Sequence record: MN445183.1
DNA: 64,000 bases
Direction: 5' to 3' (one strand)
The notes below the pieces were generated by a model. It was not told where the DNA came from. It ran no database searches and saw nothing but the letters and a program-made list of their open reading frames with translations. Position numbers and translations under genes: made by a program. How positions within the stretch are numbered: the first letter of the stretch is position 1; the number at the start of each line of letters is the position of its first letter. This document shows, one piece after another, positions 1-64,000 of the stretch.

Positions 1-34
1 TAAGGCAGAAATCCTTATTCGGTACTGTAACCCT

Positions 35-553
35 ATGTTAATGCGGGAAGTGCACGAAGAGATCACCCGTCTGATTAATCGCATGCCCATGCATTTCACT
101 ATCAAGTCAGAACAGTTTACCCCGCCATCAGTTGAACTCAGTAACCTGACAACCAACGTGAACCGCGCTTTGTTAAACCGTTCAATTGAAGAGACCAACC
201 GAGCCGACCAAACCAAGGCTAACGCGTTGATTCAAATACGGGATCGAATTGTGAAACGCAACAACGTTACGGAGTTGGATATCACCGAGATCAACAGCAT
301 CGACCGTGACGTACTGCACAACGCAACGTATGTTGAAGATCCGTTCAACGTCATTAGTGATCGATCACAGTGGTACAAGTTTAACAATGCGAATCCTGCT
401 GAGCTGCAACAACCCGTATTGTACATGGCTATCACGTTATCTAACGCGATTGACACTCTGCTTGGTAATGTTCGCTCAGGCACACCAATACCGACGTTCA
501 ACCCAGCAAAAAGGGAGCTGTTAATTTCGGCCATTCCGCTTTACGGGAAATAG
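35..553 (+). CDS. Hypothetical protein (172 aa)
   Basis: ORF heading a tightly packed operon that leads to the DNA polymerase. Confidence 0.7.
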   Translation: MLMREVHEEITRLINRMPMHFTIKSEQFTPPSVELSNLTTNVNRALLNRSIEETNRADQTKANALIQIRDRIVKRNNVTELDITEINSIDRDVLHNATYVEDPFNVISDRSQWYKFNNANPAELQQPVLYMAITLSNAIDTLLGNVRSGTPIPTFNPAKRELLISAIPLYGK

Positions 554-562
554 TGGGTAGCT

Positions 563-910
563 ATGAACTTATACCTGGCAGCACGACCAACCATGTTTCG
601 TTGGTTTAATTCTACACAGTTGGAAGATCCTACGAACAGGATGGCGTTTTCCGATCTTTTGCAATACACCGCAGAAACTGCCATTGGTCTTGAATCTGAG
701 ATCGATGTCATTGGGCCTTCCAGTTACCTTATCGGTATAGGAATACCTCGTGAAACGGTGGAGCGGTTTATTCAAGTGTGTGGGTTAGAAATCCGAACCT
801 TCTACATGCATAACTCGATACCGGAATGGCGAGACTGGGGGCGTCATCGTGTTATCATTGACGTACAGTACGACATCTTTATTCAGCTGGGAAGTGATCC
901 GTATGTCTGA
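563..910 (+). CDS. Hypothetical protein (115 aa)
   Basis: ORF; stop overlaps next start. Confidence 0.7.
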   Translation: MNLYLAARPTMFRWFNSTQLEDPTNRMAFSDLLQYTAETAIGLESEIDVIGPSSYLIGIGIPRETVERFIQVCGLEIRTFYMHNSIPEWRDWGRHRVIIDVQYDIFIQLGSDPYV

Positions 911-1256
911 GTTAAAAAAAGTGTGCGTGATAGATTGTGGAGATATAATTGCCCGGTACCGTAACCGCTATGGTCAGTTATCCGACAACGACATCTCCGC
1001 AGTCATGGTAGCCGCAATAGCGGCAGCCATCGAAGACCTAAACGTACCGCCCATGTTAGAACATGGTTCCCGACTGACGTCTGCACAGGCAGATGTGATG
1101 ATCGGTGCGATGCGTGAAACGATACTGTGCAATATCCTTCCCAGTATCAACGATGTTATTAATGAAGTAGGTGATGATCAATTGGTTGCCACCGACAGCC
1201 GGTTGGAGGGCAATTTGGTCATTGTAGATATTAGCTTGCGTGAAGAAGCTGAGTAG
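903..1256 (+). CDS. Hypothetical protein, member of putative paralog array
   Basis: ATG at 903 overlaps upstream stop (track ORF 849 is over-extended). Confidence 0.7.
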   Translation: MSELKKVCVIDCGDIIARYRNRYGQLSDNDISAVMVAAIAAAIEDLNVPPMLEHGSRLTSAQADVMIGAMRETILCNILPSINDVINEVGDDQLVATDSRLEGNLVIVDISLREEAE

Positions 1257-1261
1257 AACGT

Positions 1262-1672
1262 ATGCGTGCATATTTACCCAACCAATTTATTATTGATCTT
1301 AATACCCTGGTCTGGACCAACCCGAATAACGTGATGGGGATCTTTTCCCCATCCGCGTTGTTTGAAGCCTATTGTCAGACATTATGGCATTCAGTGGGTA
1401 AGGCTGATTATGACTACGGTCATCTGATGTCTTGGGTGGATGATGAGTTAGGCCCCAACGGGAACCCTAACAGCGAGGCAATGCCGTTGATTGTAGACCC
1501 CAATTTTATCACGGCGATGCAGCAATCTGTTATTTCTGGTTTCATTAGCTTCGTGACACAAAACCGTGCGTACCTGGCCGGTGCGATAATTCCGGAACTG
1601 TGTCGCGCTGGGGATATGATGTTTATTTCCCAGGATGATACATCAGGCGTCGTGAGACTCCAATACGTATGA
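1262..1672 (+). CDS. Hypothetical protein, member of putative paralog array
   Basis: 136-aa ORF in coupled operon. Confidence 0.7.
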   Translation: MRAYLPNQFIIDLNTLVWTNPNNVMGIFSPSALFEAYCQTLWHSVGKADYDYGHLMSWVDDELGPNGNPNSEAMPLIVDPNFITAMQQSVISGFISFVTQNRAYLAGAIIPELCRAGDMMFISQDDTSGVVRLQYV

Positions 1673-1679
1673 GGTAGTT

Positions 1680-2057
1680 ATGGACAGCCCATGTTTTATC
1701 CTGGACCTGAACCCCCACTGGCAGTTCCTTGACCAGAACTACATGCAATCCCCTGCCAGGTTAGTGGGTACCTTCCACAGCTACCTGGGTTTAGTGCTTG
1801 ACATGTACAAAGCCATCACAAACGACACCAGCGAGGATGAAGTCTTAATTGATCACTACCTCAACGGGTCGTGTGTGCTGTTAACACCGGCTGATGAAGA
1901 AGCCACCCGCCAGGCTGTGTTACGCAGCCTTGACTTGGTCATCACATTGGCTGATGTGTGTGGTTCGGTCAACCCTGGTAAAATTGTACAATGCCCGATT
2001 GATTATGTGTCTCGTACGGTATTGATTCAATTCGGAGGCGATCATGATCAAGCATGA
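1680..2057 (+). CDS. Hypothetical protein, member of putative paralog array
   Basis: GAGG RBS, 125 aa. Confidence 0.7.
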   Translation: MDSPCFILDLNPHWQFLDQNYMQSPARLVGTFHSYLGLVLDMYKAITNDTSEDEVLIDHYLNGSCVLLTPADEEATRQAVLRSLDLVITLADVCGSVNPGKIVQCPIDYVSRTVLIQFGGDHDQA

Positions 2058-2472
2058 ATTAAACAACATCATTTTCACCCTAACACCGGACATGCAAGAT
2101 CTCTTGCACCGCACGGTAAAGTACCACCTCATCAGTGTTGGCAACATTGACATGAGTTTGTTAGTCTTTATGTCGTTAAACCAGCTGACATTAAATCAGT
2201 TAGTGGCTGCGAACATGAGTAAGAACATTGAGCGGTTATGTGCGGAGCAGTTACCTGAGTATTCGTACGAGCAGCATTTGCAGATTATTGCTACGTGTGA
2301 ACAGATCGCTGCGATCTTGTACAAAGAATACCAAAACGCACTGGACATTGCCCGCATGCCACTTCCATCACGCATGGTGAACGCAACCTACAGCTGTGGC
2401 GTCGTCACCATGTCGTTTGAGAGTATGGATGACCAATCATGCACATGGTCGTATACGACGTATCCCCAGTAG
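2044..2472 (+). CDS. Hypothetical protein, member of putative paralog array
   Basis: GGAGG RBS, overlaps neighbours. Confidence 0.7.
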   Translation: MIKHELNNIIFTLTPDMQDLLHRTVKYHLISVGNIDMSLLVFMSLNQLTLNQLVAANMSKNIERLCAEQLPEYSYEQHLQIIATCEQIAAILYKEYQNALDIARMPLPSRMVNATYSCGVVTMSFESMDDQSCTWSYTTYPQ

Positions 2473-2864
2473 TGAACTCGCTTATGGGTGAGTTGACACA
2501 GATGCGAGATATGTGTATTACTTATGAAGACTTGATTGACTTCGCTTTGTTAAACCGTGAGCCGAAAGAATCGGGTTACGAAGATTACATGGCTGATGTG
2601 CTGTGTGATTACAAAGGGGTGAACACAGAAGATCGTCATCTGGTTAAATCTGCCTACCATCGAATACGCAAATTGACCGACCTGTGGTTTCCCGCCTCAG
2701 TAGGTCGTTGGCTGTGTTGTGGTTTCGTAGGAACGTTGGGGTATTTTATACATGGTGCAGACGAAGAGCATTTAGAGATGAATGCGCAACGCCTTGCAAT
2801 AATCAACACAATCCGGTCTCATCGGGGTTTCTATGATTCAGCTATTACACACTCCGGCATTTGA
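2439..2864 (+). CDS. Hypothetical protein, member of putative paralog array
   Basis: 141-aa ORF overlapping neighbours. Confidence 0.65.
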   Translation: MHMVVYDVSPVVNSLMGELTQMRDMCITYEDLIDFALLNREPKESGYEDYMADVLCDYKGVNTEDRHLVKSAYHRIRKLTDLWFPASVGRWLCCGFVGTLGYFIHGADEEHLEMNAQRLAIINTIRSHRGFYDSAITHSGI

Positions 2865-3168
2865 TCGCGTGTTGGATGGCATTAGAGGGATAGTTGCTAC
2901 TGACGTTGATACACCCGCAGTGAGTCTGTGGGCAATCAACGATGCGGTGTATGAGCTGTTCAATAACTGCACCGACCGTGTGAATATCGTGGATGTCGAT
3001 CCAGAACTAAATGGGTTATACCAGCCATTTTATGAAGCACTCAACGAACTGCTACTGCTGAACAACATCTCCCTTTTATCCGTAGCGAATATCTTCGTAG
3101 ACGGTCCGGAGCGTTGGACAGTGGTGCTGGTCCTGGACACACCACGAGGAATGCGTTATGGGTTATGA
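2833..3168 (+). CDS. Hypothetical protein, member of putative paralog array
   Basis: 111-aa ORF overlapping neighbours. Confidence 0.65.
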   Translation: MIQLLHTPAFDRVLDGIRGIVATDVDTPAVSLWAINDAVYELFNNCTDRVNIVDVDPELNGLYQPFYEALNELLLLNNISLLSVANIFVDGPERWTVVLVLDTPRGMRYGL

Positions 3169-3568
3169 ATTACTGGTCAAAGGTGCTACCGTCGACTTCA
3201 TCGTCGAGGCGCCTGAGATCCTTACCAGTGGCTTTACCAACACCATCATTAATGGGGTGATCGACATGGATACGGCGCAGGCCCTTGGACTCGATGTCCG
3301 AGCAAAGCATGAAGCCCTGTATCCGTTGATTAAAAACAAAGGGTACGCGGATGATCCTGCATCGTACGGTTATGTGCGCGTAACCAAAGAAAACGGATCA
3401 ACCACGATCCTGGGGATTCCATGGATTAAAGAAAGTTCGATCATTGCGAAACAACGTAACCGCATCACGGTAGATATTCCGGACGTGGGAACGAATGACA
3501 TTGCAATCGTGAAAGCTGCACTGGAGTCCAACGGGTATCCGAATGCGGTTGTGAAGCTGGTTGACTAA
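3158..3568 (+). CDS. Conserved jumbo-phage protein (phiKZ gp49-like)
   Basis: GAGGA RBS; G(I/V)PWI motif; position immediately upstream of the polymerase gene. Confidence 0.6.
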   Translation: MGYELLVKGATVDFIVEAPEILTSGFTNTIINGVIDMDTAQALGLDVRAKHEALYPLIKNKGYADDPASYGYVRVTKENGSTTILGIPWIKESSIIAKQRNRITVDIPDVGTNDIAIVKAALESNGYPNAVVKLVD

Positions 3569-3570
3569 CG

Positions 3571-3605
3571 CCATGGGGGCTTCGGCTCCCATGGTTGTTT
3601 TATGC
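3571..3605 (+). terminator. Intrinsic terminator hairpin followed by TTATGC
   Basis: CCATGGGGGC-TTCG-GCTCCCATGG then TTGTTTTATGC. Confidence 0.8.
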
Positions 3606-3672
3606 TCCCTATTTATTTTTTGACATAACGGAGCTATTCAATAGAGACCATTTACAGCCGTAAGGATATTCC

Positions 3673-5784
3673 ATGGAATTGTTCGTTAATCCGGCGAGCT
3701 CGTATAAGCGAGATTTACGCATTCACCATCACTACTGCGAGAATAAAGCAAAGTCATTGTCGCTGACGTTTGGTGAACCGATGGAAAAGACGTTGGAGTT
3801 CGTACGTCGTGTTACTGCACCTGGGGCAAAACACGGGGTAGTGGATCCACGTGTTCGTATTTTAATCCGAGGTAAGAACGGTGACCGTGAACTTAAGTTT
3901 ACCACCTTTAACAGGTTCTTATCTGCGGTTGATAAACGCAAAGCAATACTGAGTCCGTCATTAACCGCGTACTTACACCCCAGTGAAAAAGTTTCACAGT
4001 ACGCCGTGTCTACTGATAACAACATCAAGGCACGTAAAGTTATCAAGAAAGAAATGTTCGTTGCGGAGCAACGTGGCGATGTTACCACGGCAACGATTAA
4101 AGACATTATGCAGACCGGGCGTAAGCTCACCAACAACGGAATGTCTGGTGGCTTCTGCACAGCCTCTACGCCGTTCTATTGTCGTTCGGCACATAGTTCG
4201 CTAACGTCATGTTGTCGTTCGGCTACGTCGTCTACAAACGCGTTTAACGAGAAGTTCCTGGCAGGTAACCGACATTACCACTCGCCAGAGATCGTGATGG
4301 AAAACATTGCGTCGATTTGTCTACACTCGAACTACGAGTTAATCGACCAAGCCATGCGCGAGTTCAATCTGCAATACCCAACGGTTGATCAGGTGATCGC
4401 ATGCATCTATCGCGGGTCTCGTCGTTATTGGTCTGACCGTAAGTACATGGCGTTGATTCATCAGCAGGTCAGCAACATGACCGAAGGTGAACGTGCAGCA
4501 TTTATGTTTACCAGTGATATGTACCATATGCGTTTGGTTAACCCAGACTTTGTGCGTCAGATGTTGGTGGACATTGCTGAGAAGACCACGGTCGGCACGA
4601 CCGAAGACGTCGCTTTAAAAGATGGCGATGCGCGTGTGCTAGCGACAATGAAATGTGCAGAAGACATCATCCGTGTTGGTACCAAGGAATCTGAGAACTC
4701 AGAAGAGATCAAAGGCCTGGTTAAAGCCAACTATAAACTGTCCGTGCAGAACATTGAGAAATACCGCAGCTACGTGCGTGCATTCTTAGTCACACCGAAC
4801 ACACCTGCATCTATTGCCATGATGCCGCACCATGTGCGTGAAACGGTGTTAGCGTCAGATACTGACTCCTCAATCTTTACCGAACAGGATTGGATTGACT
4901 GGATTCAGCCTGACTATCAATATCGTCAGGAGCGTATTCAGATCAACGCCGCGGTAACCTTCCTGGTGTCGCAGCAGGTCGTACACTTACTGGCTATTGT
5001 GTCGGGTAACATCGGTGTTGCGGAAGAACATTTGTTCCGTCTGACGATGAAGAACGAATATTACTTCGAGACCTTCGTGTTAACCAATATGGGTAAACAC
5101 TATTTTGCCACCCAGACTGCGCGTGAGGGTAACTTCTATCCTAAGCCGAAGCTGGAACTCAAAGGTGTTCACTTACGTAACTCGAACGTACCGAAAGAAA
5201 TTCGTGATCGTGGTAATATGATCATCAATGAAATCCTGGACAAGTCCAATGCCAATGAACAGTTCTCAGTTGTGGATCTGTTGAAGCGCGTGGGTGATAT
5301 TGAACGTTTCATTATTAACTCCATCAAGAACGGTGAACCGGTGTTCTTAGCGAAAGCCACCATCAAAGATAAAGATGCGTATGCAAAACCGCTGAGCAAC
5401 AACTATTATCATTACCTGATGTGGGAAGAAGTCTTTGCACAAAAATACGGTCCGGCCCCGGCACTGCAATATCTTGGCCTGAAAGCAAAATTAGGTCTGG
5501 AATCCATGACGGCGATTAACGATTGGTTGGATGAACTTGAAGACCAGGCGTTTGCCCAACGTATGCGTGACTTCTTAGCGAAGTACGGTAAGAACAAACT
5601 GTCTCAGGTAATCATGCCTGCTGATATTGTGATGACTCAGGGGTTACCAGAAGAGGTAATTCAGGGGATTAATATTCGTCAGCTGATTATGGAAAACCTG
5701 GCGATGGTGTACTCTTGCCTTGAATCACTCGGTTTGTATTTTACTAACCCGAATGCAACTCGCTTAGTATCAGACGAACACTAA
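3673..5784 (+). CDS. polB: Family B DNA polymerase, palm/C-terminal subunit of split polymerase (phiKZ gp50-like)
   Basis: LASDTDSSIF motif C, KLTNNGMSG motif B-like segment, MKNEY and KHY motifs; 703 aa. Confidence 0.9.
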   Translation: MELFVNPASSYKRDLRIHHHYCENKAKSLSLTFGEPMEKTLEFVRRVTAPGAKHGVVDPRVRILIRGKNGDRELKFTTFNRFLSAVDKRKAILSPSLTAYLHPSEKVSQYAVSTDNNIKARKVIKKEMFVAEQRGDVTTATIKDIMQTGRKLTNNGMSGGFCTASTPFYCRSAHSSLTSCCRSATSSTNAFNEKFLAGNRHYHSPEIVMENIASICLHSNYELIDQAMREFNLQYPTVDQVIACIYRGSRRYWSDRKYMALIHQQVSNMTEGERAAFMFTSDMYHMRLVNPDFVRQMLVDIAEKTTVGTTEDVALKDGDARVLATMKCAEDIIRVGTKESENSEEIKGLVKANYKLSVQNIEKYRSYVRAFLVTPNTPASIAMMPHHVRETVLASDTDSSIFTEQDWIDWIQPDYQYRQERIQINAAVTFLVSQQVVHLLAIVSGNIGVAEEHLFRLTMKNEYYFETFVLTNMGKHYFATQTAREGNFYPKPKLELKGVHLRNSNVPKEIRDRGNMIINEILDKSNANEQFSVVDLLKRVGDIERFIINSIKNGEPVFLAKATIKDKDAYAKPLSNNYYHYLMWEEVFAQKYGPAPALQYLGLKAKLGLESMTAINDWLDELEDQAFAQRMRDFLAKYGKNKLSQVIMPADIVMTQGLPEEVIQGINIRQLIMENLAMVYSCLESLGLYFTNPNATRLVSDEH

Positions 5785-5787
5785 CCG

Positions 5788-5823
5788 GCATAAGGCTCTG
5801 GGTGGCATCAGCCACCCAGAGCC
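5788..5823. terminator. Bidirectional hairpin between convergent genes
   Basis: GCATAA then GGCTCTGGGTGGC-ATCA-GCCACCCAGAGCC (13-bp stem). Confidence 0.8.
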
Positions 5824-5835
5824 GCCGTCTGATAA

Positions 5836-6954
5836 TTATTTCTTGTTCTTGTTCTTGATACGTGCACCGATGCTTGCCAGTTCGGCGTTTATGACCTTGC
5901 TGATTTTATCCGGCATGCCAGAGATGCGGAAGGTGTTGTCACTTTTAATGATCTGGAGATCCTTTTGGATTTGGTTGATCATTGTGCCTTCCAGCTGACC
6001 GCGGTTGAACGAGTATTCGATCTCCAACAGGAAATCAATAATCCAGGTTCGAGCCATGATCCACGCCCAACGGTTTTGACGCACGTCAATATCAATGGGC
6101 AGCCGAATGGCTTCATAACCTGTGCGGGTTAACGTTGGCATATGCATCAGAATCGACTCCCAGTAACGCGGAGTTCGTTTCAGCTCTGGAACTAACCGTT
6201 TGATCACCTCATCAACCACAACTAAATCATCGAGTAGCCAGAATGGTTGACGAGGGTTCATGCTGTGGTCTTTAATCCCGCGATAGGCTTTGATGGTGCG
6301 GTTGATCATCGCAATGTCATTGTGCGACTTCACCATATTCTGAATGGGAAAACTCGCAACAAACTGCGCAATGGTCGGAACAACCTTAGGCTTCTCACGA
6401 GCAATCAACATATTGAACTGTAACCACTGGAGGGCCAGTACGGGCACGTTCACACTGATAACTGCAACACCATCACCACCCATGATTTGCCGTCTATCCA
6501 GCAGCCCATAGTTACTGGTATCGTACGGGTGTCGATGAACTTGAATAGGTTCTAAATCCATCCAAGGAATGATCTTAGCTTCTTCATAGGTTGAAGAGGT
6601 GGCTATGATGATTTCCATTACAGTCGTTGGATAGAAACACGATTTGTTAATCGTTCCGTAAGCCGTAGATGAAGTCATACCGACTGCGTTGGCTAAACGA
6701 TAATCTCGTTGACGAACTTCGTCGTAGTATTTTCTTACATCTTGGACCGATAATTGTGTAAGGTTAGCCGGTAATTTGATGTTCTTCAACAACCGCATAA
6801 TCACATGGTTGTTCTGTACGTTGAACGTCAGTCGCCGAAAGTATTCTTGAGATCGTCCAAGGTTTACCAGGGAAATATCTCGCACGCGCTGGATGGTTTG
6901 GTTCATCATGTCGCCATGATTGAACTGCGCATCGGTGCTAAATAGAGTATGCAT
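5836..6954 (-). CDS. Conserved hypothetical protein (phiKZ gp52-like)
   Basis: 372-aa ORF on the opposite strand between polymerase and chimallin, as in phiKZ-like synteny. Confidence 0.7.
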   Translation of the reverse strand: MHTLFSTDAQFNHGDMMNQTIQRVRDISLVNLGRSQEYFRRLTFNVQNNHVIMRLLKNIKLPANLTQLSVQDVRKYYDEVRQRDYRLANAVGMTSSTAYGTINKSCFYPTTVMEIIIATSSTYEEAKIIPWMDLEPIQVHRHPYDTSNYGLLDRRQIMGGDGVAVISVNVPVLALQWLQFNMLIAREKPKVVPTIAQFVASFPIQNMVKSHNDIAMINRTIKAYRGIKDHSMNPRQPFWLLDDLVVVDEVIKRLVPELKRTPRYWESILMHMPTLTRTGYEAIRLPIDIDVRQNRWAWIMARTWIIDFLLEIEYSFNRGQLEGTMINQIQKDLQIIKSDNTFRISGMPDKISKVINAELASIGARIKNKNKK

Positions 6955-7079
6955 ACAAACCTCGAATATAGCGATCTGTAATAAAAAACATAATGAGCTA
7001 TAGTATGTGGAGAATGCAATCTCCCATCTAGGTTAACGCCTAGATGCCGCCTGGAGATGAATTCAAATTTTTTACACCC

Positions 7080-7095
7080 CTATATTACCTAGGTG
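7080..7095 (+). promoter_or_regulatory. Early-type phage promoter motif upstream of chimallin
   Basis: CTATATTACCTAGGTG contains TATATTAC (phiKZ early consensus); preceded by AAATTTTT. Confidence 0.7.
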
Positions 7096-7173
7096 TAATT
7101 ACCATGGTAATTTCAATCGCGATTGTTTAATCTAGCAGCAAAGAACTGCTACACATAAAAAGGAACAAGAAGT

Positions 7174-9246
7174 ATGAATACCCCAGAAAACAAACAGCCG
7201 AATACTTCCATGGCCGATGCTCTGTCTCGTGCGACTGCCGAAGCCGCTAACAAGCAACAGCCACAACCGGGTGCTGCCCAGCCGCAGCAACCTGTTCAAC
7301 AACCCCAGCAACAAGCATATCAACCAGTAGGTGGACAAACCGTGCAACAGCCTCAGTTCCAACAACCACAGGGTTACGCAGCCCAGGCTCAGCCGCAGGG
7401 CAATCAGCAGGATCGTACTTCTAAGATCTTCGGTCTGAACAACCGTCGTGAACGTACCTTCTCTTCTCAGAACTATTCTGAGAACTTCAAGATCGCTCAC
7501 GAAGCTGTCGAAGAGTTCTGCAAACCGTACGAAGAACAGGGTTATCGTAAAACCTTCTTCATTCTGCCGCTGCAAGAAACCAACCTGCACTGCGCATCTC
7601 TGATCTACGTTCTGGCCGTAAGCAACACCACTTTCGGTGCGTTCACTTACATGCTGGAAAATACCGGTAGCCCGCTGAAACCGCTGGTTGGCAACGACCA
7701 GATGACCGGCGAACGTTACGAACTGCCGCGCATGACCGGTTCTCAGTACGACGATATCTACTGGCGTGCAGTGCAGGAAACCGTAACCCGTGTGCTGAAA
7801 CTCAGCCCGCAGGCTCAGGTTCTGGATGCTGGCGCATCCGTCGTTCACTCCGAAATGGATTGGAAAGACACCAGCGCTATCGCGAAACTGCTGAACAACG
7901 CAGAAAACGCCGTGATGACCTACGCGAACCGTCTGACTGGTTACAGCATCGAAAAACCGCTGAACCTGGTTAACGAAATCAACCCGCTGGTCGATCGTCT
8001 GTCCGCAGGCTTCAACTTCAATCCGCAGCCGCTGTTCACTGCTGACGCGCAGCCTCTGCGTAACGATGTTGAAATCAAACTGACCGTAACGTCTGAAGGC
8101 GATGTTCAGGTTCAGAACTCCGAACCGTTCACCACCGTCAACGGCTACGTTGAACTGGTATCTGCCGGTAACCAGCCGCAGATGATCCCGGGCCCTTGGG
8201 GTCAGCCGATGATGGCGCCGCAGCGTTACTACCCGCAGCTGGCTATCACCAACATCAGCTCCGGTATCTCTAACGCTGAAGGTCCTGAGTTCCAGGTACT
8301 CGGTCTGTACGTCGCAACACTGCTGCTGGAAAACAACAACTGGCAGAACGCGTTTGCTCCGCGTATGGTAAACGGCGTCGATATCAACGATATCGGTGCG
8401 CTGAACTACGAACTGCGTATGGGTGTGGATCCAGCTGACCCGAACGCACGTCCGAAGAAAATCGATACCAAAACCCACGACTTCAACAACCTGGCTCTCC
8501 AGCAGCTGTTGAATCAGGCTTGCTTCCCGAACATGTCGGTTGTTATCGACGTGGAAGAGACTGGTCTGCGTAACTGGGTGAACTCTATGTTCCTGCAAGC
8601 TGGCGGTCAGCCGGGTACCAACGCAACCAACCTGGGTAACGATGGTAAACTGGCACACGACGCGATCATCGCTGCATCGAACAACCTGACCAACGGTGAA
8701 TTCGCCAAGTTCTTCACTGACCCAACTCAGCTGATCACTATCCGTGACGGTTCTCGCATCCAGGGTGGTTACTACCTGTCTGATGCTGGCACTCGTCTGG
8801 ATATCCGTAACGTTGACCTGCTGGCAGTGCTGAACTTCCTGGGTGAATCCGATCCGCGTAAAGTGGAAGAGTGGAAAATGATCTGCTCCTCTACTTCCGG
8901 TCTGTCCGGTCCGAAACGTATCGCACTGCGTCAGCAGTTCCTCCAGACTATCCTGGGTGCGTCCTACGTTCAGAAGTGCTACTACGAGCGCGTCATGATT
9001 TCCAGCGTATATCTGGATGCTCTGCGTAAAGCTATCACCTCTGCCGGCGTTCAGGTTCGTCCGGAAAACATGAACTCTCAGTACAACCAGATGTCTTACG
9101 GTGCGCCGCTGGCTGCGCAGTACGGTTTCAATACCAACATCGGTTCGTCTCTGGTTCAAGGCGGTTACGCTCAGTTCGATCAGCAGGGTCGTGTACAGTC
9201 CTTCGGGAACTACCGCACCACTTTCGGTCACTGGTCCGGTCAGTAA
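7174..9246 (+). CDS. chmA: Chimallin, nuclear shell protein (phiKZ gp54-like)
   Basis: 690 aa with Q-rich N-terminal extension, strongly biased codon usage, located directly upstream of nvRNAP beta'-N. Confidence 0.85.
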   Translation: MNTPENKQPNTSMADALSRATAEAANKQQPQPGAAQPQQPVQQPQQQAYQPVGGQTVQQPQFQQPQGYAAQAQPQGNQQDRTSKIFGLNNRRERTFSSQNYSENFKIAHEAVEEFCKPYEEQGYRKTFFILPLQETNLHCASLIYVLAVSNTTFGAFTYMLENTGSPLKPLVGNDQMTGERYELPRMTGSQYDDIYWRAVQETVTRVLKLSPQAQVLDAGASVVHSEMDWKDTSAIAKLLNNAENAVMTYANRLTGYSIEKPLNLVNEINPLVDRLSAGFNFNPQPLFTADAQPLRNDVEIKLTVTSEGDVQVQNSEPFTTVNGYVELVSAGNQPQMIPGPWGQPMMAPQRYYPQLAITNISSGISNAEGPEFQVLGLYVATLLLENNNWQNAFAPRMVNGVDINDIGALNYELRMGVDPADPNARPKKIDTKTHDFNNLALQQLLNQACFPNMSVVIDVEETGLRNWVNSMFLQAGGQPGTNATNLGNDGKLAHDAIIAASNNLTNGEFAKFFTDPTQLITIRDGSRIQGGYYLSDAGTRLDIRNVDLLAVLNFLGESDPRKVEEWKMICSSTSGLSGPKRIALRQQFLQTILGASYVQKCYYERVMISSVYLDALRKAITSAGVQVRPENMNSQYNQMSYGAPLAAQYGFNTNIGSSLVQGGYAQFDQQGRVQSFGNYRTTFGHWSGQ

Positions 9247-9260
9247 TCAGTAATCGGTTA

Positions 9261-9306
9261 GCATAAACCAATAAAGAGGAGGGGTAACACCCTCCTCTTT
9301 TTATGC
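9261..9306 (+). terminator. Terminator with GCATAA/TTATGC flanks
   Basis: AAAGAGGAGGG-GTAACA-CCCTCCTCTTT then TTATGC. Confidence 0.85.
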
Positions 9307-9345
9307 CCTAACATTATTTTTTTACCTGTTGGAAGAGGATGGAAC

Positions 9346-10818
9346 ATGCAGCCAATAGCCACTGGCGGCGTATGCGCAACAGTAGCCGATCATGACAAGG
9401 CATTTCTTCAATTGCCCTATCGTCCGGTGCTGATTAATGACTTCGACCTGAGTATTGAAGCAGAGCGTGCGAAACTGAATGCACAGATGCGTGTCAGTTA
9501 CGATGCTGACATGTTCAGCGTAAAACCGCGTTGCTTCTGTGGGAAGTTAGAAGGGGGTGAAAAGGTAGGGCGGGTTTGTGGTAGTTGTGGTCATCCGGTA
9601 ACGGTGGTAACGGAAGAAGCCATCGAATCCCATCTGTGGTTTCAAACACCATTAGGCGTGGCGGGATACATCAACCCACAAATGTGGACATTGCTGTTCG
9701 AACCGTTTACTGTAAAAGGTTTCAATCCGCTAGAGTATTTTGCCGATCGTCAGTATTCGCCGGCGAAAGGAAGCGGGGATTATAAGAACAAAGAGATCTA
9801 TCAGCTTTGTAAGTCCATGGGTTTCCAACGTGGAATCAATAGCCTGATTGAGAACTTTGACTCCATCATGGGAACGTTATTAAATTCGCCGGTGGTGCGA
9901 AGCAGTAACATCTCATCAGAAAATCTGAGAAACTACGCGGCGCTGTACCAACAGTATCGTGATGTGATCTTCTGTCAGTATCTGCAATTGCCGTCTAAGC
10001 TGGTTTTCATCGTAGAGTCCAATGCTACTGGGCGTTACGCTGAGCCCGGTATGAAGCTGGCACAGGATGCGGCGTTAACCGTATGCGATGCACGTAAACA
10101 GATCGTCGATAAATACGACTTGAAGTTTAACGAAAACATTGCCATTAAGGTTGTGCGGCAGCTGGCCGATTTTTACAAGGCGCATGATAAAGATATCTTT
10201 GCCGGTAAGCCTGGTCTGATTCGTAAGAACATCGGTGGGTCACGCATGCCCTTTACGGCACGTTGTGTTATCACTTCAAAGACCGGCTACCACGACATGG
10301 ACGAAGTGGATATCCCACGTTGTATTGCTATTCCGCTGTTGCGTTTCCATATCGCGAACAAGCTGAAGGCACGGGGTTATCGTCCGCTGGATATCCTGAA
10401 CATGATGACGTCGGCAGTGAAACGACCAGATCCGGTGATTGAATCGGTACTGGATGAGTTGGAATTGGAAGAAACAGCACCGGGTGTATTGTCGCGCCTG
10501 ATGAAGATCTTCCTGTTACGTAACCCAACGTTACGTTGGTTGTCTAACCGTCGTTTCTGGGCACGCATTAACCGTAACCCGGATGAGATCACCATCAAGA
10601 TCTCTACACTGTCAATTAATCCATCCAACGCCGATTACGATGGCGATGAATTGAACCTGCTGTTCGTAACGGATGAGGTCATGTCCACGTTCGCAGAAGC
10701 GTTTGGTTCGCATAACTGCGTACTGGATATGAATAACCCGATTACGGTATCAGGTGATATTGGGTTACCGGCTACATTGATTTCCACGATTAACCGCTGG
10801 GCCTATAGCCACGATTAA
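9346..10818 (+). CDS. rpoC: Non-virion RNA polymerase beta' N-terminal subunit (phiKZ gp55-like)
   Basis: CxCG...CxxC zinc finger, LRNPTL motif, catalytic NADYDGDE. Confidence 0.92.
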   Translation: MQPIATGGVCATVADHDKAFLQLPYRPVLINDFDLSIEAERAKLNAQMRVSYDADMFSVKPRCFCGKLEGGEKVGRVCGSCGHPVTVVTEEAIESHLWFQTPLGVAGYINPQMWTLLFEPFTVKGFNPLEYFADRQYSPAKGSGDYKNKEIYQLCKSMGFQRGINSLIENFDSIMGTLLNSPVVRSSNISSENLRNYAALYQQYRDVIFCQYLQLPSKLVFIVESNATGRYAEPGMKLAQDAALTVCDARKQIVDKYDLKFNENIAIKVVRQLADFYKAHDKDIFAGKPGLIRKNIGGSRMPFTARCVITSKTGYHDMDEVDIPRCIAIPLLRFHIANKLKARGYRPLDILNMMTSAVKRPDPVIESVLDELELEETAPGVLSRLMKIFLLRNPTLRWLSNRRFWARINRNPDEITIKISTLSINPSNADYDGDELNLLFVTDEVMSTFAEAFGSHNCVLDMNNPITVSGDIGLPATLISTINRWAYSHD

Positions 10819-10822
10819 CATG

Positions 10823-10847
10823 AGGCGGGGCAACCCGCCTTTTATGC
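10823..10847 (+). terminator. Terminator
   Basis: AGGCGGG-GCAA-CCCGCCT then TTTATGC. Confidence 0.8.
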
Positions 10848-10857
10848 GGAGGTGTCG

Positions 10858-11550
10858 ATGAATATTTACGATGCAACGGGCAGAACCCGCGAACAGTTGT
10901 TGGAGTATGGGCAACGCCATTACAAGGAATTCAGTTTCCGTAACGAACCCTACCATCATCATGTGTCGGTGGTGTGTGACGTCCTAGACTTCGCAGCCAT
11001 GGCCGAATACGCCAAAGTCTACCTTGGCTGTACGGAGGTAGCCAACTACTATGATCGGTATATAACGTCCGGTGGATTGACTATAAACTGGGAACACATG
11101 GGCGTCCAGTACAGTGTGATCTGTTTGCACATGAACACGCTCAGCCATTACAATCACGCGGAGTTAATGGCTTTCCTCAACACACTCGTGCATGAGCAGC
11201 AACACATGCTGGTTCGGGTAGAACTTAAAACGCTTGCCAACTACATAAAGGAAGATGAACCACGGGCTTACAGCACTGGCTGGACGTTAGAGATGATCAT
11301 ACGGATCCTGCATAAACGCTGGGATCTTGCTTTGGTTTCTATGCCGGTGTGGATGGTGCCTCGTGTTCGACGACTGGATGAGCTTTGCAATGTCGTTGGG
11401 GCAAAAATCAGTTCAAACACCGTCTATTCGGGTACGTTGCGTCAATACATGGAAGGGCGGTCAGACTTGGTGTTATATAACAACCAAGAACAAAGCTGGC
11501 ATGCTACGTCGTATTGGTCCGGAGGTGAGCGTGTCAATGAAGAGATTTAA
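10858..11550 (+). CDS. Hypothetical protein with HExxH motif
   Basis: GGAGG RBS; LVHEQQH. Confidence 0.65.
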   Translation: MNIYDATGRTREQLLEYGQRHYKEFSFRNEPYHHHVSVVCDVLDFAAMAEYAKVYLGCTEVANYYDRYITSGGLTINWEHMGVQYSVICLHMNTLSHYNHAELMAFLNTLVHEQQHMLVRVELKTLANYIKEDEPRAYSTGWTLEMIIRILHKRWDLALVSMPVWMVPRVRRLDELCNVVGAKISSNTVYSGTLRQYMEGRSDLVLYNNQEQSWHATSYWSGGERVNEEI

Positions 11551-12127
11551 GCTATTGCCTTTTAAAGATAACGTCTATGTGATTTTCACACCGGATGACC
11601 TTAAAAAGGTGCGTGACATTTACGCAGCCAGTTCAGACTATCGTGGCGACATTCACAAGCTGGATAATGTTAATTCGAACTACGCGTACGTCGTGTTAAC
11701 CGAACCCGGTACAGCGTGTGCCCATTTTGTCTACTTACCTATCTGTGCGCGTCAAGGCCCAGCCACACCATGGAATCCCATGAACCCGGTGCTGGCGCGT
11801 TTTGCTACTGAGATCGTTTTGAACTGTTGTAGGGCAGTTGGGTATAACCCGATGAACGAACACACCATGTTTATTCAGCAGGTGGCGCGTGTTCAGCAAC
11901 GTATTACAGAGATCATCGCAGAGTACTTTAATGCGCGGTTGGTGATGTCATCGTGGAGCGCGTCGTATCTTGACACCAACCTTAACGAACGGCAGTGGGA
12001 GCACATCAACGCTATCAAAGCCAATACGTTAGCGGACCTGGCCAGACAGCAGTGCATGATTGAAGAAAGTGGTGTTGTTGATTTAGGTAACGATGGTCAT
12101 TGGCAATCCACAACGTACTTCTATTAA
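11537..12127 (+). CDS. Hypothetical protein
   Basis: GGAGGTG RBS; start overlaps the upstream gene (track ORF 11327 is over-extended). Confidence 0.65.
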   Translation: MKRFKLLPFKDNVYVIFTPDDLKKVRDIYAASSDYRGDIHKLDNVNSNYAYVVLTEPGTACAHFVYLPICARQGPATPWNPMNPVLARFATEIVLNCCRAVGYNPMNEHTMFIQQVARVQQRITEIIAEYFNARLVMSSWSASYLDTNLNERQWEHINAIKANTLADLARQQCMIEESGVVDLGNDGHWQSTTYFY

Positions 12128-12133
12128 TATCGC

Positions 12134-12158
12134 GCCTGGGTTCGCCCAGGCCTTTATG
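12134..12158 (+). terminator. Terminator
   Basis: GCCTGGG-TTCG-CCCAGGC then CTTTATG. Confidence 0.7.
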
Positions 12159-12178
12159 ACAGTTTTAAGGAAACCCGT

Positions 12179-12499
12179 ATGGATTTACTCAACGAAGCAT
12201 ACGAACGCGACGCAGGACGCGATACAGCTAACCTGGTACGTATAGACGGTGCTTATTTTCATGGCTTCTGTGATGAAGGCGATGATCTCGTCTACACACA
12301 AGGTCCGGTTAAGCCCATCGTGGAAGAAGGTGTTCACGATGTGACAGTTTACGGTGTCAAAGCCAAGCTGTATTACTGGAAAGCCATTGCGCCTTATTGG
12401 CCTGGCGGTAAACGGGGTCGTGGGTTAGTTGTATTAGAAGGTACCGATTCTGAAGTCGATGCCAAAGCAAAATTCAAACGTAAACAGGACGGTTTATAA
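12179..12499 (+). CDS. Hypothetical protein
   Basis: AAGGA RBS, 106 aa. Confidence 0.7.
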   Translation: MDLLNEAYERDAGRDTANLVRIDGAYFHGFCDEGDDLVYTQGPVKPIVEEGVHDVTVYGVKAKLYYWKAIAPYWPGGKRGRGLVVLEGTDSEVDAKAKFKRKQDGL

Positions 12500-13185
12500 T
12501 GTCAAGCTACGCAGCTATTAATATTCGCCTTAAGTTAAAGAAAGATGCACCAGAACATGTCCGCCAGTTCCTGGATACGTACTTCTTCAAAACCGACATT
12601 GAGAAAGCAATGGCCGATCTGGAAAATGCACCACTAACACCTCTGTGTGCATTGAAGTATTATCCGGATGGGGTAGATAACTTAACCAGCATGATTGCTC
12701 AGTGCTCATCCTTCCACAAACACTGGTGCTGGCGGGTAAAAGAAGACCACGCCGATTACACGCTGTATGAGTCCAAGGCCAGCTGCACACATAACTCCAC
12801 GGATGAAGATCTGTTGGTGTTGTTGACGTCTGGTCTGTTAGGGTATCTGGTGGTAAGCGACGGCGATGTGTTGGCTCGTGTGATCTACGAAGAATCCAGC
12901 CAAGAACGTGTGGTGATCTTCAATGCAGCTGAAAGCCATACTGAAGTCACTGACGGGTATCAGCACAAGTGGAGCGATCGCAGCGGGGATGGTTCTCACC
13001 CTCGTGAAGAGTCGCAGTATTACGATCATGTATTAACCGATGACAAAAGCGTTGATCGCTTCTCTCGTTTGGTTGCCACCAACAACGAGTTCTATCCGCC
13101 GTGGAACATCGCTGAAATCGTAGCACTGAACAATGAAAACAAAAAGGAGTGGGATGAAGAAATGTCCGCTCAGTGGTGGGGGTGA
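12499..13185 (+). CDS. Hypothetical protein
   Basis: TAATG coupling to upstream gene, 228 aa. Confidence 0.7.
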   Translation: MSSYAAINIRLKLKKDAPEHVRQFLDTYFFKTDIEKAMADLENAPLTPLCALKYYPDGVDNLTSMIAQCSSFHKHWCWRVKEDHADYTLYESKASCTHNSTDEDLLVLLTSGLLGYLVVSDGDVLARVIYEESSQERVVIFNAAESHTEVTDGYQHKWSDRSGDGSHPREESQYYDHVLTDDKSVDRFSRLVATNNEFYPPWNIAEIVALNNENKKEWDEEMSAQWWG

Positions 13186-13186
13186 T

Positions 13187-13264
13187 ATGAAAATATCCAT
13201 CTGTGCTTCGGTGGGTTTGGTGACGCTGTATTTTAGTTTGGCTTACATGTTAGGGTTTTTGTGA
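13187..13264 (+). CDS. Putative 25-aa hydrophobic peptide
   Basis: MKISICASVGLVTLYFSLAYMLGFL; ATG 1 nt after upstream stop; GGGGGTG before the start. Confidence 0.35.
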   Translation: MKISICASVGLVTLYFSLAYMLGFL

Positions 13265-13281
13265 TCCAAACGAGTACATGC

Positions 13282-13297
13282 CTACATTACCCAGGTG
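13282..13297 (+). promoter_or_regulatory. Promoter motif copy
   Basis: CTACATTACCCAGGTG. Confidence 0.65.
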
Positions 13298-13369
13298 CAG
13301 CCTAGTAAAACCGTACATTAGGCTGTGATCTTATACGAAGTGATGACGAACATACAAGGGGGGTAAATC

Positions 13370-13999
13370 GTGTTCATACCAGGGGGCTACGACTCAATTT
13401 CGGCTGTTATGGGTGGGACGAGACCTGCTGAAAGCACCATGACCTATTTTGATAACCAATATCAAAACATGATGCAAGCGGCGCAAACAATCGGTAACAG
13501 CGCGTTGTCGCAGATTTATCAAATTGCGCAGCAAACCTATCAGCACGTTATCGATACTCGTCCGTGGGAAATTGCTGAAGCATTGTCACGCCAGGTATCA
13601 CACATGTTCGACCCTAATGCCATTAAGCCGTTAACGACGTTAGCAGAGTTGCAAACGGCGAAACCGGTAATGCAGCGTTGGATTATGGCGTGTCCTGATA
13701 TCCGTGAAATGTATCACAATCAACAAATCGACGGTTACTCCGATACGTACCAGGATGCACAACCTGGCATGGTTGGAATTAACCATTACGATTGGCGTCG
13801 TGCAACGAACAGCATGGCGACGCTGAATGAAGAAACGAACGACTGGACATCAACCACCTTCACTGAAGAGTTGATTGAACACGATCGTGAATTGGCGTTC
13901 CACGAAAAATGTGACATCAAGATCACTTGGGGTCAGTGCATGAACTTCATGCAATCCCAGGCGTACGATCCAACGTCGGTGTGGAACAACAAACTGTAA
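13370..13999 (+). CDS. Conserved Chimalliviridae protein (phiKZ gp59-like, possible import factor)
   Basis: 209 aa, QRWIMACP and YDWRRATN motifs; own promoter and terminator; ortholog assignment from memory and synteny. Confidence 0.55.
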   Translation: MFIPGGYDSISAVMGGTRPAESTMTYFDNQYQNMMQAAQTIGNSALSQIYQIAQQTYQHVIDTRPWEIAEALSRQVSHMFDPNAIKPLTTLAELQTAKPVMQRWIMACPDIREMYHNQQIDGYSDTYQDAQPGMVGINHYDWRRATNSMATLNEETNDWTSTTFTEELIEHDRELAFHEKCDIKITWGQCMNFMQSQAYDPTSVWNNKL

Positions 14000-14006
14000 T
14001 AAACTG

Positions 14007-14031
14007 GCCTGGGGTAAAACCCAGGCTTTTA
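14007..14031 (+). terminator. Terminator
   Basis: GCCTGGG-GTAAAA-CCCAGGC-TTTT. Confidence 0.75.
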
Positions 14032-14052
14032 TAACGATTAGAGGTAATTGAC

Positions 14053-14322
14053 ATGTTGACTATTAATGAACTTACTGCTGAGCATAACGACCAAACAGCT
14101 ATCGGTGTTGGGCAGCCAAGCAGCTCAGATTTCCGTTTATATTTTAACGAGCCAGCGGGTAAAGTGGTTAAAATGCGTAGCCCTGATTTGCAGGTCGGTG
14201 AATATAAAGTGTTTGTTGGTCCTGCTTTTATTACGTTGACCAACACTTTAACCGGTCTGCGTTCTAACTTTACACGAGACAATGACGCCGTGTACCGTTA
14301 TCTTCCCCCGTTAGGCATTTGA
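14053..14322 (+). CDS. Hypothetical protein
   Basis: GAGGT RBS, 89 aa. Confidence 0.6.
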   Translation: MLTINELTAEHNDQTAIGVGQPSSSDFRLYFNEPAGKVVKMRSPDLQVGEYKVFVGPAFITLTNTLTGLRSNFTRDNDAVYRYLPPLGI

Positions 14323-14340
14323 TAGTTAGAGGTAATTAAG

Positions 14341-14535
14341 ATGTTTCCTGGATTCGAACAATTCGACCAGATCTTTTCTGACAAGCAAAAACAAGCAGAG
14401 CCTAAGACTCCGCAGTATTCGCCAGAGAACCCTTTATACACCTACGGTTCTGGTACCACCGTAGTGAATGGACAACAGCTATATACCGTTGGTACCGCCT
14501 CTAACCAAAAACAACATAACCTGTACTCGTATTAA
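14341..14535 (+). CDS. Hypothetical protein
   Basis: GAGGT RBS, 64 aa. Confidence 0.55.
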   Translation: MFPGFEQFDQIFSDKQKQAEPKTPQYSPENPLYTYGSGTTVVNGQQLYTVGTASNQKQHNLYSY

Positions 14536-14545
14536 GGAAACCCAT

Positions 14546-15040
14546 ATGAAAGAGAATTCCACCCATGCTGAAGAAGCTGGCGATGAAACCTACGCATTAC
14601 CAGCTGATGCGTCACGTAAGCCAATGCTCGGCGATTGGATGGCACAAGGCGACAAAGGTGTGGTTGTGCAGGTTATTCCTGATGATCACATGCCGACTAA
14701 TGTGGAAGGTAAGAAAGCAGAAGTACTGACCACACCCCGTATAACTACGCTGTACCCTGATATAAGTGAAACGGTCATTGTGGTTCACGCTAAACCAAAA
14801 TCATCTGCTCACCATCAACGTCACGGCTACAGCCGCCGTAAAGCAAAGCGTGCTTACCAGCCTCGCTACAAATACATGCTGAAAGTGTCCAAGTTCTGGG
14901 ATCCACTGATAACCCATCTTCAAACCTTCGATATCCCTACGCGTTCAGATGTCCACATGGAACAGTTCATGGGACGTATTCGTGACAAATTAGAAGTCGG
15001 TAGCTTCACGCGGCCGACTAAACCAACACCTCACGGCTAA
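14546..15040 (+). CDS. Orphan protein carrying an RNA polymerase beta-subunit fragment
   Basis: AAGGA RBS; GDWMAQGDKGVVVQVIPDDHMPTNVEGKKAEVLTTP resembles the RpoB [13 protein letters not shown]...MP...G motif. Confidence 0.65.
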   Translation: MKENSTHAEEAGDETYALPADASRKPMLGDWMAQGDKGVVVQVIPDDHMPTNVEGKKAEVLTTPRITTLYPDISETVIVVHAKPKSSAHHQRHGYSRRKAKRAYQPRYKYMLKVSKFWDPLITHLQTFDIPTRSDVHMEQFMGRIRDKLEVGSFTRPTKPTPHG

Positions 15041-15055
15041 CAAAAGGAAAGTATA

Positions 15056-15538
15056 ATGGGTCTGAATAAGAAAGCATTAAAGTTGGCGGGTTTCAAGCGT
15101 TGCGGGTTGGGTGCAAAGCATCTCTTTAAATCATATCAGATGCTGGGTAATGACCCCGGTATGGCTGCTGGTTCCATGGTGCATATAAAGGCACATCTAA
15201 TCAGCCTCAGCAAAGCGCCATGGAAGTATGGAAAGTTCCCACAAAAACCCCCCAAGTATCGCTACGAGATCGGTGAAGCGAATCTGCTAATTGGGATGGT
15301 ACCGACATCACCAAATCCGATTGTTAAAGAGGTCGACGCGGATCATGTCGATCTGACTATTGAGTTCACGGCTATTAAATCAGGCTATGAACCAATCAAC
15401 CGTGAGATGGCTGAAGGTATGTCGGCAGGTAGTTTCCCGAGCATCACACCTAAGCCTTCTGCACTGCGTTCCGTTCTGACTAATATGCATGTGGCTGCCG
15501 TCGCTACCGGGATGAAGAAAGTCTGGGGTAAATTTTAA
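15056..15538 (+). CDS. Hypothetical protein
   Basis: AAGGA RBS, 160 aa. Confidence 0.65.
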   Translation: MGLNKKALKLAGFKRCGLGAKHLFKSYQMLGNDPGMAAGSMVHIKAHLISLSKAPWKYGKFPQKPPKYRYEIGEANLLIGMVPTSPNPIVKEVDADHVDLTIEFTAIKSGYEPINREMAEGMSAGSFPSITPKPSALRSVLTNMHVAAVATGMKKVWGKF

Positions 15539-15873
15539 TGTCGGTACCGTTTAATGCTGGTCATTATAAAAGAAAGGGCCGTTTGCGCAATGACCCTTTG
15601 TATCACGGCGATCAGTGTGAGTTGTTGTATCATCAGATCGCTGCGCTTAAGATCCAGTGCAAACTGTACGCTGATCTGCTAAAGGATGATAAGTCTAAAG
15701 GCAATCGTGACATGTTCAACTGGTTAGTCGAACAGGTCCGTATCTTTAAAGTGCGTTATGAGTACGCGTACTTATTGTCAGCTGCACCGGATAAGCGCGG
15801 TAATGAAAAGTCATACCAGTACCGTGTTAATAGTCTGGCCAAACAACTGGGTATTAGAAATGGCAATGAGTAA
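15538..15873 (+). CDS. Hypothetical protein
   Basis: TAATG coupling, 111 aa. Confidence 0.6.
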   Translation: MSVPFNAGHYKRKGRLRNDPLYHGDQCELLYHQIAALKIQCKLYADLLKDDKSKGNRDMFNWLVEQVRIFKVRYEYAYLLSAAPDKRGNEKSYQYRVNSLAKQLGIRNGNE

Positions 15874-16069
15874 GCGTGCATTAATCAAGCAGTCAAAGTC
15901 GTTCTTTCGTCGCCGTTCTATTAAGCTGAACATAACGGTGGTGGACTTAGCTGGCGTAATGGCGATGCCTGGCAAAGTAAGTCGTAAACCCATTGATGGC
16001 AAATACCACTACTACCGTATTGAACCACGGGAGTCTGGCATTGGCAAACTAATGGAAGACGTGTTGTAA
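15860..16069 (+). CDS. Small basic hypothetical protein
   Basis: ATG overlaps upstream gene; ends just before a terminator. Confidence 0.5.
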   Translation: MAMSKRALIKQSKSFFRRRSIKLNITVVDLAGVMAMPGKVSRKPIDGKYHYYRIEPRESGIGKLMEDVL

Positions 16070-16072
16070 TCC

Positions 16073-16102
16073 AGGTAGGGGGTAACACCCCTACCTTTAT
16101 GC
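16073..16102 (+). terminator. Terminator
   Basis: AGGTAGGGG-GTAACA-CCCCTACCT then TTATGC. Confidence 0.8.
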
Positions 16103-16152
16103 TGATCAGTTCTTTTATTTTTTGTTTATTTAAGCTGTAGATCTTTTCAGAC

Positions 16153-16168
16153 CTACATTACTGCGGTG
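16153..16168 (+). promoter_or_regulatory. Promoter motif copy
   Basis: CTACATTACTGCGGTG. Confidence 0.65.
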
Positions 16169-16203
16169 ATGAAACAATTTAAACATTACTTGTGAGGTGT
16201 GTT

Positions 16204-16737
16204 ATGAACGATTTAAAATTCCACATTGAAAACATCAAGCGGTCTATTGATGTCCTTGCCAACGAACAGAACCAAAAAGAAACTGCATTAGCCATTACGG
16301 AGTTGATGGAAGACCCCAACTTCCAAATACTGTTTAACCTTAAACTCCAACGTAAAGTTATTCACGAACGTGAACTGTCAGAGCTACTTGGGTTGAAACG
16401 CGGTTCTATTGATATTGCTGATCAAATCTTTCAGTTCAACCATGACTGGAACTTTACCAAGGATGGTAACTTTATGGTTAGATCGCAAGAACCTGATCGC
16501 ACCAGAATGTTCTTTCTCCCTTATACCGACACCTTTGTCTTTCGTGTTGTCGAAGCTGATGACGATCAAACTGCATTCAAAGGCGTTAACAACTTCACTA
16601 TTGGGTTCCTTAAACCCGGTGATGACACACTTTATAAAGTCCAGTTTGTCACCCATTTGCACTTTGCCAGTCACGAGATGGTGACTGCACTTAAAGCATT
16701 GGCGCCGGACTTCACGGTGTTCGTAACAAAAATGTAA
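16204..16737 (+). CDS. Hypothetical protein
   Basis: GAGGTG RBS; downstream of promoter motif. Confidence 0.65.
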   Translation: MNDLKFHIENIKRSIDVLANEQNQKETALAITELMEDPNFQILFNLKLQRKVIHERELSELLGLKRGSIDIADQIFQFNHDWNFTKDGNFMVRSQEPDRTRMFFLPYTDTFVFRVVEADDDQTAFKGVNNFTIGFLKPGDDTLYKVQFVTHLHFASHEMVTALKALAPDFTVFVTKM

Positions 16738-16763
16738 TTTTTAAGTTCCAGATTTTTTCAAGT

Positions 16764-16779
16764 CTATATAACTGAGGTG
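16764..16779 (+). promoter_or_regulatory. Promoter motif variant
   Basis: CTATATAACTGAGGTG preceded by ATTTTTT. Confidence 0.55.
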
Positions 16780-16832
16780 AATGAGAACAATAAAGAATGT
16801 TCTCCCTATCCGCAACCTGTGAGGATCTACCC

Positions 16833-17042
16833 ATGTCTAAAGCTAAACTCATTACCGCCGTTGTTTCCCTGGCCGTTATTGGCGCTGCGTATTACAAAGG
16901 CCGTCAGCTGAAAGCCAAGATCATCGAAGCGATGAATGAAATGGAAGCCAAGGCTGAAGAAGCCCCGATTGTTGAAGCCGCGAAAGACGTAAAAGCAGAT
17001 GACGGTAAAGTCGATACGCTGAACGCTTCTTCCGCAGTTTAA
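16833..17042 (+). CDS. Small single-pass membrane protein
   Basis: GAGGA RBS; LITAVVSLAVIGAAYY hydrophobic segment. Confidence 0.65.
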   Translation: MSKAKLITAVVSLAVIGAAYYKGRQLKAKIIEAMNEMEAKAEEAPIVEAAKDVKADDGKVDTLNASSAV

Positions 17043-17108
17043 GTTATACCCAACCCAATTCGTAGCACACACCAAATTAAATAATCCCATACTCGTAAGG
17101 AATACCCA

Positions 17109-17351
17109 ATGAAAACTGAAAACAACGCAAACACTGTAAACGTATCTGGCCAGATCGAAGTTGTTGCTGTATCTTCCGCAACCCGTCGCATGAAGAAAGT
17201 TGCGATCTGGGGTACCGCGATCGCCGCAGTTGCTGCTGCCGGTTACTACGGCTACAAGTTTTACCAGAAAGGTAAAACCGTCATTGAAGTTGTGATCAGC
17301 GAAGACGCTGCCCCAGCAGACGAAGCCGCAGCTGAACCAGCTGCTAACTAA
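17109..17351 (+). CDS. Small single-pass membrane protein
   Basis: AAGGA RBS; VAIWGTAIAAVAAAGYYGY. Confidence 0.65.
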   Translation: MKTENNANTVNVSGQIEVVAVSSATRRMKKVAIWGTAIAAVAAAGYYGYKFYQKGKTVIEVVISEDAAPADEAAAEPAAN

Positions 17352-17413
17352 TCCCCAACCCCTTGGCCTCTAAGGAGGCCATTCTTTTTACCTTGACCTG
17401 TGAGATATCTACC

Positions 17414-17872
17414 ATGACTACTTTCTTCGACGACTACTTCTGGGCTATTGCTGGCATTCTGCTGTTCATCATCTTCGTGATGGGTTCTTTCTTTTACAGC
17501 GTTACCAATACACACGCACACCGTGCAGCTCTGGCTTGGATCGGTAAAGAACTTAATCTGGTAGATTATTCCTACCAGGCCAACTTACGCACTTGCATGC
17601 GTAACCTCGATAAGGAACTGAATTTTGGGCGCAGTGAGTTATACGCCCAGAATCTCCGCAACGACGTCAAGTTGGTAAACGACGCTGAATCTGATCTTTT
17701 AACCAGCCGTCAGCAGTTAACGCTGCTTGACTCGCTGTTGGGTACAAGAACAAAAACTCACCACACCCGCAAAATCACCAAAGCCCGTACCGTGAAAGAA
17801 GTCGTTGAAATCGCCGTACGCCATGTACGCGATAACGAAGTCTCAATCGCACCACGCGCTTTGTTCGATTGA
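17414..17872 (+). CDS. N-terminally anchored membrane protein
   Basis: YFWAIAGILLFIIFVMGSFFY hydrophobic helix. Confidence 0.6.
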   Translation: MTTFFDDYFWAIAGILLFIIFVMGSFFYSVTNTHAHRAALAWIGKELNLVDYSYQANLRTCMRNLDKELNFGRSELYAQNLRNDVKLVNDAESDLLTSRQQLTLLDSLLGTRTKTHHTRKITKARTVKEVVEIAVRHVRDNEVSIAPRALFD

Positions 17873-17884
17873 TGTTGCTGAATT

Positions 17885-17934
17885 GGCCGCCGAGTGCGGC
17901 CAAGCCCAGTTGTTCCCCTGGGCTTTTTTTTTTT
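17885..17934 (+). terminator. Tandem hairpins with long U tract
   Basis: GGCCGC-CGAGT-GCGGCC; AAGCCCAG-TTGTTCCC-CTGGGCTT then T run. Confidence 0.75.
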
Positions 17935-17972
17935 GGTTTATCTTTATGTAGAACCAGCATAGAGGAACCAAT

Positions 17973-18380
17973 ATGGCAGCGCAAAAGGTAGTCCCTACCA
18001 TGTCCATTGACGGATGGGTAGTTGGGGTGAAACAGCGTATCGATCGGCTATTTGCTTACTGGCTGGCAAACCAGAAATCCCAGTCTTATGTGAGTCGGGC
18101 CAGTATCGTCTCATTTCAGTGGGACATCCAACAGTATAACAACTCGCCGGAAGAACTTGCTACCGTTTCAGCACGTAACTTAGAGAACTACCTAAGCAAT
18201 CATTTTGATGCTGCAACGGTAACGTCCACGATTAAGTACCCAGGTGGTGAGCGCAGTGGTAGCTTCTTCCATCTGGAATTCGATGTCAAGGTCCGCGAAA
18301 AGGATATCGGTTACGATGTAGGTCGTACCTTGATAGAAGTTAAAGACGGTATCTTCCGTCGTATCATTGAAGGTCAATAA
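17973..18380 (+). CDS. Conserved jumbo-phage protein (phiKZ gp63-like, possibly virion)
   Basis: GAGGA RBS; VPTMSIDGW N-terminal motif; synteny before SbcD. Confidence 0.6.
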   Translation: MAAQKVVPTMSIDGWVVGVKQRIDRLFAYWLANQKSQSYVSRASIVSFQWDIQQYNNSPEELATVSARNLENYLSNHFDAATVTSTIKYPGGERSGSFFHLEFDVKVREKDIGYDVGRTLIEVKDGIFRRIIEGQ

Positions 18381-18382
18381 CA

Positions 18383-19003
18383 ATGAGCGAATCACATAAC
18401 CTTAACTATGAACGTGGTCAGCGTGGCGAGGCCATCTGTGCTAAGATGATGGCAAATCTCCCTAACCCACAAATTCAGGAAAGCGAGTTCCGTGCAACCT
18501 TCCTACCGATGTTCGTTGGTGGCGGAGAGTTTATGAACATGGATGCGTGGCGTGCGGTAGCGGGCACGTTACAAAATGAAGTGGATGTCTTTAACGGCGA
18601 CACTTACGTTTTCACGGTTCCACCGGTACAGCTTGACGTGATCTCAACGATCTCCGTGCGCGGTCCTAACGGAAGTATGTCGAATACCCTGAGCGGTGCA
18701 TTGATCAACGCCGCGGAAGATCCAGGCAGTATCGAAGCACACCAATTAGTGGCCAGTCAGATTGATCAGGCTTCTGAGATGGTGGCAAACAACCGTGAAG
18801 AACTCATGGCACGCTGGGAGAAAATCTTTGAGCGTTATGGTATTGATTATCGTGAAGTGCGCAAGCAAGTCGCGAAAGTTAAATACGGCATCGATGTAAA
18901 AGACGACATGACCAACCAATCATCTAAGAGAGGAAGCTCCGATTGGGGCCCAGAACAAGATGAGGGGTTTGAGTTCGATGATAACGGTTCCTTTATGTAC
19001 TAA
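18383..19003 (+). CDS. Conserved hypothetical protein (phiKZ gp64-like)
   Basis: 206 aa; FRATFLPMF and VFTVPP motifs; synteny. Confidence 0.6.
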   Translation: MSESHNLNYERGQRGEAICAKMMANLPNPQIQESEFRATFLPMFVGGGEFMNMDAWRAVAGTLQNEVDVFNGDTYVFTVPPVQLDVISTISVRGPNGSMSNTLSGALINAAEDPGSIEAHQLVASQIDQASEMVANNREELMARWEKIFERYGIDYREVRKQVAKVKYGIDVKDDMTNQSSKRGSSDWGPEQDEGFEFDDNGSFMY

Positions 19004-20123
19004 AACACCCAATCGAATTCGAATGATCCAAACCGGCGACATTCATTTAGTGCACGGACGCACGCCGACGTGGAACGTGATTCGTACCTTGAATTACATG
19101 TTCTATGAAAACGAATCATTGAAAGATGTCGATATTGTAGTAATAGCGGGTGATGTGTGGGAATCCATCACTACGCTCTCTAATACCGATGCCGAAATGT
19201 CACGTCAATGGATTCGCCGTTTTGTTGAAGACTGCGCAGCTAATGGGGTTATCTTACGCGTGCTCGAAGGCACGCCAGACCACGACCGGAAGCAGTCCAG
19301 TGAATTCGTACTCCATGAAACAACCTGTAATGTAAGACATATTACCGAACTGTGCGTGGAGTTTATTGAGTCGTTGGGTTTATGGTTCTTGTGGATTCCT
19401 GATGAGATTCGCATTAACCATGAAGAAATTTGGAAAGCAACTTGTGAGGTGATGGCTGCTGCGGGCCTGGAGAAAGTTCACTTTGCCATCGTGCACGGTG
19501 GCTTTGACTTCCACTTCCCACCGGAGTGGGGGATTCCAGCACACGATACCAAACGCTATAGCAGCTTGGTAGAGTACGCGGTGCTGTGTAACCACATCCA
19601 TAAGGCAGGTCATCGTGAAAAGGTTTGGGGGCCGGGGTCACCTGACCGTTTAGCTCACGGTGAAGAAGGTACCAAAGGGTATCACCGTATCACGGTGAAT
19701 ATCCCTAATAACAGTATGGAGCTGCAATGGATTGAAAACCCTTATGCGTGGACCTATCGCGCGATTAATGTGCGCGGGAAAACCTTAGAGGAGATCATTC
19801 CGTTAGCGCGTTCGGTTGCCGAGCCGCTGCATGCGGGTGCATGGGTACGACTGGACAATGGCGATCCAACAATCATGGCAGGTGCCTTGGTTACTTTGCG
19901 CCAAGAAATTGGTCATGTGCAATGGGAAATCAAGAACGAGAAGAAAACCAAGATTGTGGCTGATAAGGTCATGTACAAGCAAGAGCGTTACACTGGCGTG
20001 CAAGTCACACGTGACAACGCGCAGAGTGTGCTTGTCAGCTGGTTACAGCAAAAAGACCTGTTGAAACCAGCCCATGAACCCATGTTGTGTCGATTGATTG
20101 AAACAGCGAATCAGGAGCTGTAA
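18978..20123 (+). CDS. sbcD: SbcD/Mre11-family metallophosphoesterase nuclease
   Basis: GDIH, AGDVWE, LEGTPDHD, VHG, NHIH, PGSPDRL motifs. Confidence 0.88.
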   Translation: MITVPLCTKTPNRIRMIQTGDIHLVHGRTPTWNVIRTLNYMFYENESLKDVDIVVIAGDVWESITTLSNTDAEMSRQWIRRFVEDCAANGVILRVLEGTPDHDRKQSSEFVLHETTCNVRHITELCVEFIESLGLWFLWIPDEIRINHEEIWKATCEVMAAAGLEKVHFAIVHGGFDFHFPPEWGIPAHDTKRYSSLVEYAVLCNHIHKAGHREKVWGPGSPDRLAHGEEGTKGYHRITVNIPNNSMELQWIENPYAWTYRAINVRGKTLEEIIPLARSVAEPLHAGAWVRLDNGDPTIMAGALVTLRQEIGHVQWEIKNEKKTKIVADKVMYKQERYTGVQVTRDNAQSVLVSWLQQKDLLKPAHEPMLCRLIETANQEL

Positions 20124-20124
20124 T

Positions 20125-20925
20125 ATGGAACAACGAACGATCGGGATGTTGCCCATCTCGGTGGGTACGTCGTTGGCCTTTGAATCGTTGATTGCAACAC
20201 CAACCCAACAGATCGACAACCTGATGCTTAACGTAGGAACGATTTTTCGTAATGCATATCAGGCGTATGAAACGAAAGATCGTGACCGCTTAACGGTCGA
20301 TCAGCTGTATCAGGATGTCATCCAGGATCTGGGTGGTATTTACGAAGTGCTTAACCGTATCGGGAAAAACAAAAACCCGAACATGGTGGCGTATTACTGT
20401 AGCTACGCAGGTTTAGAGAAACGCTTTAAGCTGGCGAAGATATGGAAACCGGATACCCCGAAACAGTTGCATTATGCAGCGTTAGAGGATCAGGTATTAA
20501 AGCGCCTATTAAGCCAACTCCGCGGTCATATCCGTTTATGTGACCACACCATCCCCAATGGGATACGTAATACTTATGTGCTCACTCACCACATTGTAGA
20601 CCTGGTGGTGCCGAAAGGATACGGCGAAATCACCCTGATCGAATCTCACACAGCGGCGCTGAAAGAGAAAGACCAGTGGTATACGAAGTTAACAGGAAGT
20701 AGTAAATTTGTACGTATTCCCTTTAATCCTTTGACGTTACAAGTCTTTGGTGATAATTCGACCAATTTTAAAGTTAACGACTTTAAGTATAAAGTTGCAA
20801 TACATGCGTTATCGGAGCAGTATAAATGGACTCCGATGACAACGGTAGAGCGAGTTAAATTAGGAATCGCAAGCGTGGCAGACGAATCGCTGCGTGAAAG
20901 CCTATCACTCATGCTTAACGCATAA
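20125..20925 (+). CDS. Conserved protein (phiKZ gp66-like; possible 5'-nuclease-like fold)
   Basis: LPISVGTSLAFE, LIESHT and IPFNPLTLQVFGD motifs; synteny. Confidence 0.6.
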   Translation: MEQRTIGMLPISVGTSLAFESLIATPTQQIDNLMLNVGTIFRNAYQAYETKDRDRLTVDQLYQDVIQDLGGIYEVLNRIGKNKNPNMVAYYCSYAGLEKRFKLAKIWKPDTPKQLHYAALEDQVLKRLLSQLRGHIRLCDHTIPNGIRNTYVLTHHIVDLVVPKGYGEITLIESHTAALKEKDQWYTKLTGSSKFVRIPFNPLTLQVFGDNSTNFKVNDFKYKVAIHALSEQYKWTPMTTVERVKLGIASVADESLRESLSLMLNA

Positions 20926-20954
20926 GCACAAGAAACAATAACAGGAGTTTTACA

Positions 20955-21692
20955 ATGGCACGTCCCCAGTTCACCCCACGCGAAAAGTCCTACCTGAACG
21001 ACTGGAATATGGGTATGAAAGGCCCTCAGCAGAACGGTGCCCAGCATCCGTCTGAATTTAAAATGGTCATGGCCGGTAATCATGTCGCTATCCAGATCGA
21101 AACCAAACTGCGCGACGCCAAGAACTATGGCCGCTTTGAAGTAAAAGTACCGTACATGTCAGCCATCGGTGTGTTGGTTACCATTGACCGCCTGCTGCGT
21201 GATCCGTCCAAAGCGAAGCTGTCGTACACCATGAAAGACTTCATCTTCTTCGGACCGGGCAAACGTTCTGACAACCCGATGGAGAAAGGTAAGCTGACTG
21301 TGGGTCGTGATACCGACGGCACTATCTACATGGGTCTGTCTGGTAAAGACATCACCCCAATCAAATTCCCGTTCGTGCCGGCGATGTACGATGAGTGGGT
21401 TGATGAAAACGGCGCTCGCGTAGACAACGCACTTCAGTCAGAACTGGCTGCAACAGTGTTCTACGAAACCTATCGCGGCATGCTGCCAGTGATCGCAACC
21501 ATGTACTACAAAGAACCTGAGAAGAAAGAAGGTCAGGGCGGTGGTCAAGGTGGTAATGGCGGTGGTAATAACTACGGTGGTGGTAACCGTGGTGGTAATA
21601 GCGGTGGCCAAGGTGGCGGTAGCAATGGCGGTTGGGGTGGTAACTCTGGCGGCGGTAATAGCGGCGGATTTGATGAGTCAATACCTTTTTGA
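20955..21692 (+). CDS. chmC: ChmC-like nucleic-acid-binding protein (phiKZ gp67-like)
   Basis: Folded N-terminal domain plus G/N-rich disordered tail ending FDESIPF; upstream of the gp68 homolog. Confidence 0.7.
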   Translation: MARPQFTPREKSYLNDWNMGMKGPQQNGAQHPSEFKMVMAGNHVAIQIETKLRDAKNYGRFEVKVPYMSAIGVLVTIDRLLRDPSKAKLSYTMKDFIFFGPGKRSDNPMEKGKLTVGRDTDGTIYMGLSGKDITPIKFPFVPAMYDEWVDENGARVDNALQSELAATVFYETYRGMLPVIATMYYKEPEKKEGQGGGQGGNGGGNNYGGGNRGGNSGGQGGGSNGGWGGNSGGGNSGGFDESIPF

Positions 21693-21735
21693 TCTGATCC
21701 CGTCGTGATCTAACAATAATAGCAGTGGCAATTTG

Positions 21736-21762
21736 ACAGGAGGGCTTCGGTCCTCCTGTTAT
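21736..21762 (+). terminator. Terminator
   Basis: ACAGGAGGGC-TTCG-GTCCTCCTGT-TAT. Confidence 0.7.
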
Positions 21763-21782
21763 TACGATTAGGAGATGGGAAC

Positions 21783-22052
21783 ATGTTACCTCAGTTTCAA
21801 TGCATCAAAAAAGTACGGGCTGGTAAAATCGTAAAGATCACCAATACCGACAAAGGTGTTATCAAGCTGGACTTGTTTGTAGGTGAGGATAAACCTTACG
21901 TCGAACAAGAAGTGACCCCAGGTTTCATGGCACAACATCGCCCAGAGGTTGGTGGGTACTTCGTGAAGTACAGCAGCGGCTACGAATCTTACTCGCCGGG
22001 TAAAGAGTTTGATGAAGGGTATGTACAGTTGCCTTCTGTGGTGCCATTCTAA
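21783..22052 (+). CDS. Putative Acb4-like nucleotide-signal sponge (anti-defence)
   Basis: KKVRAGKI...HRPEVGGYFVKYSSGYESYSPGKEFDEGY resembles the GYxVxYxDGYxSWSPxxxFExxY family; AGGAG RBS. Confidence 0.5.
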   Translation: MLPQFQCIKKVRAGKIVKITNTDKGVIKLDLFVGEDKPYVEQEVTPGFMAQHRPEVGGYFVKYSSGYESYSPGKEFDEGYVQLPSVVPF

Positions 22053-22149
22053 GGATGCGTAAGCTATCAGGATTGTTACTGCAATTCAAACTCATTCGCG
22101 CTGACACTGAATCCGTATGACAATCCTTTTAGCTTTGCTTATATGTCAG

Positions 22150-22177
22150 AGCCAGGGGTAACCCCTGGCTTTTATGC
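22150..22177 (+). terminator. Terminator
   Basis: AGCCAGGGG-TAA-CCCCTGGCT then TTTATGC. Confidence 0.8.
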
Positions 22178-22268
22178 CCGTCATACCTGGGTCCTCTGTA
22201 TTTTCTGACATATTGCTTACACTCTATAAGTGACCGTATTAATGATAGAAACCAATAAATTTTAAGGC

Positions 22269-22284
22269 CTACATTACTAATGTG
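22269..22284 (+). promoter_or_regulatory. Promoter motif copy
   Basis: CTACATTACTAATGTG preceded by AAATTTT. Confidence 0.7.
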
Positions 22285-22309
22285 TGTAGTGTAAATAAGG
22301 ACCCGTACG

Positions 22310-23848
22310 ATGCATCTTAGTTACTCCAGCAAACCTTCGACTACGGATATCTATCTGGCGAACATCTTTGTTAACCATAATGGTGAAGTCATTACGTTTA
22401 ACCAGGACTCGTTCTTTAAGTCGGCACAAAAAGACCATCAAGGGACGTTCGATGAACTCAACGGTTACATTGCGGCGTATTTGAACCAAGCGCAACAAGA
22501 CCAGATGTTCAGCGTCTATAAGCGTATCCGTTATATTCTGGATACGGAACAGCCAACACCCAAAGTGTTGTTGCCGTTATTACAACCGTTGGTGGCGGAA
22601 TTGTACAGCCTGGTGAACATCAACGATGTGAACCTGTATATGTACAACAACAATCTGACACACATTCCGGCGGTCATTCCGGATGTGGTTTCACAAACGA
22701 AGGAGTACTCAAACAAAACAACGTACGTGAAATCAGATTACGTTAGGCTGGTCAACTTGGCTGTGCTGTTACACTTAATGGCACCGGTAATTGCTGACTA
22801 CGTTAATGCCGTAGGTGAAGTCACTGGTAAGCTGTTTAAGGAATCCGCAGCTCTGGCGTTGTTTAACTATGCAAACATCATGCATAGTGAAGAGATGCGC
22901 AAGGTAAAGGACTATGTCGAAGCGCATTGTGATAAAAAGCCGGTACCGTTATCAGCAACGTTAGGTGGGTTATCAGAAGAGAACTTCCCAAGCTGGATGT
23001 TGGCAAACGTGATCGCACGTCGGCTGTGCATTAACCACGTTCGTCGTGGTGATGACAGCGGACATCTGGTAGCACAGATTTACATGCACATTCAGTTCAA
23101 CATCAAACTTGATGGTAAGTTTGGTGGCGGAGTAATGGCGAAGAATGGCCGTCATATGGCTGGCGATGACGAACAAGAAAAACCCGTTATCGAAAGCTAC
23201 AAGACCAAACAGGAAATCTACGAAACAGATATCCAGATTTGTGAAGACGGTTATGCGGATGCCTGGTTCGCAGCGCAGTTCTGTGACCCAACGTTACCGC
23301 GTGAAACGTTTGACATGTGTTTGAAGGCCATACCTAAACACTGGAACTTTGAACTGTCCGACCATGCATTGATGTTGATGCAGTGGGTTAATGCGAAGTT
23401 CACCACACCGAAGGCCATTGAGTATTTTGGTTATTCAGTGGATATGGTGGTGTTGGCAATTACGCAGGCAGTGTTGTGGCACAAGGGATTCCCGCAGTTA
23501 GCAGCCATTGCGGGTACGTATCCGGCGGAAGTGATGAATGACGAATTACCGGTTCCTCAGCTTCCATTACCACAGAACACCAAAGCGGAACTGGAAAAGA
23601 TGTACAATATCCAGTTGGATAAACGTCAAAGTACAAACGATGGCTTAGTGCATCGGACGATTGAGATGTTTACCCGTTCTGTGATGGTCGGAACGTATAA
23701 AGTAGTTGGTCCTGACCAACTCCTGGCTGAATCAGGTGTCGTTGACTTCGAACGATTCCTGGCAATTCCAAACACCTTAAACTTCTTGATTGCGGATTTG
23801 ATTCGTCATGTCGCACAAGAAGGTCAAATTGCAGTAGCATCTAATTAA
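22310..23848 (+). CDS. nvRNAP sigma-like specificity subunit (phiKZ gp68-like)
   Basis: 512 aa; HIPAVIPD and TTYVKSDY motifs; synteny between ChmC and PicA. Confidence 0.7.
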   Translation: MHLSYSSKPSTTDIYLANIFVNHNGEVITFNQDSFFKSAQKDHQGTFDELNGYIAAYLNQAQQDQMFSVYKRIRYILDTEQPTPKVLLPLLQPLVAELYSLVNINDVNLYMYNNNLTHIPAVIPDVVSQTKEYSNKTTYVKSDYVRLVNLAVLLHLMAPVIADYVNAVGEVTGKLFKESAALALFNYANIMHSEEMRKVKDYVEAHCDKKPVPLSATLGGLSEENFPSWMLANVIARRLCINHVRRGDDSGHLVAQIYMHIQFNIKLDGKFGGGVMAKNGRHMAGDDEQEKPVIESYKTKQEIYETDIQICEDGYADAWFAAQFCDPTLPRETFDMCLKAIPKHWNFELSDHALMLMQWVNAKFTTPKAIEYFGYSVDMVVLAITQAVLWHKGFPQLAAIAGTYPAEVMNDELPVPQLPLPQNTKAELEKMYNIQLDKRQSTNDGLVHRTIEMFTRSVMVGTYKVVGPDQLLAESGVVDFERFLAIPNTLNFLIADLIRHVAQEGQIAVASN

Positions 23849-23869
23849 CTTGTAAGGGGAGCGTAAAAA

Positions 23870-25372
23870 ATGGGCATTGGTACTATGAACGGTGGTTACG
23901 TTGAGAAAGGCCTGATGTGTCGTACGGCACAATATCATGGACAATACCGTCGACCACTCCATGCCAACTTCGGTCAAAACGTGAATGCGTTGGCCGAGAT
24001 CACCATGGGTGGGGATTTCAGTAAAGAACGCCTGGCTCCAATCGCAGCAACATCTTTAACCATGTCAACCCAGATTGAGGGCGATGCGGATATCATCGGT
24101 GGTTGGGGTAATGAGCGTTGCTTGTTCGCACTGAAGATCGTCCACCAGACTAACGAAGCGGGTACCATGCGTTTGGTTCAGTACCTTCAGGGTTACACTG
24201 ACCACATGGGTATCCATACCGGTCATAACGGTATCATTGGCGGTTCAACAAACAACATGCCGATCGATCCGAACATGCGTCTGTTCTTTAACAGTAGCCT
24301 GATCTTCCAGGAACTGACCACATTAAACGGTTACGGCCAACCGGTCACAACGGTAACTCCGTTAGAAGCCAGCCAACTGCTAACCGGTAATCCGGGCTCA
24401 ATGTACGGTAACTCCACGTACACCATGCGTCCGGAAGATGTGTACAGCATGATCCACTCGCAAGAACTCGTTGGTTCGGTGCAGCGTTATCACAATAGCG
24501 CAAACCAGCAAGGTGTTGCGGTGAACATGCAGGACAGTCGTGTGATGTTCCAGCCAGGCCAGCCGTTGAAGAAATCTTCACGCTCTAACCTGATTCCGTC
24601 GAATTACCTGTCCAAAGTGTTGTCCAGTCCGGCAAGCATTGTCCAGGCTTACGCCGGTGAAATGCAAACCAACCAGGAAGTGGCCAACAAGATCTCATCC
24701 CACCTGAATGAAGGTTACATCACTAACGATCAAACGTTAGCCATGATGCTGGAACGCACGGGCTTATCTGAAAACCGTTCGATTACGTATTTCGAACTGT
24801 GCCAGTTGTTCCCGAACGCTGATCAGGCTATCGTTCGTATGGGTGTGGAATCCCAAAAGGTTCAGGGTGCCAGTGGCATGCAGAGCGAATACATGAACGG
24901 CGCAAGCTGGGAATTGATCGTCGCTCAGATGCTGCAAAACGTGACCTCTGCACTGATGATGGAAACGTCCATGTCCAACATCATGTTTGGCGGCGATAAC
25001 TACGCAACAGCAGATATCGCTGCCGGGATGTTGGGTGGGCATTTCAAACTCAACATGCTGGGTGGTCGTTCGTTTATTGATGGTCGTCCGGTTGAAATCT
25101 CATGTGAACAAGTGCGTCAGCGTTTGATCACTGAATTCTTAACCGGGTTCACCGGTCACAACTACGTGCCAATCGGCTTCATGGTTAAGTTGGACCTGTA
25201 CGGCGAATGTGTTATTGACATTACCTACAACGGTCAACCAACCGTTCGCTTCGTTACCCCAATGTTTGGTGACTCGTTGTTCTCCCCAGTGCTGACAAAT
25301 AACCGTGCTACGCTTGCTAGCCTGTCCGCTGAAACGCGCACCATGACTCACAACCTGCTCAACGTACTGTAA
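23870..25372 (+). CDS. picA: Nuclear import factor PicA/Imp1 (phiKZ gp69-like)
   Basis: 500 aa; QYRRP, GGWGNERC, YLQGYTD, RPEDV and FGDSLFSP motifs; synteny. Confidence 0.7.
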   Translation: MGIGTMNGGYVEKGLMCRTAQYHGQYRRPLHANFGQNVNALAEITMGGDFSKERLAPIAATSLTMSTQIEGDADIIGGWGNERCLFALKIVHQTNEAGTMRLVQYLQGYTDHMGIHTGHNGIIGGSTNNMPIDPNMRLFFNSSLIFQELTTLNGYGQPVTTVTPLEASQLLTGNPGSMYGNSTYTMRPEDVYSMIHSQELVGSVQRYHNSANQQGVAVNMQDSRVMFQPGQPLKKSSRSNLIPSNYLSKVLSSPASIVQAYAGEMQTNQEVANKISSHLNEGYITNDQTLAMMLERTGLSENRSITYFELCQLFPNADQAIVRMGVESQKVQGASGMQSEYMNGASWELIVAQMLQNVTSALMMETSMSNIMFGGDNYATADIAAGMLGGHFKLNMLGGRSFIDGRPVEISCEQVRQRLITEFLTGFTGHNYVPIGFMVKLDLYGECVIDITYNGQPTVRFVTPMFGDSLFSPVLTNNRATLASLSAETRTMTHNLLNVL

Positions 25373-25381
25373 GGAACCATT

Positions 25382-26860
25382 ATGGAATTGTTAACCCATT
25401 ACAAAAGTTTCATCGAATCCGTCCCTGGTAATCAGGTCGCTGCTAACGGTCACCTGATGCGTGAAACCAGCGAAGGTCTGAAACCGATCGTTTGGGAAGG
25501 TAAAGAGGTTGTCCTGCCAACGGCTGAATTCCTGGCTAATCCAGATTGGAACAAATACATGGCATTCCACCCGATGTGCGAATCTATTGCACGCGGCGAA
25601 TCCGACATCATTCAGCTGGCACAAACCTTTGTCCGCATTTCGCTGTGGGATAACTACATCGACGTTGCGCGTGCGCTGTTGCACATTGCCGCGGACCAAA
25701 CGCTGCAAACCAAACTGACTCCGGCGCAGCAGAAGCTGCTGGCAGCAATCTCTGATGCTGACGGCACTACGCTGGAAAACTTCGGTAAGATCATTGCTAA
25801 GTCTCGCCATGATTATTCCGAAGGGCACGATCGTCGTTTGATTGCGGTCTTCCTGCGTCGTGGTGGTTCTCAGGACGGTCAGCATTACTCGCGTATGTTC
25901 GTAGTGCGTTTCCCAATGTACAATGAACTGTGCAAAGCGGAAGAAGCGAAAGATGCCAAAGAACGTAAGGTGTTTGACGTACAGTTACGTGCGAAAGACA
26001 TTCCGGTTCTGAAAGCACTGCACGAAACGATCTTCCCGGGTGATGAGTCGGCGTACACCATCGGTACCAACTCCAATCTGGCTCCGTACTACACTGCATT
26101 GCTGACCGGGTATGCAAACATGGCACGTCAGCTGAATGCCATTGTTAAACCGTTCATGAAATCAGTGAAAACGCTGAAGCAGATCGATCTGAGCTGGGAC
26201 GAAGGCGACAACCTGTCTGTGTTCCGTAATGCGATTCCGGCATTACCGCATAACGAAGGTAATGATCCGGTAGCTGATCCGAACGCAGCCGCTCAACCGC
26301 AGCAGCCGGTGATGGCGCAGCCGACAGCACCAGCGCCAGTGCAGCAACCAACTACGTTGGCTGATTACACCAAACCAGTGGCAACCATCTCTACCCCGGC
26401 ACAACAGCCACAACAGCCTACCCAGCAACCGGCCACCATCGGTACGTCTAAAGTGCAGCCGAATAATAACAATACGGTTTCCTGGCAGGACCTGAGCAAA
26501 ACTCAGCAGCCACAGCAACCGTACGGTTATCCTCAGCAGCCTTACGGCTACCCGCAGATGATGCAGCCACAAATGATGCCACAACCCATGATGCAGCAGC
26601 AGCCGATGATGATGCCTCAACAGCAATATCAACCGGCGTACATGCCAATCATGGCGAACGGCATGCCACAACCACCAATGCCGCCGGTGACACAACCAGC
26701 ACAACAGCCGCAGCAGATGCAGTACATGCCGCAACCCATGGTGCAGCCACAAATGCAGTATATGCAGCAGCCTATGATGCAGCAGCCTATGATGATGCAG
26801 CCTGGCATGATGCAGCCGTATCAGCAGCAGCCGCAGTTCCAGTTTGTCCAGGGTCGTTAA
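25382..26860 (+). CDS. Conserved core protein with Q/P/M-rich disordered C-terminus (phiKZ gp70-like)
   Basis: FHPMCESIARGES motif; low-complexity tail from about 26280. Confidence 0.7.
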   Translation: MELLTHYKSFIESVPGNQVAANGHLMRETSEGLKPIVWEGKEVVLPTAEFLANPDWNKYMAFHPMCESIARGESDIIQLAQTFVRISLWDNYIDVARALLHIAADQTLQTKLTPAQQKLLAAISDADGTTLENFGKIIAKSRHDYSEGHDRRLIAVFLRRGGSQDGQHYSRMFVVRFPMYNELCKAEEAKDAKERKVFDVQLRAKDIPVLKALHETIFPGDESAYTIGTNSNLAPYYTALLTGYANMARQLNAIVKPFMKSVKTLKQIDLSWDEGDNLSVFRNAIPALPHNEGNDPVADPNAAAQPQQPVMAQPTAPAPVQQPTTLADYTKPVATISTPAQQPQQPTQQPATIGTSKVQPNNNNTVSWQDLSKTQQPQQPYGYPQQPYGYPQMMQPQMMPQPMMQQQPMMMPQQQYQPAYMPIMANGMPQPPMPPVTQPAQQPQQMQYMPQPMVQPQMQYMQQPMMQQPMMMQPGMMQPYQQQPQFQFVQGR

Positions 26861-26867
26861 TTAGCCC

Positions 26868-26912
26868 GGCATAAATAAGAGACGGTGTGGGGAAACCCAC
26901 ACCTGTCCCTTT
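26868..26912. terminator. Bidirectional hairpin between convergent genes
   Basis: GCATAA...GAC-GGTGTGGG-GAAA-CCCACACC-T-GTC then T-rich tract. Confidence 0.75.
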
Positions 26913-27266
26913 TCATTTTTTGTTTGTGTAATGCAGCGTGATCAGACCCTTTAACACACTGTCTGAATCATCGATAACCAACATACCTTCTTTCATTAAG
27001 TTCCAGCGCATTGGATCCGTAATCCCGTTGATCCGCATGATTAACCAGTGCAGGTACTTAGGGGTGCCAAATTCGTTTAAGAGCATACGAAAATCACCAC
27101 GGTCGTTATCCTGATCTAACAAGGATGGCGCTTTATCGCCTGTAACCAATACAGCGCGCTGGCGGAGGATAGGTAGGTGCTTTTCTAACTTAGAACGAAA
27201 TTCAGGATCATTAAACAATTCGTTGCTAGCAAACTCAATATTCGCTCTTGCGGTGATTGTCATCAC
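26913..27266 (-). CDS. Conserved small protein, possibly LysM/T4 gp53-like baseplate component
   Basis: LHWLIMRINGITDP motif; GGAG RBS. Confidence 0.5.
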   Translation of the reverse strand: MMTITARANIEFASNELFNDPEFRSKLEKHLPILRQRAVLVTGDKAPSLLDQDNDRGDFRMLLNEFGTPKYLHWLIMRINGITDPMRWNLMKEGMLVIDDSDSVLKGLITLHYTNKK

Positions 27267-27288
27267 ATTGCTCCATAATAGCTTAAGC

Positions 27289-27304
27289 CTATATCATCTA
27301 AGTG
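27289..27304 (+). promoter_or_regulatory. Promoter motif variant
   Basis: CTATATCATCTAAGTG upstream of nvRNAP beta. Confidence 0.45.
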
Positions 27305-27339
27305 GAGTGACAAAACTCGTTTGTAAAGGATAAACCAGT

Positions 27340-29454
27340 ATGACTACCCCTGTTATTGAAGCGAGTGAACTATCTGCGGACATTCTGTCCTCGGTGCTTT
27401 CACTTAATCCAACAGTCCACGGTGACTCTTCACCTCGTTCAGCAATGTTTGGCGGTCATGCCGGACAAGCGGTGACGATTGAAGGTTCTACGGTACGGAT
27501 GTTAAAAACCGGTCAAGAGTATGAGTACGCAAAGGGGACATTTAAAATAGAAGCACCGTGTGACATGCTGGTCATTGATGTGATCCAGCGTTTCACTGAA
27601 ACCTGGGGTCAGGGCGGTATCCGCATGAACCCTGAAACGTATGTGGTTTACGAACGCATCTCAGGAAAAACAACGGCGTTAGAACAAGCTTCAAACGTGT
27701 TCGGTATTCTGCGGATTCCAGCTTATCATACTCGCAACCACGCGCTGGGTTTCAAGTATGTTCAAGATGTGAAGAACCAGCAGAAATTGGTTCCGAACAA
27801 CATAGTAAAGAAAGGCACCGTGTTTGCGTACAGTCCGAACTTAACGCCGGGTGGCGATTATAAATACGGACGTGAAACGAACGTGGCGTTCATGTCTCTT
27901 CCGGAAGTAGAACAGGATGGGATGGTAGCAACCGAGTCGTTTGCCAACGCCATGGCGTGTACGAAAATTGAAAGTCGTATTGCACAATGGGGTGAAAACA
28001 AAATCCTGTTGAACCTGTATGGCGACGCAACCCACTATAAACCGTTCCCGGATATCGGCGAGAAGATTCGTGATGATGGGTTATTGTTTGCGGTTCGCTC
28101 TATTGAGCCTGGTGTTGGTATCGTTAACCTGACACCGAAAGCGCTGATGGAATTGGATCCCACATTCGATGTCGGTAAGTATGGCGAGCCAGGTGCCACG
28201 GTGATTAACATTGCCGTGAAATCTGACCGCATGCGCACAGGTCGTTCAGAAGTACAGTTCTATGATAAACAGGCAGACCGTTATGAGCGAGCAGCGCGTT
28301 CGTTCTCATCACGTTTGCGTGAAAACTACGAGCGTTTATTGCGTTCGCACCCAACTACGCTGCTGTTAGAAGATGAGCTGAACCGCATGGTTACGGATGC
28401 TATTTCCGATACCGGTGGTCTGGATCGTCGTATGAACAGCCAGGGTGAAGTTATTAGCATGGACAAAGGCGCTCAGATTTACAATAAAGTGCCAATTGGA
28501 GACTGGCGTGCTGAAATCACTTTTGTGAAGCGCCTGGAAGCTGGGGTTCGTTTTAAGATTACGGACACCCATGGCGGTAAAGGCGTTATCGTTAAGGTGA
28601 TTCCTGATGAAGATGCACCTATCGACGAATTCGGTAACCGTGCAGACGTCATCATGGATAACTGTTCTATTACCAAACGTATGAACCTGGGTAAACCAGC
28701 AGAGCAGTACATTAACGGTGCTTCTGTGTATGCGACAAAAGTTGCCCGTTCGTTGCGTGATGCTGGTGATATGGACGGCGCTTGGAATCATCTGATGAGT
28801 TACTACGAAGCCGCGGCTTACGAGCAATACGACATGATGATTAATAACCAGGTGTACGCAACGAAAGTGAACCGTGATTTCCACGTTAACTGGGTGTGTG
28901 AGCACGGCGTTGAGTTGTTCTGTCCGACGGATCGCAAATACTTTGGTGCAGAACAATGCCGACGTATCATGCGTAAGCATGACTTCCCTACCACACGTGT
29001 GCGTTATCGTGCACCGAACGGTGAGCTGGTTTGGACGAAAGATCCGGTGGTGATTGCGCCGATCTACATCATCCTGCTGGAGAAAATGGGCGAGTACTGG
29101 GCGTCGTGTGCAATTCCTAAACTCACCCATTTCGGTACACTGTCCACGTTAACACAAGTAGACAAGTACTCGTTGCCATGGCGTAACACGCCAACACGTT
29201 TTACTGGTGAATCTGAAATCCGTCTGTTCCTGGCAGCGTGTGGTGGTTGGTTTACTAACCGTCTGCTGTCGTTTGCGAACACACCAACCATGCAGAAAGC
29301 GGCAGTGGTTAAGATTCTCCAGGCGAAGAACCCAATGAAGATTCCGAGTATGATTGATGAAAAAGCTACCCCGTTAGGTCGTGGGCGTCCGCTTCAGATG
29401 TACAAACATATTCAGGCGTGTCGTGGGATTCATTTAGAACGTGCAGCAGCGTAA
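27340..29454 (+). CDS. rpoB: Non-virion RNA polymerase beta C-terminal subunit (phiKZ gp71-73-like), uninterrupted
   Basis: SPRSAMF, EQDGMV, KITDTHGGKGVI, KRMNLG and RFTGESE motifs. Confidence 0.92.
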   Translation: MTTPVIEASELSADILSSVLSLNPTVHGDSSPRSAMFGGHAGQAVTIEGSTVRMLKTGQEYEYAKGTFKIEAPCDMLVIDVIQRFTETWGQGGIRMNPETYVVYERISGKTTALEQASNVFGILRIPAYHTRNHALGFKYVQDVKNQQKLVPNNIVKKGTVFAYSPNLTPGGDYKYGRETNVAFMSLPEVEQDGMVATESFANAMACTKIESRIAQWGENKILLNLYGDATHYKPFPDIGEKIRDDGLLFAVRSIEPGVGIVNLTPKALMELDPTFDVGKYGEPGATVINIAVKSDRMRTGRSEVQFYDKQADRYERAARSFSSRLRENYERLLRSHPTTLLLEDELNRMVTDAISDTGGLDRRMNSQGEVISMDKGAQIYNKVPIGDWRAEITFVKRLEAGVRFKITDTHGGKGVIVKVIPDEDAPIDEFGNRADVIMDNCSITKRMNLGKPAEQYINGASVYATKVARSLRDAGDMDGAWNHLMSYYEAAAYEQYDMMINNQVYATKVNRDFHVNWVCEHGVELFCPTDRKYFGAEQCRRIMRKHDFPTTRVRYRAPNGELVWTKDPVVIAPIYIILLEKMGEYWASCAIPKLTHFGTLSTLTQVDKYSLPWRNTPTRFTGESEIRLFLAACGGWFTNRLLSFANTPTMQKAAVVKILQAKNPMKIPSMIDEKATPLGRGRPLQMYKHIQACRGIHLERAAA

Positions 29455-29463
29455 GGGGAGATA

Positions 29464-31431
29464 ATGCAAGCGTACAATTGGCAAGACTTACTCAATATGT
29501 CAGAAACCCAGATCTGGCAATTGGATCCGGGTAACAATCCCGTTATTAAAGTGAATGCGCGTGATAAGTCATTCGAGATATTGTCACGACTGGCGATACT
29601 GAGTTGGTACTGTTGGCCACTTCAGCACGCATTTCCTGGAATGCCGTTAGATAAGCGGCACTTTGCAACTTCTGCGCGCTTGTCCAATAAAACGATCCTG
29701 GGTATTTTGACCCAGGGTTATCGTGACTACGTGGATCTCCATCCGGGGATCATTGATGTGGTGAAAATTAACAGCATGGTGGCGCGTGCAGTTAACAACA
29801 TCAATAACACGTTTGTTATGCGTATTCCTGAATATGTCACGACGGGCTCGATGCGTCAGTATCTGGAGGTTTTGGATGACCCGGAACTGGCGGCCATTCG
29901 TCATGGGTTGGAACCTAACCAAAACTCTATCCGTGAAGGATACAAGCAAGGGTTAGCCGTCATCAAACGACCGGATAAGTTCATCGGTAACCAAATCGCT
30001 GAAGACATCAAGCAGGGTTCGGTATCGGACGGTCAGACATCACAGGTATTCATTGCTCGTGGTTATCTGACCGACCATAACTCCCGAATCTTTGTACGAC
30101 CCGTCATGGCGTGTTATGCGGAAGGACTCGGTTCGTTCTACGATTCCTTTGTAGAATCACGCTCAGCAACCAAAGCGATGTTGTTCCAGAAGAAACCGCT
30201 GGAAGACTCCGAATGGTTTAACCGTAAAATGCAGCTGGTTGCACAGGCTGTCCAGAACATCCACATGAATGAAGATTGTGGGTCAACGGTCACGGTACCG
30301 GTGTTGGTCAAAGAAGGGTGGCTCAGTCGTTTAGCCGGCAAGTATTATTACGCCGACGATAACAAGACGCTGAAATGCGTGTCCGATAAAGATGATCATC
30401 TCATTGGCCGCATTATTCATATGCGTTCACCAATGTATTGTAATCATTCGGACCGTTCTGGGATCTGTGAGAAATGTTACGGGAAGCTGGCCATTAGTCT
30501 GCCGTACTTTAACGCCCTGGGTGAAGTGGGTAAAAACCAAATCATCATTGGGCATATTAGTGCGACGGAAATCGGTCAGGATCTGTCACAGAAGATGTTG
30601 TCCACGAAGCACTTGGATACGTCTTCTACCACAGAACCGTTTGTGCCACGTCGTCAGGATGCAATGTACATTATTGAAGGTATGCGTGACAATGCGGTTC
30701 GCTTGCACCCACGCCTCAAGAAAGACAAGGTTAAGTTGAAAGTAAACTTTAACAAAACCACTGCATTATCTGATATCTACGTGGCTGAAAACCTGGATGA
30801 GGTTGCGACACGTGCAGGTGGCTTTAATGAGATCGTACTGGAGTTTGAACGTGACGGTGGGTTTACTGAATCGATTCCAATTCCAACTGTTCAAGGCTCA
30901 CGTCAAGGGCAGTTCACGGTTGACTTCTTACGTTACCTGCAAAAGGCTAACTGGACGAATGCGGAGAAAGGCTTCATTGTGATTGACCTGTCTACGTTCG
31001 AGTATGACATCGATGTGGTGGAATTGCCGCTGGTGCATCAGGACATGACGGTTTATCAGAAGCAGATCGAAGCGTATATTCGTTTCAGCAAAGAGTCTGC
31101 GAAGTGGAAAGGCAAGTTCATTACACCAGAAGATGCTGGCTTAGCGTTGAGTGAATTCTACTCACTGCTGTCTGAGCGTTTGAAGGTAAATATCGTACAT
31201 GCGGAAATGATGTTGTATTCGGTCATGACTTCTGACCCGGGTAACTACGATTATCGTCTGCCACGTGCGTATGAACAGCGCCAGTTCTCCTCGTATCACG
31301 AATGTATCGAATTCCGCTCATTGTCTGTGCAGCTGCTGTATCAAGAGCAGGCCACGATCATGATGAAGCCGACCACGTTCTTGGTGAAACATCGTCAACC
31401 TCACCCAGCAGACAGCATCTTTGTTGACTGA
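29464..31431 (+). CDS. rpoC: Non-virion RNA polymerase beta' C-terminal subunit (phiKZ gp74-like)
   Basis: ARGYLTD, EDCGS, RSPMYC, ICEKCYG and QKMLSTKH motifs. Confidence 0.9.
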   Translation: MQAYNWQDLLNMSETQIWQLDPGNNPVIKVNARDKSFEILSRLAILSWYCWPLQHAFPGMPLDKRHFATSARLSNKTILGILTQGYRDYVDLHPGIIDVVKINSMVARAVNNINNTFVMRIPEYVTTGSMRQYLEVLDDPELAAIRHGLEPNQNSIREGYKQGLAVIKRPDKFIGNQIAEDIKQGSVSDGQTSQVFIARGYLTDHNSRIFVRPVMACYAEGLGSFYDSFVESRSATKAMLFQKKPLEDSEWFNRKMQLVAQAVQNIHMNEDCGSTVTVPVLVKEGWLSRLAGKYYYADDNKTLKCVSDKDDHLIGRIIHMRSPMYCNHSDRSGICEKCYGKLAISLPYFNALGEVGKNQIIIGHISATEIGQDLSQKMLSTKHLDTSSTTEPFVPRRQDAMYIIEGMRDNAVRLHPRLKKDKVKLKVNFNKTTALSDIYVAENLDEVATRAGGFNEIVLEFERDGGFTESIPIPTVQGSRQGQFTVDFLRYLQKANWTNAEKGFIVIDLSTFEYDIDVVELPLVHQDMTVYQKQIEAYIRFSKESAKWKGKFITPEDAGLALSEFYSLLSERLKVNIVHAEMMLYSVMTSDPGNYDYRLPRAYEQRQFSSYHECIEFRSLSVQLLYQEQATIMMKPTTFLVKHRQPHPADSIFVD

Positions 31432-31441
31432 GGGGTAAACC

Positions 31442-34032
31442 ATGCGCAGTACCGCAACAATCACGTTGAGCAGTCACGGCTTTCGCGTAACTGATTTCAA
31501 TAGTGAATTCGCGGTTCACCTCGCACAGTTCTGTCGCCGCTTCATTCTACATAAGCCGGAATCCAAGGTTGTTAACGGTAAACGTATCTTGGTAAACATT
31601 CCGGACCGTGTGTTTGCTGCGGCGACTAAGGACCGTAAGGAACTACGGTTTCATATCAACTGTCTTGAGGACTTCAAGAACTTCATGCGGAACTGCGGTT
31701 ATAACACTGACCGCTTTAAAACAGTTCAGCTTGAGGTGCCTGAAGGCCGCGATGCAAAGTTTGAATTCATCGCCCCCAATATTGCGCCTAGGGAACACCA
31801 GGTTGAGTGGCTGGATTACCAGCTTAACCTGGACCCTGTAAAGGTCAATACCAAAATAAACACCTTACAGACGGGAAAGGAAAAGCCCAACCACTAACAT
31901 CGTTAATTAAGACCCCAGGTGGTTGGGCATTTATGGGCACTATGCAGGTTGGTGATTTAGTCACTGCACCTGATGGCACATACACCAAAGTGTTAGGTGT
32001 GTTTCCTCAAGGTAAGAAACAGATTTACCGATTAGATTTCGGTGATGGTCGTTCTACCCGTTGTTGTAAAGAGCATCTCTGGGAGGTTTATTTTCACACC
32101 AATTCACCGGATAAACGCTGGCAGGTAGTTAATACGGAACAGCTTATTCAGTACTTTAATAGCGTGAAAATGCCACGCGTTTCTGTTCGATTGGCTCAAT
32201 CTGAAAACTCTCCTGATTTAGTGTTACCGATGGATCCTTACGCGTTAGGTGTGTTGTTAGGCGATGGTGGCTTTACAGGTACGAACTTGATGCTGAGTAC
32301 ACCTGATGATTTCATTGTTAATGAGATCGCTAAACTACTACCGCCGGAGTTAGAGATAAAGCACAGAAGTAAATACGACTACGGCATCGCTAAGCGAGAT
32401 GGTCTGTACGGGGAAAACTCGTGGATACAAATCCTGCGTAGCTTTGGTCTATTTGGAAAACCTTCTCACGAGAAGGAGATCCCTGAGCAATACCTCAATG
32501 GCTCAACGCAGCAGCGACTTTCATTATTACAAGGTTTACTGGATACGGATGGAACGGTTCAAAAGAGCGGTTCTGTGTCGTTTGCTTCGTCCAGCCAGAA
32601 GATGGCTGAGCAGGTTCAGTACCTTGTTCGTTCGTTAGGCGGAATGGCAGCATTACGTTCTCGAATACCTACTTTCACCTACAACGGTGAAAAGAAGGAA
32701 GGTCGGGTCTGTTATGAGGTTGATATTCGTTACAAGGCCCCGAGTCAGTTGTTCAGATTGCCTCGCAAGAAAGACCGGACTAACGATAACAATCAGTACG
32801 CCGCAGGATTGAAGTTACGTATTACCGGTATTAAGGAAGATGGTTTCGAAGAAGCACAATGCATTATGGTTGAGCATCCCGATCATCTTTACGTGACTGA
32901 TAACTTCGTGGTGACTCATAACACCTTCTGCGCTATCTATCAGATGGTGAAGATGGGTAAACGGACCATCATTACCTTGATGCCCAAGTACATCAATACT
33001 TGGTTGGTGGGTTTAGCGGACTTCGTTAAGCTGAAGCCAGAAGACATCATGGTGGTGCAAGGGTCGTTAGAACTCAATGCTGCGATGAAGATCGCTGACC
33101 AGGGCAAACTGTCCGCGAAGATTATCATCGTGTCCTTACCGACGTACCAGTATTTCATGTCGGAATACGAGGACAACAATGGAGTGATGCAGCATTACAA
33201 CTATACACCCGATCAGTTCTGGGAAGTCATGGAACCCGGGTTGTTGGTTGTGGATGAAGGGCACGAATCCATTCATGCGCTTTATCGGTACGACCTGTAC
33301 TGTAACGTACGTAACAAGGTGGTGTTGTCAGCCACCCTAGAAGCGGACAACCGCTTCATCAACGAGATGTATGACATTATTTATCCGAAAGCAACACGGT
33401 TCCGTGGGGGTGAGTATGATAAGTACATTGAGTCTATCGCGTTGATGTATGGTTTAACCAGTACAAAGAAAATTAAGTACGGTGGGTTTGGTGGGACTTA
33501 CTCGCATGTGAAGCTCGAGCAGTGCATCATGAAAGACAGACGTATATTGGAAACGTATCTCAAGTTTATTGGAGACACGGCCGATTACTTCTTCTTTAAG
33601 ATCAAGCAGCCAGAACAACGATTGCTGGTCTATTGCGCAACAGTGGATATGTGCGTGAAGGTGGTGTCGTATTTACGTAACCGCCATAATGGGAAAGACC
33701 TGATTATCAACAAGTATACTCAGGAAGATCCGAAGACGACGCTGTATGAATCCGATGTGACTGTCTCGACACTGATGTCAGCAGGGACCGGGGTGGATAT
33801 CCCAGGGCTGCGCACGGTGATCATGACGGTAGCAATTGGGTCCAAACAGAAGAACGACCAGGCTCTAGGTCGTTTACGTCGTTTGAAGGATTACCCGGAT
33901 GTCACCCCAACCTTTGTCTACTTTGTGTGCAGCCAGATTCGCCCACAGGTGGAGTATCATCGTAAGAAGCTGGAGAACTTTGCGAACAAGACGTTGAGTC
34001 AGCGCACGTTCAACAGCGGTTTCTCACTTTAA
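31442..34032 (+). CDS. SF2 DExH helicase (phiKZ gp75-like), split by a -1 frame change at 31873-31879 and containing an intein
   Basis: ORF 31442-31897 ends LQTGKEKPNH; the -1 frame gives TGKGK-[intein]-TFC; later VVDEGHE, LSATL, STLMSAGTGVDIPGL and QALGRLR motifs. Confidence 0.85.
31873..31928 (+). promoter_or_regulatory. Candidate programmed -1 ribosomal frameshift signal
   Basis: G GGA AAG heptamer, 5-nt spacer GAAAA, stem GCCCAACCAC(31885-31894)/GTGGTTGGGC(31919-31928). Confidence 0.6.
31885..32922 (+). mobile_element. Class-3 intein with LAGLIDADG homing endonuclease (346 aa)
   Basis: Starts AQPLTSLIKTPGGW; block B CCKEHLW, block F AQCI, ends VVTHN before +1 Thr; LGVLLGDG and LQGLLDTDG. 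Confidence 0.9.
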
Positions 34033-34103
34033 TAACGTATCTGATGCAGAAGCTGGGCTCTGGCCTGGTTTCTGTGTCTTTCTTTTTTCAAAGGGGATTG
34101 AAG

Positions 34104-34559
34104 ATGGATGAATTGGCGCGCTTACAGCAACAAGGTATCACGGTTATGGAAGTCTCAGCAGACGGCTTAATACCGGCTGAGCATCTGACAGAAATAGAAG
34201 CATTGCGGGATAAGCTGATTGTGCTGACAAACCCTGATGTCAGTTCGGCAACGGATGTTGCGCGTCAGTTAATCCAGGAGCTGGAGGATAACGAAAGCAT
34301 TGATGATGTCGTAGCTGAGATCTGGCCATCTGCGAGTCGTCGCGTAGGTATCACTGGTGGGGTAGCACATATGGCGTTGCGATTCTTGTCATCAGTTACT
34401 GGACCGTGTGATGACCCATGGGGTTTCTATCCGAATACCGAATCCTACTTTGATTACCGTCAGCGCATTCGTGAAGAAGAAGTCTATCGTCAGACCCGTC
34501 GTCCGCCTAAGCACGCCGTGTGCAGTGCTCGTCGTCGTGGACGCAAGTTTAAAGGATAA
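34104..34559 (+). CDS. Hypothetical protein with basic C-terminal tail
   Basis: AAGGGG RBS; ends ARRRGRKFKG. Confidence 0.65.
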   Translation: MDELARLQQQGITVMEVSADGLIPAEHLTEIEALRDKLIVLTNPDVSSATDVARQLIQELEDNESIDDVVAEIWPSASRRVGITGGVAHMALRFLSSVTGPCDDPWGFYPNTESYFDYRQRIREEEVYRQTRRPPKHAVCSARRRGRKFKG

Positions 34560-34564
34560 CGACA

Positions 34565-34957
34565 GTGGATAATGATGAATTAACCATTATGCATCCAGAC
34601 GCGGTGCAGCTTTGGTTTCATGACGGCCTGTACGGTAAAATACAGGCCACGGCGTTTAATAACTACATCGGGGCTTTTGCGCCTGGCGAGTGGTATGCGA
34701 TGCATTACTTGCCTAATGCCAGTTTTTGGCTGTATCGCTTAGATGGTGTGACTGATGAACAAACGGCCCGCATCCACAGCGGAACGATCATACGCGAGGG
34801 TGATTATCCGGTAGTAAAAGCAGAAGTCTTCACCTGCTCTAGCGTGGTATCGCCGAATCAAACCATTGTCCATCACGCCCCAACCGATGTTACTCGACCT
34901 GTGCTGTTTGAAATAGAAGGCGCACTTGGCCCAATCCGGGTTAAGTACGTCCATTGA
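34565..34957 (+). CDS. Hypothetical protein
   Basis: 130-aa ORF in operon. Confidence 0.6.
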   Translation: MDNDELTIMHPDAVQLWFHDGLYGKIQATAFNNYIGAFAPGEWYAMHYLPNASFWLYRLDGVTDEQTARIHSGTIIREGDYPVVKAEVFTCSSVVSPNQTIVHHAPTDVTRPVLFEIEGALGPIRVKYVH

Positions 34958-34972
34958 TAAAAGGAAACTCGT

Positions 34973-35686
34973 ATGAACAACGAAGACAAGAAAATCACCG
35001 CAGCAACGATATCCACCAAGCACCTGGACGCAGTAGCCACTGGCCGTCAGCTGGGTAAGCCGTATATGACCAAACTGGCATACACCGCGGCAGCTATACT
35101 TGATGCTGAAAACATTCCGCGTGTGGGGGCGTTTTCACCCAACCACCTGCAACTGAACCTGCGTGAGGCTGAGCCAGGTGAACTACCGAGCATTGGCCGT
35201 GGCATGACTCGCCCTACCATGTTCTTTGCTGATCCTTACCCGTTCCTGGGCTACTGGCATGATGCGATCAGAAACCAACAGCTTCGTAAGAATCTGCACA
35301 AAAAGATGTTTGGTTCTGACCGTGACGTTTGGGATCGCTTTACGCGTGAGTTTCACAGCTGGACACCGGAGTACGTGCATCTGAAAGCACGTATCAAACC
35401 GATTGAATCCTACTGGGCAAGAGACTGGCTGACCAACGTGTGTTGCCCACGTGTTAACCAGTACGATCCGGTTGATTACTACAAGTATTGTGAACACTTG
35501 CAGTATGACGTTCAACAGTCGCGGGTCCGTCGTAAATACGAGTTTTATACCGGACCTCGTTTAGTGTCCGCCTGGTCACCGAGCGGCATATCTCGCTATA
35601 ACCCTTTCCCCATTGATGATCACGCAAAGGAAATGCTGGCTCAGCTGATTCCTGCCCCGTATCAGTCGCCGAAGAGAATCTACTAA
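34973..35686 (+). CDS. Hypothetical protein
   Basis: AAGGA RBS, 237 aa. Confidence 0.7.
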   Translation: MNNEDKKITAATISTKHLDAVATGRQLGKPYMTKLAYTAAAILDAENIPRVGAFSPNHLQLNLREAEPGELPSIGRGMTRPTMFFADPYPFLGYWHDAIRNQQLRKNLHKKMFGSDRDVWDRFTREFHSWTPEYVHLKARIKPIESYWARDWLTNVCCPRVNQYDPVDYYKYCEHLQYDVQQSRVRRKYEFYTGPRLVSAWSPSGISRYNPFPIDDHAKEMLAQLIPAPYQSPKRIY

Positions 35687-36366
35687 TGGCAAAGAACCAC
35701 GACTACTATACCCTGGCCCACAACTACGCTTTGAAGATCGGACTTGACCGTACTGATGCTGAAAGCGTAGCAACCACCTTGTCTGTGTTGATCCCCCTGC
35801 ACCACAACTGGGGTAGTCCGGACGAACCATTGTGGGCGGATAATCAGCACGTGCTGGATAGCTTTAACAAGCTGCACCAGGGCCGACCGTACACACGGTT
35901 AATTCCGGATGGGTTAAGTATCAACATCATCCGTGTGGAAACGTACGACGATCTGCCCAAGACCACCACGTACGGTCAGCTGTACCACATCAAGCAAGGC
36001 GGGCACCTGCTTGAGACTCGACCTAACGGACAAACCGAGTCAGTGAACCCACGTATCCGTATCGCCATCACCGAGCCGATTGCCACTAATCCGGTACTGT
36101 TAGATGCTTTACGTGAGAAAGCCAAGCAGAAGGGTTTAGAGATCGTTGTATGGGATAAGGATGCTGACCATCCTGATAACGTCATCGGTCTGGCAAAAAT
36201 GCGTGCACTTTTTGCTGACAACCCTGACCAAATGCTCAAGATCGAAGCTTCGCTACGGCGTGCTGAAGATCAGTCTTGCTGGTCAAAACCTACCGGGAAG
36301 ATTAAGTTTCGTAATCGTCCCAGTAATACTTTAACCCGTATGCGCAATCGTCAAAGGAGAGGCTAA
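35686..36366 (+). CDS. Hypothetical protein with basic tail
   Basis: TAATG coupling; ends RMRNRQRRG. Confidence 0.7.
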   Translation: MAKNHDYYTLAHNYALKIGLDRTDAESVATTLSVLIPLHHNWGSPDEPLWADNQHVLDSFNKLHQGRPYTRLIPDGLSINIIRVETYDDLPKTTTYGQLYHIKQGGHLLETRPNGQTESVNPRIRIAITEPIATNPVLLDALREKAKQKGLEIVVWDKDADHPDNVIGLAKMRALFADNPDQMLKIEASLRRAEDQSCWSKPTGKIKFRNRPSNTLTRMRNRQRRG

Positions 36367-36367
36367 C

Positions 36368-37435
36368 ATGTCTCACAATGGACCAACCGGACCTCTGGGT
36401 AATGCCGTATCGTTTTATGATGCCTTTAATACTCCGCATGTTATTGAACACTTTGCTAAAACCCCTGAAAACAAAATTGAATACGTCGTCATTGACTACG
36501 GTCAGCCGGGTGATAAAATCGCTTATGACGATCTGTGTCGTGTGGCGAAGATCATCCCGCAGATGGTCGTGACACGCCTGTTACCGAAAGAGATCACCCC
36601 ACAGGTGGCGTTTGATTTATTGCATGAACGCAAGATCACGCTGAGCGGGGCAGATTACTGTCGTTTACCGAACCTGGGCGATACCTACGATTGCGCTGGT
36701 CACTTCAGAGGCTTCAAAGGTATTCCAGGTGATGCAGGCTGGGCACCGTTCAAGTTAGAAGCACCGCGCATTATGTATCAGCAATATCACACCGATCTGA
36801 TTCTGTATCCGCAAGAAGATTCGCCCACGTCTTCTATGTCGGGCATTATCGCGAAAGGTGGCTTTTACGATGCGCCGGTTCACGTCTTCATTGTCAGTGA
36901 TGATCCTGGTGACGATATCGTGTTCCATTACGAAAGCCTGCTCAACCAGCTGAAAGGGTTACGCCCTAATCTCACCACGAAAGTAATCACGTACGCACAA
37001 GCCGTGCTTGCGGAGAAACTACCGGGTACGGTGTTTATCTCTGCTTTCAAAAACCATGGCACGCATCTTGCTCTGTGGGAGAAGTGCCAAGGTCTTACCC
37101 GCATGCAGCTGCAAGCGTATGTTCATGGTAAATCCAATCTGTCGTTGGAAGAGTTTATCGAGCTCATCATTGAACGACAGCTTACTAACAATGAACGGTC
37201 TTTAATGATGATGGCGGACAATGGCCTTAGCGGTGGGTTTAAACGTGGTGCGTTGCAGATCATCGGCAGACAAACCACGCGCCCCAGTCTATTACCTAAC
37301 TCGATGACACTTGAAGTTCCTAGTCCTGGTTGGGATGTTGCTGCGTCAACTCCTGGTAAGAAACCTAAGGGTCCGATTACGATGCCGGGTCTTGGTGAAC
37401 GTAAGAAGAAAGGCAAACATAAAACCAAATGGTAA
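36368..37435 (+). CDS. Hypothetical protein with basic tail
   Basis: GGAGG RBS; 355 aa; ends ERKKKGKHKTKW. Confidence 0.75.
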   Translation: MSHNGPTGPLGNAVSFYDAFNTPHVIEHFAKTPENKIEYVVIDYGQPGDKIAYDDLCRVAKIIPQMVVTRLLPKEITPQVAFDLLHERKITLSGADYCRLPNLGDTYDCAGHFRGFKGIPGDAGWAPFKLEAPRIMYQQYHTDLILYPQEDSPTSSMSGIIAKGGFYDAPVHVFIVSDDPGDDIVFHYESLLNQLKGLRPNLTTKVITYAQAVLAEKLPGTVFISAFKNHGTHLALWEKCQGLTRMQLQAYVHGKSNLSLEEFIELIIERQLTNNERSLMMMADNGLSGGFKRGALQIIGRQTTRPSLLPNSMTLEVPSPGWDVAASTPGKKPKGPITMPGLGERKKKGKHKTKW

Positions 37436-37444
37436 GGAACTAAC

Positions 37445-37786
37445 ATGTCGGATGTTGTAGTTGTGCCAAAACTCTTGCTGGAACGTTTGATTGAGACGAT
37501 CGAGTGTAATGACCCGCGCAACGAGTTTCTCGGACAGTTGCGTGTCGAGTTGGCCGCAAACGAAAGGCTGATGGAGAACGCCTCAGAGATTATGCACCGT
37601 AACCATGACGAATCACCCGGGCCGACGTATCATGAGTACGACCCTGATAATCGTCGTTGGATTCTCATGGGCGAGTTTGACATCGACGCCATGAAGTTCA
37701 TGACCCGTTATATGGCTAATCCGCCAGCCAAAGAAGAGGTTGTCGTGCCTTGGTCTGCGTTAGGGGGAAAACCTGATGATCAATAA
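37445..37786 (+). CDS. Hypothetical protein
   Basis: AAGGA RBS. Confidence 0.65.
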   Translation: MSDVVVVPKLLLERLIETIECNDPRNEFLGQLRVELAANERLMENASEIMHRNHDESPGPTYHEYDPDNRRWILMGEFDIDAMKFMTRYMANPPAKEEVVVPWSALGGKPDDQ

Positions 37787-38069
37787 ACGTGAAGCTTTCT
37801 ATATTGGTGTGGGTCTGTTGTTAGCATTGTCGGTAACGGCTAAGGCTAAGGCTAGTGATGACGTTGCCGCTTCTGGAATGGGGTGTGTGACTGCCACGCA
37901 GTACGGTAAGGTGATGATGCAGTGCGCGGATGGCACGGTGTCCGTCATGAACAATAACGTGCTTTATATCTGCCGGCAGGCAATGGGCGGGGTTACGTGT
38001 ACTGAACAGTATATTGGTAAAGACCGTGATCGTAAACGGGAAGCAGCCGATGGGGCGGATACGAAATGA
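37776..38069 (+). CDS. Putative exported Cys-rich protein
   Basis: Signal-peptide-like N-terminus; four Cys. Confidence 0.6.
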   Translation: MINKREAFYIGVGLLLALSVTAKAKASDDVAASGMGCVTATQYGKVMMQCADGTVSVMNNNVLYICRQAMGGVTCTEQYIGKDRDRKREAADGADTK

Positions 38070-38422
38070 GCAAACACAAACGTTTGAAAGCAGCGCGTCG
38101 TAAGCAGCATAATACGACGGCTAAAGTACGGGCACGTGAGTGGGCCGAACAGTGCGCCGCACGTCGTCAGAAGGCCGATGAGATTCGTGCACAGATTCTT
38201 GCCACCGCATCGGAATTAAAGATCAGTGAGCCACTACCCCCAACCGATCCGCTCTCTAAGTTGTTGGATGGGTTCCTGGACGGGGGTGAATTACCCGCGG
38301 GTCTTTACCATCCTGACGGTACGCTGGATCTCTTCAGTATTGTTCAACGCGTTCAACGCCTTGGTGGCGTATCGTTCATTGACACTGAAGGGCCTATCAA
38401 ATCTAGGGAGGCTTCCTCATGA
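38066..38422 (+). CDS. Hypothetical protein with basic N-terminus
   Basis: ATGA coupling. Confidence 0.65.
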   Translation: MSKHKRLKAARRKQHNTTAKVRAREWAEQCAARRQKADEIRAQILATASELKISEPLPPTDPLSKLLDGFLDGGELPAGLYHPDGTLDLFSIVQRVQRLGGVSFIDTEGPIKSREASS

Positions 38423-38685
38423 GTTGGGATATCGAACAACCGCAACACGGTGTACGTGCTGAAGATGTTATTGAGTTCGACATTGATGAAGCTAAGCGCC
38501 GTGTCGAACAACGTAACCAGGAGCGCTGGGTCGGCATGACTTGCCCGGTGGTTCATGTTGCTGAAGGGGTGGATGTTGAGAAGCTGTTGCGTGAAGCTAA
38601 GAAGCCCATCATGGTTTGTAAGCTGACCATCAACGGTATCGACCATGCAACCGTGAATCATCACATGGGGCCGTATACGTCGTGA
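38419..38685 (+). CDS. Hypothetical protein
   Basis: GGGAGG RBS, ATGA coupling. Confidence 0.65.
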   Translation: MSWDIEQPQHGVRAEDVIEFDIDEAKRRVEQRNQERWVGMTCPVVHVAEGVDVEKLLREAKKPIMVCKLTINGIDHATVNHHMGPYTS

Positions 38686-38930
38686 CGGTAAAGAAGAAGC
38701 GCAAAAGCAGTAAGGCCGCACCGGTCAGGCGTAGACGACGCCGTTCACGAAAACGTAAACCGTCCACTACGCCGGATCATGCACTGCAGTTTGTGATGCA
38801 CTACGACCCAGTGAAAGTTCAGCCATACGTCCCGCCACGTACTGACAACTACGGAGTGGTGGATAACCTGTTTCAACCGATTACTGCGGAAGAGCTGGAG
38901 TTTCAGCGTAAGTTCCGTAGACGTCGCTAG
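38682..38930 (+). CDS. Small Arg/Lys-rich protein
   Basis: GTGA coupling; KKKRKSSK...RRRRRRSRKRK; ends RKFRRRR. Confidence 0.55.
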   Translation: MTVKKKRKSSKAAPVRRRRRRSRKRKPSTTPDHALQFVMHYDPVKVQPYVPPRTDNYGVVDNLFQPITAEELEFQRKFRRRR

Positions 38931-38939
38931 AGGGAAGTC

Positions 38940-39530
38940 ATGAATCAACATCAAGAGTTAGAAACAATAAAGTTAGGGAATAGTACGCGCTTCTGCTACG
39001 GTTATTTGAATGTCCAGATGCAGTACCGTCTCGACGAGACAAGGTTTCTGAGTGATTGTCCAGAACCCATTGTCGAGGTATTCTGGCGTGATATCTCACT
39101 GGGTCGTTATAACTCACTCCAGGTTGCGTTAACAGAAACTTTCAATGCGGTGCGGGTATGCCGTCCTGGTATTACTGAAAAGATCAAGAATGAACGTGCG
39201 ACGTTACTGTTGACGCTCTCTGCGGTAGGTGCATTGGTTGGTGTGGAACTTAACGGTAGTTGTGACACGCCAGAAGTAGAAACCCGCATGCATCCTGAAG
39301 ACGATCGTTTACGTGAGGCCTTTAAGCATTGGGATGACCGTCCCCGGGTTATGGTCTGTTCGTTGGTTTCTTCCACAGATCGTCATAACTACAATAATGA
39401 GGGTATTCGTTATCGTATTCGCATGGTTAATTCGAGCACCACGTTTGAACACGAAGTGTCCATGTCGTCGTGTAATCCGATTGATCTGGAACCGTTGTTG
39501 GTCGATCTGATGATCAAACACTTTGCATAA
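38940..39530 (+). CDS. Hypothetical protein
   Basis: GAGGG RBS, 196 aa, ends at a terminator. Confidence 0.65.
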   Translation: MNQHQELETIKLGNSTRFCYGYLNVQMQYRLDETRFLSDCPEPIVEVFWRDISLGRYNSLQVALTETFNAVRVCRPGITEKIKNERATLLLTLSAVGALVGVELNGSCDTPEVETRMHPEDDRLREAFKHWDDRPRVMVCSLVSSTDRHNYNNEGIRYRIRMVNSSTTFEHEVSMSSCNPIDLEPLLVDLMIKHFA

Positions 39531-39570
39531 TCTAAGAGGCTGCTCACGCGGCCTCTTTTTTTTTTTATGC
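39525..39570 (+). terminator. Terminator with GCATAA/TTATGC flanks
   Basis: AAGAGGCTGC-TCAC-GCGGCCTCTT, T run, ATGC. Confidence 0.8.
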
Positions 39571-39627
39571 CGATCTGTATTAATGAACATCAAAGAATAA
39601 TTAATTGCAGTCTAATAATTTTCAACC

Positions 39628-39643
39628 CTACATTACTAATGTG
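39628..39643 (+). promoter_or_regulatory. Promoter motif copy
   Basis: CTACATTACTAATGTG preceded by AATTTT. Confidence 0.7.
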
Positions 39644-39693
39644 AATGCATTCCCGCTCATATTGAGCTTTCTACACAACGAGGATATATCCAC

Positions 39694-40401
39694 ATGAATA
39701 ACCAATTCGGTCAGCAACCTTACTTTGCAGGTGCCGCATATCAGTCTATTGCTGATAAAATTGTTGGCATTGTTAACGACGCAAACGACCTCATCAAAGA
39801 AGTCACGTCGGATTACAGCATCGACCCGACCACCGGCGCTCTCGCTGGCCTGCGTGCCATTCCATCCCTGACCGGTAATCACTCCTACGAACCGGCGATT
39901 ATCGGTTACATCGCTATTGACGATCATGAAGAGTTCGCCCGTGCGTACTTCAGTAATGAACCGGCCGTTAGTCAGGCGCTGTACTCTCGTAGCCTGTCCT
40001 TCGTTAATAAGGAAGAGCTGAAGGCCAGCATTGAAGATGCGAAGACACCGATTGCGCAGTACAGCCCAATCACGTTGCTGTCATCCTTTGATGGCCTTTA
40101 TCTCGATGCACTGGTTGTGGTGCTGGAAGAACGTGGCTTCCTGTGCCGCGTAACCACCACCATTATCGACAAACCGAACGAATGGCCGGGTGCTAACTAC
40201 GGTCGTCGTCATATCACTCCTAACCTGACCGCTCCGGTTGACATCCGCGGTGCGCGCGATGAATTCATCAACAAGTGGACTGCGGCGTTCAAAGCACCGA
40301 ACTCGTATCAAGCACAAGCACAACACCTCAGCAGCCTGGCCAGTGATGTACACGTTGGCGACCAGCCAACTGCGCAGGAAGAAACCGGCCCAGCGGCATA
40401 A
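39694..40401 (+). CDS. Hypothetical protein, probably early and well expressed
   Basis: GAGGA RBS, biased codons, downstream of promoter motif. Confidence 0.75.
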   Translation: MNNQFGQQPYFAGAAYQSIADKIVGIVNDANDLIKEVTSDYSIDPTTGALAGLRAIPSLTGNHSYEPAIIGYIAIDDHEEFARAYFSNEPAVSQALYSRSLSFVNKEELKASIEDAKTPIAQYSPITLLSSFDGLYLDALVVVLEERGFLCRVTTTIIDKPNEWPGANYGRRHITPNLTAPVDIRGARDEFINKWTAAFKAPNSYQAQAQHLSSLASDVHVGDQPTAQEETGPAA

Positions 40402-40419
40402 CCAATACGGATAACTGAC

Positions 40420-40785
40420 ATGAACGATTACACTCTCGCAATATACAGAGCGGTCTGCTGCAAGACAGTGACCACCGGCAGTACGATGCACATCGATGAT
40501 TTCGGTGACATCTGGACACTGACACCTGCGTTGAACCGCTGTGGTGAGCAGAGTGTATATCGTCAGTACTCCGGGAACTTAGTGATTTCCGGACATCCGT
40601 TACCGTCTAACATCAATGGGAATCATCTGTACCTTGGGCAGTTGATTCCTACTTACCATTTTAACATCAGTAATCCATCGCCATTCATTAACGGGTTACA
40701 ACAGCAAGTCGGGTATTATTTACAAAACCGACTACTGAAAGTTTTAGCGCGTTACAATAAGAAACCAATTAGCTTTAGGGGATAA
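40420..40785 (+). CDS. Hypothetical protein
   Basis: 121-aa ORF in operon. Confidence 0.55.
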   Translation: MNDYTLAIYRAVCCKTVTTGSTMHIDDFGDIWTLTPALNRCGEQSVYRQYSGNLVISGHPLPSNINGNHLYLGQLIPTYHFNISNPSPFINGLQQQVGYYLQNRLLKVLARYNKKPISFRG

Positions 40786-40791
40786 CTTGAC

Positions 40792-41226
40792 ATGTTGAAG
40801 AAACTGGTATTACTCGCAGCACTAGCGATCACCGCAAACAGCTTTGCCGCAGACACTGTGGTTAATGGTAAAGTCTGGTCGGTGGAATACAACACGGCTT
40901 CCGCTTTCTATTCTGCATCAAAAGGCGAACAAGAGATCACCATGGAATGTATCCTGGGTGACATGACCTTTGCAGTCCATGATGACGAAACCGGGTTGGA
41001 ATTTAACTCTCGTGATAACCACATGGCGGTGATCATTGATGGGGTCATTTATAAGGTACCCAAAACGCTCTCTGAGCGCCGTGACTTTTATGACACTGTC
41101 TTACATGCCAGTGACACGATAGAGCTACAGGAGGTGTCTGGTGAGCGTTCTAAGGCCTATCCAATAAAAGAACTCCGCCAGCTCTTCCAATCCATTGAAT
41201 TTGACCTGTCAGATTGCAAGGAATAA
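40792..41226 (+). CDS. Putative exported protein
   Basis: MLKKLVLLAALAITANSFA signal peptide. Confidence 0.7.
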   Translation: MLKKLVLLAALAITANSFAADTVVNGKVWSVEYNTASAFYSASKGEQEITMECILGDMTFAVHDDETGLEFNSRDNHMAVIIDGVIYKVPKTLSERRDFYDTVLHASDTIELQEVSGERSKAYPIKELRQLFQSIEFDLSDCKE

Positions 41227-41228
41227 CC

Positions 41229-41720
41229 ATGAGTAACAAATATGTAATGCGCATTGACGATTTGATTACTCGCATGGGCAAGCAAGAGTTGAAACCAAAG
41301 TTAATTCTTACTGGTTTTTATGCTGACCTGAAGATGTATAATGACTGGGAAAAGAAAAACCAGTTTATTCCGGTGCCGAGGGATGTGTCGGAAGAGTACA
41401 TGGCGAAGTTACGGTCGTACGGCTATGTGTTGGACGGTGAGGTATTTGATGTATCATTCACCGATGCACTTGGTCACCAGCGGAACCTTAGAATTGAAAT
41501 GACCTGTTGTTTAGAACAGTCGGCGTATTCCGATTTCGACATTCATTTGCCGGAGCACTTCAATTGCTGCGTCAGAGATATTGAAGGCGGATATATGCAT
41601 GTGGATAACATACGTGCGATATTCGACATTACGCTGGCCCGCGTTATCATGGGTAACGGTGATTACATTCGATCTAACCTAAACTCAATTGTAGATCATG
41701 ATGATAGAAATCTTTACTAA
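41229..41720 (+). CDS. Hypothetical protein
   Basis: AAGGA RBS. Confidence 0.65.
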   Translation: MSNKYVMRIDDLITRMGKQELKPKLILTGFYADLKMYNDWEKKNQFIPVPRDVSEEYMAKLRSYGYVLDGEVFDVSFTDALGHQRNLRIEMTCCLEQSAYSDFDIHLPEHFNCCVRDIEGGYMHVDNIRAIFDITLARVIMGNGDYIRSNLNSIVDHDDRNLY

Positions 41721-41737
41721 CCCGTTGGAGCTGTATC

Positions 41738-42064
41738 ATGAAAACTTCTACCTTGCCAGGGAATCTCGTTAGTGACAAATGTCCTGATGGGATTTTGGTC
41801 TACATTAACAAAGATCACTTTCTGCTGATTAAGTCTTCCCGTAACGGTTCCCCAATAGAAACAGTTATCGGTGCAGTGCTGGTCAGCGACGAACCGGTGA
41901 AACAAGGCACAACAACCAATACGGTGACATTCCCGTTACAACGGGATCCACATACTTACCTGTACATCACCGGTAACGAATTCCCTGATCCACGTGCGTT
42001 AGCGATTTGGGATATGATCTTTGACAACCTGAATAAATATTTAATGCTGAAAGGATATCGCTAA
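41738..42064 (+). CDS. Hypothetical protein
   Basis: GGAG RBS. Confidence 0.6.
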   Translation: MKTSTLPGNLVSDKCPDGILVYINKDHFLLIKSSRNGSPIETVIGAVLVSDEPVKQGTTTNTVTFPLQRDPHTYLYITGNEFPDPRALAIWDMIFDNLNKYLMLKGYR

Positions 42065-42427
42065 ATGAAATTTCATATTGAAAGTATTTCATTTGTCGCT
42101 GAAATCAATGGTTGGCGTATGGAGGTCACCATAGATGATCGTGACGTCATGCCATTACAGCACTTGTCGTTACATGCCAGCGCTAATACCTGCATTGAGT
42201 TGAATTACTGCATGGACGTAGTAGGTACCATTTACAAAGTCACGTTGCCGGTTACGTTAATCTGTTTGCAAGGTCGTGCGATTGCAATGGAAATACCGAA
42301 CGCGGTAGAAGTGGTTTATAATGACAAGACCACCATCATGCACATCAGAGACGTCAACTTTGCTCTGGTTAACTTAGATTCTATTGTGCACGTTGGCCGA
42401 GCCATGCCGACTAACATTGGTCGTTAA
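42065..42427 (+). CDS. Hypothetical protein
   Basis: AAGGA RBS; adjacent to upstream stop. Confidence 0.6.
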   Translation: MKFHIESISFVAEINGWRMEVTIDDRDVMPLQHLSLHASANTCIELNYCMDVVGTIYKVTLPVTLICLQGRAIAMEIPNAVEVVYNDKTTIMHIRDVNFALVNLDSIVHVGRAMPTNIGR

Positions 42428-42454
42428 TCACGATTTAATGTTAAAGGAGGATCG

Positions 42455-42637
42455 TTGAGAAGTAAGCCTGTTGTTATAAAAGGTCGTTACTACGAATCTA
42501 TAATTCAAGCTGCCAGAAGCATGCCAAGGGGATCTTACCGGTGGCGGCGTAATGAAGTCAGTGAGCGTGTTCATTCGCCGGATTACCCAGAATGGCGACT
42601 TGCCACAGAAGAAGAAATTAACGACCGTAAAAGATAA
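42455..42637 (+). CDS. Stand-alone NUMOD1-like DNA-binding mini-protein
   Basis: AAAGGAGG RBS before TTG; KPVVIKGRYYESIIQAAR; followed by terminator 42644-42672. Confidence 0.55.
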   Translation: MRSKPVVIKGRYYESIIQAARSMPRGSYRWRRNEVSERVHSPDYPEWRLATEEEINDRKR

Positions 42638-42643
42638 TGATAT

Positions 42644-42675
42644 ACAGCGGGGATCCACCTCGCTGTTTTTTTTTT
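42644..42675 (+). terminator. Terminator
   Basis: ACAGCGGGG-ATCCA-CCTCGCTGT then long T run. Confidence 0.75.
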
Positions 42676-42688
42676 GTTGAGGTGATTC

Positions 42689-43099
42689 ATGGCTAAGGTC
42701 CATAGCAAGATAGTGGCAATTGCCTGTGACTTTGTCGGTGACTTCTCGTTCCCCGCGCTAAGGGAATGTTTGCCACCCGGCACTCGCATCGCAGCATTAT
42801 ACAACTTTGCCACCGCTACCCAGTTCGCAGAAGACATCAAGTCCGCGATGAAACGTAGCGACGTCATTCTTGTCGACACCAGTTCGCATACGTTACGCTT
42901 CCTTAAGATGCTGGATATCCCTTATCAACTTATCTTTGCAAGCTACCACACATCGGAAGATGACCAGCAACACATTAACAATTGTCGATTGCAAACCAAT
43001 TGCATCCACACTGAAATCCAAACGCCTGATGATTTTAAACGTTTGGTTTGGCACTACCGACCCGATATAGGTCTCTCTGTTGAACTACCGCCGGCATAA
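42689..43099 (+). CDS. Hypothetical protein
   Basis: GAGGTG RBS, 136 aa. Confidence 0.65.
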   Translation: MAKVHSKIVAIACDFVGDFSFPALRECLPPGTRIAALYNFATATQFAEDIKSAMKRSDVILVDTSSHTLRFLKMLDIPYQLIFASYHTSEDDQQHINNCRLQTNCIHTEIQTPDDFKRLVWHYRPDIGLSVELPPA

Positions 43100-43148
43100 A
43101 AGCACGAGGGTCTCTTCTCCCGTTGGGGAGAAGAGACACCTCTATGCT
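43094..43148. terminator. Bidirectional bulged hairpin element
   Basis: GCATAAAAGCAC-GAGG-GTCTCTTCTCCC-GTTG-GGGAGAAGAGAC-A-CCTC-TATGC. Confidence 0.8.
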
Positions 43149-43160
43149 GTCTTTTTTTTT

Positions 43161-43499
43161 TTATGCATTCAATTTTTCAGCAAAGCGCAACGCATGGTAC
43201 TGACGGGCGTATTGCTCATCATCCGTGTGACTGTAACGCTTGCCAATGAGCGACGTGCTCAATCCATGACGTATTAAACGATCAACGTTACGCTCATTAT
43301 CTATGATCGTTAACTGCACGCTGACGTGTTTTACACCGAAGGCCTTACGCACCACTTCATTGTAGTGGGCTTCAAGCAATGCACAGCCAACATTGGTTCT
43401 GACTGATACGGCGATTGTTGCGATGTTCTGCTCGCGCGCACCCAGAGCAATGGCGGCTATTTGACATAGCTTTTTCTTAGTATAATCTAATGCCAACAT
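43161..43499 (-). CDS. Hypothetical protein
   Basis: AAGGA upstream on minus strand, 112 aa. Confidence 0.5.
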   Translation of the reverse strand: MLALDYTKKKLCQIAAIALGAREQNIATIAVSVRTNVGCALLEAHYNEVVRKAFGVKHVSVQLTIIDNERNVDRLIRHGLSTSLIGKRYSHTDDEQYARQYHALRFAEKLNA

Positions 43500-43526
43500 T
43501 CCCAGAGTCCTTAATGAAGGGCGGTG

Positions 43527-43910
43527 TTACCCGCCCGGTTTAGGTTGAGCTGCGTTTAACTTGAGAAAAGTTTTCTCTAATTCCGACAGCCCATCGCCCT
43601 TACTTTTTGCTTTCTTTTCCCCATAACGAATACTGCGTTCTACCATCATCTTTTGTTTGGCGTAGGTATACGTCATCCAGGTGTCAAACGTAATGCCCGT
43701 GTGCTCGAAGATGTTCGCATTGAGGTATTCATCGAAGTACCCGCCAAACCCACTGAGCAGTAAGGGATCTTCCTGTTCCACTTGACTGGCCAGTGAAAAC
43801 GGCGACGGATCGGTATCGTGGTTAACAATACCGTAGGTGTCGTCGTAGAGCTCCAACAACCGCAGCTGCACCAGTTCCGGGTCACCGGCCATGAACTTAG
43901 GATCGTTCAA
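43527..43910 (-). CDS. Tail/baseplate assembly chaperone-like domain, possibly the frameshift extension of the upstream gene
   Basis: GITFDTWMTY motif typical of gpT/gp51-like domains; frame stays open upstream to 44036. Confidence 0.55.
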   Translation of the reverse strand: MNDPKFMAGDPELVQLRLLELYDDTYGIVNHDTDPSPFSLASQVEQEDPLLLSGFGGYFDEYLNANIFEHTGITFDTWMTYTYAKQKMMVERSIRYGEKKAKSKGDGLSELEKTFLKLNAAQPKPGG

Positions 43911-43966
43911 GGCCTTCTCCCAGGCTTCACCACGGTCGTAGTAGTCGCTACCGAAATCGTGGTGGA

Positions 43967-45616
43967 TTAGATGTCGGCGCTGTTGATAGAATTCGCTACT
44001 GTATTCGTTAAGAGGGTAAAAAAAGCTCGCTCCAGGTTAACCGGTGTGTACGACGGGAAGTGGTGGTTAACCATCGGTTGACGATGCTGACACGCCGGGC
44101 ATTTGTAACGAGGCAGTGCAACAATACCCACCGTTGTTTCCGTGATGAAGCGGTTAACTTCAGCATAGAACTTCTTGCGGATCTCATCGTCTTTGCTGAG
44201 CTCTTTCAGCGTTTCGTAGATTGGTTCTTCGCCTTCTACGAAGCCGTCGATCTCACCGTCTGCATCGAGATAGTCAACGCGACGTACGAAGTGTGCATAC
44301 TGACGCAGTGCAGAAATTGCAGCCTGCTTGTTAATGTACTGCGTGCGTTGCTCACGAGAGATGGTGTCTTTAAACGCCAGGGTCAGGGAATCTTCAATGG
44401 CGTTGATCCATGCTTCGCCAGCTTGCAGTTTGTTCTCCACGGACGACATGCCGAAGATAACACGCACACCCGGAGTCAACACCGCTACGTTATCAGCCAT
44501 CGTAGCAAAGTGTTCCTGGTATGCCAGCACGGATTCCGTAGTGTGGCCGTTGCGTTTACGGATATGCGCACGCTGGCCTTCGGTCAGACGGGCGTTATCA
44601 ATAATCGTCATGCGGCCAATGCTGGTTTTCCGTACTTCGATGTGGTTACACTTCAGCGGATCAACCTGGCAAGGCTGTGCGATGTTGTAGCCCGTGCGGA
44701 AGCGCGCGGCCATGTAACCAGCAACCAGCAGCGGAATGTCCTGAATCAGAACGATATTACCCAGCTCTTTCTTGTTCGCACTACCCAGTGAGGTATTGAC
44801 GATCATGCCTGCCATCAGATCCCACAGGTGACGCAGAATGATGACGTCAGAGTTGGAGAACACCAGACCTGCCGTACGACGACCCAGCACCGATTTGGAT
44901 TCCAGTACACGCGTATGGAAGTTAACCATCTCGTCTTCGCCAGCAACCAGCAGGGTAACCCAAATACCGGTGTGTGGAAGTGGTAACGTAATAAAGTCGC
45001 CGATCTGCATGACCTGACGTGCACGAATCATGGCGTCTTTACCGGACAGGAGTTCGCCTTTCTTGTGCTTAGAGTTTGTTACGTTAGGACGGAATGCGCC
45101 TACTACCTGATCGTCGATCAGAATACCTTGCAACCAACGGCTGTCTTTACGCATCACTACGTCGGTCAGACCGTTCTTATATGCCATGTGGTTGATGGAC
45201 TGCTGGGTTGCGTTCAGCCACTGCATGGCTGATTCTGCACCTTTCAGTCGGACCATTTCACGGAACAGCTCAGACTCACTGGAATCGGCTTTGCCCTGGT
45301 TAATACCATCAACCAGATCGTTGATGGTAATCTGGTCGCCGTGCGCAACGTGCAGCACGTCCATCAGTTCAGGGTACGGCGTCAGGACACGTTCGATTGC
45401 CGGATCAACGTACTTAGAATCCAGCTCGATATCCGGATCGTTTGGCATGTCCGCCACTTGTTCAGTTACAGATGTGTCGATGGCATCTGGGTCATTGATA
45501 ATCCCGCCGATCGGATCCTGGCGACCCATTTCACCAGTCTCACCCAGCTGCTCAACTTTGTTGGTGATGACCTGATCCAGATCGATACTTACTTCGTCAT
45601 TCTGATCGTTTGACAT
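43967..45616 (-). CDS. Conserved protein (phiKZ gp77-like; possible baseplate hub/tail assembly chaperone)
   Basis: 549 aa; acidic N-terminus, CxxxxxxC and CPAC Zn motifs, C-terminal FF. Confidence 0.65.
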   Translation of the reverse strand: MSNDQNDEVSIDLDQVITNKVEQLGETGEMGRQDPIGGIINDPDAIDTSVTEQVADMPNDPDIELDSKYVDPAIERVLTPYPELMDVLHVAHGDQITINDLVDGINQGKADSSESELFREMVRLKGAESAMQWLNATQQSINHMAYKNGLTDVVMRKDSRWLQGILIDDQVVGAFRPNVTNSKHKKGELLSGKDAMIRARQVMQIGDFITLPLPHTGIWVTLLVAGEDEMVNFHTRVLESKSVLGRRTAGLVFSNSDVIILRHLWDLMAGMIVNTSLGSANKKELGNIVLIQDIPLLVAGYMAARFRTGYNIAQPCQVDPLKCNHIEVRKTSIGRMTIIDNARLTEGQRAHIRKRNGHTTESVLAYQEHFATMADNVAVLTPGVRVIFGMSSVENKLQAGEAWINAIEDSLTLAFKDTISREQRTQYINKQAAISALRQYAHFVRRVDYLDADGEIDGFVEGEEPIYETLKELSKDDEIRKKFYAEVNRFITETTVGIVALPRYKCPACQHRQPMVNHHFPSYTPVNLERAFFTLLTNTVANSINSADI

Positions 45617-46071
45617 TATACATTTCCCTTGGGTTGGTTCTGTGCCGCAACTGCGGCTGCATGAGCCTGTTCGTTAGAGTTAAAGAGCGGTACGAAGCTG
45701 TCGTTCCAGACTTGAATGATCATGCTCTGGATAAGGACATATTCTTCATGGATCGCCAGAAACTGCGTAATCTCATCCGGAGACAATGCATAACCCGTAC
45801 GACCCATGTGTTTTGGATGCACAACTGCCAATGCCTGCTCGGCATTTTTAACAGTGGTCAGCAAAGCATTAATGCACGGATCTAAGATAGCCGGGTTAGG
45901 ATGGAAGTGGATGATATTGTTATTTACCGCCATGAGACACGTGTTACGATACTGGTTCACCAGGTCAATCGTATAGTGTCTCACGACGGTATCCAGATAC
46001 TCCCAGCTGGAGTCTGAAGGGGTTGGTTGCTCTGGTGGAGCAGCCAGCGGATAAAGTGGTGCTGTTGACAT
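45616..46071 (-). CDS. Hypothetical protein
   Basis: AAGGA RBS; coupled to downstream gene. Confidence 0.65.
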   Translation of the reverse strand: MSTAPLYPLAAPPEQPTPSDSSWEYLDTVVRHYTIDLVNQYRNTCLMAVNNNIIHFHPNPAILDPCINALLTTVKNAEQALAVVHPKHMGRTGYALSPDEITQFLAIHEEYVLIQSMIIQVWNDSFVPLFNSNEQAHAAAVAAQNQPKGNV

Positions 46072-46165
46072 AATTTGGACGTCCTTAACAAACCAAAAAG
46101 AATAGGGCCTTCATATATTGATACAGCATATGTAATAGAATACAATAAATGAAGAGTGTGCTTAC

Positions 46166-47011
46166 ATGAGCGATTTCAGCGAACTGAATGAATATTTAAT
46201 GCCATTACTGGTCGACGTACGCCGTGATCGTATCATCACAGCATGTCAAAACTTGGCGGCCGGCGGCAACAACCAGCTGCAACCGGACATTGATCGTCTG
46301 TTAAACATGTCTAACGACGGCGAAGCGCCGGACGTCATTGATGATATCCACAAACTGATCTTTGAACACATGTACAGCAAGACCCTGGAGCTGGGTTTTG
46401 TGTGGGCTGAAGACGTAGACTGGCTTAGTGACTTTAACCTGTTAACCGATGTGATGCAGGGTCTGATGCTGCTTGATGGCGTCGAAGATTACGGTGAGAT
46501 CTCTCGTGTTATCACTGATGAACTCATGAGCACTGAAGAGAAGGTCACTGACATTCTCACCGCAACTCTGGCGAAAGACATGAGCATCTTGCTTGAGCGT
46601 GTCGATCAAATCGCGGAAGAGACCATCATCGGCATTGCGGGTGCAATCACCGGTGAGTTGGTTGTCGAGGAAGAAGACCCCCCCCCACCTGCTGAGCTTG
46701 ATTACGTCAAAGCCCGTTTGGTGAAATACCACGAGAAGTTCTACAAAGGATTAGCTTACGAATACATCGTCTGTGGCGGTGCTTTAGGGGTCGATTACGA
46801 ATCCTTGCTTCAACTGTTCAACGACCCCCTGGGTGCGTTGATTGACACTGATTTAACGGTGCTGACACAAGAGTTGATTGGTTTCGCTCTGGTCAGTAAC
46901 ATCATTGATGACCTGCTCCAGGACGAAGTCTGCAAACAGCTCGACATTTATGTTGATGACAAAATGCGCCTGCAAGACCTGGGGGCAGTCGTAACAGGAT
47001 TCCTCGCATGA
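46166..47011 (+). CDS. Conserved acidic protein (phiKZ gp79-like)
   Basis: 281 aa; ATGA-coupled to the vRNAP subunit. Confidence 0.7.
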   Translation: MSDFSELNEYLMPLLVDVRRDRIITACQNLAAGGNNQLQPDIDRLLNMSNDGEAPDVIDDIHKLIFEHMYSKTLELGFVWAEDVDWLSDFNLLTDVMQGLMLLDGVEDYGEISRVITDELMSTEEKVTDILTATLAKDMSILLERVDQIAEETIIGIAGAITGELVVEEEDPPPPAELDYVKARLVKYHEKFYKGLAYEYIVCGGALGVDYESLLQLFNDPLGALIDTDLTVLTQELIGFALVSNIIDDLLQDEVCKQLDIYVDDKMRLQDLGAVVTGFLA

Positions 47012-48318
47012 ACCAGAAAGAGTTTTTACTACTGTCTATCCGAAATTATGCGTACCGCGAGCGTGCCTGGGTAGTCAGCGTATTGTCCGTCAGCCAGTTT
47101 GATTACAACTGGATGCTGCCTGATCAGCCCCAGGGCCTGAAAGACTGTCAGGTTATCCGAACCCAGGACAACGGCGTCATCATGTTCTGGAACCCAGAAA
47201 CCAATCAGATGGAAGAGATTACCGGACTCGATCCGAACTTCCCGGTGTTTCGTGGTGATGACCCGATTGAGCTTGGGCCTGAAGATTGGTCCGTCATCAA
47301 AGAACCAACCACGACGACATTCGGCCGTGTGCTGGCTAACCTGTATTACTTCTATGACGTGCTGGGTGACCGTGCACCGTTCTTCAACCAGGAATTCAGT
47401 AAGAAGATGTTAGAAGGTTTCTTCGACAAACGCTTCCGTAATCCTGACCATCCACGTTTCCATGATGCCGACACTATCACCTATGATGAGTTCACGCGCT
47501 GTGTAAACAACGGGTTTGCGATGACGCCGTTTAGCCGGGTCTGTGTTGCGACCGCCTGTCCGGAAACCATGTATCCGCCGAAGTGGCTGATCGAGATGCG
47601 TGACAAGCTGTTTGAAGAAAACAAAGATCAGCTGCATGACCCGTTGGTGATGGGTCGTATCCAGGCGCAACTCCTGACCGCGTACAAAGAGTTCCTGGCC
47701 ACCACACCATCAAAGAACTCGTTCATCAAAGACAAGACCATTAATGACGCTTTCAACAAAATGTTCGTGTCCGGTGGTATTTCCACGAACTTCGGTGTCT
47801 CGACGGTGGTTACCCGTTCCTTGTACGAAGGCTGGGACCTGAAACAGTTACCTGCATTAGCGAACTCGTCTATTGAAGCCTCTTTCGGTCGTGGTGCATC
47901 CACAGCGGATGGTGGCGAAAAGGTTAAGATGCTGATTCGTGCTACGCAGAACATCTTAATTACTCAAGATGACTGTGGGTCGAAGTTAGGTATTCCGTGG
48001 ACCATCGACAAACATGCGGTGAAACGCCAGGTAGGCGCGTACGCATTTATTAATGGGCAGTCCACGTTATTAACCGAAGAGATCCTGAAGGCCCACCTTG
48101 GCAAGCCGCTGCTGATTCGTTCGCCTGACTTCTGTAAGAAGACACACGGCGACTCCTGTCGTTATTGTGCCGGCGCGCACAACGCCACGAACGATCGCGG
48201 TATGTCATCCGGGGCCTCGAAGATCGGTTCAAGTATCATGCTCCTTTCAATGAAGGCAATGCACAAGGGGAGTAAGATCGACTTAGTCGAGCTTGACCTC
48301 GATGAAATCTTCTTCTAA
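47008..48318 (+). CDS. rpoC: Virion RNA polymerase beta' middle subunit (phiKZ gp80-like)
   Basis: SLYEGW, RGASTADGGE, DDCGS, IRSPDFCK, CRYCAG and AMHKG motifs. Confidence 0.85.
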   Translation: MNQKEFLLLSIRNYAYRERAWVVSVLSVSQFDYNWMLPDQPQGLKDCQVIRTQDNGVIMFWNPETNQMEEITGLDPNFPVFRGDDPIELGPEDWSVIKEPTTTTFGRVLANLYYFYDVLGDRAPFFNQEFSKKMLEGFFDKRFRNPDHPRFHDADTITYDEFTRCVNNGFAMTPFSRVCVATACPETMYPPKWLIEMRDKLFEENKDQLHDPLVMGRIQAQLLTAYKEFLATTPSKNSFIKDKTINDAFNKMFVSGGISTNFGVSTVVTRSLYEGWDLKQLPALANSSIEASFGRGASTADGGEKVKMLIRATQNILITQDDCGSKLGIPWTIDKHAVKRQVGAYAFINGQSTLLTEEILKAHLGKPLLIRSPDFCKKTHGDSCRYCAGAHNATNDRGMSSGASKIGSSIMLLSMKAMHKGSKIDLVELDLDEIFF

Positions 48319-48321
48319 CAT

Positions 48322-48341
48322 GGCCCTTCGGGGCCTCTTTA
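48322..48341 (+). terminator. Short terminator
   Basis: GGCCC-TTCG-GGGCC-TCTTT. Confidence 0.55.
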
Positions 48342-48355
48342 GTTTAGAGGTTAAA

Positions 48356-49075
48356 ATGTTAGAATGTTTACTTGGCGGAGCGCCAGCCGTAAAAGACACA
48401 GGACCCGGCCCGCAGGATTTGGTGAAGTCTTACAAGGCCGGGCCGGGTAAACTCACCGGATTCTACGGCCGCGTGGGATCTGAGGACTTCATCACATACA
48501 GTCAACTGCGCAACATGGTAAACGTGTCCGGTGCGTTAAGTACCGATATCGGTTGGATGAAGCTCCACATTGACGGTAAAGTCCTTTTTGTACCACGTAG
48601 CCCTATTTGCACAAACATTACGTGGAATCAAATTTATAACGCGGGTGCGGTATATGGTATCCCCGGAGCGGGGGTGGTCTTCAACAACTTAACACCAAAA
48701 AATCAAAATCTGACCATAGTGGTGCAGGGGTATAAGTTTTTGGTGCGGTGTTTTGTTGGGGCTAACAGTAACCCCGTGGGTATTGACAACGGCGGTGCAC
48801 GTGATAGCTCATTAACCAAGGGTTGCGAATACGATCGTTTGATTTTGAACATGGGTGTGTCGATACAATCAGCTAACCAGGAAGGACCTATATTCGGTTA
48901 TGAGTTTTCAAACCCCTCAACGGCGGTGCATGTCGCCAACTACTCTTATTCGGCATTTAACGGAACCCAATACACGTTATCACGTAACGAAGGATGGGCC
49001 AGTGCATATAACCCAACATGGGCGTCGACTTCAGTCGGCTGGCTACCTGTGTTAGAGTTACTGGGTAAAGCTTAG
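48356..49075 (+). CDS. Virion structural protein of the phiKZ-like GPGP/WxKFxxDGKxLF paralog family
   Basis: GAGG RBS; TGPGP, GFYG, WMKLHIDGKVLFVP, GWLPVLEL. Confidence 0.75.
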   Translation: MLECLLGGAPAVKDTGPGPQDLVKSYKAGPGKLTGFYGRVGSEDFITYSQLRNMVNVSGALSTDIGWMKLHIDGKVLFVPRSPICTNITWNQIYNAGAVYGIPGAGVVFNNLTPKNQNLTIVVQGYKFLVRCFVGANSNPVGIDNGGARDSSLTKGCEYDRLILNMGVSIQSANQEGPIFGYEFSNPSTAVHVANYSYSAFNGTQYTLSRNEGWASAYNPTWASTSVGWLPVLELLGKA

Positions 49076-49143
49076 TTAAATCCAAGATAATGCAACTACA
49101 GCGGTCTTACGGGTACAGTGCGAATCTCTAACGTAATTCATTC

Positions 49144-49159
49144 CTACATTACTAAGGTG
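49144..49159 (+). promoter_or_regulatory. Promoter motif copy
   Basis: CTACATTACTAAGGTG. Confidence 0.65.
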
Positions 49160-49286
49160 GATGCCAATCGGTGTCCGCTTTGGTAATCCTTTTATGCTGA
49201 CCTATTTGTTAAGTTAGACATAAAAGACTAATCTTAATGATAGTCGACTATAGCCGGCTGAATTTAAGCTTTGAAAGGAGTGGTAT

Positions 49287-50078
49287 ATGTATGCGTTAGA
49301 GTTGCTAACAGTATCAGGGACTGACGCTAAGCATTTGAACATCTCCACCGATGAACATGATTTCATCAAATGGCGGAGACTGCTGCAGGAGGGTCTGTTT
49401 AAGAACAAAGAGTTCAATCAGATCTTCACCGAATCGGCGAGTCAAAACATCGACTCATTAAAGTTCCTTGATGACCAAGACAAAACGTTTGAAGATTTGA
49501 ACCAAGCTCGTCGAATGGCTTTCAAATACATCAACTCGGTGGCGTGTAAAAAAGGGGAAGACCTGCGCCAGATCCTGAACATCGGAACGTGGTTAGACGA
49601 ACCTGGTTATATTGGATTCGAAGACGGAAGCAAACAGTACACGCCTTCGTTAATTCGCGCCATCATGCGAATGGATGCCTGGGCCAGTTCGATTACAGTT
49701 AATCCGTTGGCACAGGACCGTTGGCCCCAAGGCGCGGAAGTAGTTAATGAAGACATGAACCAACCCATTCCGTATCGTGATGAACAAAAGGACATCTGCG
49801 GGTGTGTGATGATCAAACACACGGAAGACCCTGGGTTCGTGGTGTTTCTAACACGTCGACTTAATGCATTCCAGCAAAACCCCCTTCCGTTATATAACGC
49901 ACTGCGTACCAAGCTTCCACGCTTTGGTCGTATGTACGATCGCTGTCATGGCCAGGATATTTACTATCAGGTCATTGCCAAAGGTGACGAGGCGGTGTGT
50001 CGTAAGAAGACACAGGAGATGCTGGCCAAGTACGTTGATGACATTCGCTGCCTCAACTTTGAATCGGGGAATTGGTAA
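49287..50078 (+). CDS. Degenerate GIY-YIG-like protein
   Basis: AAGGAG RBS; LLQEGLFKNKEF and LNIGTWLDEPGYI shared with 52696-53478. Confidence 0.6.
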   Translation: MYALELLTVSGTDAKHLNISTDEHDFIKWRRLLQEGLFKNKEFNQIFTESASQNIDSLKFLDDQDKTFEDLNQARRMAFKYINSVACKKGEDLRQILNIGTWLDEPGYIGFEDGSKQYTPSLIRAIMRMDAWASSITVNPLAQDRWPQGAEVVNEDMNQPIPYRDEQKDICGCVMIKHTEDPGFVVFLTRRLNAFQQNPLPLYNALRTKLPRFGRMYDRCHGQDIYYQVIAKGDEAVCRKKTQEMLAKYVDDIRCLNFESGNW

Positions 50079-50389
50079 TGCCTAAATCTACGTTTAACAT
50101 CACGATCCCGAAGTTTGATCAAGAGCACTTCACGTTCTGTAAACATATTCAGGGATTGCGTCACAAAGGCATCCAACCAAAAGTAGAGCTGGTTGGGTTT
50201 GTGGTGTACGACGGTTTGGCGGTGGCCGGTCAGGATCACACACGTCGTATTGACCTGAGTAAGGTACCTGACCAGTACGGTATGTTGGATGAGCAGGAAG
50301 TCATCCTTGCCATCAATGCTACGTGCGGTACCAGCTTCCCGGATACCTGTCGAGTGGCTAAAGCGTTAGAGGTCAGTTATGAGTCTTAA
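50078..50389 (+). CDS. Hypothetical protein
   Basis: TAATG coupling. Confidence 0.6.
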   Translation: MPKSTFNITIPKFDQEHFTFCKHIQGLRHKGIQPKVELVGFVVYDGLAVAGQDHTRRIDLSKVPDQYGMLDEQEVILAINATCGTSFPDTCRVAKALEVSYES

Positions 50390-50726
50390 GCATCGCGAAC
50401 GTAACAACGTGATGTTGGTCAATAACGACGAATGGAACGATCGTTTCTTTAAAGCCTGTCAGGCGGCTAAAGATGGTCGGTTCATGAATCAACAGGTAAA
50501 CATCATTGCCTGGAAAGCGTATCGTCGTGGCGGGATGATTGATTTCCGCACCGAGACCAAGATCGACATCACCCTGGAAGCCATGTCTGGGCAGAAGCCA
50601 CCAAGCTTCAGTGATTACATCAAGTTACTGAACAAGCATGACCAGGCCGGGATCAACGACGACGGTGACGTGACGTTAAGTCTCACCATCGAAGTTAAGT
50701 GTTTAGCCAGGAAGAAGGTAAAATAA
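50379..50726 (+). CDS. Hypothetical protein
   Basis: GAGG RBS. Confidence 0.6.
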   Translation: MSLKHRERNNVMLVNNDEWNDRFFKACQAAKDGRFMNQQVNIIAWKAYRRGGMIDFRTETKIDITLEAMSGQKPPSFSDYIKLLNKHDQAGINDDGDVTLSLTIEVKCLARKKVK

Positions 50727-50810
50727 TCATGCGGTTGATTTTGGGAACGAGTATCTGGTGATGCACGTTTCTGACTGACGATCTTATGTGTTTTGTTATC
50801 TGGAGCTATC

Positions 50811-51137
50811 ATGAAAGAAACTATCCTTATCACGGATGAAGCTTACCGTGGCGACATGGAGAAGCTGTGGCGTACTGTACGTCGTTTACGTGACTCTACG
50901 CAATACAGCAATGTAACTTTCACTATGCAGAACTGGATGTTGTCCTGTGACGGTGAAAAGATCAAGCACGGCTTGAACCAGGGATTGAATATTACGGATC
51001 TGTTGTTCCGCCTACCGTTGGCACCAACCAACAGTGAACTGATCGATGCCATGAAAGCAGGTGGTGTTGATGTAGCCAGTGAACTCCCTGTGCATCTTAC
51101 CTTTACGGTGGATGTGGAATACACCCGAATCGCATAA
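50811..51137 (+). CDS. Hypothetical protein
   Basis: GGAG RBS before ATG 50811. Confidence 0.6.
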   Translation: MKETILITDEAYRGDMEKLWRTVRRLRDSTQYSNVTFTMQNWMLSCDGEKIKHGLNQGLNITDLLFRLPLAPTNSELIDAMKAGGVDVASELPVHLTFTVDVEYTRIA

Positions 51138-51191
51138 ATCGGCATAAAAGAGCCAGGGTTCCGTCAAGGACCCTGGACTCTTTATTTATGC
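51132..51191 (+). terminator. Bulged hairpin with GCATAA/TTATGC flanks
   Basis: GCATAA twice; AAAGAG-CCAGGGTTCC-GTCAA-GGACCCTGG-A-CTCTTT...TTATGC. Confidence 0.75.
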
Positions 51192-51498
51192 AGAGGATAT
51201 ATAGCAGGCAACCTATCAGTAGCCAGCCGATAGGGTATGACTAACAACAACGGGCAAGACTTCGCTCTATATAATACACAGGAATACGAAACATGTTTGG
51301 AGTTATGATAGTGCACTTTATCGTGATTATTAGTATTAACTAACACGATTATTATTTAGTATAATAAGTGGCAGTATTATTACTATTAAATATATATTGT
51401 CATAAAAGTCTGTCTCGTTAGCGTTAGCTCGCTAAGAAATCAATAATGACTTCTATACGAAGAGATTATAATGTACATTTTTACATAAGAGAAAAACC

Positions 51499-52149
51499 AT
51501 GAATCAAGAACTCGAACAGGTTGTATTGAATGTTGCAGATGCATTGAACGGCTATGATCCGAGTACCTATCCCATGCTGGAAGCTTATCGTCATCACATG
51601 CGTTTGATCATTCGTCCAGAAGATCAAATTTATCAACTGTTTAAACTGGTAGATTTGAACGATAAAGAACTGCAAGATATCCTCCAGTGTCGAGGTATCG
51701 AAGTGGTGAAACTAAATGACCAGTTAACCGGTCTACGTTTAGAACATCACGTTAGCGGTGAAGCGCCAATCTATTGGATCGAATGCAACACGGAATTGCG
51801 TGGGATGCCAATGAGCGAGTTCTATGACAGCCTAACCAATTTCATGGCAGCTATTCCAGAAGAGAAGCATCACCTTCAACGTATCAAACTCACCGGATGC
51901 GGTAAACTCATCCCATGGCGCAGTGCATTGAATCATATCGTGGATAACCCACGTGAATTGATTCTGGGTTGTCTTAACCATCCCCATCGTTTCTTCACAC
52001 CGTCAGCAGACCTTTATGTGCGCTCTAAGGCACGCACAGACGACGCAATCTACCCAGCCAGTGACTTTGTATCACTGACTGACGTGGAGCCGTCAGAGAG
52101 CCTCTGGTTCACGATTCGTAGCGAAGTACGCAGTACCACGGTGTTGTAA
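51499..52149 (+). CDS. Hypothetical protein
   Basis: 216-aa ORF after an AT-rich intergenic region. Confidence 0.7.
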   Translation: MNQELEQVVLNVADALNGYDPSTYPMLEAYRHHMRLIIRPEDQIYQLFKLVDLNDKELQDILQCRGIEVVKLNDQLTGLRLEHHVSGEAPIYWIECNTELRGMPMSEFYDSLTNFMAAIPEEKHHLQRIKLTGCGKLIPWRSALNHIVDNPRELILGCLNHPHRFFTPSADLYVRSKARTDDAIYPASDFVSLTDVEPSESLWFTIRSEVRSTTVL

Positions 52150-52160
52150 GGATATACATA

Positions 52161-52670
52161 ATGCGTAAATCTGATACAACCCAATCTGACGTACCGTGTT
52201 CATCAGCGACGACGACTGCAAGCGGTGCGCATATGCATAACGACCCATTGGCCGAAGTAGCCCCGCTACCCATTTACGAAACCCGGCCTATTCAGAAGAA
52301 GGAAGAACCCGTGTCAACACCCGCGAATGGTAATGACGTTAATGTCATGAAGCTGCTGGATTACGACCCTAACAACACGCCGATTGACGTGGACCGTTAC
52401 ACTGAAGAACAAAAGCTGATGCATGATCTGGGTGTGCGTGCTGAAGCCCGTTTGGCCTCGTTCATGGACAGCTGCCGTAAGCTTCGCGAAATGAAGCCAG
52501 AAGGTTGGCAGATCCAGGTTTCCCTGTTCACTAACAACATGGTTGATCTGATGTTTGAAGGCCGACCACCGCTGGCGTCAACGGAACGCCATAAGGCGAC
52601 CATGAAGTTGGTGTTGCGTGCCACATTGGTTAACTTGGTCACCAGCCATGACCAGGAAAACCCGCAGTAA
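52161..52670 (+). CDS. Hypothetical protein
   Basis: AAGGA RBS. Confidence 0.6.
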   Translation: MRKSDTTQSDVPCSSATTTASGAHMHNDPLAEVAPLPIYETRPIQKKEEPVSTPANGNDVNVMKLLDYDPNNTPIDVDRYTEEQKLMHDLGVRAEARLASFMDSCRKLREMKPEGWQIQVSLFTNNMVDLMFEGRPPLASTERHKATMKLVLRATLVNLVTSHDQENPQ

Positions 52671-52695
52671 CCTGCTTGACTAAAAAGGTAAATCT

Positions 52696-53478
52696 ATGTT
52701 TATTAATAAACAGTTCCCGTTAGTGCATTTGGTACGGTTTCGTAATGGGACCCCACTGATGTACATGACCACCATCATGGACCAAGAGCGCGCGTATGAA
52801 TCAGTGAATCATTTCTTACGTCGTGGTATCTTTCAGAACCTGGCATTCCAGGCGGCGTATGATAAAGCCAAACTCCACATGGGGTTGTTGGATCCCGACC
52901 CAAACGATCTACTGGTGCATCAGTTCATTGAGATCGCCAATACGTCGGGTTACAATGCAGGCCATTGGTTGATCCGTGATTATCTGGCCCGTAACATCGG
53001 TTTAAGCAATATTGTTAACATCGGGGATTGGTTGGATGACGAAGGGTTTATCGATGTCACCCCACCGGATCAGGATAAGCGTAAGTATTTACGTGTCACC
53101 GACATTGGTAAGTATTATGCGGCAAACGGGTGTTTCGACACCAACGTGTTCCCGTTGTATATCTTAGCCAGTGAAGACAGTCAGATCCAATCCACTGGCC
53201 TGTTGGAGAACCACCGCGATCCTCAGCCTAAGCATGTTGGGTACGACACGGTGATGGGTGAAGGTACTGTTGCCTTGGCCTATGATAACCTGGTCTTGGT
53301 AGACGATGCCGATCTGGAGGTGATTAAAGAAAAACCGATCATCGCTAACGGTCGTCTGTACAGCAGCATTGATCAGTTTGCCAAAGCCCGTAACTTACCA
53401 GCCTGGTTTATACTAGAACAAATCAACAACGCTGAAGATATGCGTTATGGCTTTGCAGCGGATTGGCGTTTTGTCTAA
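52696..53478 (+). CDS. Degenerate GIY-YIG-like protein with C-terminal NUMOD1-like domain
   Basis: FLRRGIFQNLAFQAAYDK; C-terminal KPIIANGRLYSSIDQFAKAR. Confidence 0.6.
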   Translation: MFINKQFPLVHLVRFRNGTPLMYMTTIMDQERAYESVNHFLRRGIFQNLAFQAAYDKAKLHMGLLDPDPNDLLVHQFIEIANTSGYNAGHWLIRDYLARNIGLSNIVNIGDWLDDEGFIDVTPPDQDKRKYLRVTDIGKYYAANGCFDTNVFPLYILASEDSQIQSTGLLENHRDPQPKHVGYDTVMGEGTVALAYDNLVLVDDADLEVIKEKPIIANGRLYSSIDQFAKARNLPAWFILEQINNAEDMRYGFAADWRFV

Positions 53479-53523
53479 CCCACATCCTATGTAACCACCC
53501 TTTCGTGATTAAGAGGATTACAT

Positions 53524-54252
53524 ATGGGCAAGCAACGTAAAAACAACAAGGAGACCACCGTGTCTGATGTAGAAAAGAAAGATGAACAACTGCCTGATGC
53601 AATTGAACAGACTGGCGAAGCCAATGGTCCAGATGACCGTGATGTAGGTCAGGAGCCTGGAACTGAAGGCCCGGTAGGTGAAGCATCCGCTGATGAAGGC
53701 GACGGTGAAACTGAAGGTCAGGACGACAGCGACTTTGGTGAAGAACCAGCGCCAGAAACCGTGACGTCGCTGGCGCAGCTGGCCACGGCTAATGACAAAC
53801 CGGCGTTCGTTGAACCGAAGTCTGATGAAGCCGATGCGATCATCAACTACATTCGCGAATACGTTGTGAAAATGGATCCATCCAAATACAACGATGCAAA
53901 AACCGGTGTGCCGGCGCAAGCGCGTCTGTACCGCATGATCGTAGCACTGATGAAGCTGGAGTTCACGTCGTTCAAATCCGGCATGGACCAACTGCTGTCG
54001 TTGATCCACGAATACCGCGCAGCGGCGTTCAACGATATCTACAGCCGTCGCTTCTTCGAAAACCTGTACCCGACTCTGACTCATGCTCAGGTACGCGAGT
54101 TTGACGATCTGCTGAACGTATTGGTTACCGTCGGCGTGTCGTCTAACCGTAGCCGTGCAATGACTCAGATCGATCTGGCCGCTGCACTGAAATCTGTGAA
54201 AGACGCTAAGTCTCATCAGAACATGTCGGCATACTTCAGCGCCCTGCGCTAA
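53524..54252 (+). CDS. Conserved protein with acidic disordered N-terminus (phiKZ gp81-like)
   Basis: GAGGA RBS; D/E-rich first ~80 aa; YVVKMDP motif. Confidence 0.7.
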   Translation: MGKQRKNNKETTVSDVEKKDEQLPDAIEQTGEANGPDDRDVGQEPGTEGPVGEASADEGDGETEGQDDSDFGEEPAPETVTSLAQLATANDKPAFVEPKSDEADAIINYIREYVVKMDPSKYNDAKTGVPAQARLYRMIVALMKLEFTSFKSGMDQLLSLIHEYRAAAFNDIYSRRFFENLYPTLTHAQVREFDDLLNVLVTVGVSSNRSRAMTQIDLAAALKSVKDAKSHQNMSAYFSALR

Positions 54253-54256
54253 GTCA

Positions 54257-54313
54257 GCATAAAGGAGCCACTGCTTCCCTGCTTGCGCGGGGAGGCAGGG
54301 CTCTCTTTTATGC
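54257..54313. terminator. Bidirectional bulged hairpin between convergent genes
   Basis: GCATAAAGGAGCC-A-CTGCTTCCC...GGGAGGCAG-GGCTCTCTTTTATGC. Confidence 0.75.
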
Positions 54314-54353
54314 CGTTCTTTTTTTTTTTATAAGAAACCAATCGCCCAACTTA

Positions 54354-55037
54354 TCAAGGTATCCATTCGAGCACAGGACGCCAGGAAAAGGAACTTACCG
54401 GTGTATTTTTCAACGACCTCGATACGCTAGCAACAGCATAATAAATACCCAATGCCCTAGTGCTGTCACCATATAAAGTTTCTTGGCACGGAACAAAGGT
54501 GGCAGACATCGGTATCACGATGGAATCCCACTTAGCACCGTTTTCAGTTGTTTCGGCCGACACCGTGCTGGCGATTGGATACATGCAGCGCGCCCATTCT
54601 GAGTTATTGATCGTGCTGTCTGGCGCAGGATCGGTTAGTGCTGCACGCGGTAACCTAACAGTGAACTTGGCATCTGCTATAGTGATCTCAGTTGTAGGTT
54701 GTCCATTTCGCCCACCATACACCAATCTACCAAAATTGAGGTTGTTCCAGTAACTACCATTAGCAATGCTGCTTACGGGCATAAACAATATTTTCCCATC
54801 AAGCAAGAACTTTAACCACACAGCTGAGCCACTTACGACATTACCCACGGTGTTGCTGTAAGGTATCTTACTAACTAGTTCCTGGTTACTGAACCATCCA
54901 CTGGCAATGGTGCCAGTGACAGAGCCGAAATAACCGGTCTCTCGCCCGTTACCATCCGTCCAATAGCCAACGAGTTCACTGGGGCCCGGTCCAGTGTTGT
55001 TAGTCGATTTTCCCCCACCCATTATCATTTCCAACAT
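54354..55037 (-). CDS. Virion structural protein, paralog of 48356-49075
   Basis: TGPGP, GYFG, WLKFLLDGKILFMP, SWRPVLEW. Confidence 0.75.
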   Translation of the reverse strand: MLEMIMGGGKSTNNTGPGPSELVGYWTDGNGRETGYFGSVTGTIASGWFSNQELVSKIPYSNTVGNVVSGSAVWLKFLLDGKILFMPVSSIANGSYWNNLNFGRLVYGGRNGQPTTEITIADAKFTVRLPRAALTDPAPDSTINNSEWARCMYPIASTVSAETTENGAKWDSIVIPMSATFVPCQETLYGDSTRALGIYYAVASVSRSLKNTPVSSFSWRPVLEWIP

Positions 55038-55057
55038 AGTAAAAGTCCCGTTATAAT

Positions 55058-56170
55058 TTATTCGACACCGGTCATAGGTAGAGACACCCAGTTGCGTTGC
55101 CACATCGTGCTGTAACCCGGTATCTTTGCAGTAACCGTATCACCTCGGAACGCAAAGCACCCACGGTCGTAGCACACCTGAAGGGCGGCTGATTGGTTTC
55201 TCAGAAACACGGGATTTTGTAAACCGGTTGTATCCAATTTCATGAGTGTGGCGGTACTTGCCGTGGCGTCAGCATCATAGCGTGGATATGTGCCAGAAAA
55301 ATACCAGCCATCCGCAAGTTTAACATAAACGCCATACGTCTTACCCACCACGTCTAACACGGTTTCAGGATGTGCATACCAGCTGGTCCTCGTGTTGGCA
55401 ACACCGTTCCCACCCATCACCCCGTCAGCCAGCTGACCAAATGCTTGTGCGCCCGCCGAAAATAACGTGGTGCCGCTCAAATAATGAGTGGCGTAGTAAC
55501 TTGAGGTGAATTTGTCGACGTTAGTTGCAAACGCCCTGGCTACTGGCGTTGGCCCGCTACCAACTGACCCGGACACCCCATACGCATCGTTACCCGTAAT
55601 CAAGAGACGTCGGTTAGTGTCAAGGAAGAGGTTGTGTTCTTGCGGTGAATCAGAAGCGACGGGGATCGCTCCGCCCATATTGGCCATGAGTATAAAGCTG
55701 TGAACTTCAGAACCAGCCGAAGACCCTAGCCCCTGCCATGCGTTACGGCCGGCACCATATAACGTTCCATTGGAGCCGATAATAAAGGTGTTAACGCCAG
55801 CGCCGCCGTTGATACTGACTATACCTAAGTTACCAGCTATAGCGGTGCAGTATGAAGAGACATTGGTCTTTACTGCAACGTTTAATGCTCCAAACATATA
55901 CCCAAAGTAACCGATCGCCCACCATTGCTTGTTATTCTTTCTCCAAAGTAAAGACCCGTTACTGCAAAACCCAACGGTCTCTACATCCGTATCGATTAAC
56001 TTCCATTTTGTTAACACGGCTGATGTGTTGTTCTCATCCGCTAATCGCCCAGCGTTACCAGTGACGTATAAATTACCTTTCATGGTGAGTATCGCGGGAC
56101 ACGCACCAAACGCATACCACTTTAAAGGCGCAGCACCCGCAGGAGCCCCGCCAAGCATCATTTCTAACAT
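55058..56170 (-). CDS. RCC1/BLIP-II-like beta-propeller protein, probable tail/receptor-binding component
   Basis: Repeats GNLYVTGNAG, GTLYGAGRNAWQGLG, LLITGNDAYGVSG, LFSAGAQAFGQLADG. Confidence 0.65.
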   Translation of the reverse strand: MLEMMLGGAPAGAAPLKWYAFGACPAILTMKGNLYVTGNAGRLADENNTSAVLTKWKLIDTDVETVGFCSNGSLLWRKNNKQWWAIGYFGYMFGALNVAVKTNVSSYCTAIAGNLGIVSINGGAGVNTFIIGSNGTLYGAGRNAWQGLGSSAGSEVHSFILMANMGGAIPVASDSPQEHNLFLDTNRRLLITGNDAYGVSGSVGSGPTPVARAFATNVDKFTSSYYATHYLSGTTLFSAGAQAFGQLADGVMGGNGVANTRTSWYAHPETVLDVVGKTYGVYVKLADGWYFSGTYPRYDADATASTATLMKLDTTGLQNPVFLRNQSAALQVCYDRGCFAFRGDTVTAKIPGYSTMWQRNWVSLPMTGVE

Positions 56171-56214
56171 AGTAAGGATCCCATTGTAATTTTGGTTGCT
56201 ATAAAATCGGCCGG

Positions 56215-56271
56215 CATAAAGCCCTCTGGCTCCCCATGTAGGGAAGACCAGAGGTTAAGACAACTTTATGC
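56215..56271. terminator. Bulged hairpin with GCATAA/TTATGC flanks
   Basis: GCATAAAG-CCTCTGG-CTCCCC...GGGAAG-A-CCAGAGG...TTTATGC. Confidence 0.65.
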
Positions 56272-57996
56272 AGCATCCAGGAAAGTAAACTCAAGATCGT
56301 TTTCAGCGGCGTACGAACGTGCCAGTGTAACCAGGTCCGGTGCTTGGTAAACCATACGCGCAATCTCACCCGCATTGTTAAACCCACCGGCTGCCAAGTT
56401 AACCGCAACTTGACGGTACTGCGTATCATCCAGCCCTTCTATTGCCGTCATCTCAATCCAGGTGGTTTGTTTACCCACGTTCATGATGACGGTGCCAGAC
56501 GGATAGGCCCCTTCTACGTCGATATCGTTCGTACCAGTACGCACATACGACTTGAGGTTCGGTAGCTCTTTAAACATTGGCTTGCCGTTAATCGCCACAA
56601 GCTCTGTTGGCAGCATAACAATCCAACCACCAAGACCTTGCAGATAATCATCAAGGTCAGTACGCATCTTGTCAGACGTGGTACCCCAGATATAACCGTT
56701 ATCCATAACGTCATAATGCATGGCTTCGGCAATACGAGTTGGCTGGGAAGTGAAGTTACGGTATTCAGATACCCCACAGAACGCAGGTACCGCTGCCGCA
56801 AGATCGTTGGTCTTCTCGTCCATCATTTCAACGACGATGCAGTCGAATAAGTTATACACCACATATTCATAACGGTAGTTGGTTTGCATGAATTCGTGCA
56901 GGTCAAGACCGTAGTACCCTTCGGCTTCTTTAAACGCAAGCTTACCGATACCATCCAGCACTTTACTGGCAATGTAGTCAAGCTTGTAGTTCAGCTCTTT
57001 CCCTTTTGCTGTGCGCAGGTAATAATACGCACACATGGAGTCGGCCCAACGGAACGACGCTGGCGCGTTCACATACGGCCACTTCTCATAGTTCGCCAAC
57101 GGACGTTTCTTCTCAGTAACCCCGTCGTTTTTAACCTGGTGTGTTTTACCCTGGTAATATTTCACATGACGGTATTCTTTCGGTACCGATGGATCACAAT
57201 AGACATCCGCTGGGTTAATACCCGCCATTTCTAAACACTGAGTGATAACCTGATAATCAAAGTCCAAGCTGTTCCAGCCGGTTACCCAATCAGGTTTCCA
57301 TTCATGTGCCCTAGCAAACAGTTTAACGAAACCATCCGCAGGGTGGTCTACCAGCTCGTATTCCATTTTCAGATTACGCGCCTGGATGACTTCACCAATG
57401 TGTTTGTGCGCACATTCGTGCAGCTTACGGATAATGGTTTCATCGTCTTCACCCGGGAAGAAGCGACGGACCACGAACGTATAAGAACGGTCCTTAAAGG
57501 ACAACGACGCCATCAACGGCTCACCTTGGTGCTCTTTGCTGACCACGTCGGTTTCGATATCGATTACGCTGACTTTGTACGGTGTCATCCCGATCTCAGG
57601 AAACTTACGATCGTACATGCCTTTAACCACAGACGCCGGACTGATATCCGCGCCATAAACGTACGGGCTGCGACAGATCTGCTTTAACGGTAAGTCGGAC
57701 GCCCCCTTACCTAATGAACGACTGATGTGGTTTGGCAAGTTCCAATACGGTGTAGTGAATTTCTGAAGCTTCTTAATCTCTTCGTAGTCTTTCTTATCCT
57801 GGTGATTACGAAACGCTTCACGAGTTAAGTAATAATCATACGGCATGTCTTTGATTATACGCGTATTGGGTGTCTGTGTTCCATCTGGGTGATGGATCAC
57901 TTCCTTGACAAAAACGATATCAGACTTACCGTTGTAGCTCGGACTGTATACCGCAAACTTACATTCAAACTTAAGCTGATTGGTATTATCGCTCAT
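56266..57996 (-). CDS. polB: Family B DNA polymerase, 3'-5' exonuclease/N-terminal subunit (phiKZ gp82-like)
   Basis: ExoI DIETD, ExoII GWNSLDFD, ExoIII YNLFD, motif A DVEGAYPS. Confidence 0.9.
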   Translation of the reverse strand: MSDNTNQLKFECKFAVYSPSYNGKSDIVFVKEVIHHPDGTQTPNTRIIKDMPYDYYLTREAFRNHQDKKDYEEIKKLQKFTTPYWNLPNHISRSLGKGASDLPLKQICRSPYVYGADISPASVVKGMYDRKFPEIGMTPYKVSVIDIETDVVSKEHQGEPLMASLSFKDRSYTFVVRRFFPGEDDETIIRKLHECAHKHIGEVIQARNLKMEYELVDHPADGFVKLFARAHEWKPDWVTGWNSLDFDYQVITQCLEMAGINPADVYCDPSVPKEYRHVKYYQGKTHQVKNDGVTEKKRPLANYEKWPYVNAPASFRWADSMCAYYYLRTAKGKELNYKLDYIASKVLDGIGKLAFKEAEGYYGLDLHEFMQTNYRYEYVVYNLFDCIVVEMMDEKTNDLAAAVPAFCGVSEYRNFTSQPTRIAEAMHYDVMDNGYIWGTTSDKMRTDLDDYLQGLGGWIVMLPTELVAINGKPMFKELPNLKSYVRTGTNDIDVEGAYPSGTVIMNVGKQTTWIEMTAIEGLDDTQYRQVAVNLAAGGFNNAGEIARMVYQAPDLVTLARSYAAENDLEFTFLDAA

Positions 57997-58094
57997 GTGA
58001 TTTCTAATCCTATGTCAACAAGGGCGGATGTTAATCCCTTTTAAGAAGGCTATAACATCAAGTACCCATTTATCTTTTTACAAAGGAGATTACC

Positions 58095-59351
58095 ATGCTG
58101 CTTGGCAGTGGTTTAGAAGCCATCGCATTCCAACGTACCCGCCCTGTATTTACCTTGCTCACTGCCGAGGTTCAGTCGCTGATGGACAAAATGGTTTCGA
58201 ATAATGAGACCAAACTGACCGATGCACTGTTGAAAGAATCGAAGATCCCAACCATTCTCTCTGCGGCAAGTGGGTTTGATAATATCACTATGGTGGCGGA
58301 CCAATACGCACCTATTAATGCGTACACGAACATTATCACAATCTCTAAGATGCACGTGTTCCATGATAAGTGGCGTCGTCAATTTACGACCAACGCCGAT
58401 GCTTATGCATTATACCGTCAAACCAATAACGTACTGACGGGTCAGATTGATCTGGAGACCGGCCGGGTAAGCGGTGATTTTAGTAAGATTCCATTAACCA
58501 TTGGCTTGGGTAACCAATTCCTGAATCCTAAGTACGGGTTTACGGCTGCCGAGGTTGCGGCAATTCTGTTACACGAACTGGGTCATGACTTCACGTATTG
58601 TTACACGCTACATTATACTTGTACCACTAACATGGTGTTGGCGTTGGCAGCGAAAGCGATTGTGGCAGAAAGTGACAATCGCCAGAAACACGCAATCATG
58701 ACCGATCTTCAGAACACGTTGGGGATCCGTATTGATAACATGGATGAGCTCACCCGCTACGACAAGTACGAAGATTACTATATCACCATGCTGGGTTCAT
58801 ATCGTAAGAAGACTTACGACGCCCTAGGTTCCCCATCTTACAATACTAACATGTCAGAACAAATGGCGGACATGTTTGCCGCACGTCATGGTGGGGGCGC
58901 AGCTATTGTAACTGGCCTTAACCGCATGAACAAACTGTTTACCCCGCCGACCTGGTACCGTGCCATTGAACGCGCACAGGGCATCCTGGCGTTTGTGATG
59001 TTGTCACCAATTACAGTGCCGTTGTTCTTGGTCGGCGTGTTTGTCAACGATTTTGTTTCAGGTACGTATGACCTTGACAAAGATCGTTTCATCCGTATTC
59101 GTAATGAAGCAATCGCTTCCTTAAAAGACCAGTCTTTATCCTCGGATGAAAAGAAAACCATCATGTCAGAAATTGACACGATTAACGAAATCATCAAGAG
59201 CACTGATAACGACTGGTCGTTTGCTGGTAAGGTAGCCATGTTGGTTCGCTCCAGTCAACGCACACAATCGCGCCAAAAGAATTTGCTGCAAGATCTTGAA
59301 GCACTCACCAATAACCCTCTGTATGTTGCTGCTGCAAAATACTCTGTTTAA
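58095..59351 (+). CDS. Virion/head protein with zinc-metalloprotease motif (phiKZ gp84-like)
   Basis: AAGGAG RBS; ILLHELGH plus EQMADMFA; N-terminal GLE maturation site. Confidence 0.7.
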   Translation: MLLGSGLEAIAFQRTRPVFTLLTAEVQSLMDKMVSNNETKLTDALLKESKIPTILSAASGFDNITMVADQYAPINAYTNIITISKMHVFHDKWRRQFTTNADAYALYRQTNNVLTGQIDLETGRVSGDFSKIPLTIGLGNQFLNPKYGFTAAEVAAILLHELGHDFTYCYTLHYTCTTNMVLALAAKAIVAESDNRQKHAIMTDLQNTLGIRIDNMDELTRYDKYEDYYITMLGSYRKKTYDALGSPSYNTNMSEQMADMFAARHGGGAAIVTGLNRMNKLFTPPTWYRAIERAQGILAFVMLSPITVPLFLVGVFVNDFVSGTYDLDKDRFIRIRNEAIASLKDQSLSSDEKKTIMSEIDTINEIIKSTDNDWSFAGKVAMLVRSSQRTQSRQKNLLQDLEALTNNPLYVAAAKYSV

Positions 59352-59362
59352 AGGAAACCACA

Positions 59363-59863
59363 ATGATCGTTTTGAATGCTACTGATGTAAAGAACAACGT
59401 AATCGCTGTCCGCAGCATGTCAGAGATCCCGTCTACCCTGCGTGAAGAACTGGTGGTGTTCGGCCTGGCCCGCCTGATTGCTTTCGGCACTGGTATCCCG
59501 GCTAACCCGGTTGAGAACCCAGTGGCTTTCTTTGCTGAAAACAGCAAGACTGCAAAAGGGATCATTGCCGAAGTTAACGAAGGTACCGTGGTTAACATTA
59601 GCAAAGTGCTGGAGATGGCTGCGGCTATCTATCGTGCTCGCTATGACATGGTTCACTCACCGGTCACCAAGTCTTCTCAACAGCTGGCTATGCAGGCGCT
59701 GATCGGGAACAGCACTTATAACTTCCCACAGGCGATCGCTGACGCACTGGCCGCGTCACAGGACAGTAATGACATGGGTCGTTCCATTGGTTTTGCCCTG
59801 AACATGTTCAGCCTGATCACCACGCCAACCATCGATGTGGCTGAAGAAAACAACGAAGAATAA
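59363..59863 (+). CDS. Putative virion protein
   Basis: AAGGA RBS; in head-protein operon. Confidence 0.65.
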   Translation: MIVLNATDVKNNVIAVRSMSEIPSTLREELVVFGLARLIAFGTGIPANPVENPVAFFAENSKTAKGIIAEVNEGTVVNISKVLEMAAAIYRARYDMVHSPVTKSSQQLAMQALIGNSTYNFPQAIADALAASQDSNDMGRSIGFALNMFSLITTPTIDVAEENNEE

Positions 59864-59872
59864 GGAGCGGTC

Positions 59873-61279
59873 ATGTCTCTCGAAATGATTACTAGCTTCA
59901 TGCAACCTAACGGAGCGCTGCCAAAGTCAGCGTTCACCGTGGTGAAGAAGCCAAACGATGACGTTGAGATTATCACCGATTCAGAAGACAAGGCGGTGCA
60001 GGCATCTCTGGAAGTCATTGGTCGTTTGGTGAACCTGCACAACCGTGTTGCGCGTGACGGGTTGTCTCGTGCTAACGTGGCTGAACTACAAGAGATTGCC
60101 CCAGCTGCTATCCCTGGCGGTTACGGACTCGAAGCCTTTACTGAGATGCCGTCTAACGTCATGATGGCCGCGGGCCTGGAGGGTATCATTAGCCAAACGC
60201 TGGACGGCCTGAAGAAGCTGATCAAGTTCCTCATTGAGAAACTGAAAGCCGGCTTTAACATCCTGGTTGACTCCTACAAGGTACTGACTGGCATTTCTCC
60301 AACAGCGTACAAGTTGGCCAAGCGTCAGGTGATTACCGAGCAGCTCATCAAGAACTGGCACAAGGTAATGACCAACGATCTGGACACCGTGGTACTGGAA
60401 GCGTTGCAGGCAAACAGCTACGACACGGATGGCGCACAGGTTGTTCTGGACGGCTTCTTTAAAGATGCCAGTGCCATTGTGGACAACCTCGGTGGTTTCG
60501 AAATGGTCATCAGTCAGTTGCAACGCGCGGTTGAAGAACTGATGACAGAATCCTCCATGCAGCAAGCCGCGTACAACAGGATGTGGGAGCGTGTTAATCG
60601 CGGTAAAGTCACTGATGACGAGTACCGTGAAATGGCACTTCGTCTGTCCGGCATGATGGAGCCTCCTGCATTCCAGAAAATCAGCGGGCTGCTGGATCAG
60701 CTGGCGAAGAAGGTCGTGGAATCTAAACTGTACAAAGCAGACACCAAAGACGGTAAGCCGATCGTTGATCGTCTGCGCAGTGATAAGTTCCGTGACGTGT
60801 TGGTGGGTCTACAAGATGCTTGTCGTCAGTCCAAGCCTACCGCACTGAAGTCTGTTGAAGCTTACGCCATGGCTAAGCAGCAGAATATCGATGCCACTGT
60901 TGAACAGCTGAAGTTCTTTGATCCGGTAGACCAGAAATCGGCCCGTGAATTCAAACAACAGCTGGATGCTCTGAAGGTGTACGATCGTTTCGTGTCGATC
61001 GACCTCGGTGACGACGAAGGCTTTGAGATCATGTCGACGAAGTTCTTGGAACAACAGAACGACGTGAAGTCTGTTATTGACGTGGTGCGTAACATCACTG
61101 CGAACTATGCCGAGACCGTGTTCAAGATCACTGCCTTCCGTGACCATACTCGTCTGGTTGTGGTGCCGAAGATGGTGGCCAACACTCCGGAAGAGAAGTT
61201 TGCTGAAATGGTTGAAGGGATGACCGATAACCTGCGCAACGATATCCGTGAATGGGCCATGAAGATGGTTAAAATCTAA
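59873..61279 (+). CDS. Internal head protein
   Basis: SLE, GLEAF and GLEG S/A/G-x-E sites typical of substrates of the phiKZ prohead protease. Confidence 0.7.
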   Translation: MSLEMITSFMQPNGALPKSAFTVVKKPNDDVEIITDSEDKAVQASLEVIGRLVNLHNRVARDGLSRANVAELQEIAPAAIPGGYGLEAFTEMPSNVMMAAGLEGIISQTLDGLKKLIKFLIEKLKAGFNILVDSYKVLTGISPTAYKLAKRQVITEQLIKNWHKVMTNDLDTVVLEALQANSYDTDGAQVVLDGFFKDASAIVDNLGGFEMVISQLQRAVEELMTESSMQQAAYNRMWERVNRGKVTDDEYREMALRLSGMMEPPAFQKISGLLDQLAKKVVESKLYKADTKDGKPIVDRLRSDKFRDVLVGLQDACRQSKPTALKSVEAYAMAKQQNIDATVEQLKFFDPVDQKSAREFKQQLDALKVYDRFVSIDLGDDEGFEIMSTKFLEQQNDVKSVIDVVRNITANYAETVFKITAFRDHTRLVVVPKMVANTPEEKFAEMVEGMTDNLRNDIREWAMKMVKI

Positions 61280-61288
61280 GGAGCGTCC

Positions 61289-62548
61289 ATGACCACGTTA
61301 GCAGAATCCATTCGTGAAACGGTTGACCTAACAGACAGCCTAATCACGCTGGTACAACGTGCTGATGTGCTGGAATCTCTTACTACTGAACATACTGAGT
61401 TCGCTTCGTTGTATGAGACGATCCGTAAAAAGATCGTCTTTATTGCGGGGTCAATGGAATCCATTGAAGAGCACGGTATCTCACAAGAGATCGTTGCCAG
61501 CATCCAAACCATGTTGCCAGGTATTGCTCCCGACGTCCCGTTAAACGGTTATACCCGCGCTTTATCTAAGCATAACGTCAACTATGCGCTGGAGTCTTTA
61601 TCCAGCGGTAAGATGGCCTTGCTGTCAGGTTCTGTTGGTGGGGTAATTGCAATCATACTGAAAGCCATTCAATGGTGCATCACTACACTGAAAGCATACC
61701 TGAAGTCACGCCGTGAAATTAATAAAGTAGGGATCGCCGTCACTACCAACGCTAATCGCATTCCAACTATGGAAACACCAGCGGACGTGATGGAACAATT
61801 GGTGCGTTCGAAAGAATTCATCAATGCGGCCAACGGTTATAACTGGTTGATCTCTGTGCGTGATGAAGTTGACGCACCGTTTAAGTTTGACGGCAATGCG
61901 ATGGTAGAGTGGTGGCCTGAGCTTTCTAAAGAAATGGAGTACGAGTTCAAAGCGATTACTGCGATGTACGAAGCTCTGTTAGCGGGCGAAACCTTTAAGC
62001 CTAACGTTTCCAGGGTTAAAGACTCCGCTGCGTTTTATCGCTTCTTTAAAGCATTGCCACAGGGCGTGAAGACCGACGGTAAGCCATGCAGCGTTGACGC
62101 GGCTGTCTCCGATTTTAATCGGGATCCCGCTGTTGCGCTGACTAACCTGAACTCACGTTTAGGCCGCATGTTCATCATTCCACGTATTGATGATAAAGAA
62201 GGCTTAGCTAAGAACTTGTTACGCATTGGTCGTAGCATCGAAACGTACACCAGTATCGATCGTGTGGTTTACGATGCGTTAAACAACCTGGAAACCAACC
62301 GCGCCTTTGACAAACTGCACGGTGATTTTAAGGTGTTCTACCAGAAAGTTCAGTCCCAGCGTTACACTGCACCACAGCAGTATGTGGATGACTTTGTATC
62401 GGTGGTAAACATCTACGCTGATAAGATGAACTGCTATTCTCGTCTGATCACTGTAGTGGCTTATCTGGACGCCATGTCGTTTACAGCCGGCGAAGCAGTT
62501 GGTCTGTTCACCGCGAAGTGGACGGCATTGATGGAAGATCGCGCATAA
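61289..62548 (+). CDS. Internal head protein, paralog of the upstream gene
   Basis: SMES and ALES sites; similar N-terminal propeptide layout. Confidence 0.7.
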   Translation: MTTLAESIRETVDLTDSLITLVQRADVLESLTTEHTEFASLYETIRKKIVFIAGSMESIEEHGISQEIVASIQTMLPGIAPDVPLNGYTRALSKHNVNYALESLSSGKMALLSGSVGGVIAIILKAIQWCITTLKAYLKSRREINKVGIAVTTNANRIPTMETPADVMEQLVRSKEFINAANGYNWLISVRDEVDAPFKFDGNAMVEWWPELSKEMEYEFKAITAMYEALLAGETFKPNVSRVKDSAAFYRFFKALPQGVKTDGKPCSVDAAVSDFNRDPAVALTNLNSRLGRMFIIPRIDDKEGLAKNLLRIGRSIETYTSIDRVVYDALNNLETNRAFDKLHGDFKVFYQKVQSQRYTAPQQYVDDFVSVVNIYADKMNCYSRLITVVAYLDAMSFTAGEAVGLFTAKWTALMEDRA

Positions 62549-62596
62549 AGCACAGAGGGTTCCTCTCCCACTGCGGGAGAGGAACACCTCTTATGC
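62543..62596. terminator. Bidirectional bulged hairpin element
   Basis: GCATAAAGCAC-AGAGG-GTTCCTCTCCC-ACTGC-GGGAGAGGAAC-A-CCTCT-TATGC. Confidence 0.8.
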
Positions 62597-62599
62597 CGA

Positions 62600-64000
62600 T
62601 TATGCGCTCAGGTTGGACTTGGAGTCTTTATGTTTCAGGAAGTTGACGGTGATGTCCTCCATAACGGTTAACCCGCCATTGGATGTCACATCCAGACGTT
62701 TCTTGATCGCACACCGCAGGGTTGGATCCGATACGGTCAGTACCTGAATATCCTGATCAGGACCAAAGCCTGCCACACGAATATCCACGATCTCAGACGT
62801 ACGATACGGTTTCAACTCATCAGTTACATCACTAACCGCAAACGTTTCACGGGACAGGATTTCAGTAATAACCGTTGGGATTGCTTTCTTCAGGTTATCA
62901 CGCAGCGAAGTATTCTTGTAGCCGGTATCGGTGAGATACACGTCGAACGAGAAGCCCACTGCCGCAGAAATCTGTCGTGCTTCTTTGGCGTTAGCAATGA
63001 TGTCAATGACACCCAGCGTTTGTTTCGGACGGAACACCACTTTTGTTTGGTTAAGCAGTTTCTTCGACACATACGGCATGTCATCCCCAACCCATGAAAC
63101 CAGCTGAGTAATGACTTCAGCGATATAGGTGGCATCCAGATTGCTTGTGGAGAAATAGTACGACCCATCCAGCCCCACCACATCAAACTCGTACAATGCA
63201 ACACGCATGTTGAGCGGGATTGGATTGCCTTGGCTATCGTATTTAACATCACCTTTATGGTAACGAATGTACGGCTTGCCTTCCGCATCCAAACGCAAAT
63301 CACCCTTAGCGTGCAACTTGATCGGGTTACCGTCTTTATCAAACACCAGCTGTTGACGATCATCACGTTTCCACTCATCTTCTTCGTAACGCCAGTACAC
63401 GTCTTCCTCGTAGCGTTTAAAGGCCACATCAGACGGAATAGGACGAGAGCGTGTGTACATCATGTCAAGCGCACGGCCAAACTGTAACTGATACTGCTGG
63501 TCCGTTACCACCACGAACTGACGATCGGTGTATACGTTACCCAGCTTCTTATCGCTGTCCGTCAACACCACATCGTTCGGTGACTTACTGCGTGCGATAC
63601 AGTTAAGGATAGTAAATGAACCAGACATCAGCGACTTCAGCTTAGACGGCGCGTTACCAAACTGACCGAACGCAGTTAACACCAATTCGTTCTTATCGGT
63701 AATGTCCATGTTGGACGTCAGACGGAATTCCCACACACGTTCGCGTGATTCGGTGCGACCGATAATCTTACCGTTAAGGTAGGCGTGCGTGGACTCGTCT
63801 TCCGGCAGGAACATCATCTGCATCAGAACGTCTTCATCATCCAGGTTCTTGTAGTAGTCCCCGGATGTGGTGGTGACCGTAAAGGTGTATCCATCCGCCG
63901 TTTTCGCAAACGCGTAGTTGGCAATTCCGGCCTCTACCCCGATGGAGTTGTTCTCATTCAGGAATGAACGGTATTCCACCTTCGGGCGATCCATGTCGTA
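62600..64000 (-). CDS. C-terminal part of a large virion/baseplate protein (phiKZ gp87-like), running off the window
   Basis: Frame is open to the window edge; HAKGD/HKGD repeats. Confidence 0.65.
   Translation of the reverse strand, partial: YDMDRPKVEYRSFLNENNSIGVEAGIANYAFAKTADGYTFTVTTTSGDYYKNLDDEDVLMQMMFLPEDESTHAYLNGKIIGRTESRERVWEFRLTSNMDITDKNELVLTAFGQFGNAPSKLKSLMSGSFTILNCIARSKSPNDVVLTDSDKKLGNVYTDRQFVVVTDQQYQLQFGRALDMMYTRSRPIPSDVAFKRYEEDVYWRYEEDEWKRDDRQQLVFDKDGNPIKLHAKGDLRLDAEGKPYIRYHKGDVKYDSQGNPIPLNMRVALYEFDVVGLDGSYYFSTSNLDATYIAEVITQLVSWVGDDMPYVSKKLLNQTKVVFRPKQTLGVIDIIANAKEARQISAAVGFSFDVYLTDTGYKNTSLRDNLKKAIPTVITEILSRETFAVSDVTDELKPYRTSEIVDIRVAGFGPDQDIQVLTVSDPTLRCAIKKRLDVTSNGGLTVMEDITVNFLKHKDSKSNLSA

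Follow-up and report, generated by a model that had tools for sequence, protein, structure and literature searches.

Several small phage proteins, among them T7 Gp2, T4 AsiA, Xp10 p7 and gp39 and gp76 of P23-45, bind and modulate multisubunit RNA polymerase (RNAP), and none of them is known to derive from a piece of an RNAP subunit. In jumbo phages of the phiKZ group, a group I intron that carries an HNH gene interrupts the gene for the beta subunit of the non-virion RNAP (nvRNAP) exactly at HGG^KGV. Host RNAP is not needed by phiKZ-like phages (PMC7598289, PMC7618050). Import of the phiKZ nvRNAP depends on subunit interactions and on Imp7 (gp166), a small, poorly predicted and clade-restricted factor that is required for this step (bioRxiv 10.64898/2026.09.21.753271). 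Such split RNAPs are essential for nucleus-forming jumbo phages and are a known battleground between co-infecting phages; intron endonucleases that target RNAP genes mediate competition between jumbo phages (PMC11620839). In the literature searched, proteins made from RNAP fragments were not described for jumbo phages, and phage SA002 was not mentioned. Here we describe gp239 of this phage, a small protein whose core, judged from sequence comparison, is an exapted piece of about 35 aa comprising the "two-lysine" loop and the strand-loop-strand of the double-psi beta-barrel of an RNAP beta subunit of the jumbo-phage nvRNAP type.

The Salmonella jumbo phage vB_SalM_SA002 (record MN445183.1, 288 kb) is nucleus-forming and phiKZ-like, as indicated by the genes surrounding gp239. 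Coordinates refer to the window, the whole 64-kb stretch of DNA that was analyzed, and equal the record coordinate minus 186000. Chimallin (7174-9246), a divergent family B DNA polymerase (3673-5784) and nvRNAP subunits are encoded around gp239, whereas the virion RNAP genes fall outside the window. The gene for the nvRNAP beta' N-terminal subunit (9346-10818, + strand), which has the catalytic loop NADYDGD and matches Pfam RNA_pol_Rpb1_2, is mislabeled as 'beta' in GenBank; it lies 3.7 kb upstream of gp239 on the same strand, and its product is the subunit on which the beta catalytic barrel naturally docks. An intact gene at 27340-29454 (+ strand) encodes the C-terminal subunit of the phage's own nvRNAP beta. 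The gp239 CDS (14546-15040, + strand) encodes 164 aa with a pI of 9.4, is preceded by an AAGGA Shine-Dalgarno sequence at 14534-14538, 7 nt 5' of the start, and is annotated as a hypothetical protein (QKE54555.1). PHROG and Pfam annotation of the neighboring genes yielded nothing informative, and their functions are unassigned.

Residues ~29-63 of gp239 match the beta "two-lysine" loop and the next strand-loop-strand of the catalytic barrel. A sequence-only reading had placed a piece of the beta catalytic barrel at 14630-14737 by eye, and this is borne out by PHROG 3295, hhalign, tblastn and BLASTP. PHROG 3295 ('RNA polymerase beta subunit') matches gp239 with an E-value of 3.7e-7, covering 31 of 698 positions, and is matched by 20 of the 23 gp239-family members. 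Pfam RNA_pol_Rpb2_6 gives an E-value of 0.006 and 16.1 bits, which is under the curated cut-off of 23.4, and the match covers only profile positions 208-260 of 373. When the family profile was compared with the PDB, phiKZ nvRNAP beta (7ogp_C, E 0.0026) and AR9 nvRNAP beta (E 0.013) were found, besides one marginal unrelated chain. Alignment of the family by hhalign to the phage's own nvRNAP beta and its relatives reached a probability of 92.6% and an E-value of 4.7e-7 over 31 columns. A tblastn search of 50,697 phage records returned three genes of the family, and the 23 non-family records all matched in the RNAP beta gene of a jumbo phage, at one and the same site; the best matches were the beta genes of RSL2 and RSF1 (56% over 32 aa), followed by RisingSun, AR9, PBS1 and others. 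These comparisons indicate that the stretch 14630-14737 reflects real homology, well beyond chance.

The by-eye alignment to RpoB was reproduced exactly by BLASTP, with 13 of 38 residues identical to E. coli RpoB 1063-1100, one 2-aa gap and an E-value of 8e-4 (single comparison), and BLASTP against the own nvRNAP beta gave 13 of 27 identical residues. Host RNAP had been taken as the model for the piece, but a comparison of the possible donors, host RpoB versus phage beta, points to the jumbo-phage nvRNAP beta as the closer one: aligned to E. coli RpoB by hhalign, the family reaches an E-value of only 0.021 and a probability of 2%, compared with the 4.7e-7 for the own beta, and the best tblastn matches are the beta genes of RSL2, RisingSun and AR9, so the piece is of the phage and not of the host type.

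The core strand-loop-strand (14648-14734, + strand; GDKGVVVQVIPDDHMPTNVEGKKAEVLTT) corresponds to E. coli RpoB 1071-1099 as well as to residues 412-440 of the own nvRNAP beta, encoded at 28573-28659 (+ strand; GGKGVIVKVIPDEDAPIDEFGNRADVIMD). Its best-conserved part runs from K37-G38-V39, which contains the G-x-K-G lysine (E. coli K1073), to about L61. This second catalytic Lys, K37, is invariant across the gp239 family. The first catalytic Lys, equivalent to E. coli K1065, is Trp in SA002 and H, W or Y in relatives, unless the region is replaced altogether. Directly upstream of the core, 'GDWMAQ' stands in the beta register G-D-K-M-A-G with the first catalytic Lys changed to Trp, and the pattern 'GD-x-MA' is more like GDKMAG of cellular enzymes than FKITDTHG of the phage. 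This upstream part is weaker than the core, being inside a 45-nt module (14605-14649, + strand; …ASRKPMLGDWMAQG…) that is an indel between close relatives: according to blastn it is present in SA002 and in homologue P0003 and absent from L036, the closest relative of SA002. When compared with AR9, RSL2, SA002 and E. coli beta, the register G-[DSN]-K-x-x-G…G-x-K-G is retained by SA002 gp239 (GDWMAQ--GDKG), P0005 and P0019 (GAYADSYGGKG); the upstream loop of P0005, GDHMSQSNATKG, aligns to RpoB without gaps, and P0003 likewise keeps the loop register upstream of the core, with the first Lys replaced. In most other members the upstream part of the loop is swapped for an acidic module (…DETYALPAD joined to KGV…). 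The suggestion that the conserved Lys was replaced by Trp and RH deleted is reasonable, because P0005, P0003 and P0019 keep the beta register of the loop and relatives carry H, W or Y in place of the first Lys.

Beyond the piece, alternative hhalign alignments (regions F, G and I, flanks) gave no similarity to beta, and in a colinear-chain shuffle test gp239 scored no better against RpoB or the own beta than against control proteins. With a sub-threshold Pfam match, the first Lys lost and no colinear flanking regions, gp239 does not group with the RNAP beta subunits. The flanks are thus unrelated to beta and include a basic patch, as had been noticed from the letters, and the patch is moreover the most conserved part of the family. 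It is a Lys/Arg-rich stretch (14792-14896, + strand; KPK…HQRHGYSRRKAKRAYQPRYKYMLK) with a net charge of about +11, invariant in the family; in the charge profile the +11 stretch occupies residues 81-120. No internal repeat was found in gp239.

The protein had been regarded as an orphan, yet it has about 25 syntenic homologues in the Erwinia phages pEa_SNUABM_37/48 and in metagenomes. A word search delivered 14 homologues of 200-270 aa, including gp263 of Erwinia phage pEa_SNUABM_37, and a full profile search added the distant members P0018-P0022, P0026 and P0028. Since an exhaustive profile search of 1.84 billion representatives gave just 16 matches at E ≤ 1e-3, the family is small and clade-restricted. 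The 51-aa cluster member P0025 is truncated and represents an assembly fragment only. Repetitive unrelated proteins also match the family profile, through 'VIPDD'. Homologues of gp236-gp238, followed by those of gp239 and then gp240, occur in this order in every contig examined, and SA002 gp239 shows the syntenic position together with the family signature, KGV..IPDD..P.D..G.KAE followed by KPK…QR.GYSRRKAKR.YQ. It is among the most diverged genes of the block, with 36-44% identity versus 54-95% for most neighbors; the identity of gp240 goes down to 42% in one comparison.

Invariant columns of the family are K37, G38, V39, P45, D46, D47 and P50 in the piece and K83, P84, K85, Q91, R92, G94-K101 and A103 in the basic patch; homologues without conservation of the segment would have spoken against its significance, and the opposite is seen. 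Values of dN/dS (Nei-Gojobori) are 0.12-0.33 in most pairs, whether the beta piece or the remainder of the gene is taken. The pair SA002 and L036 departs from this, with 0.76 over the 28 codons of the piece and 0.19 in the rest of the gene. The SA002 allele was found without gaps in contigs of two other sequencing runs, one of which may be the source sample. Metatranscriptome contigs gave no coverage of the gene. The synteny, the dN/dS values, the invariant piece and basic patch, and the occurrence of the allele in other samples together indicate a real, constrained and fast-evolving accessory gene under purifying selection, and the same dN/dS values, invariant columns and allele argue against recombination debris, the other possibility that the sequence-only reading had raised.

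The family is composed of short modules of variable order. An acidic module (14567-14608, + strand; AEEAGDETYALPAD) is mobile, its position varying among the members (alignments A1 and A2): in most it stands before the beta piece, in P0021 and P0022 after it, and in P0011 and P0018 near the N-terminus. The C-terminal half of the family consists of either of two unrelated cassettes, and the variant of SA002 (14897-15037, + strand; SKFWDPLITHLQTFDIPTRSDVHMEQFMGR…PTKPTPHG) occurs in the SA002 subgroup only (alignments A1 and A2). Three changes separate SA002 from L036, whose flanks are 92% identical at the nucleotide level: the loss of 195 nt, the gain of the 45-nt module and the loss of 471 nt. 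According to the blastn block coordinates the junction of the 195-nt in-frame deletion lies at 14558-14565 (+ strand), with an 8-nt overlap (microhomology); the junction of the 471-nt deletion lies at 15036-15038 (+ strand), and this deletion removes the family's C-terminal KGDLNG tail and a whole neighboring gene of 162 aa that is present in L036 and pEa_SNUABM_37. In P0020 the family protein is fused to the C-terminus of a gp240-like neighbor. These alignments show an indel hotspot in which short modules are shuffled by microhomology indels. By eye, ADFDMD, ADYDGN and DLDGD of relatives resemble beta' NADFDGD, SPRxxMxG resembles the N-terminus of the phage beta, and YKYMLKV resembles RpoB YMYMLKL. 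For the 'GRGYLLLLDENGNPV' module of some relatives a match to PHROG 3004, a virion protein of 1167 aa, was considered (E 3.5e-4, 8 of 18 residues identical) and found unconvincing.

A second polymerase fragment is found in P0019, where an in-frame piece of 36 aa (108 nt) from a divergent family B DNA polymerase is inserted with family sequence on both sides. The piece matches Pfam PF20286 with an E-value of 2e-10, over the cut-off, and shares 27 of 36 aa (75%) and ~78% of its nucleotides with the SA002 DNA polymerase, identity falling sharply outside the piece. The evidence comes from a single metagenomic scaffold of 1.35 kb, for which a double-junction assembly chimera is unlikely, and it indicates that the family has taken up a DNA polymerase fragment in addition to the RNAP fragment.

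The intron site HGG^KGV of the phiKZ group coincides with the 5' boundary of the most strongly conserved stretch in the gp239 piece, and capture of the flank of the 3' exon was considered as an origin. The homology crosses the intron site in several members and in P0031 (see below), there is no nuclease or intron remnant at the gp239 locus, and no interruption site coincides with the polymerase piece of P0019 in ~60 sampled of 310 matching phage records. Neither Pfam nor PHROG revealed a nuclease domain (HNH, GIY-YIG or LAGLIDADG) in any family member, phiKZ gp72 serving as positive control with matches to HNH_3 and NUMOD4, and Rfam gave no match in positions 12000-17000 of the window. gp239 does not belong with the homing-endonuclease or intron-associated ORFs, and an intron-linked origin of the piece is a weak possibility.

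The same beta piece was detected in further small proteins of jumbo phages. P0031, an acidic protein of 311 aa, was found on 15 contigs, one of them the complete 229-kb genome of an uncultured jumbo phage (IMG/VR UViG_3300028676_000005). Its similarity to the gp239 family is limited to the piece, with an hhalign E-value of 3.6e-9 over 28 columns; against PHROG 3295 its E-value is 6.5e-14 over 42 residues. The piece of P0031 is identical to the beta of its own phage in 19 of 42 residues (45%). That beta has a diverged loop, IIPQWMAPRAPDGTYAD, whereas P0031 carries the canonical VIPDDQMPLDKEGNRAE (PDDQMP…GNRAE). P0029, with 213 aa, provides a further context for the beta piece (hhalign E 3.9e-10). 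A word search with the piece of P0031 alone recovered only the P0031 family. Present in unrelated families, the piece has thus entered small proteins on more than one occasion, and this speaks for selection on the beta element itself.

Structure prediction gave no confident fold. With the family alignment AF2 reached a pLDDT of 48.5 for P0007 and 52.2 for P0001, the recurrent feature being a helix over the basic stretch (97-115) at a pLDDT of ~55-60, i.e. at low confidence. The ESM Atlas model has a pLDDT of 0.39, and the nearest named ESM cluster is a viral RdRP domain (two-barrel) with a score of 0.82, a level that is often due to chance. A prediction for gp239 in complex with the N-terminal subunit of the nvRNAP beta' gave no answer (score 0.00), which counts neither way. 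Membership of gp239 among the two-barrel polymerases is largely refuted statistically; no double-psi barrels are predicted, and SA002 has no DbDGD metal loop.

In the best reading of these observations, gp239 is functional and belongs to a small, fast-evolving family of accessory proteins found in nucleus-forming jumbo phages of the SA002/pEa_SNUABM_37 type. As to its function, we tentatively propose, with considerable doubt, that the exapted fragment may act as a mimic that modulates a phage-type multisubunit RNAP. As a peptide mimic of the beta element, the piece would dock on the normal receiver of that element in the multisubunit RNAP, for which the beta' catalytic barrel, the nucleic acid of the active centre and a factor recognizing unassembled beta are candidates. 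The basic stretch would bind nucleic acid, and gp239 would thereby modulate how a phage-type RNAP assembles or works, be it the enzyme of the phage itself or that of a co-infecting rival. The piece would most likely act as it does in RNAP, since it retains the residues that are conserved in beta and is found again in unrelated small proteins.

Conservation of the piece could, however, reflect the structural needs of the hairpin itself rather than a shared partner. As the main alternative, the captured piece would have been exapted as a structurally neutral element, and gp239 would be a nucleic-acid-binding or other accessory factor working through the Lys/Arg patch and unrelated to RNAP, which we consider unlikely but worth keeping in view. 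It is consistent with the patch being the most conserved part of a protein of pI 9.4 (+11 stretch), with the absence of colinear similarity to beta beyond the piece, and with neighboring genes that are all without assigned function. It does not account for the match between the invariant residues of the piece and the residues that RNAP beta subunits conserve, nor for the recurrence of the piece alone in the unrelated P0031 family.

The SA002 copy could be weakened, as suggested by the drift in the second half of its piece (D to N, N to K), shared with L036, by the dN/dS of 0.76 in this one pair, and by the loss in both of the N-terminal module and of the acidic DxDxD-like loop that most members retain. 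That it is a decaying remnant on its way to debris, the family being functional elsewhere, would fit these features together with the 195-nt deletion, the 45-nt insertion and the 471-nt deletion. We nevertheless regard this as improbable: all changes are in frame, the ORF and its Shine-Dalgarno sequence are intact, the rest of the gene has a dN/dS of 0.19 in the same pair, the allele is seen in other samples, and the truncated 51-aa P0025 is merely an assembly fragment.

The sequence-only reading had also suggested a decoy or assembly inhibitor that mimics host RpoB and acts on the RNAP of the Salmonella host. The BLASTP alignment to E. coli RpoB 1063-1100 (E 8e-4) and the upstream 'GD-x-MA', closer to cellular GDKMAG than to phage FKITDTHG, would agree with it, as would the dispensability of host RNAP for phiKZ-like phages, but the core is clearly closer to the jumbo-phage nvRNAP beta, and host RNAP is pre-assembled at infection, so a barrel fragment would be an unlikely competitor for a folded subunit; we hold this to be quite improbable.

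Very improbable, and pure analogy, is a role of the piece as a recognition tag taken from cargo of the phage nucleus, which would use or compete for a pathway of import or assembly licensing. SA002 encodes chimallin, both captured pieces derive from nuclear cargo (nvRNAP and DNA polymerase, both imported), and phiKZ nvRNAP import via subunit interactions and Imp7 offers a precedent; on the other hand no import signal has been mapped to the beta loop, which in the assembled enzyme lies buried within the active centre. There is equally little to recommend a similarity to RNAP beta that arose by chance or convergence from a beta-hairpin with a PDD…P…G motif: the match is limited to ~30 residues with Pfam under the cut-off, and repetitive unrelated proteins match the profile via 'VIPDD', but independent statistics agree (PHROG, PDB profile and hhalign), 23 of 23 non-family tblastn records are RNAP beta at the same site, and in several members the register continues upstream into the two-lysine loop. 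A drastically reduced 'mini' relative of the two-barrel polymerases with islands of beta motifs and a beta'-like DxDxD loop, to which the by-eye motifs (SPRxxMxG, ED, GxKG, YMLK and KSD, with ADFDMD, ADYDGN and DLDGD in relatives) and the nearest ESM cluster at its score of 0.82 would lend themselves, is hardly credible, as hhalign finds nothing past the piece, the family profile does not match beta', the colinear-chain test against RpoB and the own beta equals that of control proteins, the AF2 models show no barrel and SA002 lacks the DxDxD loop.

Gene fragments found in phage genomes tend to be written off as debris; in gp239, a stretch of ~35 residues taken from the best-conserved region of RNAP is maintained by purifying selection within a genuine protein family, and it occurs independently in a second one. 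If gp239 is a mimic, it would represent a new way to regulate or sabotage the split, sigma-less RNAPs of nucleus-forming jumbo phages. K37/G38, P45-D47 and the basic patch also offer an easily mutated handle on nvRNAP assembly or import. If the piece is merely a structural exaptation, it would be a modest curiosity on accessory genes assembled from scraps. A wider and rather improbable generalization is that jumbo phages repeatedly build small, largely unstructured proteins from active-centre pieces of their own polymerases, as decoys that poison or license the assembly of split polymerases, e.g. those of a rival; the hypervariable, module-shuffling locus would then be the footprint of an arms race between phages.

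Like T7 Gp2 and the other modulators named at the outset, gp239 is small, phage-encoded and clade-restricted, and action on a multisubunit RNAP is proposed for it as well. Those proteins target host RNAP, whereas the gp239 piece resembles phage RNAP, and no relation in sequence or fold between gp239 and these modulators was found. The phiKZ Imp7, compared by description, is likewise small and clade-restricted with a low-confidence structure prediction, and it is functionally tied to the nvRNAP, but no RNAP fragment has been reported in it, so that the analogy may serve as a lead only. P0031 and P0029 resemble gp239 in carrying the same beta piece in small proteins of unassigned function within blocks of small genes, the similarity being confined to the piece; P0031 differs in its pI of 5.3, in keeping the first Lys and having Arg for the second, and in having no Lys/Arg patch. 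gp239 is not a polymerase subunit; it shares only ~35 of ~700 residues with nvRNAP beta and has no barrel, flap or clamp elements. With the C-terminal half of the nvRNAP beta of jumbo phages (phiKZ gp71-73, AR9 gp089) it has in common the strand-loop-strand after the G-x-K-G lysine, identical in 13 of 27 residues to the phage's own nvRNAP beta and in up to 56% to RSL2 beta, and some members of its family share the preceding loop register as well.

In phiKZ (AF399011; positions 4440-4460 and 5670-5700 of compared record L035) the gene for the beta subunit of the non-virion RNA polymerase (nvRNAP) is split within the catalytic loop, exactly between HGG and KGV, by an intron that carries the HNH gene gp72. 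In all phiKZ-group records included in the tblastn spread the match begins at the residue of this HGG/KGV intron site.

The 229-kb phage IMG/VR UViG_3300028676_000005 encodes both an nvRNAP beta subunit (L045:1501-3576, - strand) and P0031, a 311-aa protein which apart from the beta piece is unrelated to the gp239 family. In the nvRNAP beta of this phage a diverged and unusual loop, IIPQWMAPRAPDGTYAD, replaces the canonical PDEDMP.D..GNRAD, whereas the small protein P0031 retains the canonical version. Weak matches restricted to the beta-like segment (E 0.007-0.19) were obtained with PHROGs 33452, 26593, 10259 and 24893, all of unknown function, which may represent further small phage proteins with the beta element.

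A gene of 162-171 aa (MVKRLTANG…) lies directly downstream of the family gene in the closest relative of SA002 (L036:3264-3752) and in pEa_SNUABM_37 (L002:11014-11529), but is cleanly missing from SA002 (site at window ~15037) and from records L009 and L038. It has no match in Pfam or PHROG, and a presence/absence polymorphism of this kind is what mobile or dispensable cassettes typically show. The metagenomic family protein P0020 (244 aa) is a natural fusion in which the first two thirds of the family sequence are joined to the C-terminal ~60 aa of a neighbor resembling gp240. The gene of the homologue P0019 contains a 108-nt in-frame insertion (L039:1020-1128, ENA scaffold) whose source is a phage DNA polymerase gene; it shares 75% amino acid and about 78% nucleotide identity with window about 5014-5121 of SA002.

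A divergent, full-length family B DNA polymerase is encoded in SA002 at window 3673-5784 (+ strand; PF20286, E 3e-263) and is annotated as hypothetical, as is a homologue of chimallin, the phage-nucleus shell protein, at window 7174-9246 (+ strand), which identifies SA002 as a nucleus-forming phage. The gene at window 9346-10818 (+ strand) is labeled 'RNA polymerase beta subunit' in GenBank, but its NADYDGD motif and its match to Pfam RNA_pol_Rpb1_2 identify the product as the N-terminal subunit of nvRNAP beta'.

Most family members possess a conserved acidic loop, D-[FYHL]-D-x-[DN], 10-15 residues C-terminal of the beta piece, which occurs in forms such as ADFDMD, ADYDGN and DLDGD (homologues P0007, P0012, P0022, P0028 and others); SA002 gp239 lacks this loop of its relatives. 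Across the entire SA002 genome, the two genuine beta' subunits are the sole proteins that match the tighter pattern D[FYLH]DG[DN]. No statistical support was obtained for homology between the acidic loop of the family and the NADFDGD metal loop of RNAP beta', which the family loop resembles.

Follow-up and report, generated by a model that had tools for sequence, protein, structure and literature searches.

The DNA analyzed here is a 64,000-nucleotide stretch (hereafter the window) of the genome of the Salmonella jumbo phage vB_SalM_SA002 (MN445183.1), which carries a helicase gene that GenBank names in two pieces, "putative RAD2/SF2 helicase 1" and "2". The upstream part is a plus-strand open reading frame (ORF) of 151 aa (31442..31897), here called the 0 frame, whose codons 1–146, up to the residues TGK, constitute the helicase N-extein; it matches positions 67–215 of the phrog_16 DNA helicase profile (E 3.8e-15) and shares 82% identity with the N-terminal part of a 517-aa orthologue from Erwinia phage pEa_SNUABM_48. 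The C-extein (32923..34032, plus strand; 369 aa, from TFCAIYQMVK to SGFSL) is 86% identical to the same orthologue, holds the remaining SF2 motifs together with a Helicase_C region scoring 22.0 bits, just below the cut-off of 23.5, and matches phrog_16 positions 326–613 (E 8.2e-31), the two exteins thus covering consecutive parts of that profile. Further orthologues include PhiPA3 gp068 and a protein of 201phi2-1, and a sequence search of the PDB with the helicase extein found no relative. A terminator-like hairpin with a T-run (34043..34088, plus strand) stands just 3′ of the gene, and the junction between the two parts is devoid of promoter or terminator signals, so that they share one mRNA. 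No tRNA genes were found in the window.

Between the exteins lies an intein of 346 aa (31885..32922, plus strand; AQPLTSLIKTPGGW ... VVTHN), which shares the reading frame of the C-extein, separates the P-loop residues Lys148 and Thr149, and had its boundaries set by comparison with intein-free orthologues. Its first residue is Ala (AQPL...), and it is therefore without the N-terminal Cys, Ser, or Thr nucleophile; the WCT motif of class 3 inteins, as defined in the literature (PMC3196547), is present as Trp B12 (EHLW, in CCKEHLW), Cys F4 (AQCIMVE, in EEAQCIMVE), and Thr G5 (THN, in VVTHN), with the block positions placed by eye on an alignment to EHLW, ICIEV, and THN of 6RIZ and the class 3 DnaB inteins. 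The C-terminal His-Asn is followed by a +1 Thr extein residue (...THN/T). By these motifs the intein is of class 3, and splicing is predicted. The same combination of Ala1, Trp B12, Cys F4, Thr G5, His-Asn, and +1 Thr characterizes the class 3 inteins in other helicase P-loops (mycobacteriophage Bethlehem DnaB, Deinococcus Snf2, and mycobacterial DnaBi1); here the intein resides in a phage helicase gene, and the nearest solved relatives include the class 3 DnaB inteins 6BS8 and 6RIX/6RIY. Intein residues 199–284 (32479..32736, plus strand) form a LAGLIDADG homing-endonuclease domain, detected by the Pfam families LAGLIDADG_3 (E 3.9e-12, 46.7 bits against a cut-off of 22.5) and Hom_end (E 9.3e-5, 22.9 bits against 21.1), and the motifs LGVLLGDGG and LQGLLDTDG are visible in the translation; cleavage is predicted only.

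The two parts of the gene are in different frames. The 0-frame ORF ends with ACG GGA AAG GAA AAG CCC AAC CAC TAA, that is TGKEKPNH and a stop, the tail EKPNH being five out-of-frame codons ahead of the TAA (31895–31897). Over 31828–34032 the −1 frame is open, translating as ...GKGKAQPL...VVTHN/TFCAIYQMVK, so that both frames are open over 31828..31897 (plus strand); from 31828 onward no start codon precedes the junction in the −1 frame. At the junction stands the slippery heptamer G_GGA_AAG (31873..31879, plus strand), which spans the Thr, Gly, and Lys codons of the P-loop, conforms to X_XXY_YYZ in the 0-frame register, and lies with its Lys codon five codons before the 0-frame stop. A tandem −1 slippage of tRNAs could occur here, from GGA to GGG and from AAG to AAA, and motif I of the helicase (the P-loop, xTGxGKT), although present, would be rebuilt as TGKGKT only by such a shift followed by splicing. 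The heptamer is followed by a 5-nt spacer, GAAAA (31880..31884, plus strand), which in the −1 frame falls in the second Gly-Lys codon pair (GGA AAA), and then by a hairpin (31885..31928, plus strand) with a perfect 10-bp stem, formed by the arms GCCCAACCAC (31885–31894) and GTGGTTGGGC (31919–31928), and a 24-nt loop that contains the 0-frame TAA; the first base of the stem is base 1 of the intein. The hairpin has a folding energy of −20.6 kcal/mol (z = −4.97; none of 200 dinucleotide shuffles was as stable); the window contains only some five separate-arm stems of 10 bp or longer, this one included. Taken alone, the heptamer is not a rare string (4 copies observed in the window against 6.3 expected), and its significance therefore rests on register and position; in E. 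coli the motif has been described as "highly shift-prone" (PMC5009743). No Shine-Dalgarno-like stimulator is visible upstream of the slip site, and a search of Rfam gave no match. The hairpin may act as a 3′ frameshift stimulator in SA002, for which it is a candidate.

These details of ORF end, heptamer, spacer, stem, and −1 frame were all correct, on recheck, in the preliminary description of the locus, and the product sizes predicted there correspond to real proteins: the 863 aa of the unspliced precursor to the in-frame relatives P0001 and P0002, and the 517 aa of the spliced helicase to the intein-free pEa_SNUABM_48 orthologue, which reads NTLQTGKGK/TFCAIYQMVK. The TGKGK of the P-loop is rebuilt by one event only, slippage by −1 at G GGA AAG. 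Transcriptional slippage was rejected because the A and G runs are only 3–4 nt long, and re-initiation or an internal start because the −1 frame has no start before the P-loop, its first ATG lying past motif I (at 31933, or at the Met of QMVKM in intein-free alleles). A naturally split, trans-splicing intein was likewise rejected, since EKPNH is out-of-frame sequence and not an intein N-fragment; the 0-frame tail varies between alleles (VKPNH, ARPNH, ERPNRLTH) and does not contain the second Gly-Lys of the P-loop.

The break falls in a region of G and A runs (GGGAAAGGAAAAG), a 96% identical relative (L017) is in frame, and neither a paper nor a read set was located for SA002, all of which would be consistent with a sequencing or assembly error in the form of a one-base homopolymer under-call in the record. 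Such an error is nonetheless extremely improbable, as the same break is found in six independent sequencing runs of distinct SA002-like strains (L020–23 without the intein, L024 and L025 with it), whose C-exteins diverge by 5–10% from that of SA002, and in nine further records or contigs of other lineages produced by different sequencing groups. Besides the missing base, several wobble sites distinguish the frameshifted patch from the in-frame one, which argues for a natural allele and not a miscall, and across about 50 kb syntenic with pEa_SNUABM_48 and 9.3 kb syntenic with L017, coding frames are broken nowhere but at the helicase junction. A generally error-prone assembly was rejected on the same ~50 kb, which is free of any other sense-strand break, two apparent extra breaks being antisense or intergenic shadows. 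Nor are the intein-bearing relatives all in frame, which the preliminary description had named as a finding that would refute its proposal: L024, L025, L064, L049, and L065 are frameshifted. A cluster of local substitutions at the junction was rejected as a sign of adaptation, for it is part of a mosaic patch of about 500 nt (31780–32300) with others like it elsewhere.

A survey of phiKZ-type helicases extends the allele well beyond this clade. The one-base-short form with ACG GGA AAG occurs in four deeper lineage groups; these codons and the one-base offset are found in L064 (N-extein 73% identical), L049 (29% identical), L065 (with a different intein), and L056 (with none), as well as, without an intein, in the cultured Pseudomonas phages PS119XW, PA1C, BRkr, HHBS36_1, and phiHQ; in all, six cultured, plaque-forming phages bear it. 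The PS119XW clade is nearly clonal. The heptamer is present in 16 of the 16 one-base-short alleles and in none of the 26 in-frame alleles, where the Thr codon is never ACG and where GGA and GGG are each used once. The helicase tree requires six state changes, at least five of them forced by well-supported branches; the break thus recurs among related phages, whether or not they have the intein, in five lineages or more. Stems are found 5–6 nt downstream in 6 of 7 frameshifted lineage groups, L065 having none at the right distance, and the best hairpin 4–8 nt downstream has a median energy of −20.0 kcal/mol in frameshifted and −14.0 in in-frame alleles (one-sided p = 0.013, uncorrected for phylogeny); stems also occur at the site in the in-frame PhiPA3 and L017. 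Alleles of the PS119XW type carry two tandem heptamers, each of which would give the same product. Pattern scans for the frameshifted junction returned 0 matches in IMG/VR and 16 in JGI metagenomes, all in unrelated genes, and protein scans of IMG/VR, queried with SA002-type sequences, turned up nothing beyond distant inteins or orthologues that are in frame and lack the intein. What the data show is a genuine allele that recurs and is closely tied to the heptamer.

Past the heptamer, variation is confined to wobble positions of the −1 frame (GGA/GGT/GGC/GGG and AAA/AAG), and these −1-synonymous changes scramble the 0-frame tails (EKP, VKP, ARP, ERP, ESP). The downstream ORFs are intact over 366–719 codons in the other frameshifted lineages; C-extein dN/dS is 0.01–0.08 among frameshifted alleles, and the private mutations of these alleles number 11 synonymous against 1 non-synonymous (p = 4e-7), the other two frames holding 17–25 stops. 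Because recombination reshuffles the C-exteins among allele classes, the purifying selection is not cleanly datable to after the break; this weakens pairwise dN/dS as proof of post-break constraint, and singleton counts, themselves still imperfect, were used in its place. The −1 frame is the constrained one.

This pattern of constraint bears on an alternative in which the frameshifted alleles are loss-of-function variants of a dispensable helicase: the P-loop would be a hotspot, as the target of the intein endonuclease and a site of G/A runs, the indels would be repair scars or endonuclease-resistant forms, and slippage would be incidental. Three interruptions do fall within the same few codons, namely the intein, the one-base deletion, and an 8-nt insertion, and N- and C-extein haplotypes recombine at the P-loop site. 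The 8-nt-insertion alleles (L029–32, and P0139 on 10 contigs) lack a slippery motif and any other recoding signal, and no plausible slip, hop, or restart was found for them, yet they persist on at least 10 contigs and look constrained; together with the L063/P0153 family, which has the non-canonical G_GGG_AAG, they suggest that phages may survive with a broken P-loop. Near-identical phages moreover differ in allele, as with the in-frame L026 and the frameshifted L020, or the in-frame HPP-Temi and the frameshifted PS119XW. In T4, the helicase UvsW is non-essential. A paper on Agricanvirus likens to UvsW an SF2 helicase of related phages, which may be a gene other than the present one (PMC6690015). 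A null allele, however, has no need of ACG GGA AAG, and yet the exact heptamer accompanies every one-base-short allele in at least five separately placed lineages. No downstream ORF has acquired a second lesion, including intein ORFs that have diverged to 53% identity, and the rest of the gene is free of lesions in about 45 alleles; the predominance of synonymous private mutations and the preservation of the −1 frame by wobble variation are equally at odds with simple loss of function, which we regard as unlikely.

The preliminary description had gone further and treated the frameshift as a device of the intein, which would bring its own stimulatory stem, gate the entry of ribosomes, and cap the levels of both helicase and homing endonuclease. 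Several observations are in keeping with such an arrangement: in SA002, L024, L064, and L049 a perfect or near-perfect stem begins with the first intein base, 5 nt past the heptamer (at −31.4 kcal/mol, that of L049 is even stronger than the one in SA002), and in such alleles expression of the intein and its endonuclease depends on the shift. The frameshift patch, in addition, lies no more than 17 nt from the insertion point, and the backgrounds of L024 and L025 are otherwise of the in-frame type, as co-conversion predicts. Against it, the heptamer and the offset are found without the intein in three lineage groups (L020–23, L056, and the PS119XW clade), and the same type of intein is found in frame, without the heptamer, in L017, L018/19, P0125, P0126, Proteus phage 10, Rebecca, and about 100 database proteins of ~860 aa. 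In-frame alleles fold the same helix (L017 at −22.4 kcal/mol, z −5.3; Proteus phage 10 at −17.8; also L018), 4 of the 10 stem pairs are fixed by Gln-Pro and Gly-Trp codons, the hairpin is largely a consequence of the QPL...GGW codons, and L065, with its different intein, has no properly spaced stem. Covariation in the stem is weak (28 of 500 shuffles reached the pairing observed among six alleles). As a general model, gating by the intein is largely refuted by the intein-free frameshifted alleles, and we consider it quite improbable, more so than loss of function.

The explanation that we favor, and consider probable, is that −1 ribosomal frameshifting takes place on G_GGA_AAG at a slip site that belongs to the helicase, the intein being a separate mobile insertion 5 nt downstream; that the site is owned by the helicase follows from the occurrence of the same site and offset in intein-free alleles of several distant lineages. 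Most ribosomes would stay in the 0 frame and terminate after five further codons, yielding the 151-aa N-terminal fragment, whereas a fraction would slip back by one base, with tRNA-Gly re-pairing from GGA to GGG and tRNA-Lys from AAG to AAA, and would continue in the −1 frame with T-G-K-G-K rebuilt exactly. In SA002 the next codon is codon 1 of the intein, and translation would give the 863-aa precursor, from which splicing would release the 517-aa helicase; the GC-rich hairpin may raise the rate of slippage. Slippage, whatever its efficiency, with splicing to follow is the course of events inferred from the sequence. The part of the preliminary description according to which the SA002 helicase would depend on recoding followed by protein splicing is therefore supported, given the genuine break and a P-loop that is rebuilt only by the −1 slip. 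Since in-frame alleles coexist in near-identical phages, the phage can do without the frameshift, which could be a leaky lesion that is tolerated and not a tuned signal. Lateral transfer, instead of repeated selection, could account for the identity of the patches between lineages, and a homing intein can take the small frameshift patch along by co-conversion. A related possibility, which we hold to be somewhat unlikely, is that the short P-loop allele is part of a conflict between helicase and homing inteins: recoding would shift the spacing of the homing target while leaving the protein unchanged, a "savior indel" conferring immunity to homing, and the patch, once captured, would be co-converted and spread by inteins. 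Such a conflict would explain why the break sits exactly at the homing site, why it is polymorphic, and why recombinant backgrounds accompany the inteins of L024 and L025.

Frameshifting on the helicase-owned site has counterparts among known systems. The G/GT tail-assembly-chaperone frameshift of phage lambda also uses G_GGA_AAG, and it is not known to need a 3′ hairpin. The two systems share the identical heptamer, the −1 direction, a phage gene translated by enterobacterial ribosomes, and a short abundant 0-frame product beside a longer and rarer shifted fusion. The same heptamer serves g-t expression in HCTV-5 (PMC5009743). The lambda and SA002 systems differ in that the SA002 site lies inside the catalytic P-loop of a helicase, where the shift restores an ancestral protein and adds no new domain, and in that the helicase site is polymorphic, with in-frame alleles coexisting and a 3′ hairpin in many alleles. 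The dnaX gene of E. coli, a replication ATPase gene, gives its two products, tau and gamma, by means of A_AAA_AAG and a 3′ stem-loop about 5–6 nt downstream. Common to both are the bacterial type of −1 slip ending in A_AAG, the stem-loop at about 5–6 nt, and two products from a single gene; however, dnaX makes its full-length product in the 0 frame and the truncated one by shifting, which is the reverse of the SA002 helicase, and no upstream Shine-Dalgarno-like stimulator is visible in SA002. The dnaX gene serves as a model in PMC6787027. A further parallel is with the "problem" and "savior" indels, such as those in G-runs of herpesvirus thymidine kinase, in which low-level slippage compensates for an indel in the DNA (PMC5009743). 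There, too, the product made without a shift probably has no use, and the alleles coexist with intact ones, but the helicase site is a tandem-slip heptamer of canonical form, often followed by a stem, and is perfectly conserved in at least five lineages, a recurrence that makes it look selected and not adventitious. Whereas described inteins are in-frame insertions, those of SA002, L024, L025, L064, L049, and L065 would be translatable only after a −1 frameshift; the preliminary description knew of no frameshift-dependent intein, and a literature search likewise found none, nor a recoded phage helicase or a paper on the sequencing of SA002. The heptamer string was not found in Sharma et al. 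2014.

With these alleles, a replication/recombination-type helicase that is conserved across the phiKZ-like jumbo phages joins the few bacterial-virus genes that apparently depend on −1 frameshifting, and maturation of the SA002-type product would require both recoding and protein splicing, a combination that we did not find described in the literature. As the frameshifted allele is present in cultured phages of laboratory hosts (PS119XW, PA1C, BRkr, and phiHQ on P. aeruginosa PAO1, SA002 on Salmonella), it is directly testable, and the recurrence of an identical slip site at the homing site of an intein offers a natural system for studying how recoding and recombination interact with mobile elements. 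The gene appears as two unrelated coding sequences or as hypothetical proteins in at least six GenBank genomes, annotations that can now be corrected. The abundant N-terminal fragment of 140–157 aa that the 0 frame would yield might have a role of its own.

In the 288-kb genome of Salmonella phage vB_SalM_SA002 (SA002; MN445183.1; bases 186001–250000 form the window), which came from sewage with S. Heidelberg as isolation host, a broken helicase gene lies directly 3' of two RNA-polymerase beta-type genes and is represented in GenBank by two CDSs, "putative RAD2/SF2 helicase 1" (151 aa) and "putative RAD2/SF2 helicase 2" (699 aa). On the plus strand, the 0-frame ORF (31442–31897) ends ...CAG ACG GGA AAG GAA AAG CCC AAC CAC TAA and contains the heptamer GGGAAAG (31873–31879) in the X_XXY_YYZ register; five bases past it begins a perfectly paired stem, GCCCAACCAC/GTGGTTGGGC (31885–31894/31919–31928), and the -1 frame, free of stops between 31828 and 34032, reads ...GKGKAQPLTSLIKTPGGW...VVTHN|TFCAIYQMVK.... 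The intein-free orthologue of Erwinia phage pEa_SNUABM_48, being a single 517-aa ORF (NTLQTGKGK|TFCAIYQMVK), fixes both the insertion point, between P-loop residues Lys148 and Thr149, and the one-base offset. Re-read from the sequence, the details on which the preliminary description had built a frameshift-gated intein are all correct, from the 0-frame stop and the heptamer register to the 5-nt gap, the perfect stem and the open -1 frame. For the hairpin the folding energy is -20.6 kcal/mol (z = -4.97), and the 64-kb window has about five stems of 10 bp or more with separate arms, this one included; the bare heptamer string is not over-represented, with 4 copies found against 6.3 expected.

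In Proteus phage 10 (861 aa) and Erwinia phage Rebecca (860 aa) a single ORF encodes both the orthologous helicase and its intein, and the junctions (ACA GGT AAA GGC AAA CTC and ACT GGT AAG GGA AAA GCA, respectively) lack the slippery heptamer. A search of 5.8 billion proteins returned the intein-bearing P0001 and P0002, 97% and 92% identical to SA002 over the intein and each exactly 863 aa, together with about a hundred more distant intein-bearing homologues of about 860 aa each. The DNA behind these proteins, in contigs L017 (ACC GGC AAA GGG AAG GCA), L018 and L019 (both ACT GGT AAG GGC AAA GCC), is in frame and without the heptamer, and SA002, 95.9% identical to L017 across the gene, is separated from it by exactly one gap. 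Judged from the in-frame relatives, a homopolymer sequencing error was at first the likeliest explanation, but it is ruled out by the same break in other strains and sequencing runs. The helicase is the only gene with a frame-changing match across about 50 kb of SA002 versus pEa_SNUABM_48 (two further apparent frame changes were rejected as antisense or intergenic shadows), 9.3 kb of SA002 versus L017 show no coding indel besides the junction gap, and the SA002 assembly is not error-prone; the literature search found no paper giving details of its sequencing method. A focused cluster of substitutions on the heptamer and stem was likewise rejected, the junction divergence being part of a mosaic patch of about 500 nt (31780–32300). 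This is one of several sharp-edged, 12–25% divergent patches (others at 35000–35200, 35700–35800 and 38200–38400) in the otherwise 1–3% divergent alignment of SA002 with the 96%-identical L017, and the intein insertion site falls on one of the breakpoints; such sharply bounded patches imply frequent mosaic recombination among SA002-like phages.

The protein clusters with the two SA002 helicase fragments contain further short N-terminal proteins, which come from unrelated datasets. They include P0137, which ends TGKEKPNH and differs from SA002 elsewhere, P0136, which ends TGKVKPNH, and P0129, a 156-aa protein on four contigs of up to 168 kb whose end, TGKEKPFVQFTRW, is that of an intein-free allele with the same break; several 362-aa proteins that begin MVKM or MVQM represent what remains downstream in interrupted intein-free alleles. 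This is borne out by the DNA: L020–L023 (four runs) read ...CAG ACG GGA AAG GAA AAA CCT TTT GTG..., with GKGKTFCAIYQMVKM in the -1 frame, and L024 and L025 combine the break with the intein. Many intein-bearing relatives are in frame (Proteus phage 10, Rebecca, L017–L019); these two are not. The frameshifted SA002-like alleles belong to distinct strains, with C-exteins 5–10% diverged from SA002, and the recurrence of the break among them, without the intein in L020–L023 and with it in L024 and L025, shows it to be a natural allele independent of the intein. Two further SA002-like N-terminal fragments have other lesions at the protein level: P0140 (146 aa) stops directly after TGK (...NTLQTGK), and P0143 (172 aa) changes frame further upstream, near EHQVEWLG.

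Deeper lineages have the break as well. Contig L049, with an N-extein only 29% and an intein about 53% identical to those of SA002, reads CAA ACG GGA AAG GAA AGG CCC AAC CGC...TGA, with heptamer, offset and 5-nt spacer as in SA002 and the stem GCCCAACCGC/GTGGTTGGGC. A length-restricted search for short N-terminal helicase fragments found many more, with ARPNH, ERP, ENP, ARRSAH, ESPSAR and other tails after TGK: L064 reads CAG ACG GGA AAG GCA AGG CCC AAC CAC TAA, L065 has the same heptamer and then a different, smaller intein starting ALKFDTPVKTPNDW, and the intein-free L056 reads CAA ACG GGA AAG GAA AGT CCC TCA GCG CGT TAG. The helicase is annotated as two CDSs in PS119XW, PA1C, BRkr, HHBS36_1 and phiHQ, five P. 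aeruginosa phages that are in culture and come from different laboratories. They read CAA ACG GGA AAG GGA AAA CCC TCA CGA GCC TAG; their -1 frame gives GKGKTLTSLASL..., and right behind the first heptamer stands a second one, G_GGA_AAA. A tail of this type is also matched by phiLBG22 (tblastn only), and in HPP-Temi, which is closely related to the five, the gene is intact (511 aa) and reads ACA GGT AAA GGA AAG ACC.

ACG GGA AAG is present in all 16 one-base-short alleles examined, and an X_XXY_YYZ heptamer stands at the P-loop site in none of the 26 in-frame alleles, where the Thr codon is ACA, ACC or ACT, never ACG, and the Gly and Lys wobble positions are free to vary. Within the 16 short alleles the heptamer is invariant and the next two -1-frame codons vary at their wobble positions (GGA/GGT/GGC/GGG and AAA/AAG), and the 0-frame tails therefore differ (EKP, VKP, ARP, ERP, ESP, GKP). 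On the helicase tree the frameshifted state needs six changes, at least five of them forced by well-supported branches. This distribution is what a selected slip site should show; were the short alleles null alleles, they would have no reason to carry the heptamer.

Downstream, only the -1 frame is open, for 366–719 codons in every lineage, with 17–25 stops in the other two frames. C-extein dN/dS among frameshifted alleles is 0.01–0.08 (dS up to 0.56), and private mutations on these alleles number 11 synonymous to 1 non-synonymous (p = 4e-7). The PS119XW clade, being nearly clonal, adds no power. N-extein haplogroups follow frame state; since the C-exteins are reshuffled among them (that of SA002 is 98.6% identical to in-frame L026 and 89.8% to frameshifted L020), part of the constraint may be inherited from in-frame alleles.

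The best explanation, which we consider quite probable, is a genuine dependence of helicase expression on -1 frameshifting, as a property of the helicase gene. The junction shows neither a promoter nor a terminator signal, and a strong terminator stands behind the gene, so both parts lie on one mRNA. Ribosomes would decode ACG and come to a state with P-site GGA and A-site AAG, from which a fraction would slip back one base (GGA to GGG, AAG to AAA) and read on GGA AAA GCC..., rebuilding TGKGK; the heptamer would be the only productive site, because a later slip, for example on A_AAG (31882–31885), would place Glu in the P-loop. G_GGA_AAG is highly shift-prone in E. coli (PMC5009743). The shifted SA002 product would be an 863-aa precursor requiring splicing to yield the 517-aa helicase, and non-shifting ribosomes would release a 151-aa N-terminal fragment; in this scheme we infer how efficiently ribosomes slip, what the stem contributes and that splicing follows. 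Gating by the intein is only partly supported: the break is genuine and the shifted SA002 product would contain the intein, but the break also occurs without one (L020–L023, L056, PS119XW type).

A rival explanation, that a broken P-loop is survivable and that scars are frequent at this site, which homing endonucleases target, is kept alive by three observations, all of which speak against a tuned, "programmed" signal: in-frame alleles coexist in near-identical phages; common 8-nt-insertion alleles without a slip motif look constrained downstream; and the P0153 family is one base short on G_GGG_AAG, where only P-site re-pairing is available. The insertion, CCCGCATA, separates the Lys146 codon from the Gly147 codon (ACT GGC AAG + CCCGCATA + GGA AAA ACG) of L029 (2528–4089), L030, L031 and L032, related to window 31871–31885, and gives TGKPA* in the 0 frame and ...ARIGKTFCAIYQM in the other; no slippery motif was found at this site (L029–L032, P0139, P0142). 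It occurs on at least 10 contigs (P0139 on 10) and two N-extein backgrounds (P0139, P0142), with 6 synonymous to 1 non-synonymous private changes in a C-extein that looks constrained. P0153 and its relatives (24 cluster members; contigs up to 0.2–1 Mb; L063:2501–4002) form a third, very distant helicase family, one base short at ATG GGG AAG GAA AGA CCT, with a -1 frame (GEGKTFSSLY...) open for 366 codons; either slippage here is of a non-canonical kind or the G run is at fault. The best conceptual home may be a category set out in review, the compensatory frameshifting of "savior" indels (PMC5009743). More speculatively, the short allele could confer immunity to P-loop-specific homing endonucleases.

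The preliminary description had also made the frameshift stimulator the intein's own, a claim that sits badly with the frameshifted intein-free alleles and with the in-frame intein allele L017, whose hairpin (-22.4 kcal/mol, z -5.3) is as strong as that of SA002. Of six related intein alleles, five keep the helix, in frame or not, and three of its pairs show double changes; covariation across these six sequences is weak (28 of 500 shuffles reach the observed pairing), and four of the ten pairs are dictated by Gln-Pro and Gly-Trp codons. Stems starting 5–6 nt past the heptamer occur in six of seven frameshifted groups (besides SA002, in kcal/mol: L064 -22.9, L049 -31.4, L056 -23.3, PS119XW -19.2, L020 -12.7), L065 having none, and in-frame PhiPA3 also has one. 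Frameshifted and in-frame alleles have medians of -20.0 and -14.0 kcal/mol, respectively, for the best hairpin that starts 4–8 nt downstream (one-sided p = 0.013 by a statistic that ignores phylogeny; p = 0.095 for intein-free alleles alone). The 3' stem is thus common and plausibly stimulatory, but neither universal, nor exclusive to frameshifted alleles, nor an invention of the intein.

The SA002 insert, an intein of 346 aa, contains a homing endonuclease of the LAGLIDADG type (Pfam LAGLIDADG_3, Hom_end). Its residue 1 is a non-nucleophilic Ala; with Trp in EHLW (B12), Cys in AQCIMVE (F4), Thr in VVTHN (G5), a terminal His-Asn and Thr as the +1 extein residue, it carries every sequence mark in the definition of class 3 (PMC3196547), and class 3 DnaB inteins of mycobacteria are among its closest relatives of solved structure. 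Both exteins match consecutive stretches of the phage DNA-helicase family phrog_16, the gene family being the phiKZ-type "RAD2/SF2 helicase" (PhiPA3 gp068, 201phi2-1). Four diagnostic N-extein wobble sites (CAG, ACG, GGA, AAG) follow frame state perfectly and the sequence just upstream does not: the background is of in-frame type up to about 15 nt before the heptamer in L025, and changes to that type at positions 411–426 in L024. Both contigs bear the intein, and with the patch no more than 17 nt from the insertion point we infer co-conversion during intein homing as its natural explanation. At L065:2938–4638, an L049-like helicase has a different, smaller intein at this P-loop site (ALKFDTPVKTPNDWVCIGDLKVGD at its start; subtraction gives about 210 aa), again behind a G_GGA_AAG frame break, which brings the intein types downstream of the slip site to at least two. 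An SNF2-type helicase with a related intein is one 1056-aa ORF in PhiPA3 (gp233; L006:2021–5191); its counterpart in Pseudomonas phage PA1C (L005:2021–5175) is annotated as two overlapping CDSs, 2021–3064 and 3004–5175, implying a frame change inside the intein that could be an error or another real break.

On sequence grounds, the SA002-type signal would be a canonical bacterial-type -1 site, sharing its heptamer with lambda G/GT, which uses G_GGA_AAG, and resembling dnaX in stem geometry. New are the gene, a helicase conserved across phiKZ-like jumbo phages, with the slip site inside catalytic P-loop codons, the polymorphic and recurrent distribution of that site, and the predicted need of SA002-type alleles for recoding and then protein splicing; neither a recoded phage helicase nor a frameshift-dependent intein turned up in the literature search, and frameshifting of the helicase is directly testable in cultured phages.

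The RNA-polymerase beta-type genes adjoining the SA002 helicase (window 29464–31431 and upstream; L018:1901–5989; weak Pfam RNA_pol_Rpb2_6) keep their order, two such genes and then the helicase, from SA002 to PS119XW, as in phiKZ-like phages; by this order SA002 appears to be one of the phiKZ-like jumbo phages with multisubunit RNA polymerases. Perfect 11–13-bp hairpins with 4–6-nt loops at window 5794–5823, 9273–9300, 43110–43137 and 62559–62585 are probably intrinsic terminators, three of the four having a common CTCC.../...GGAG-like core (GTCTCTTCTCCC, AAAGAGGAGGG, GTTCCTCTCCC).
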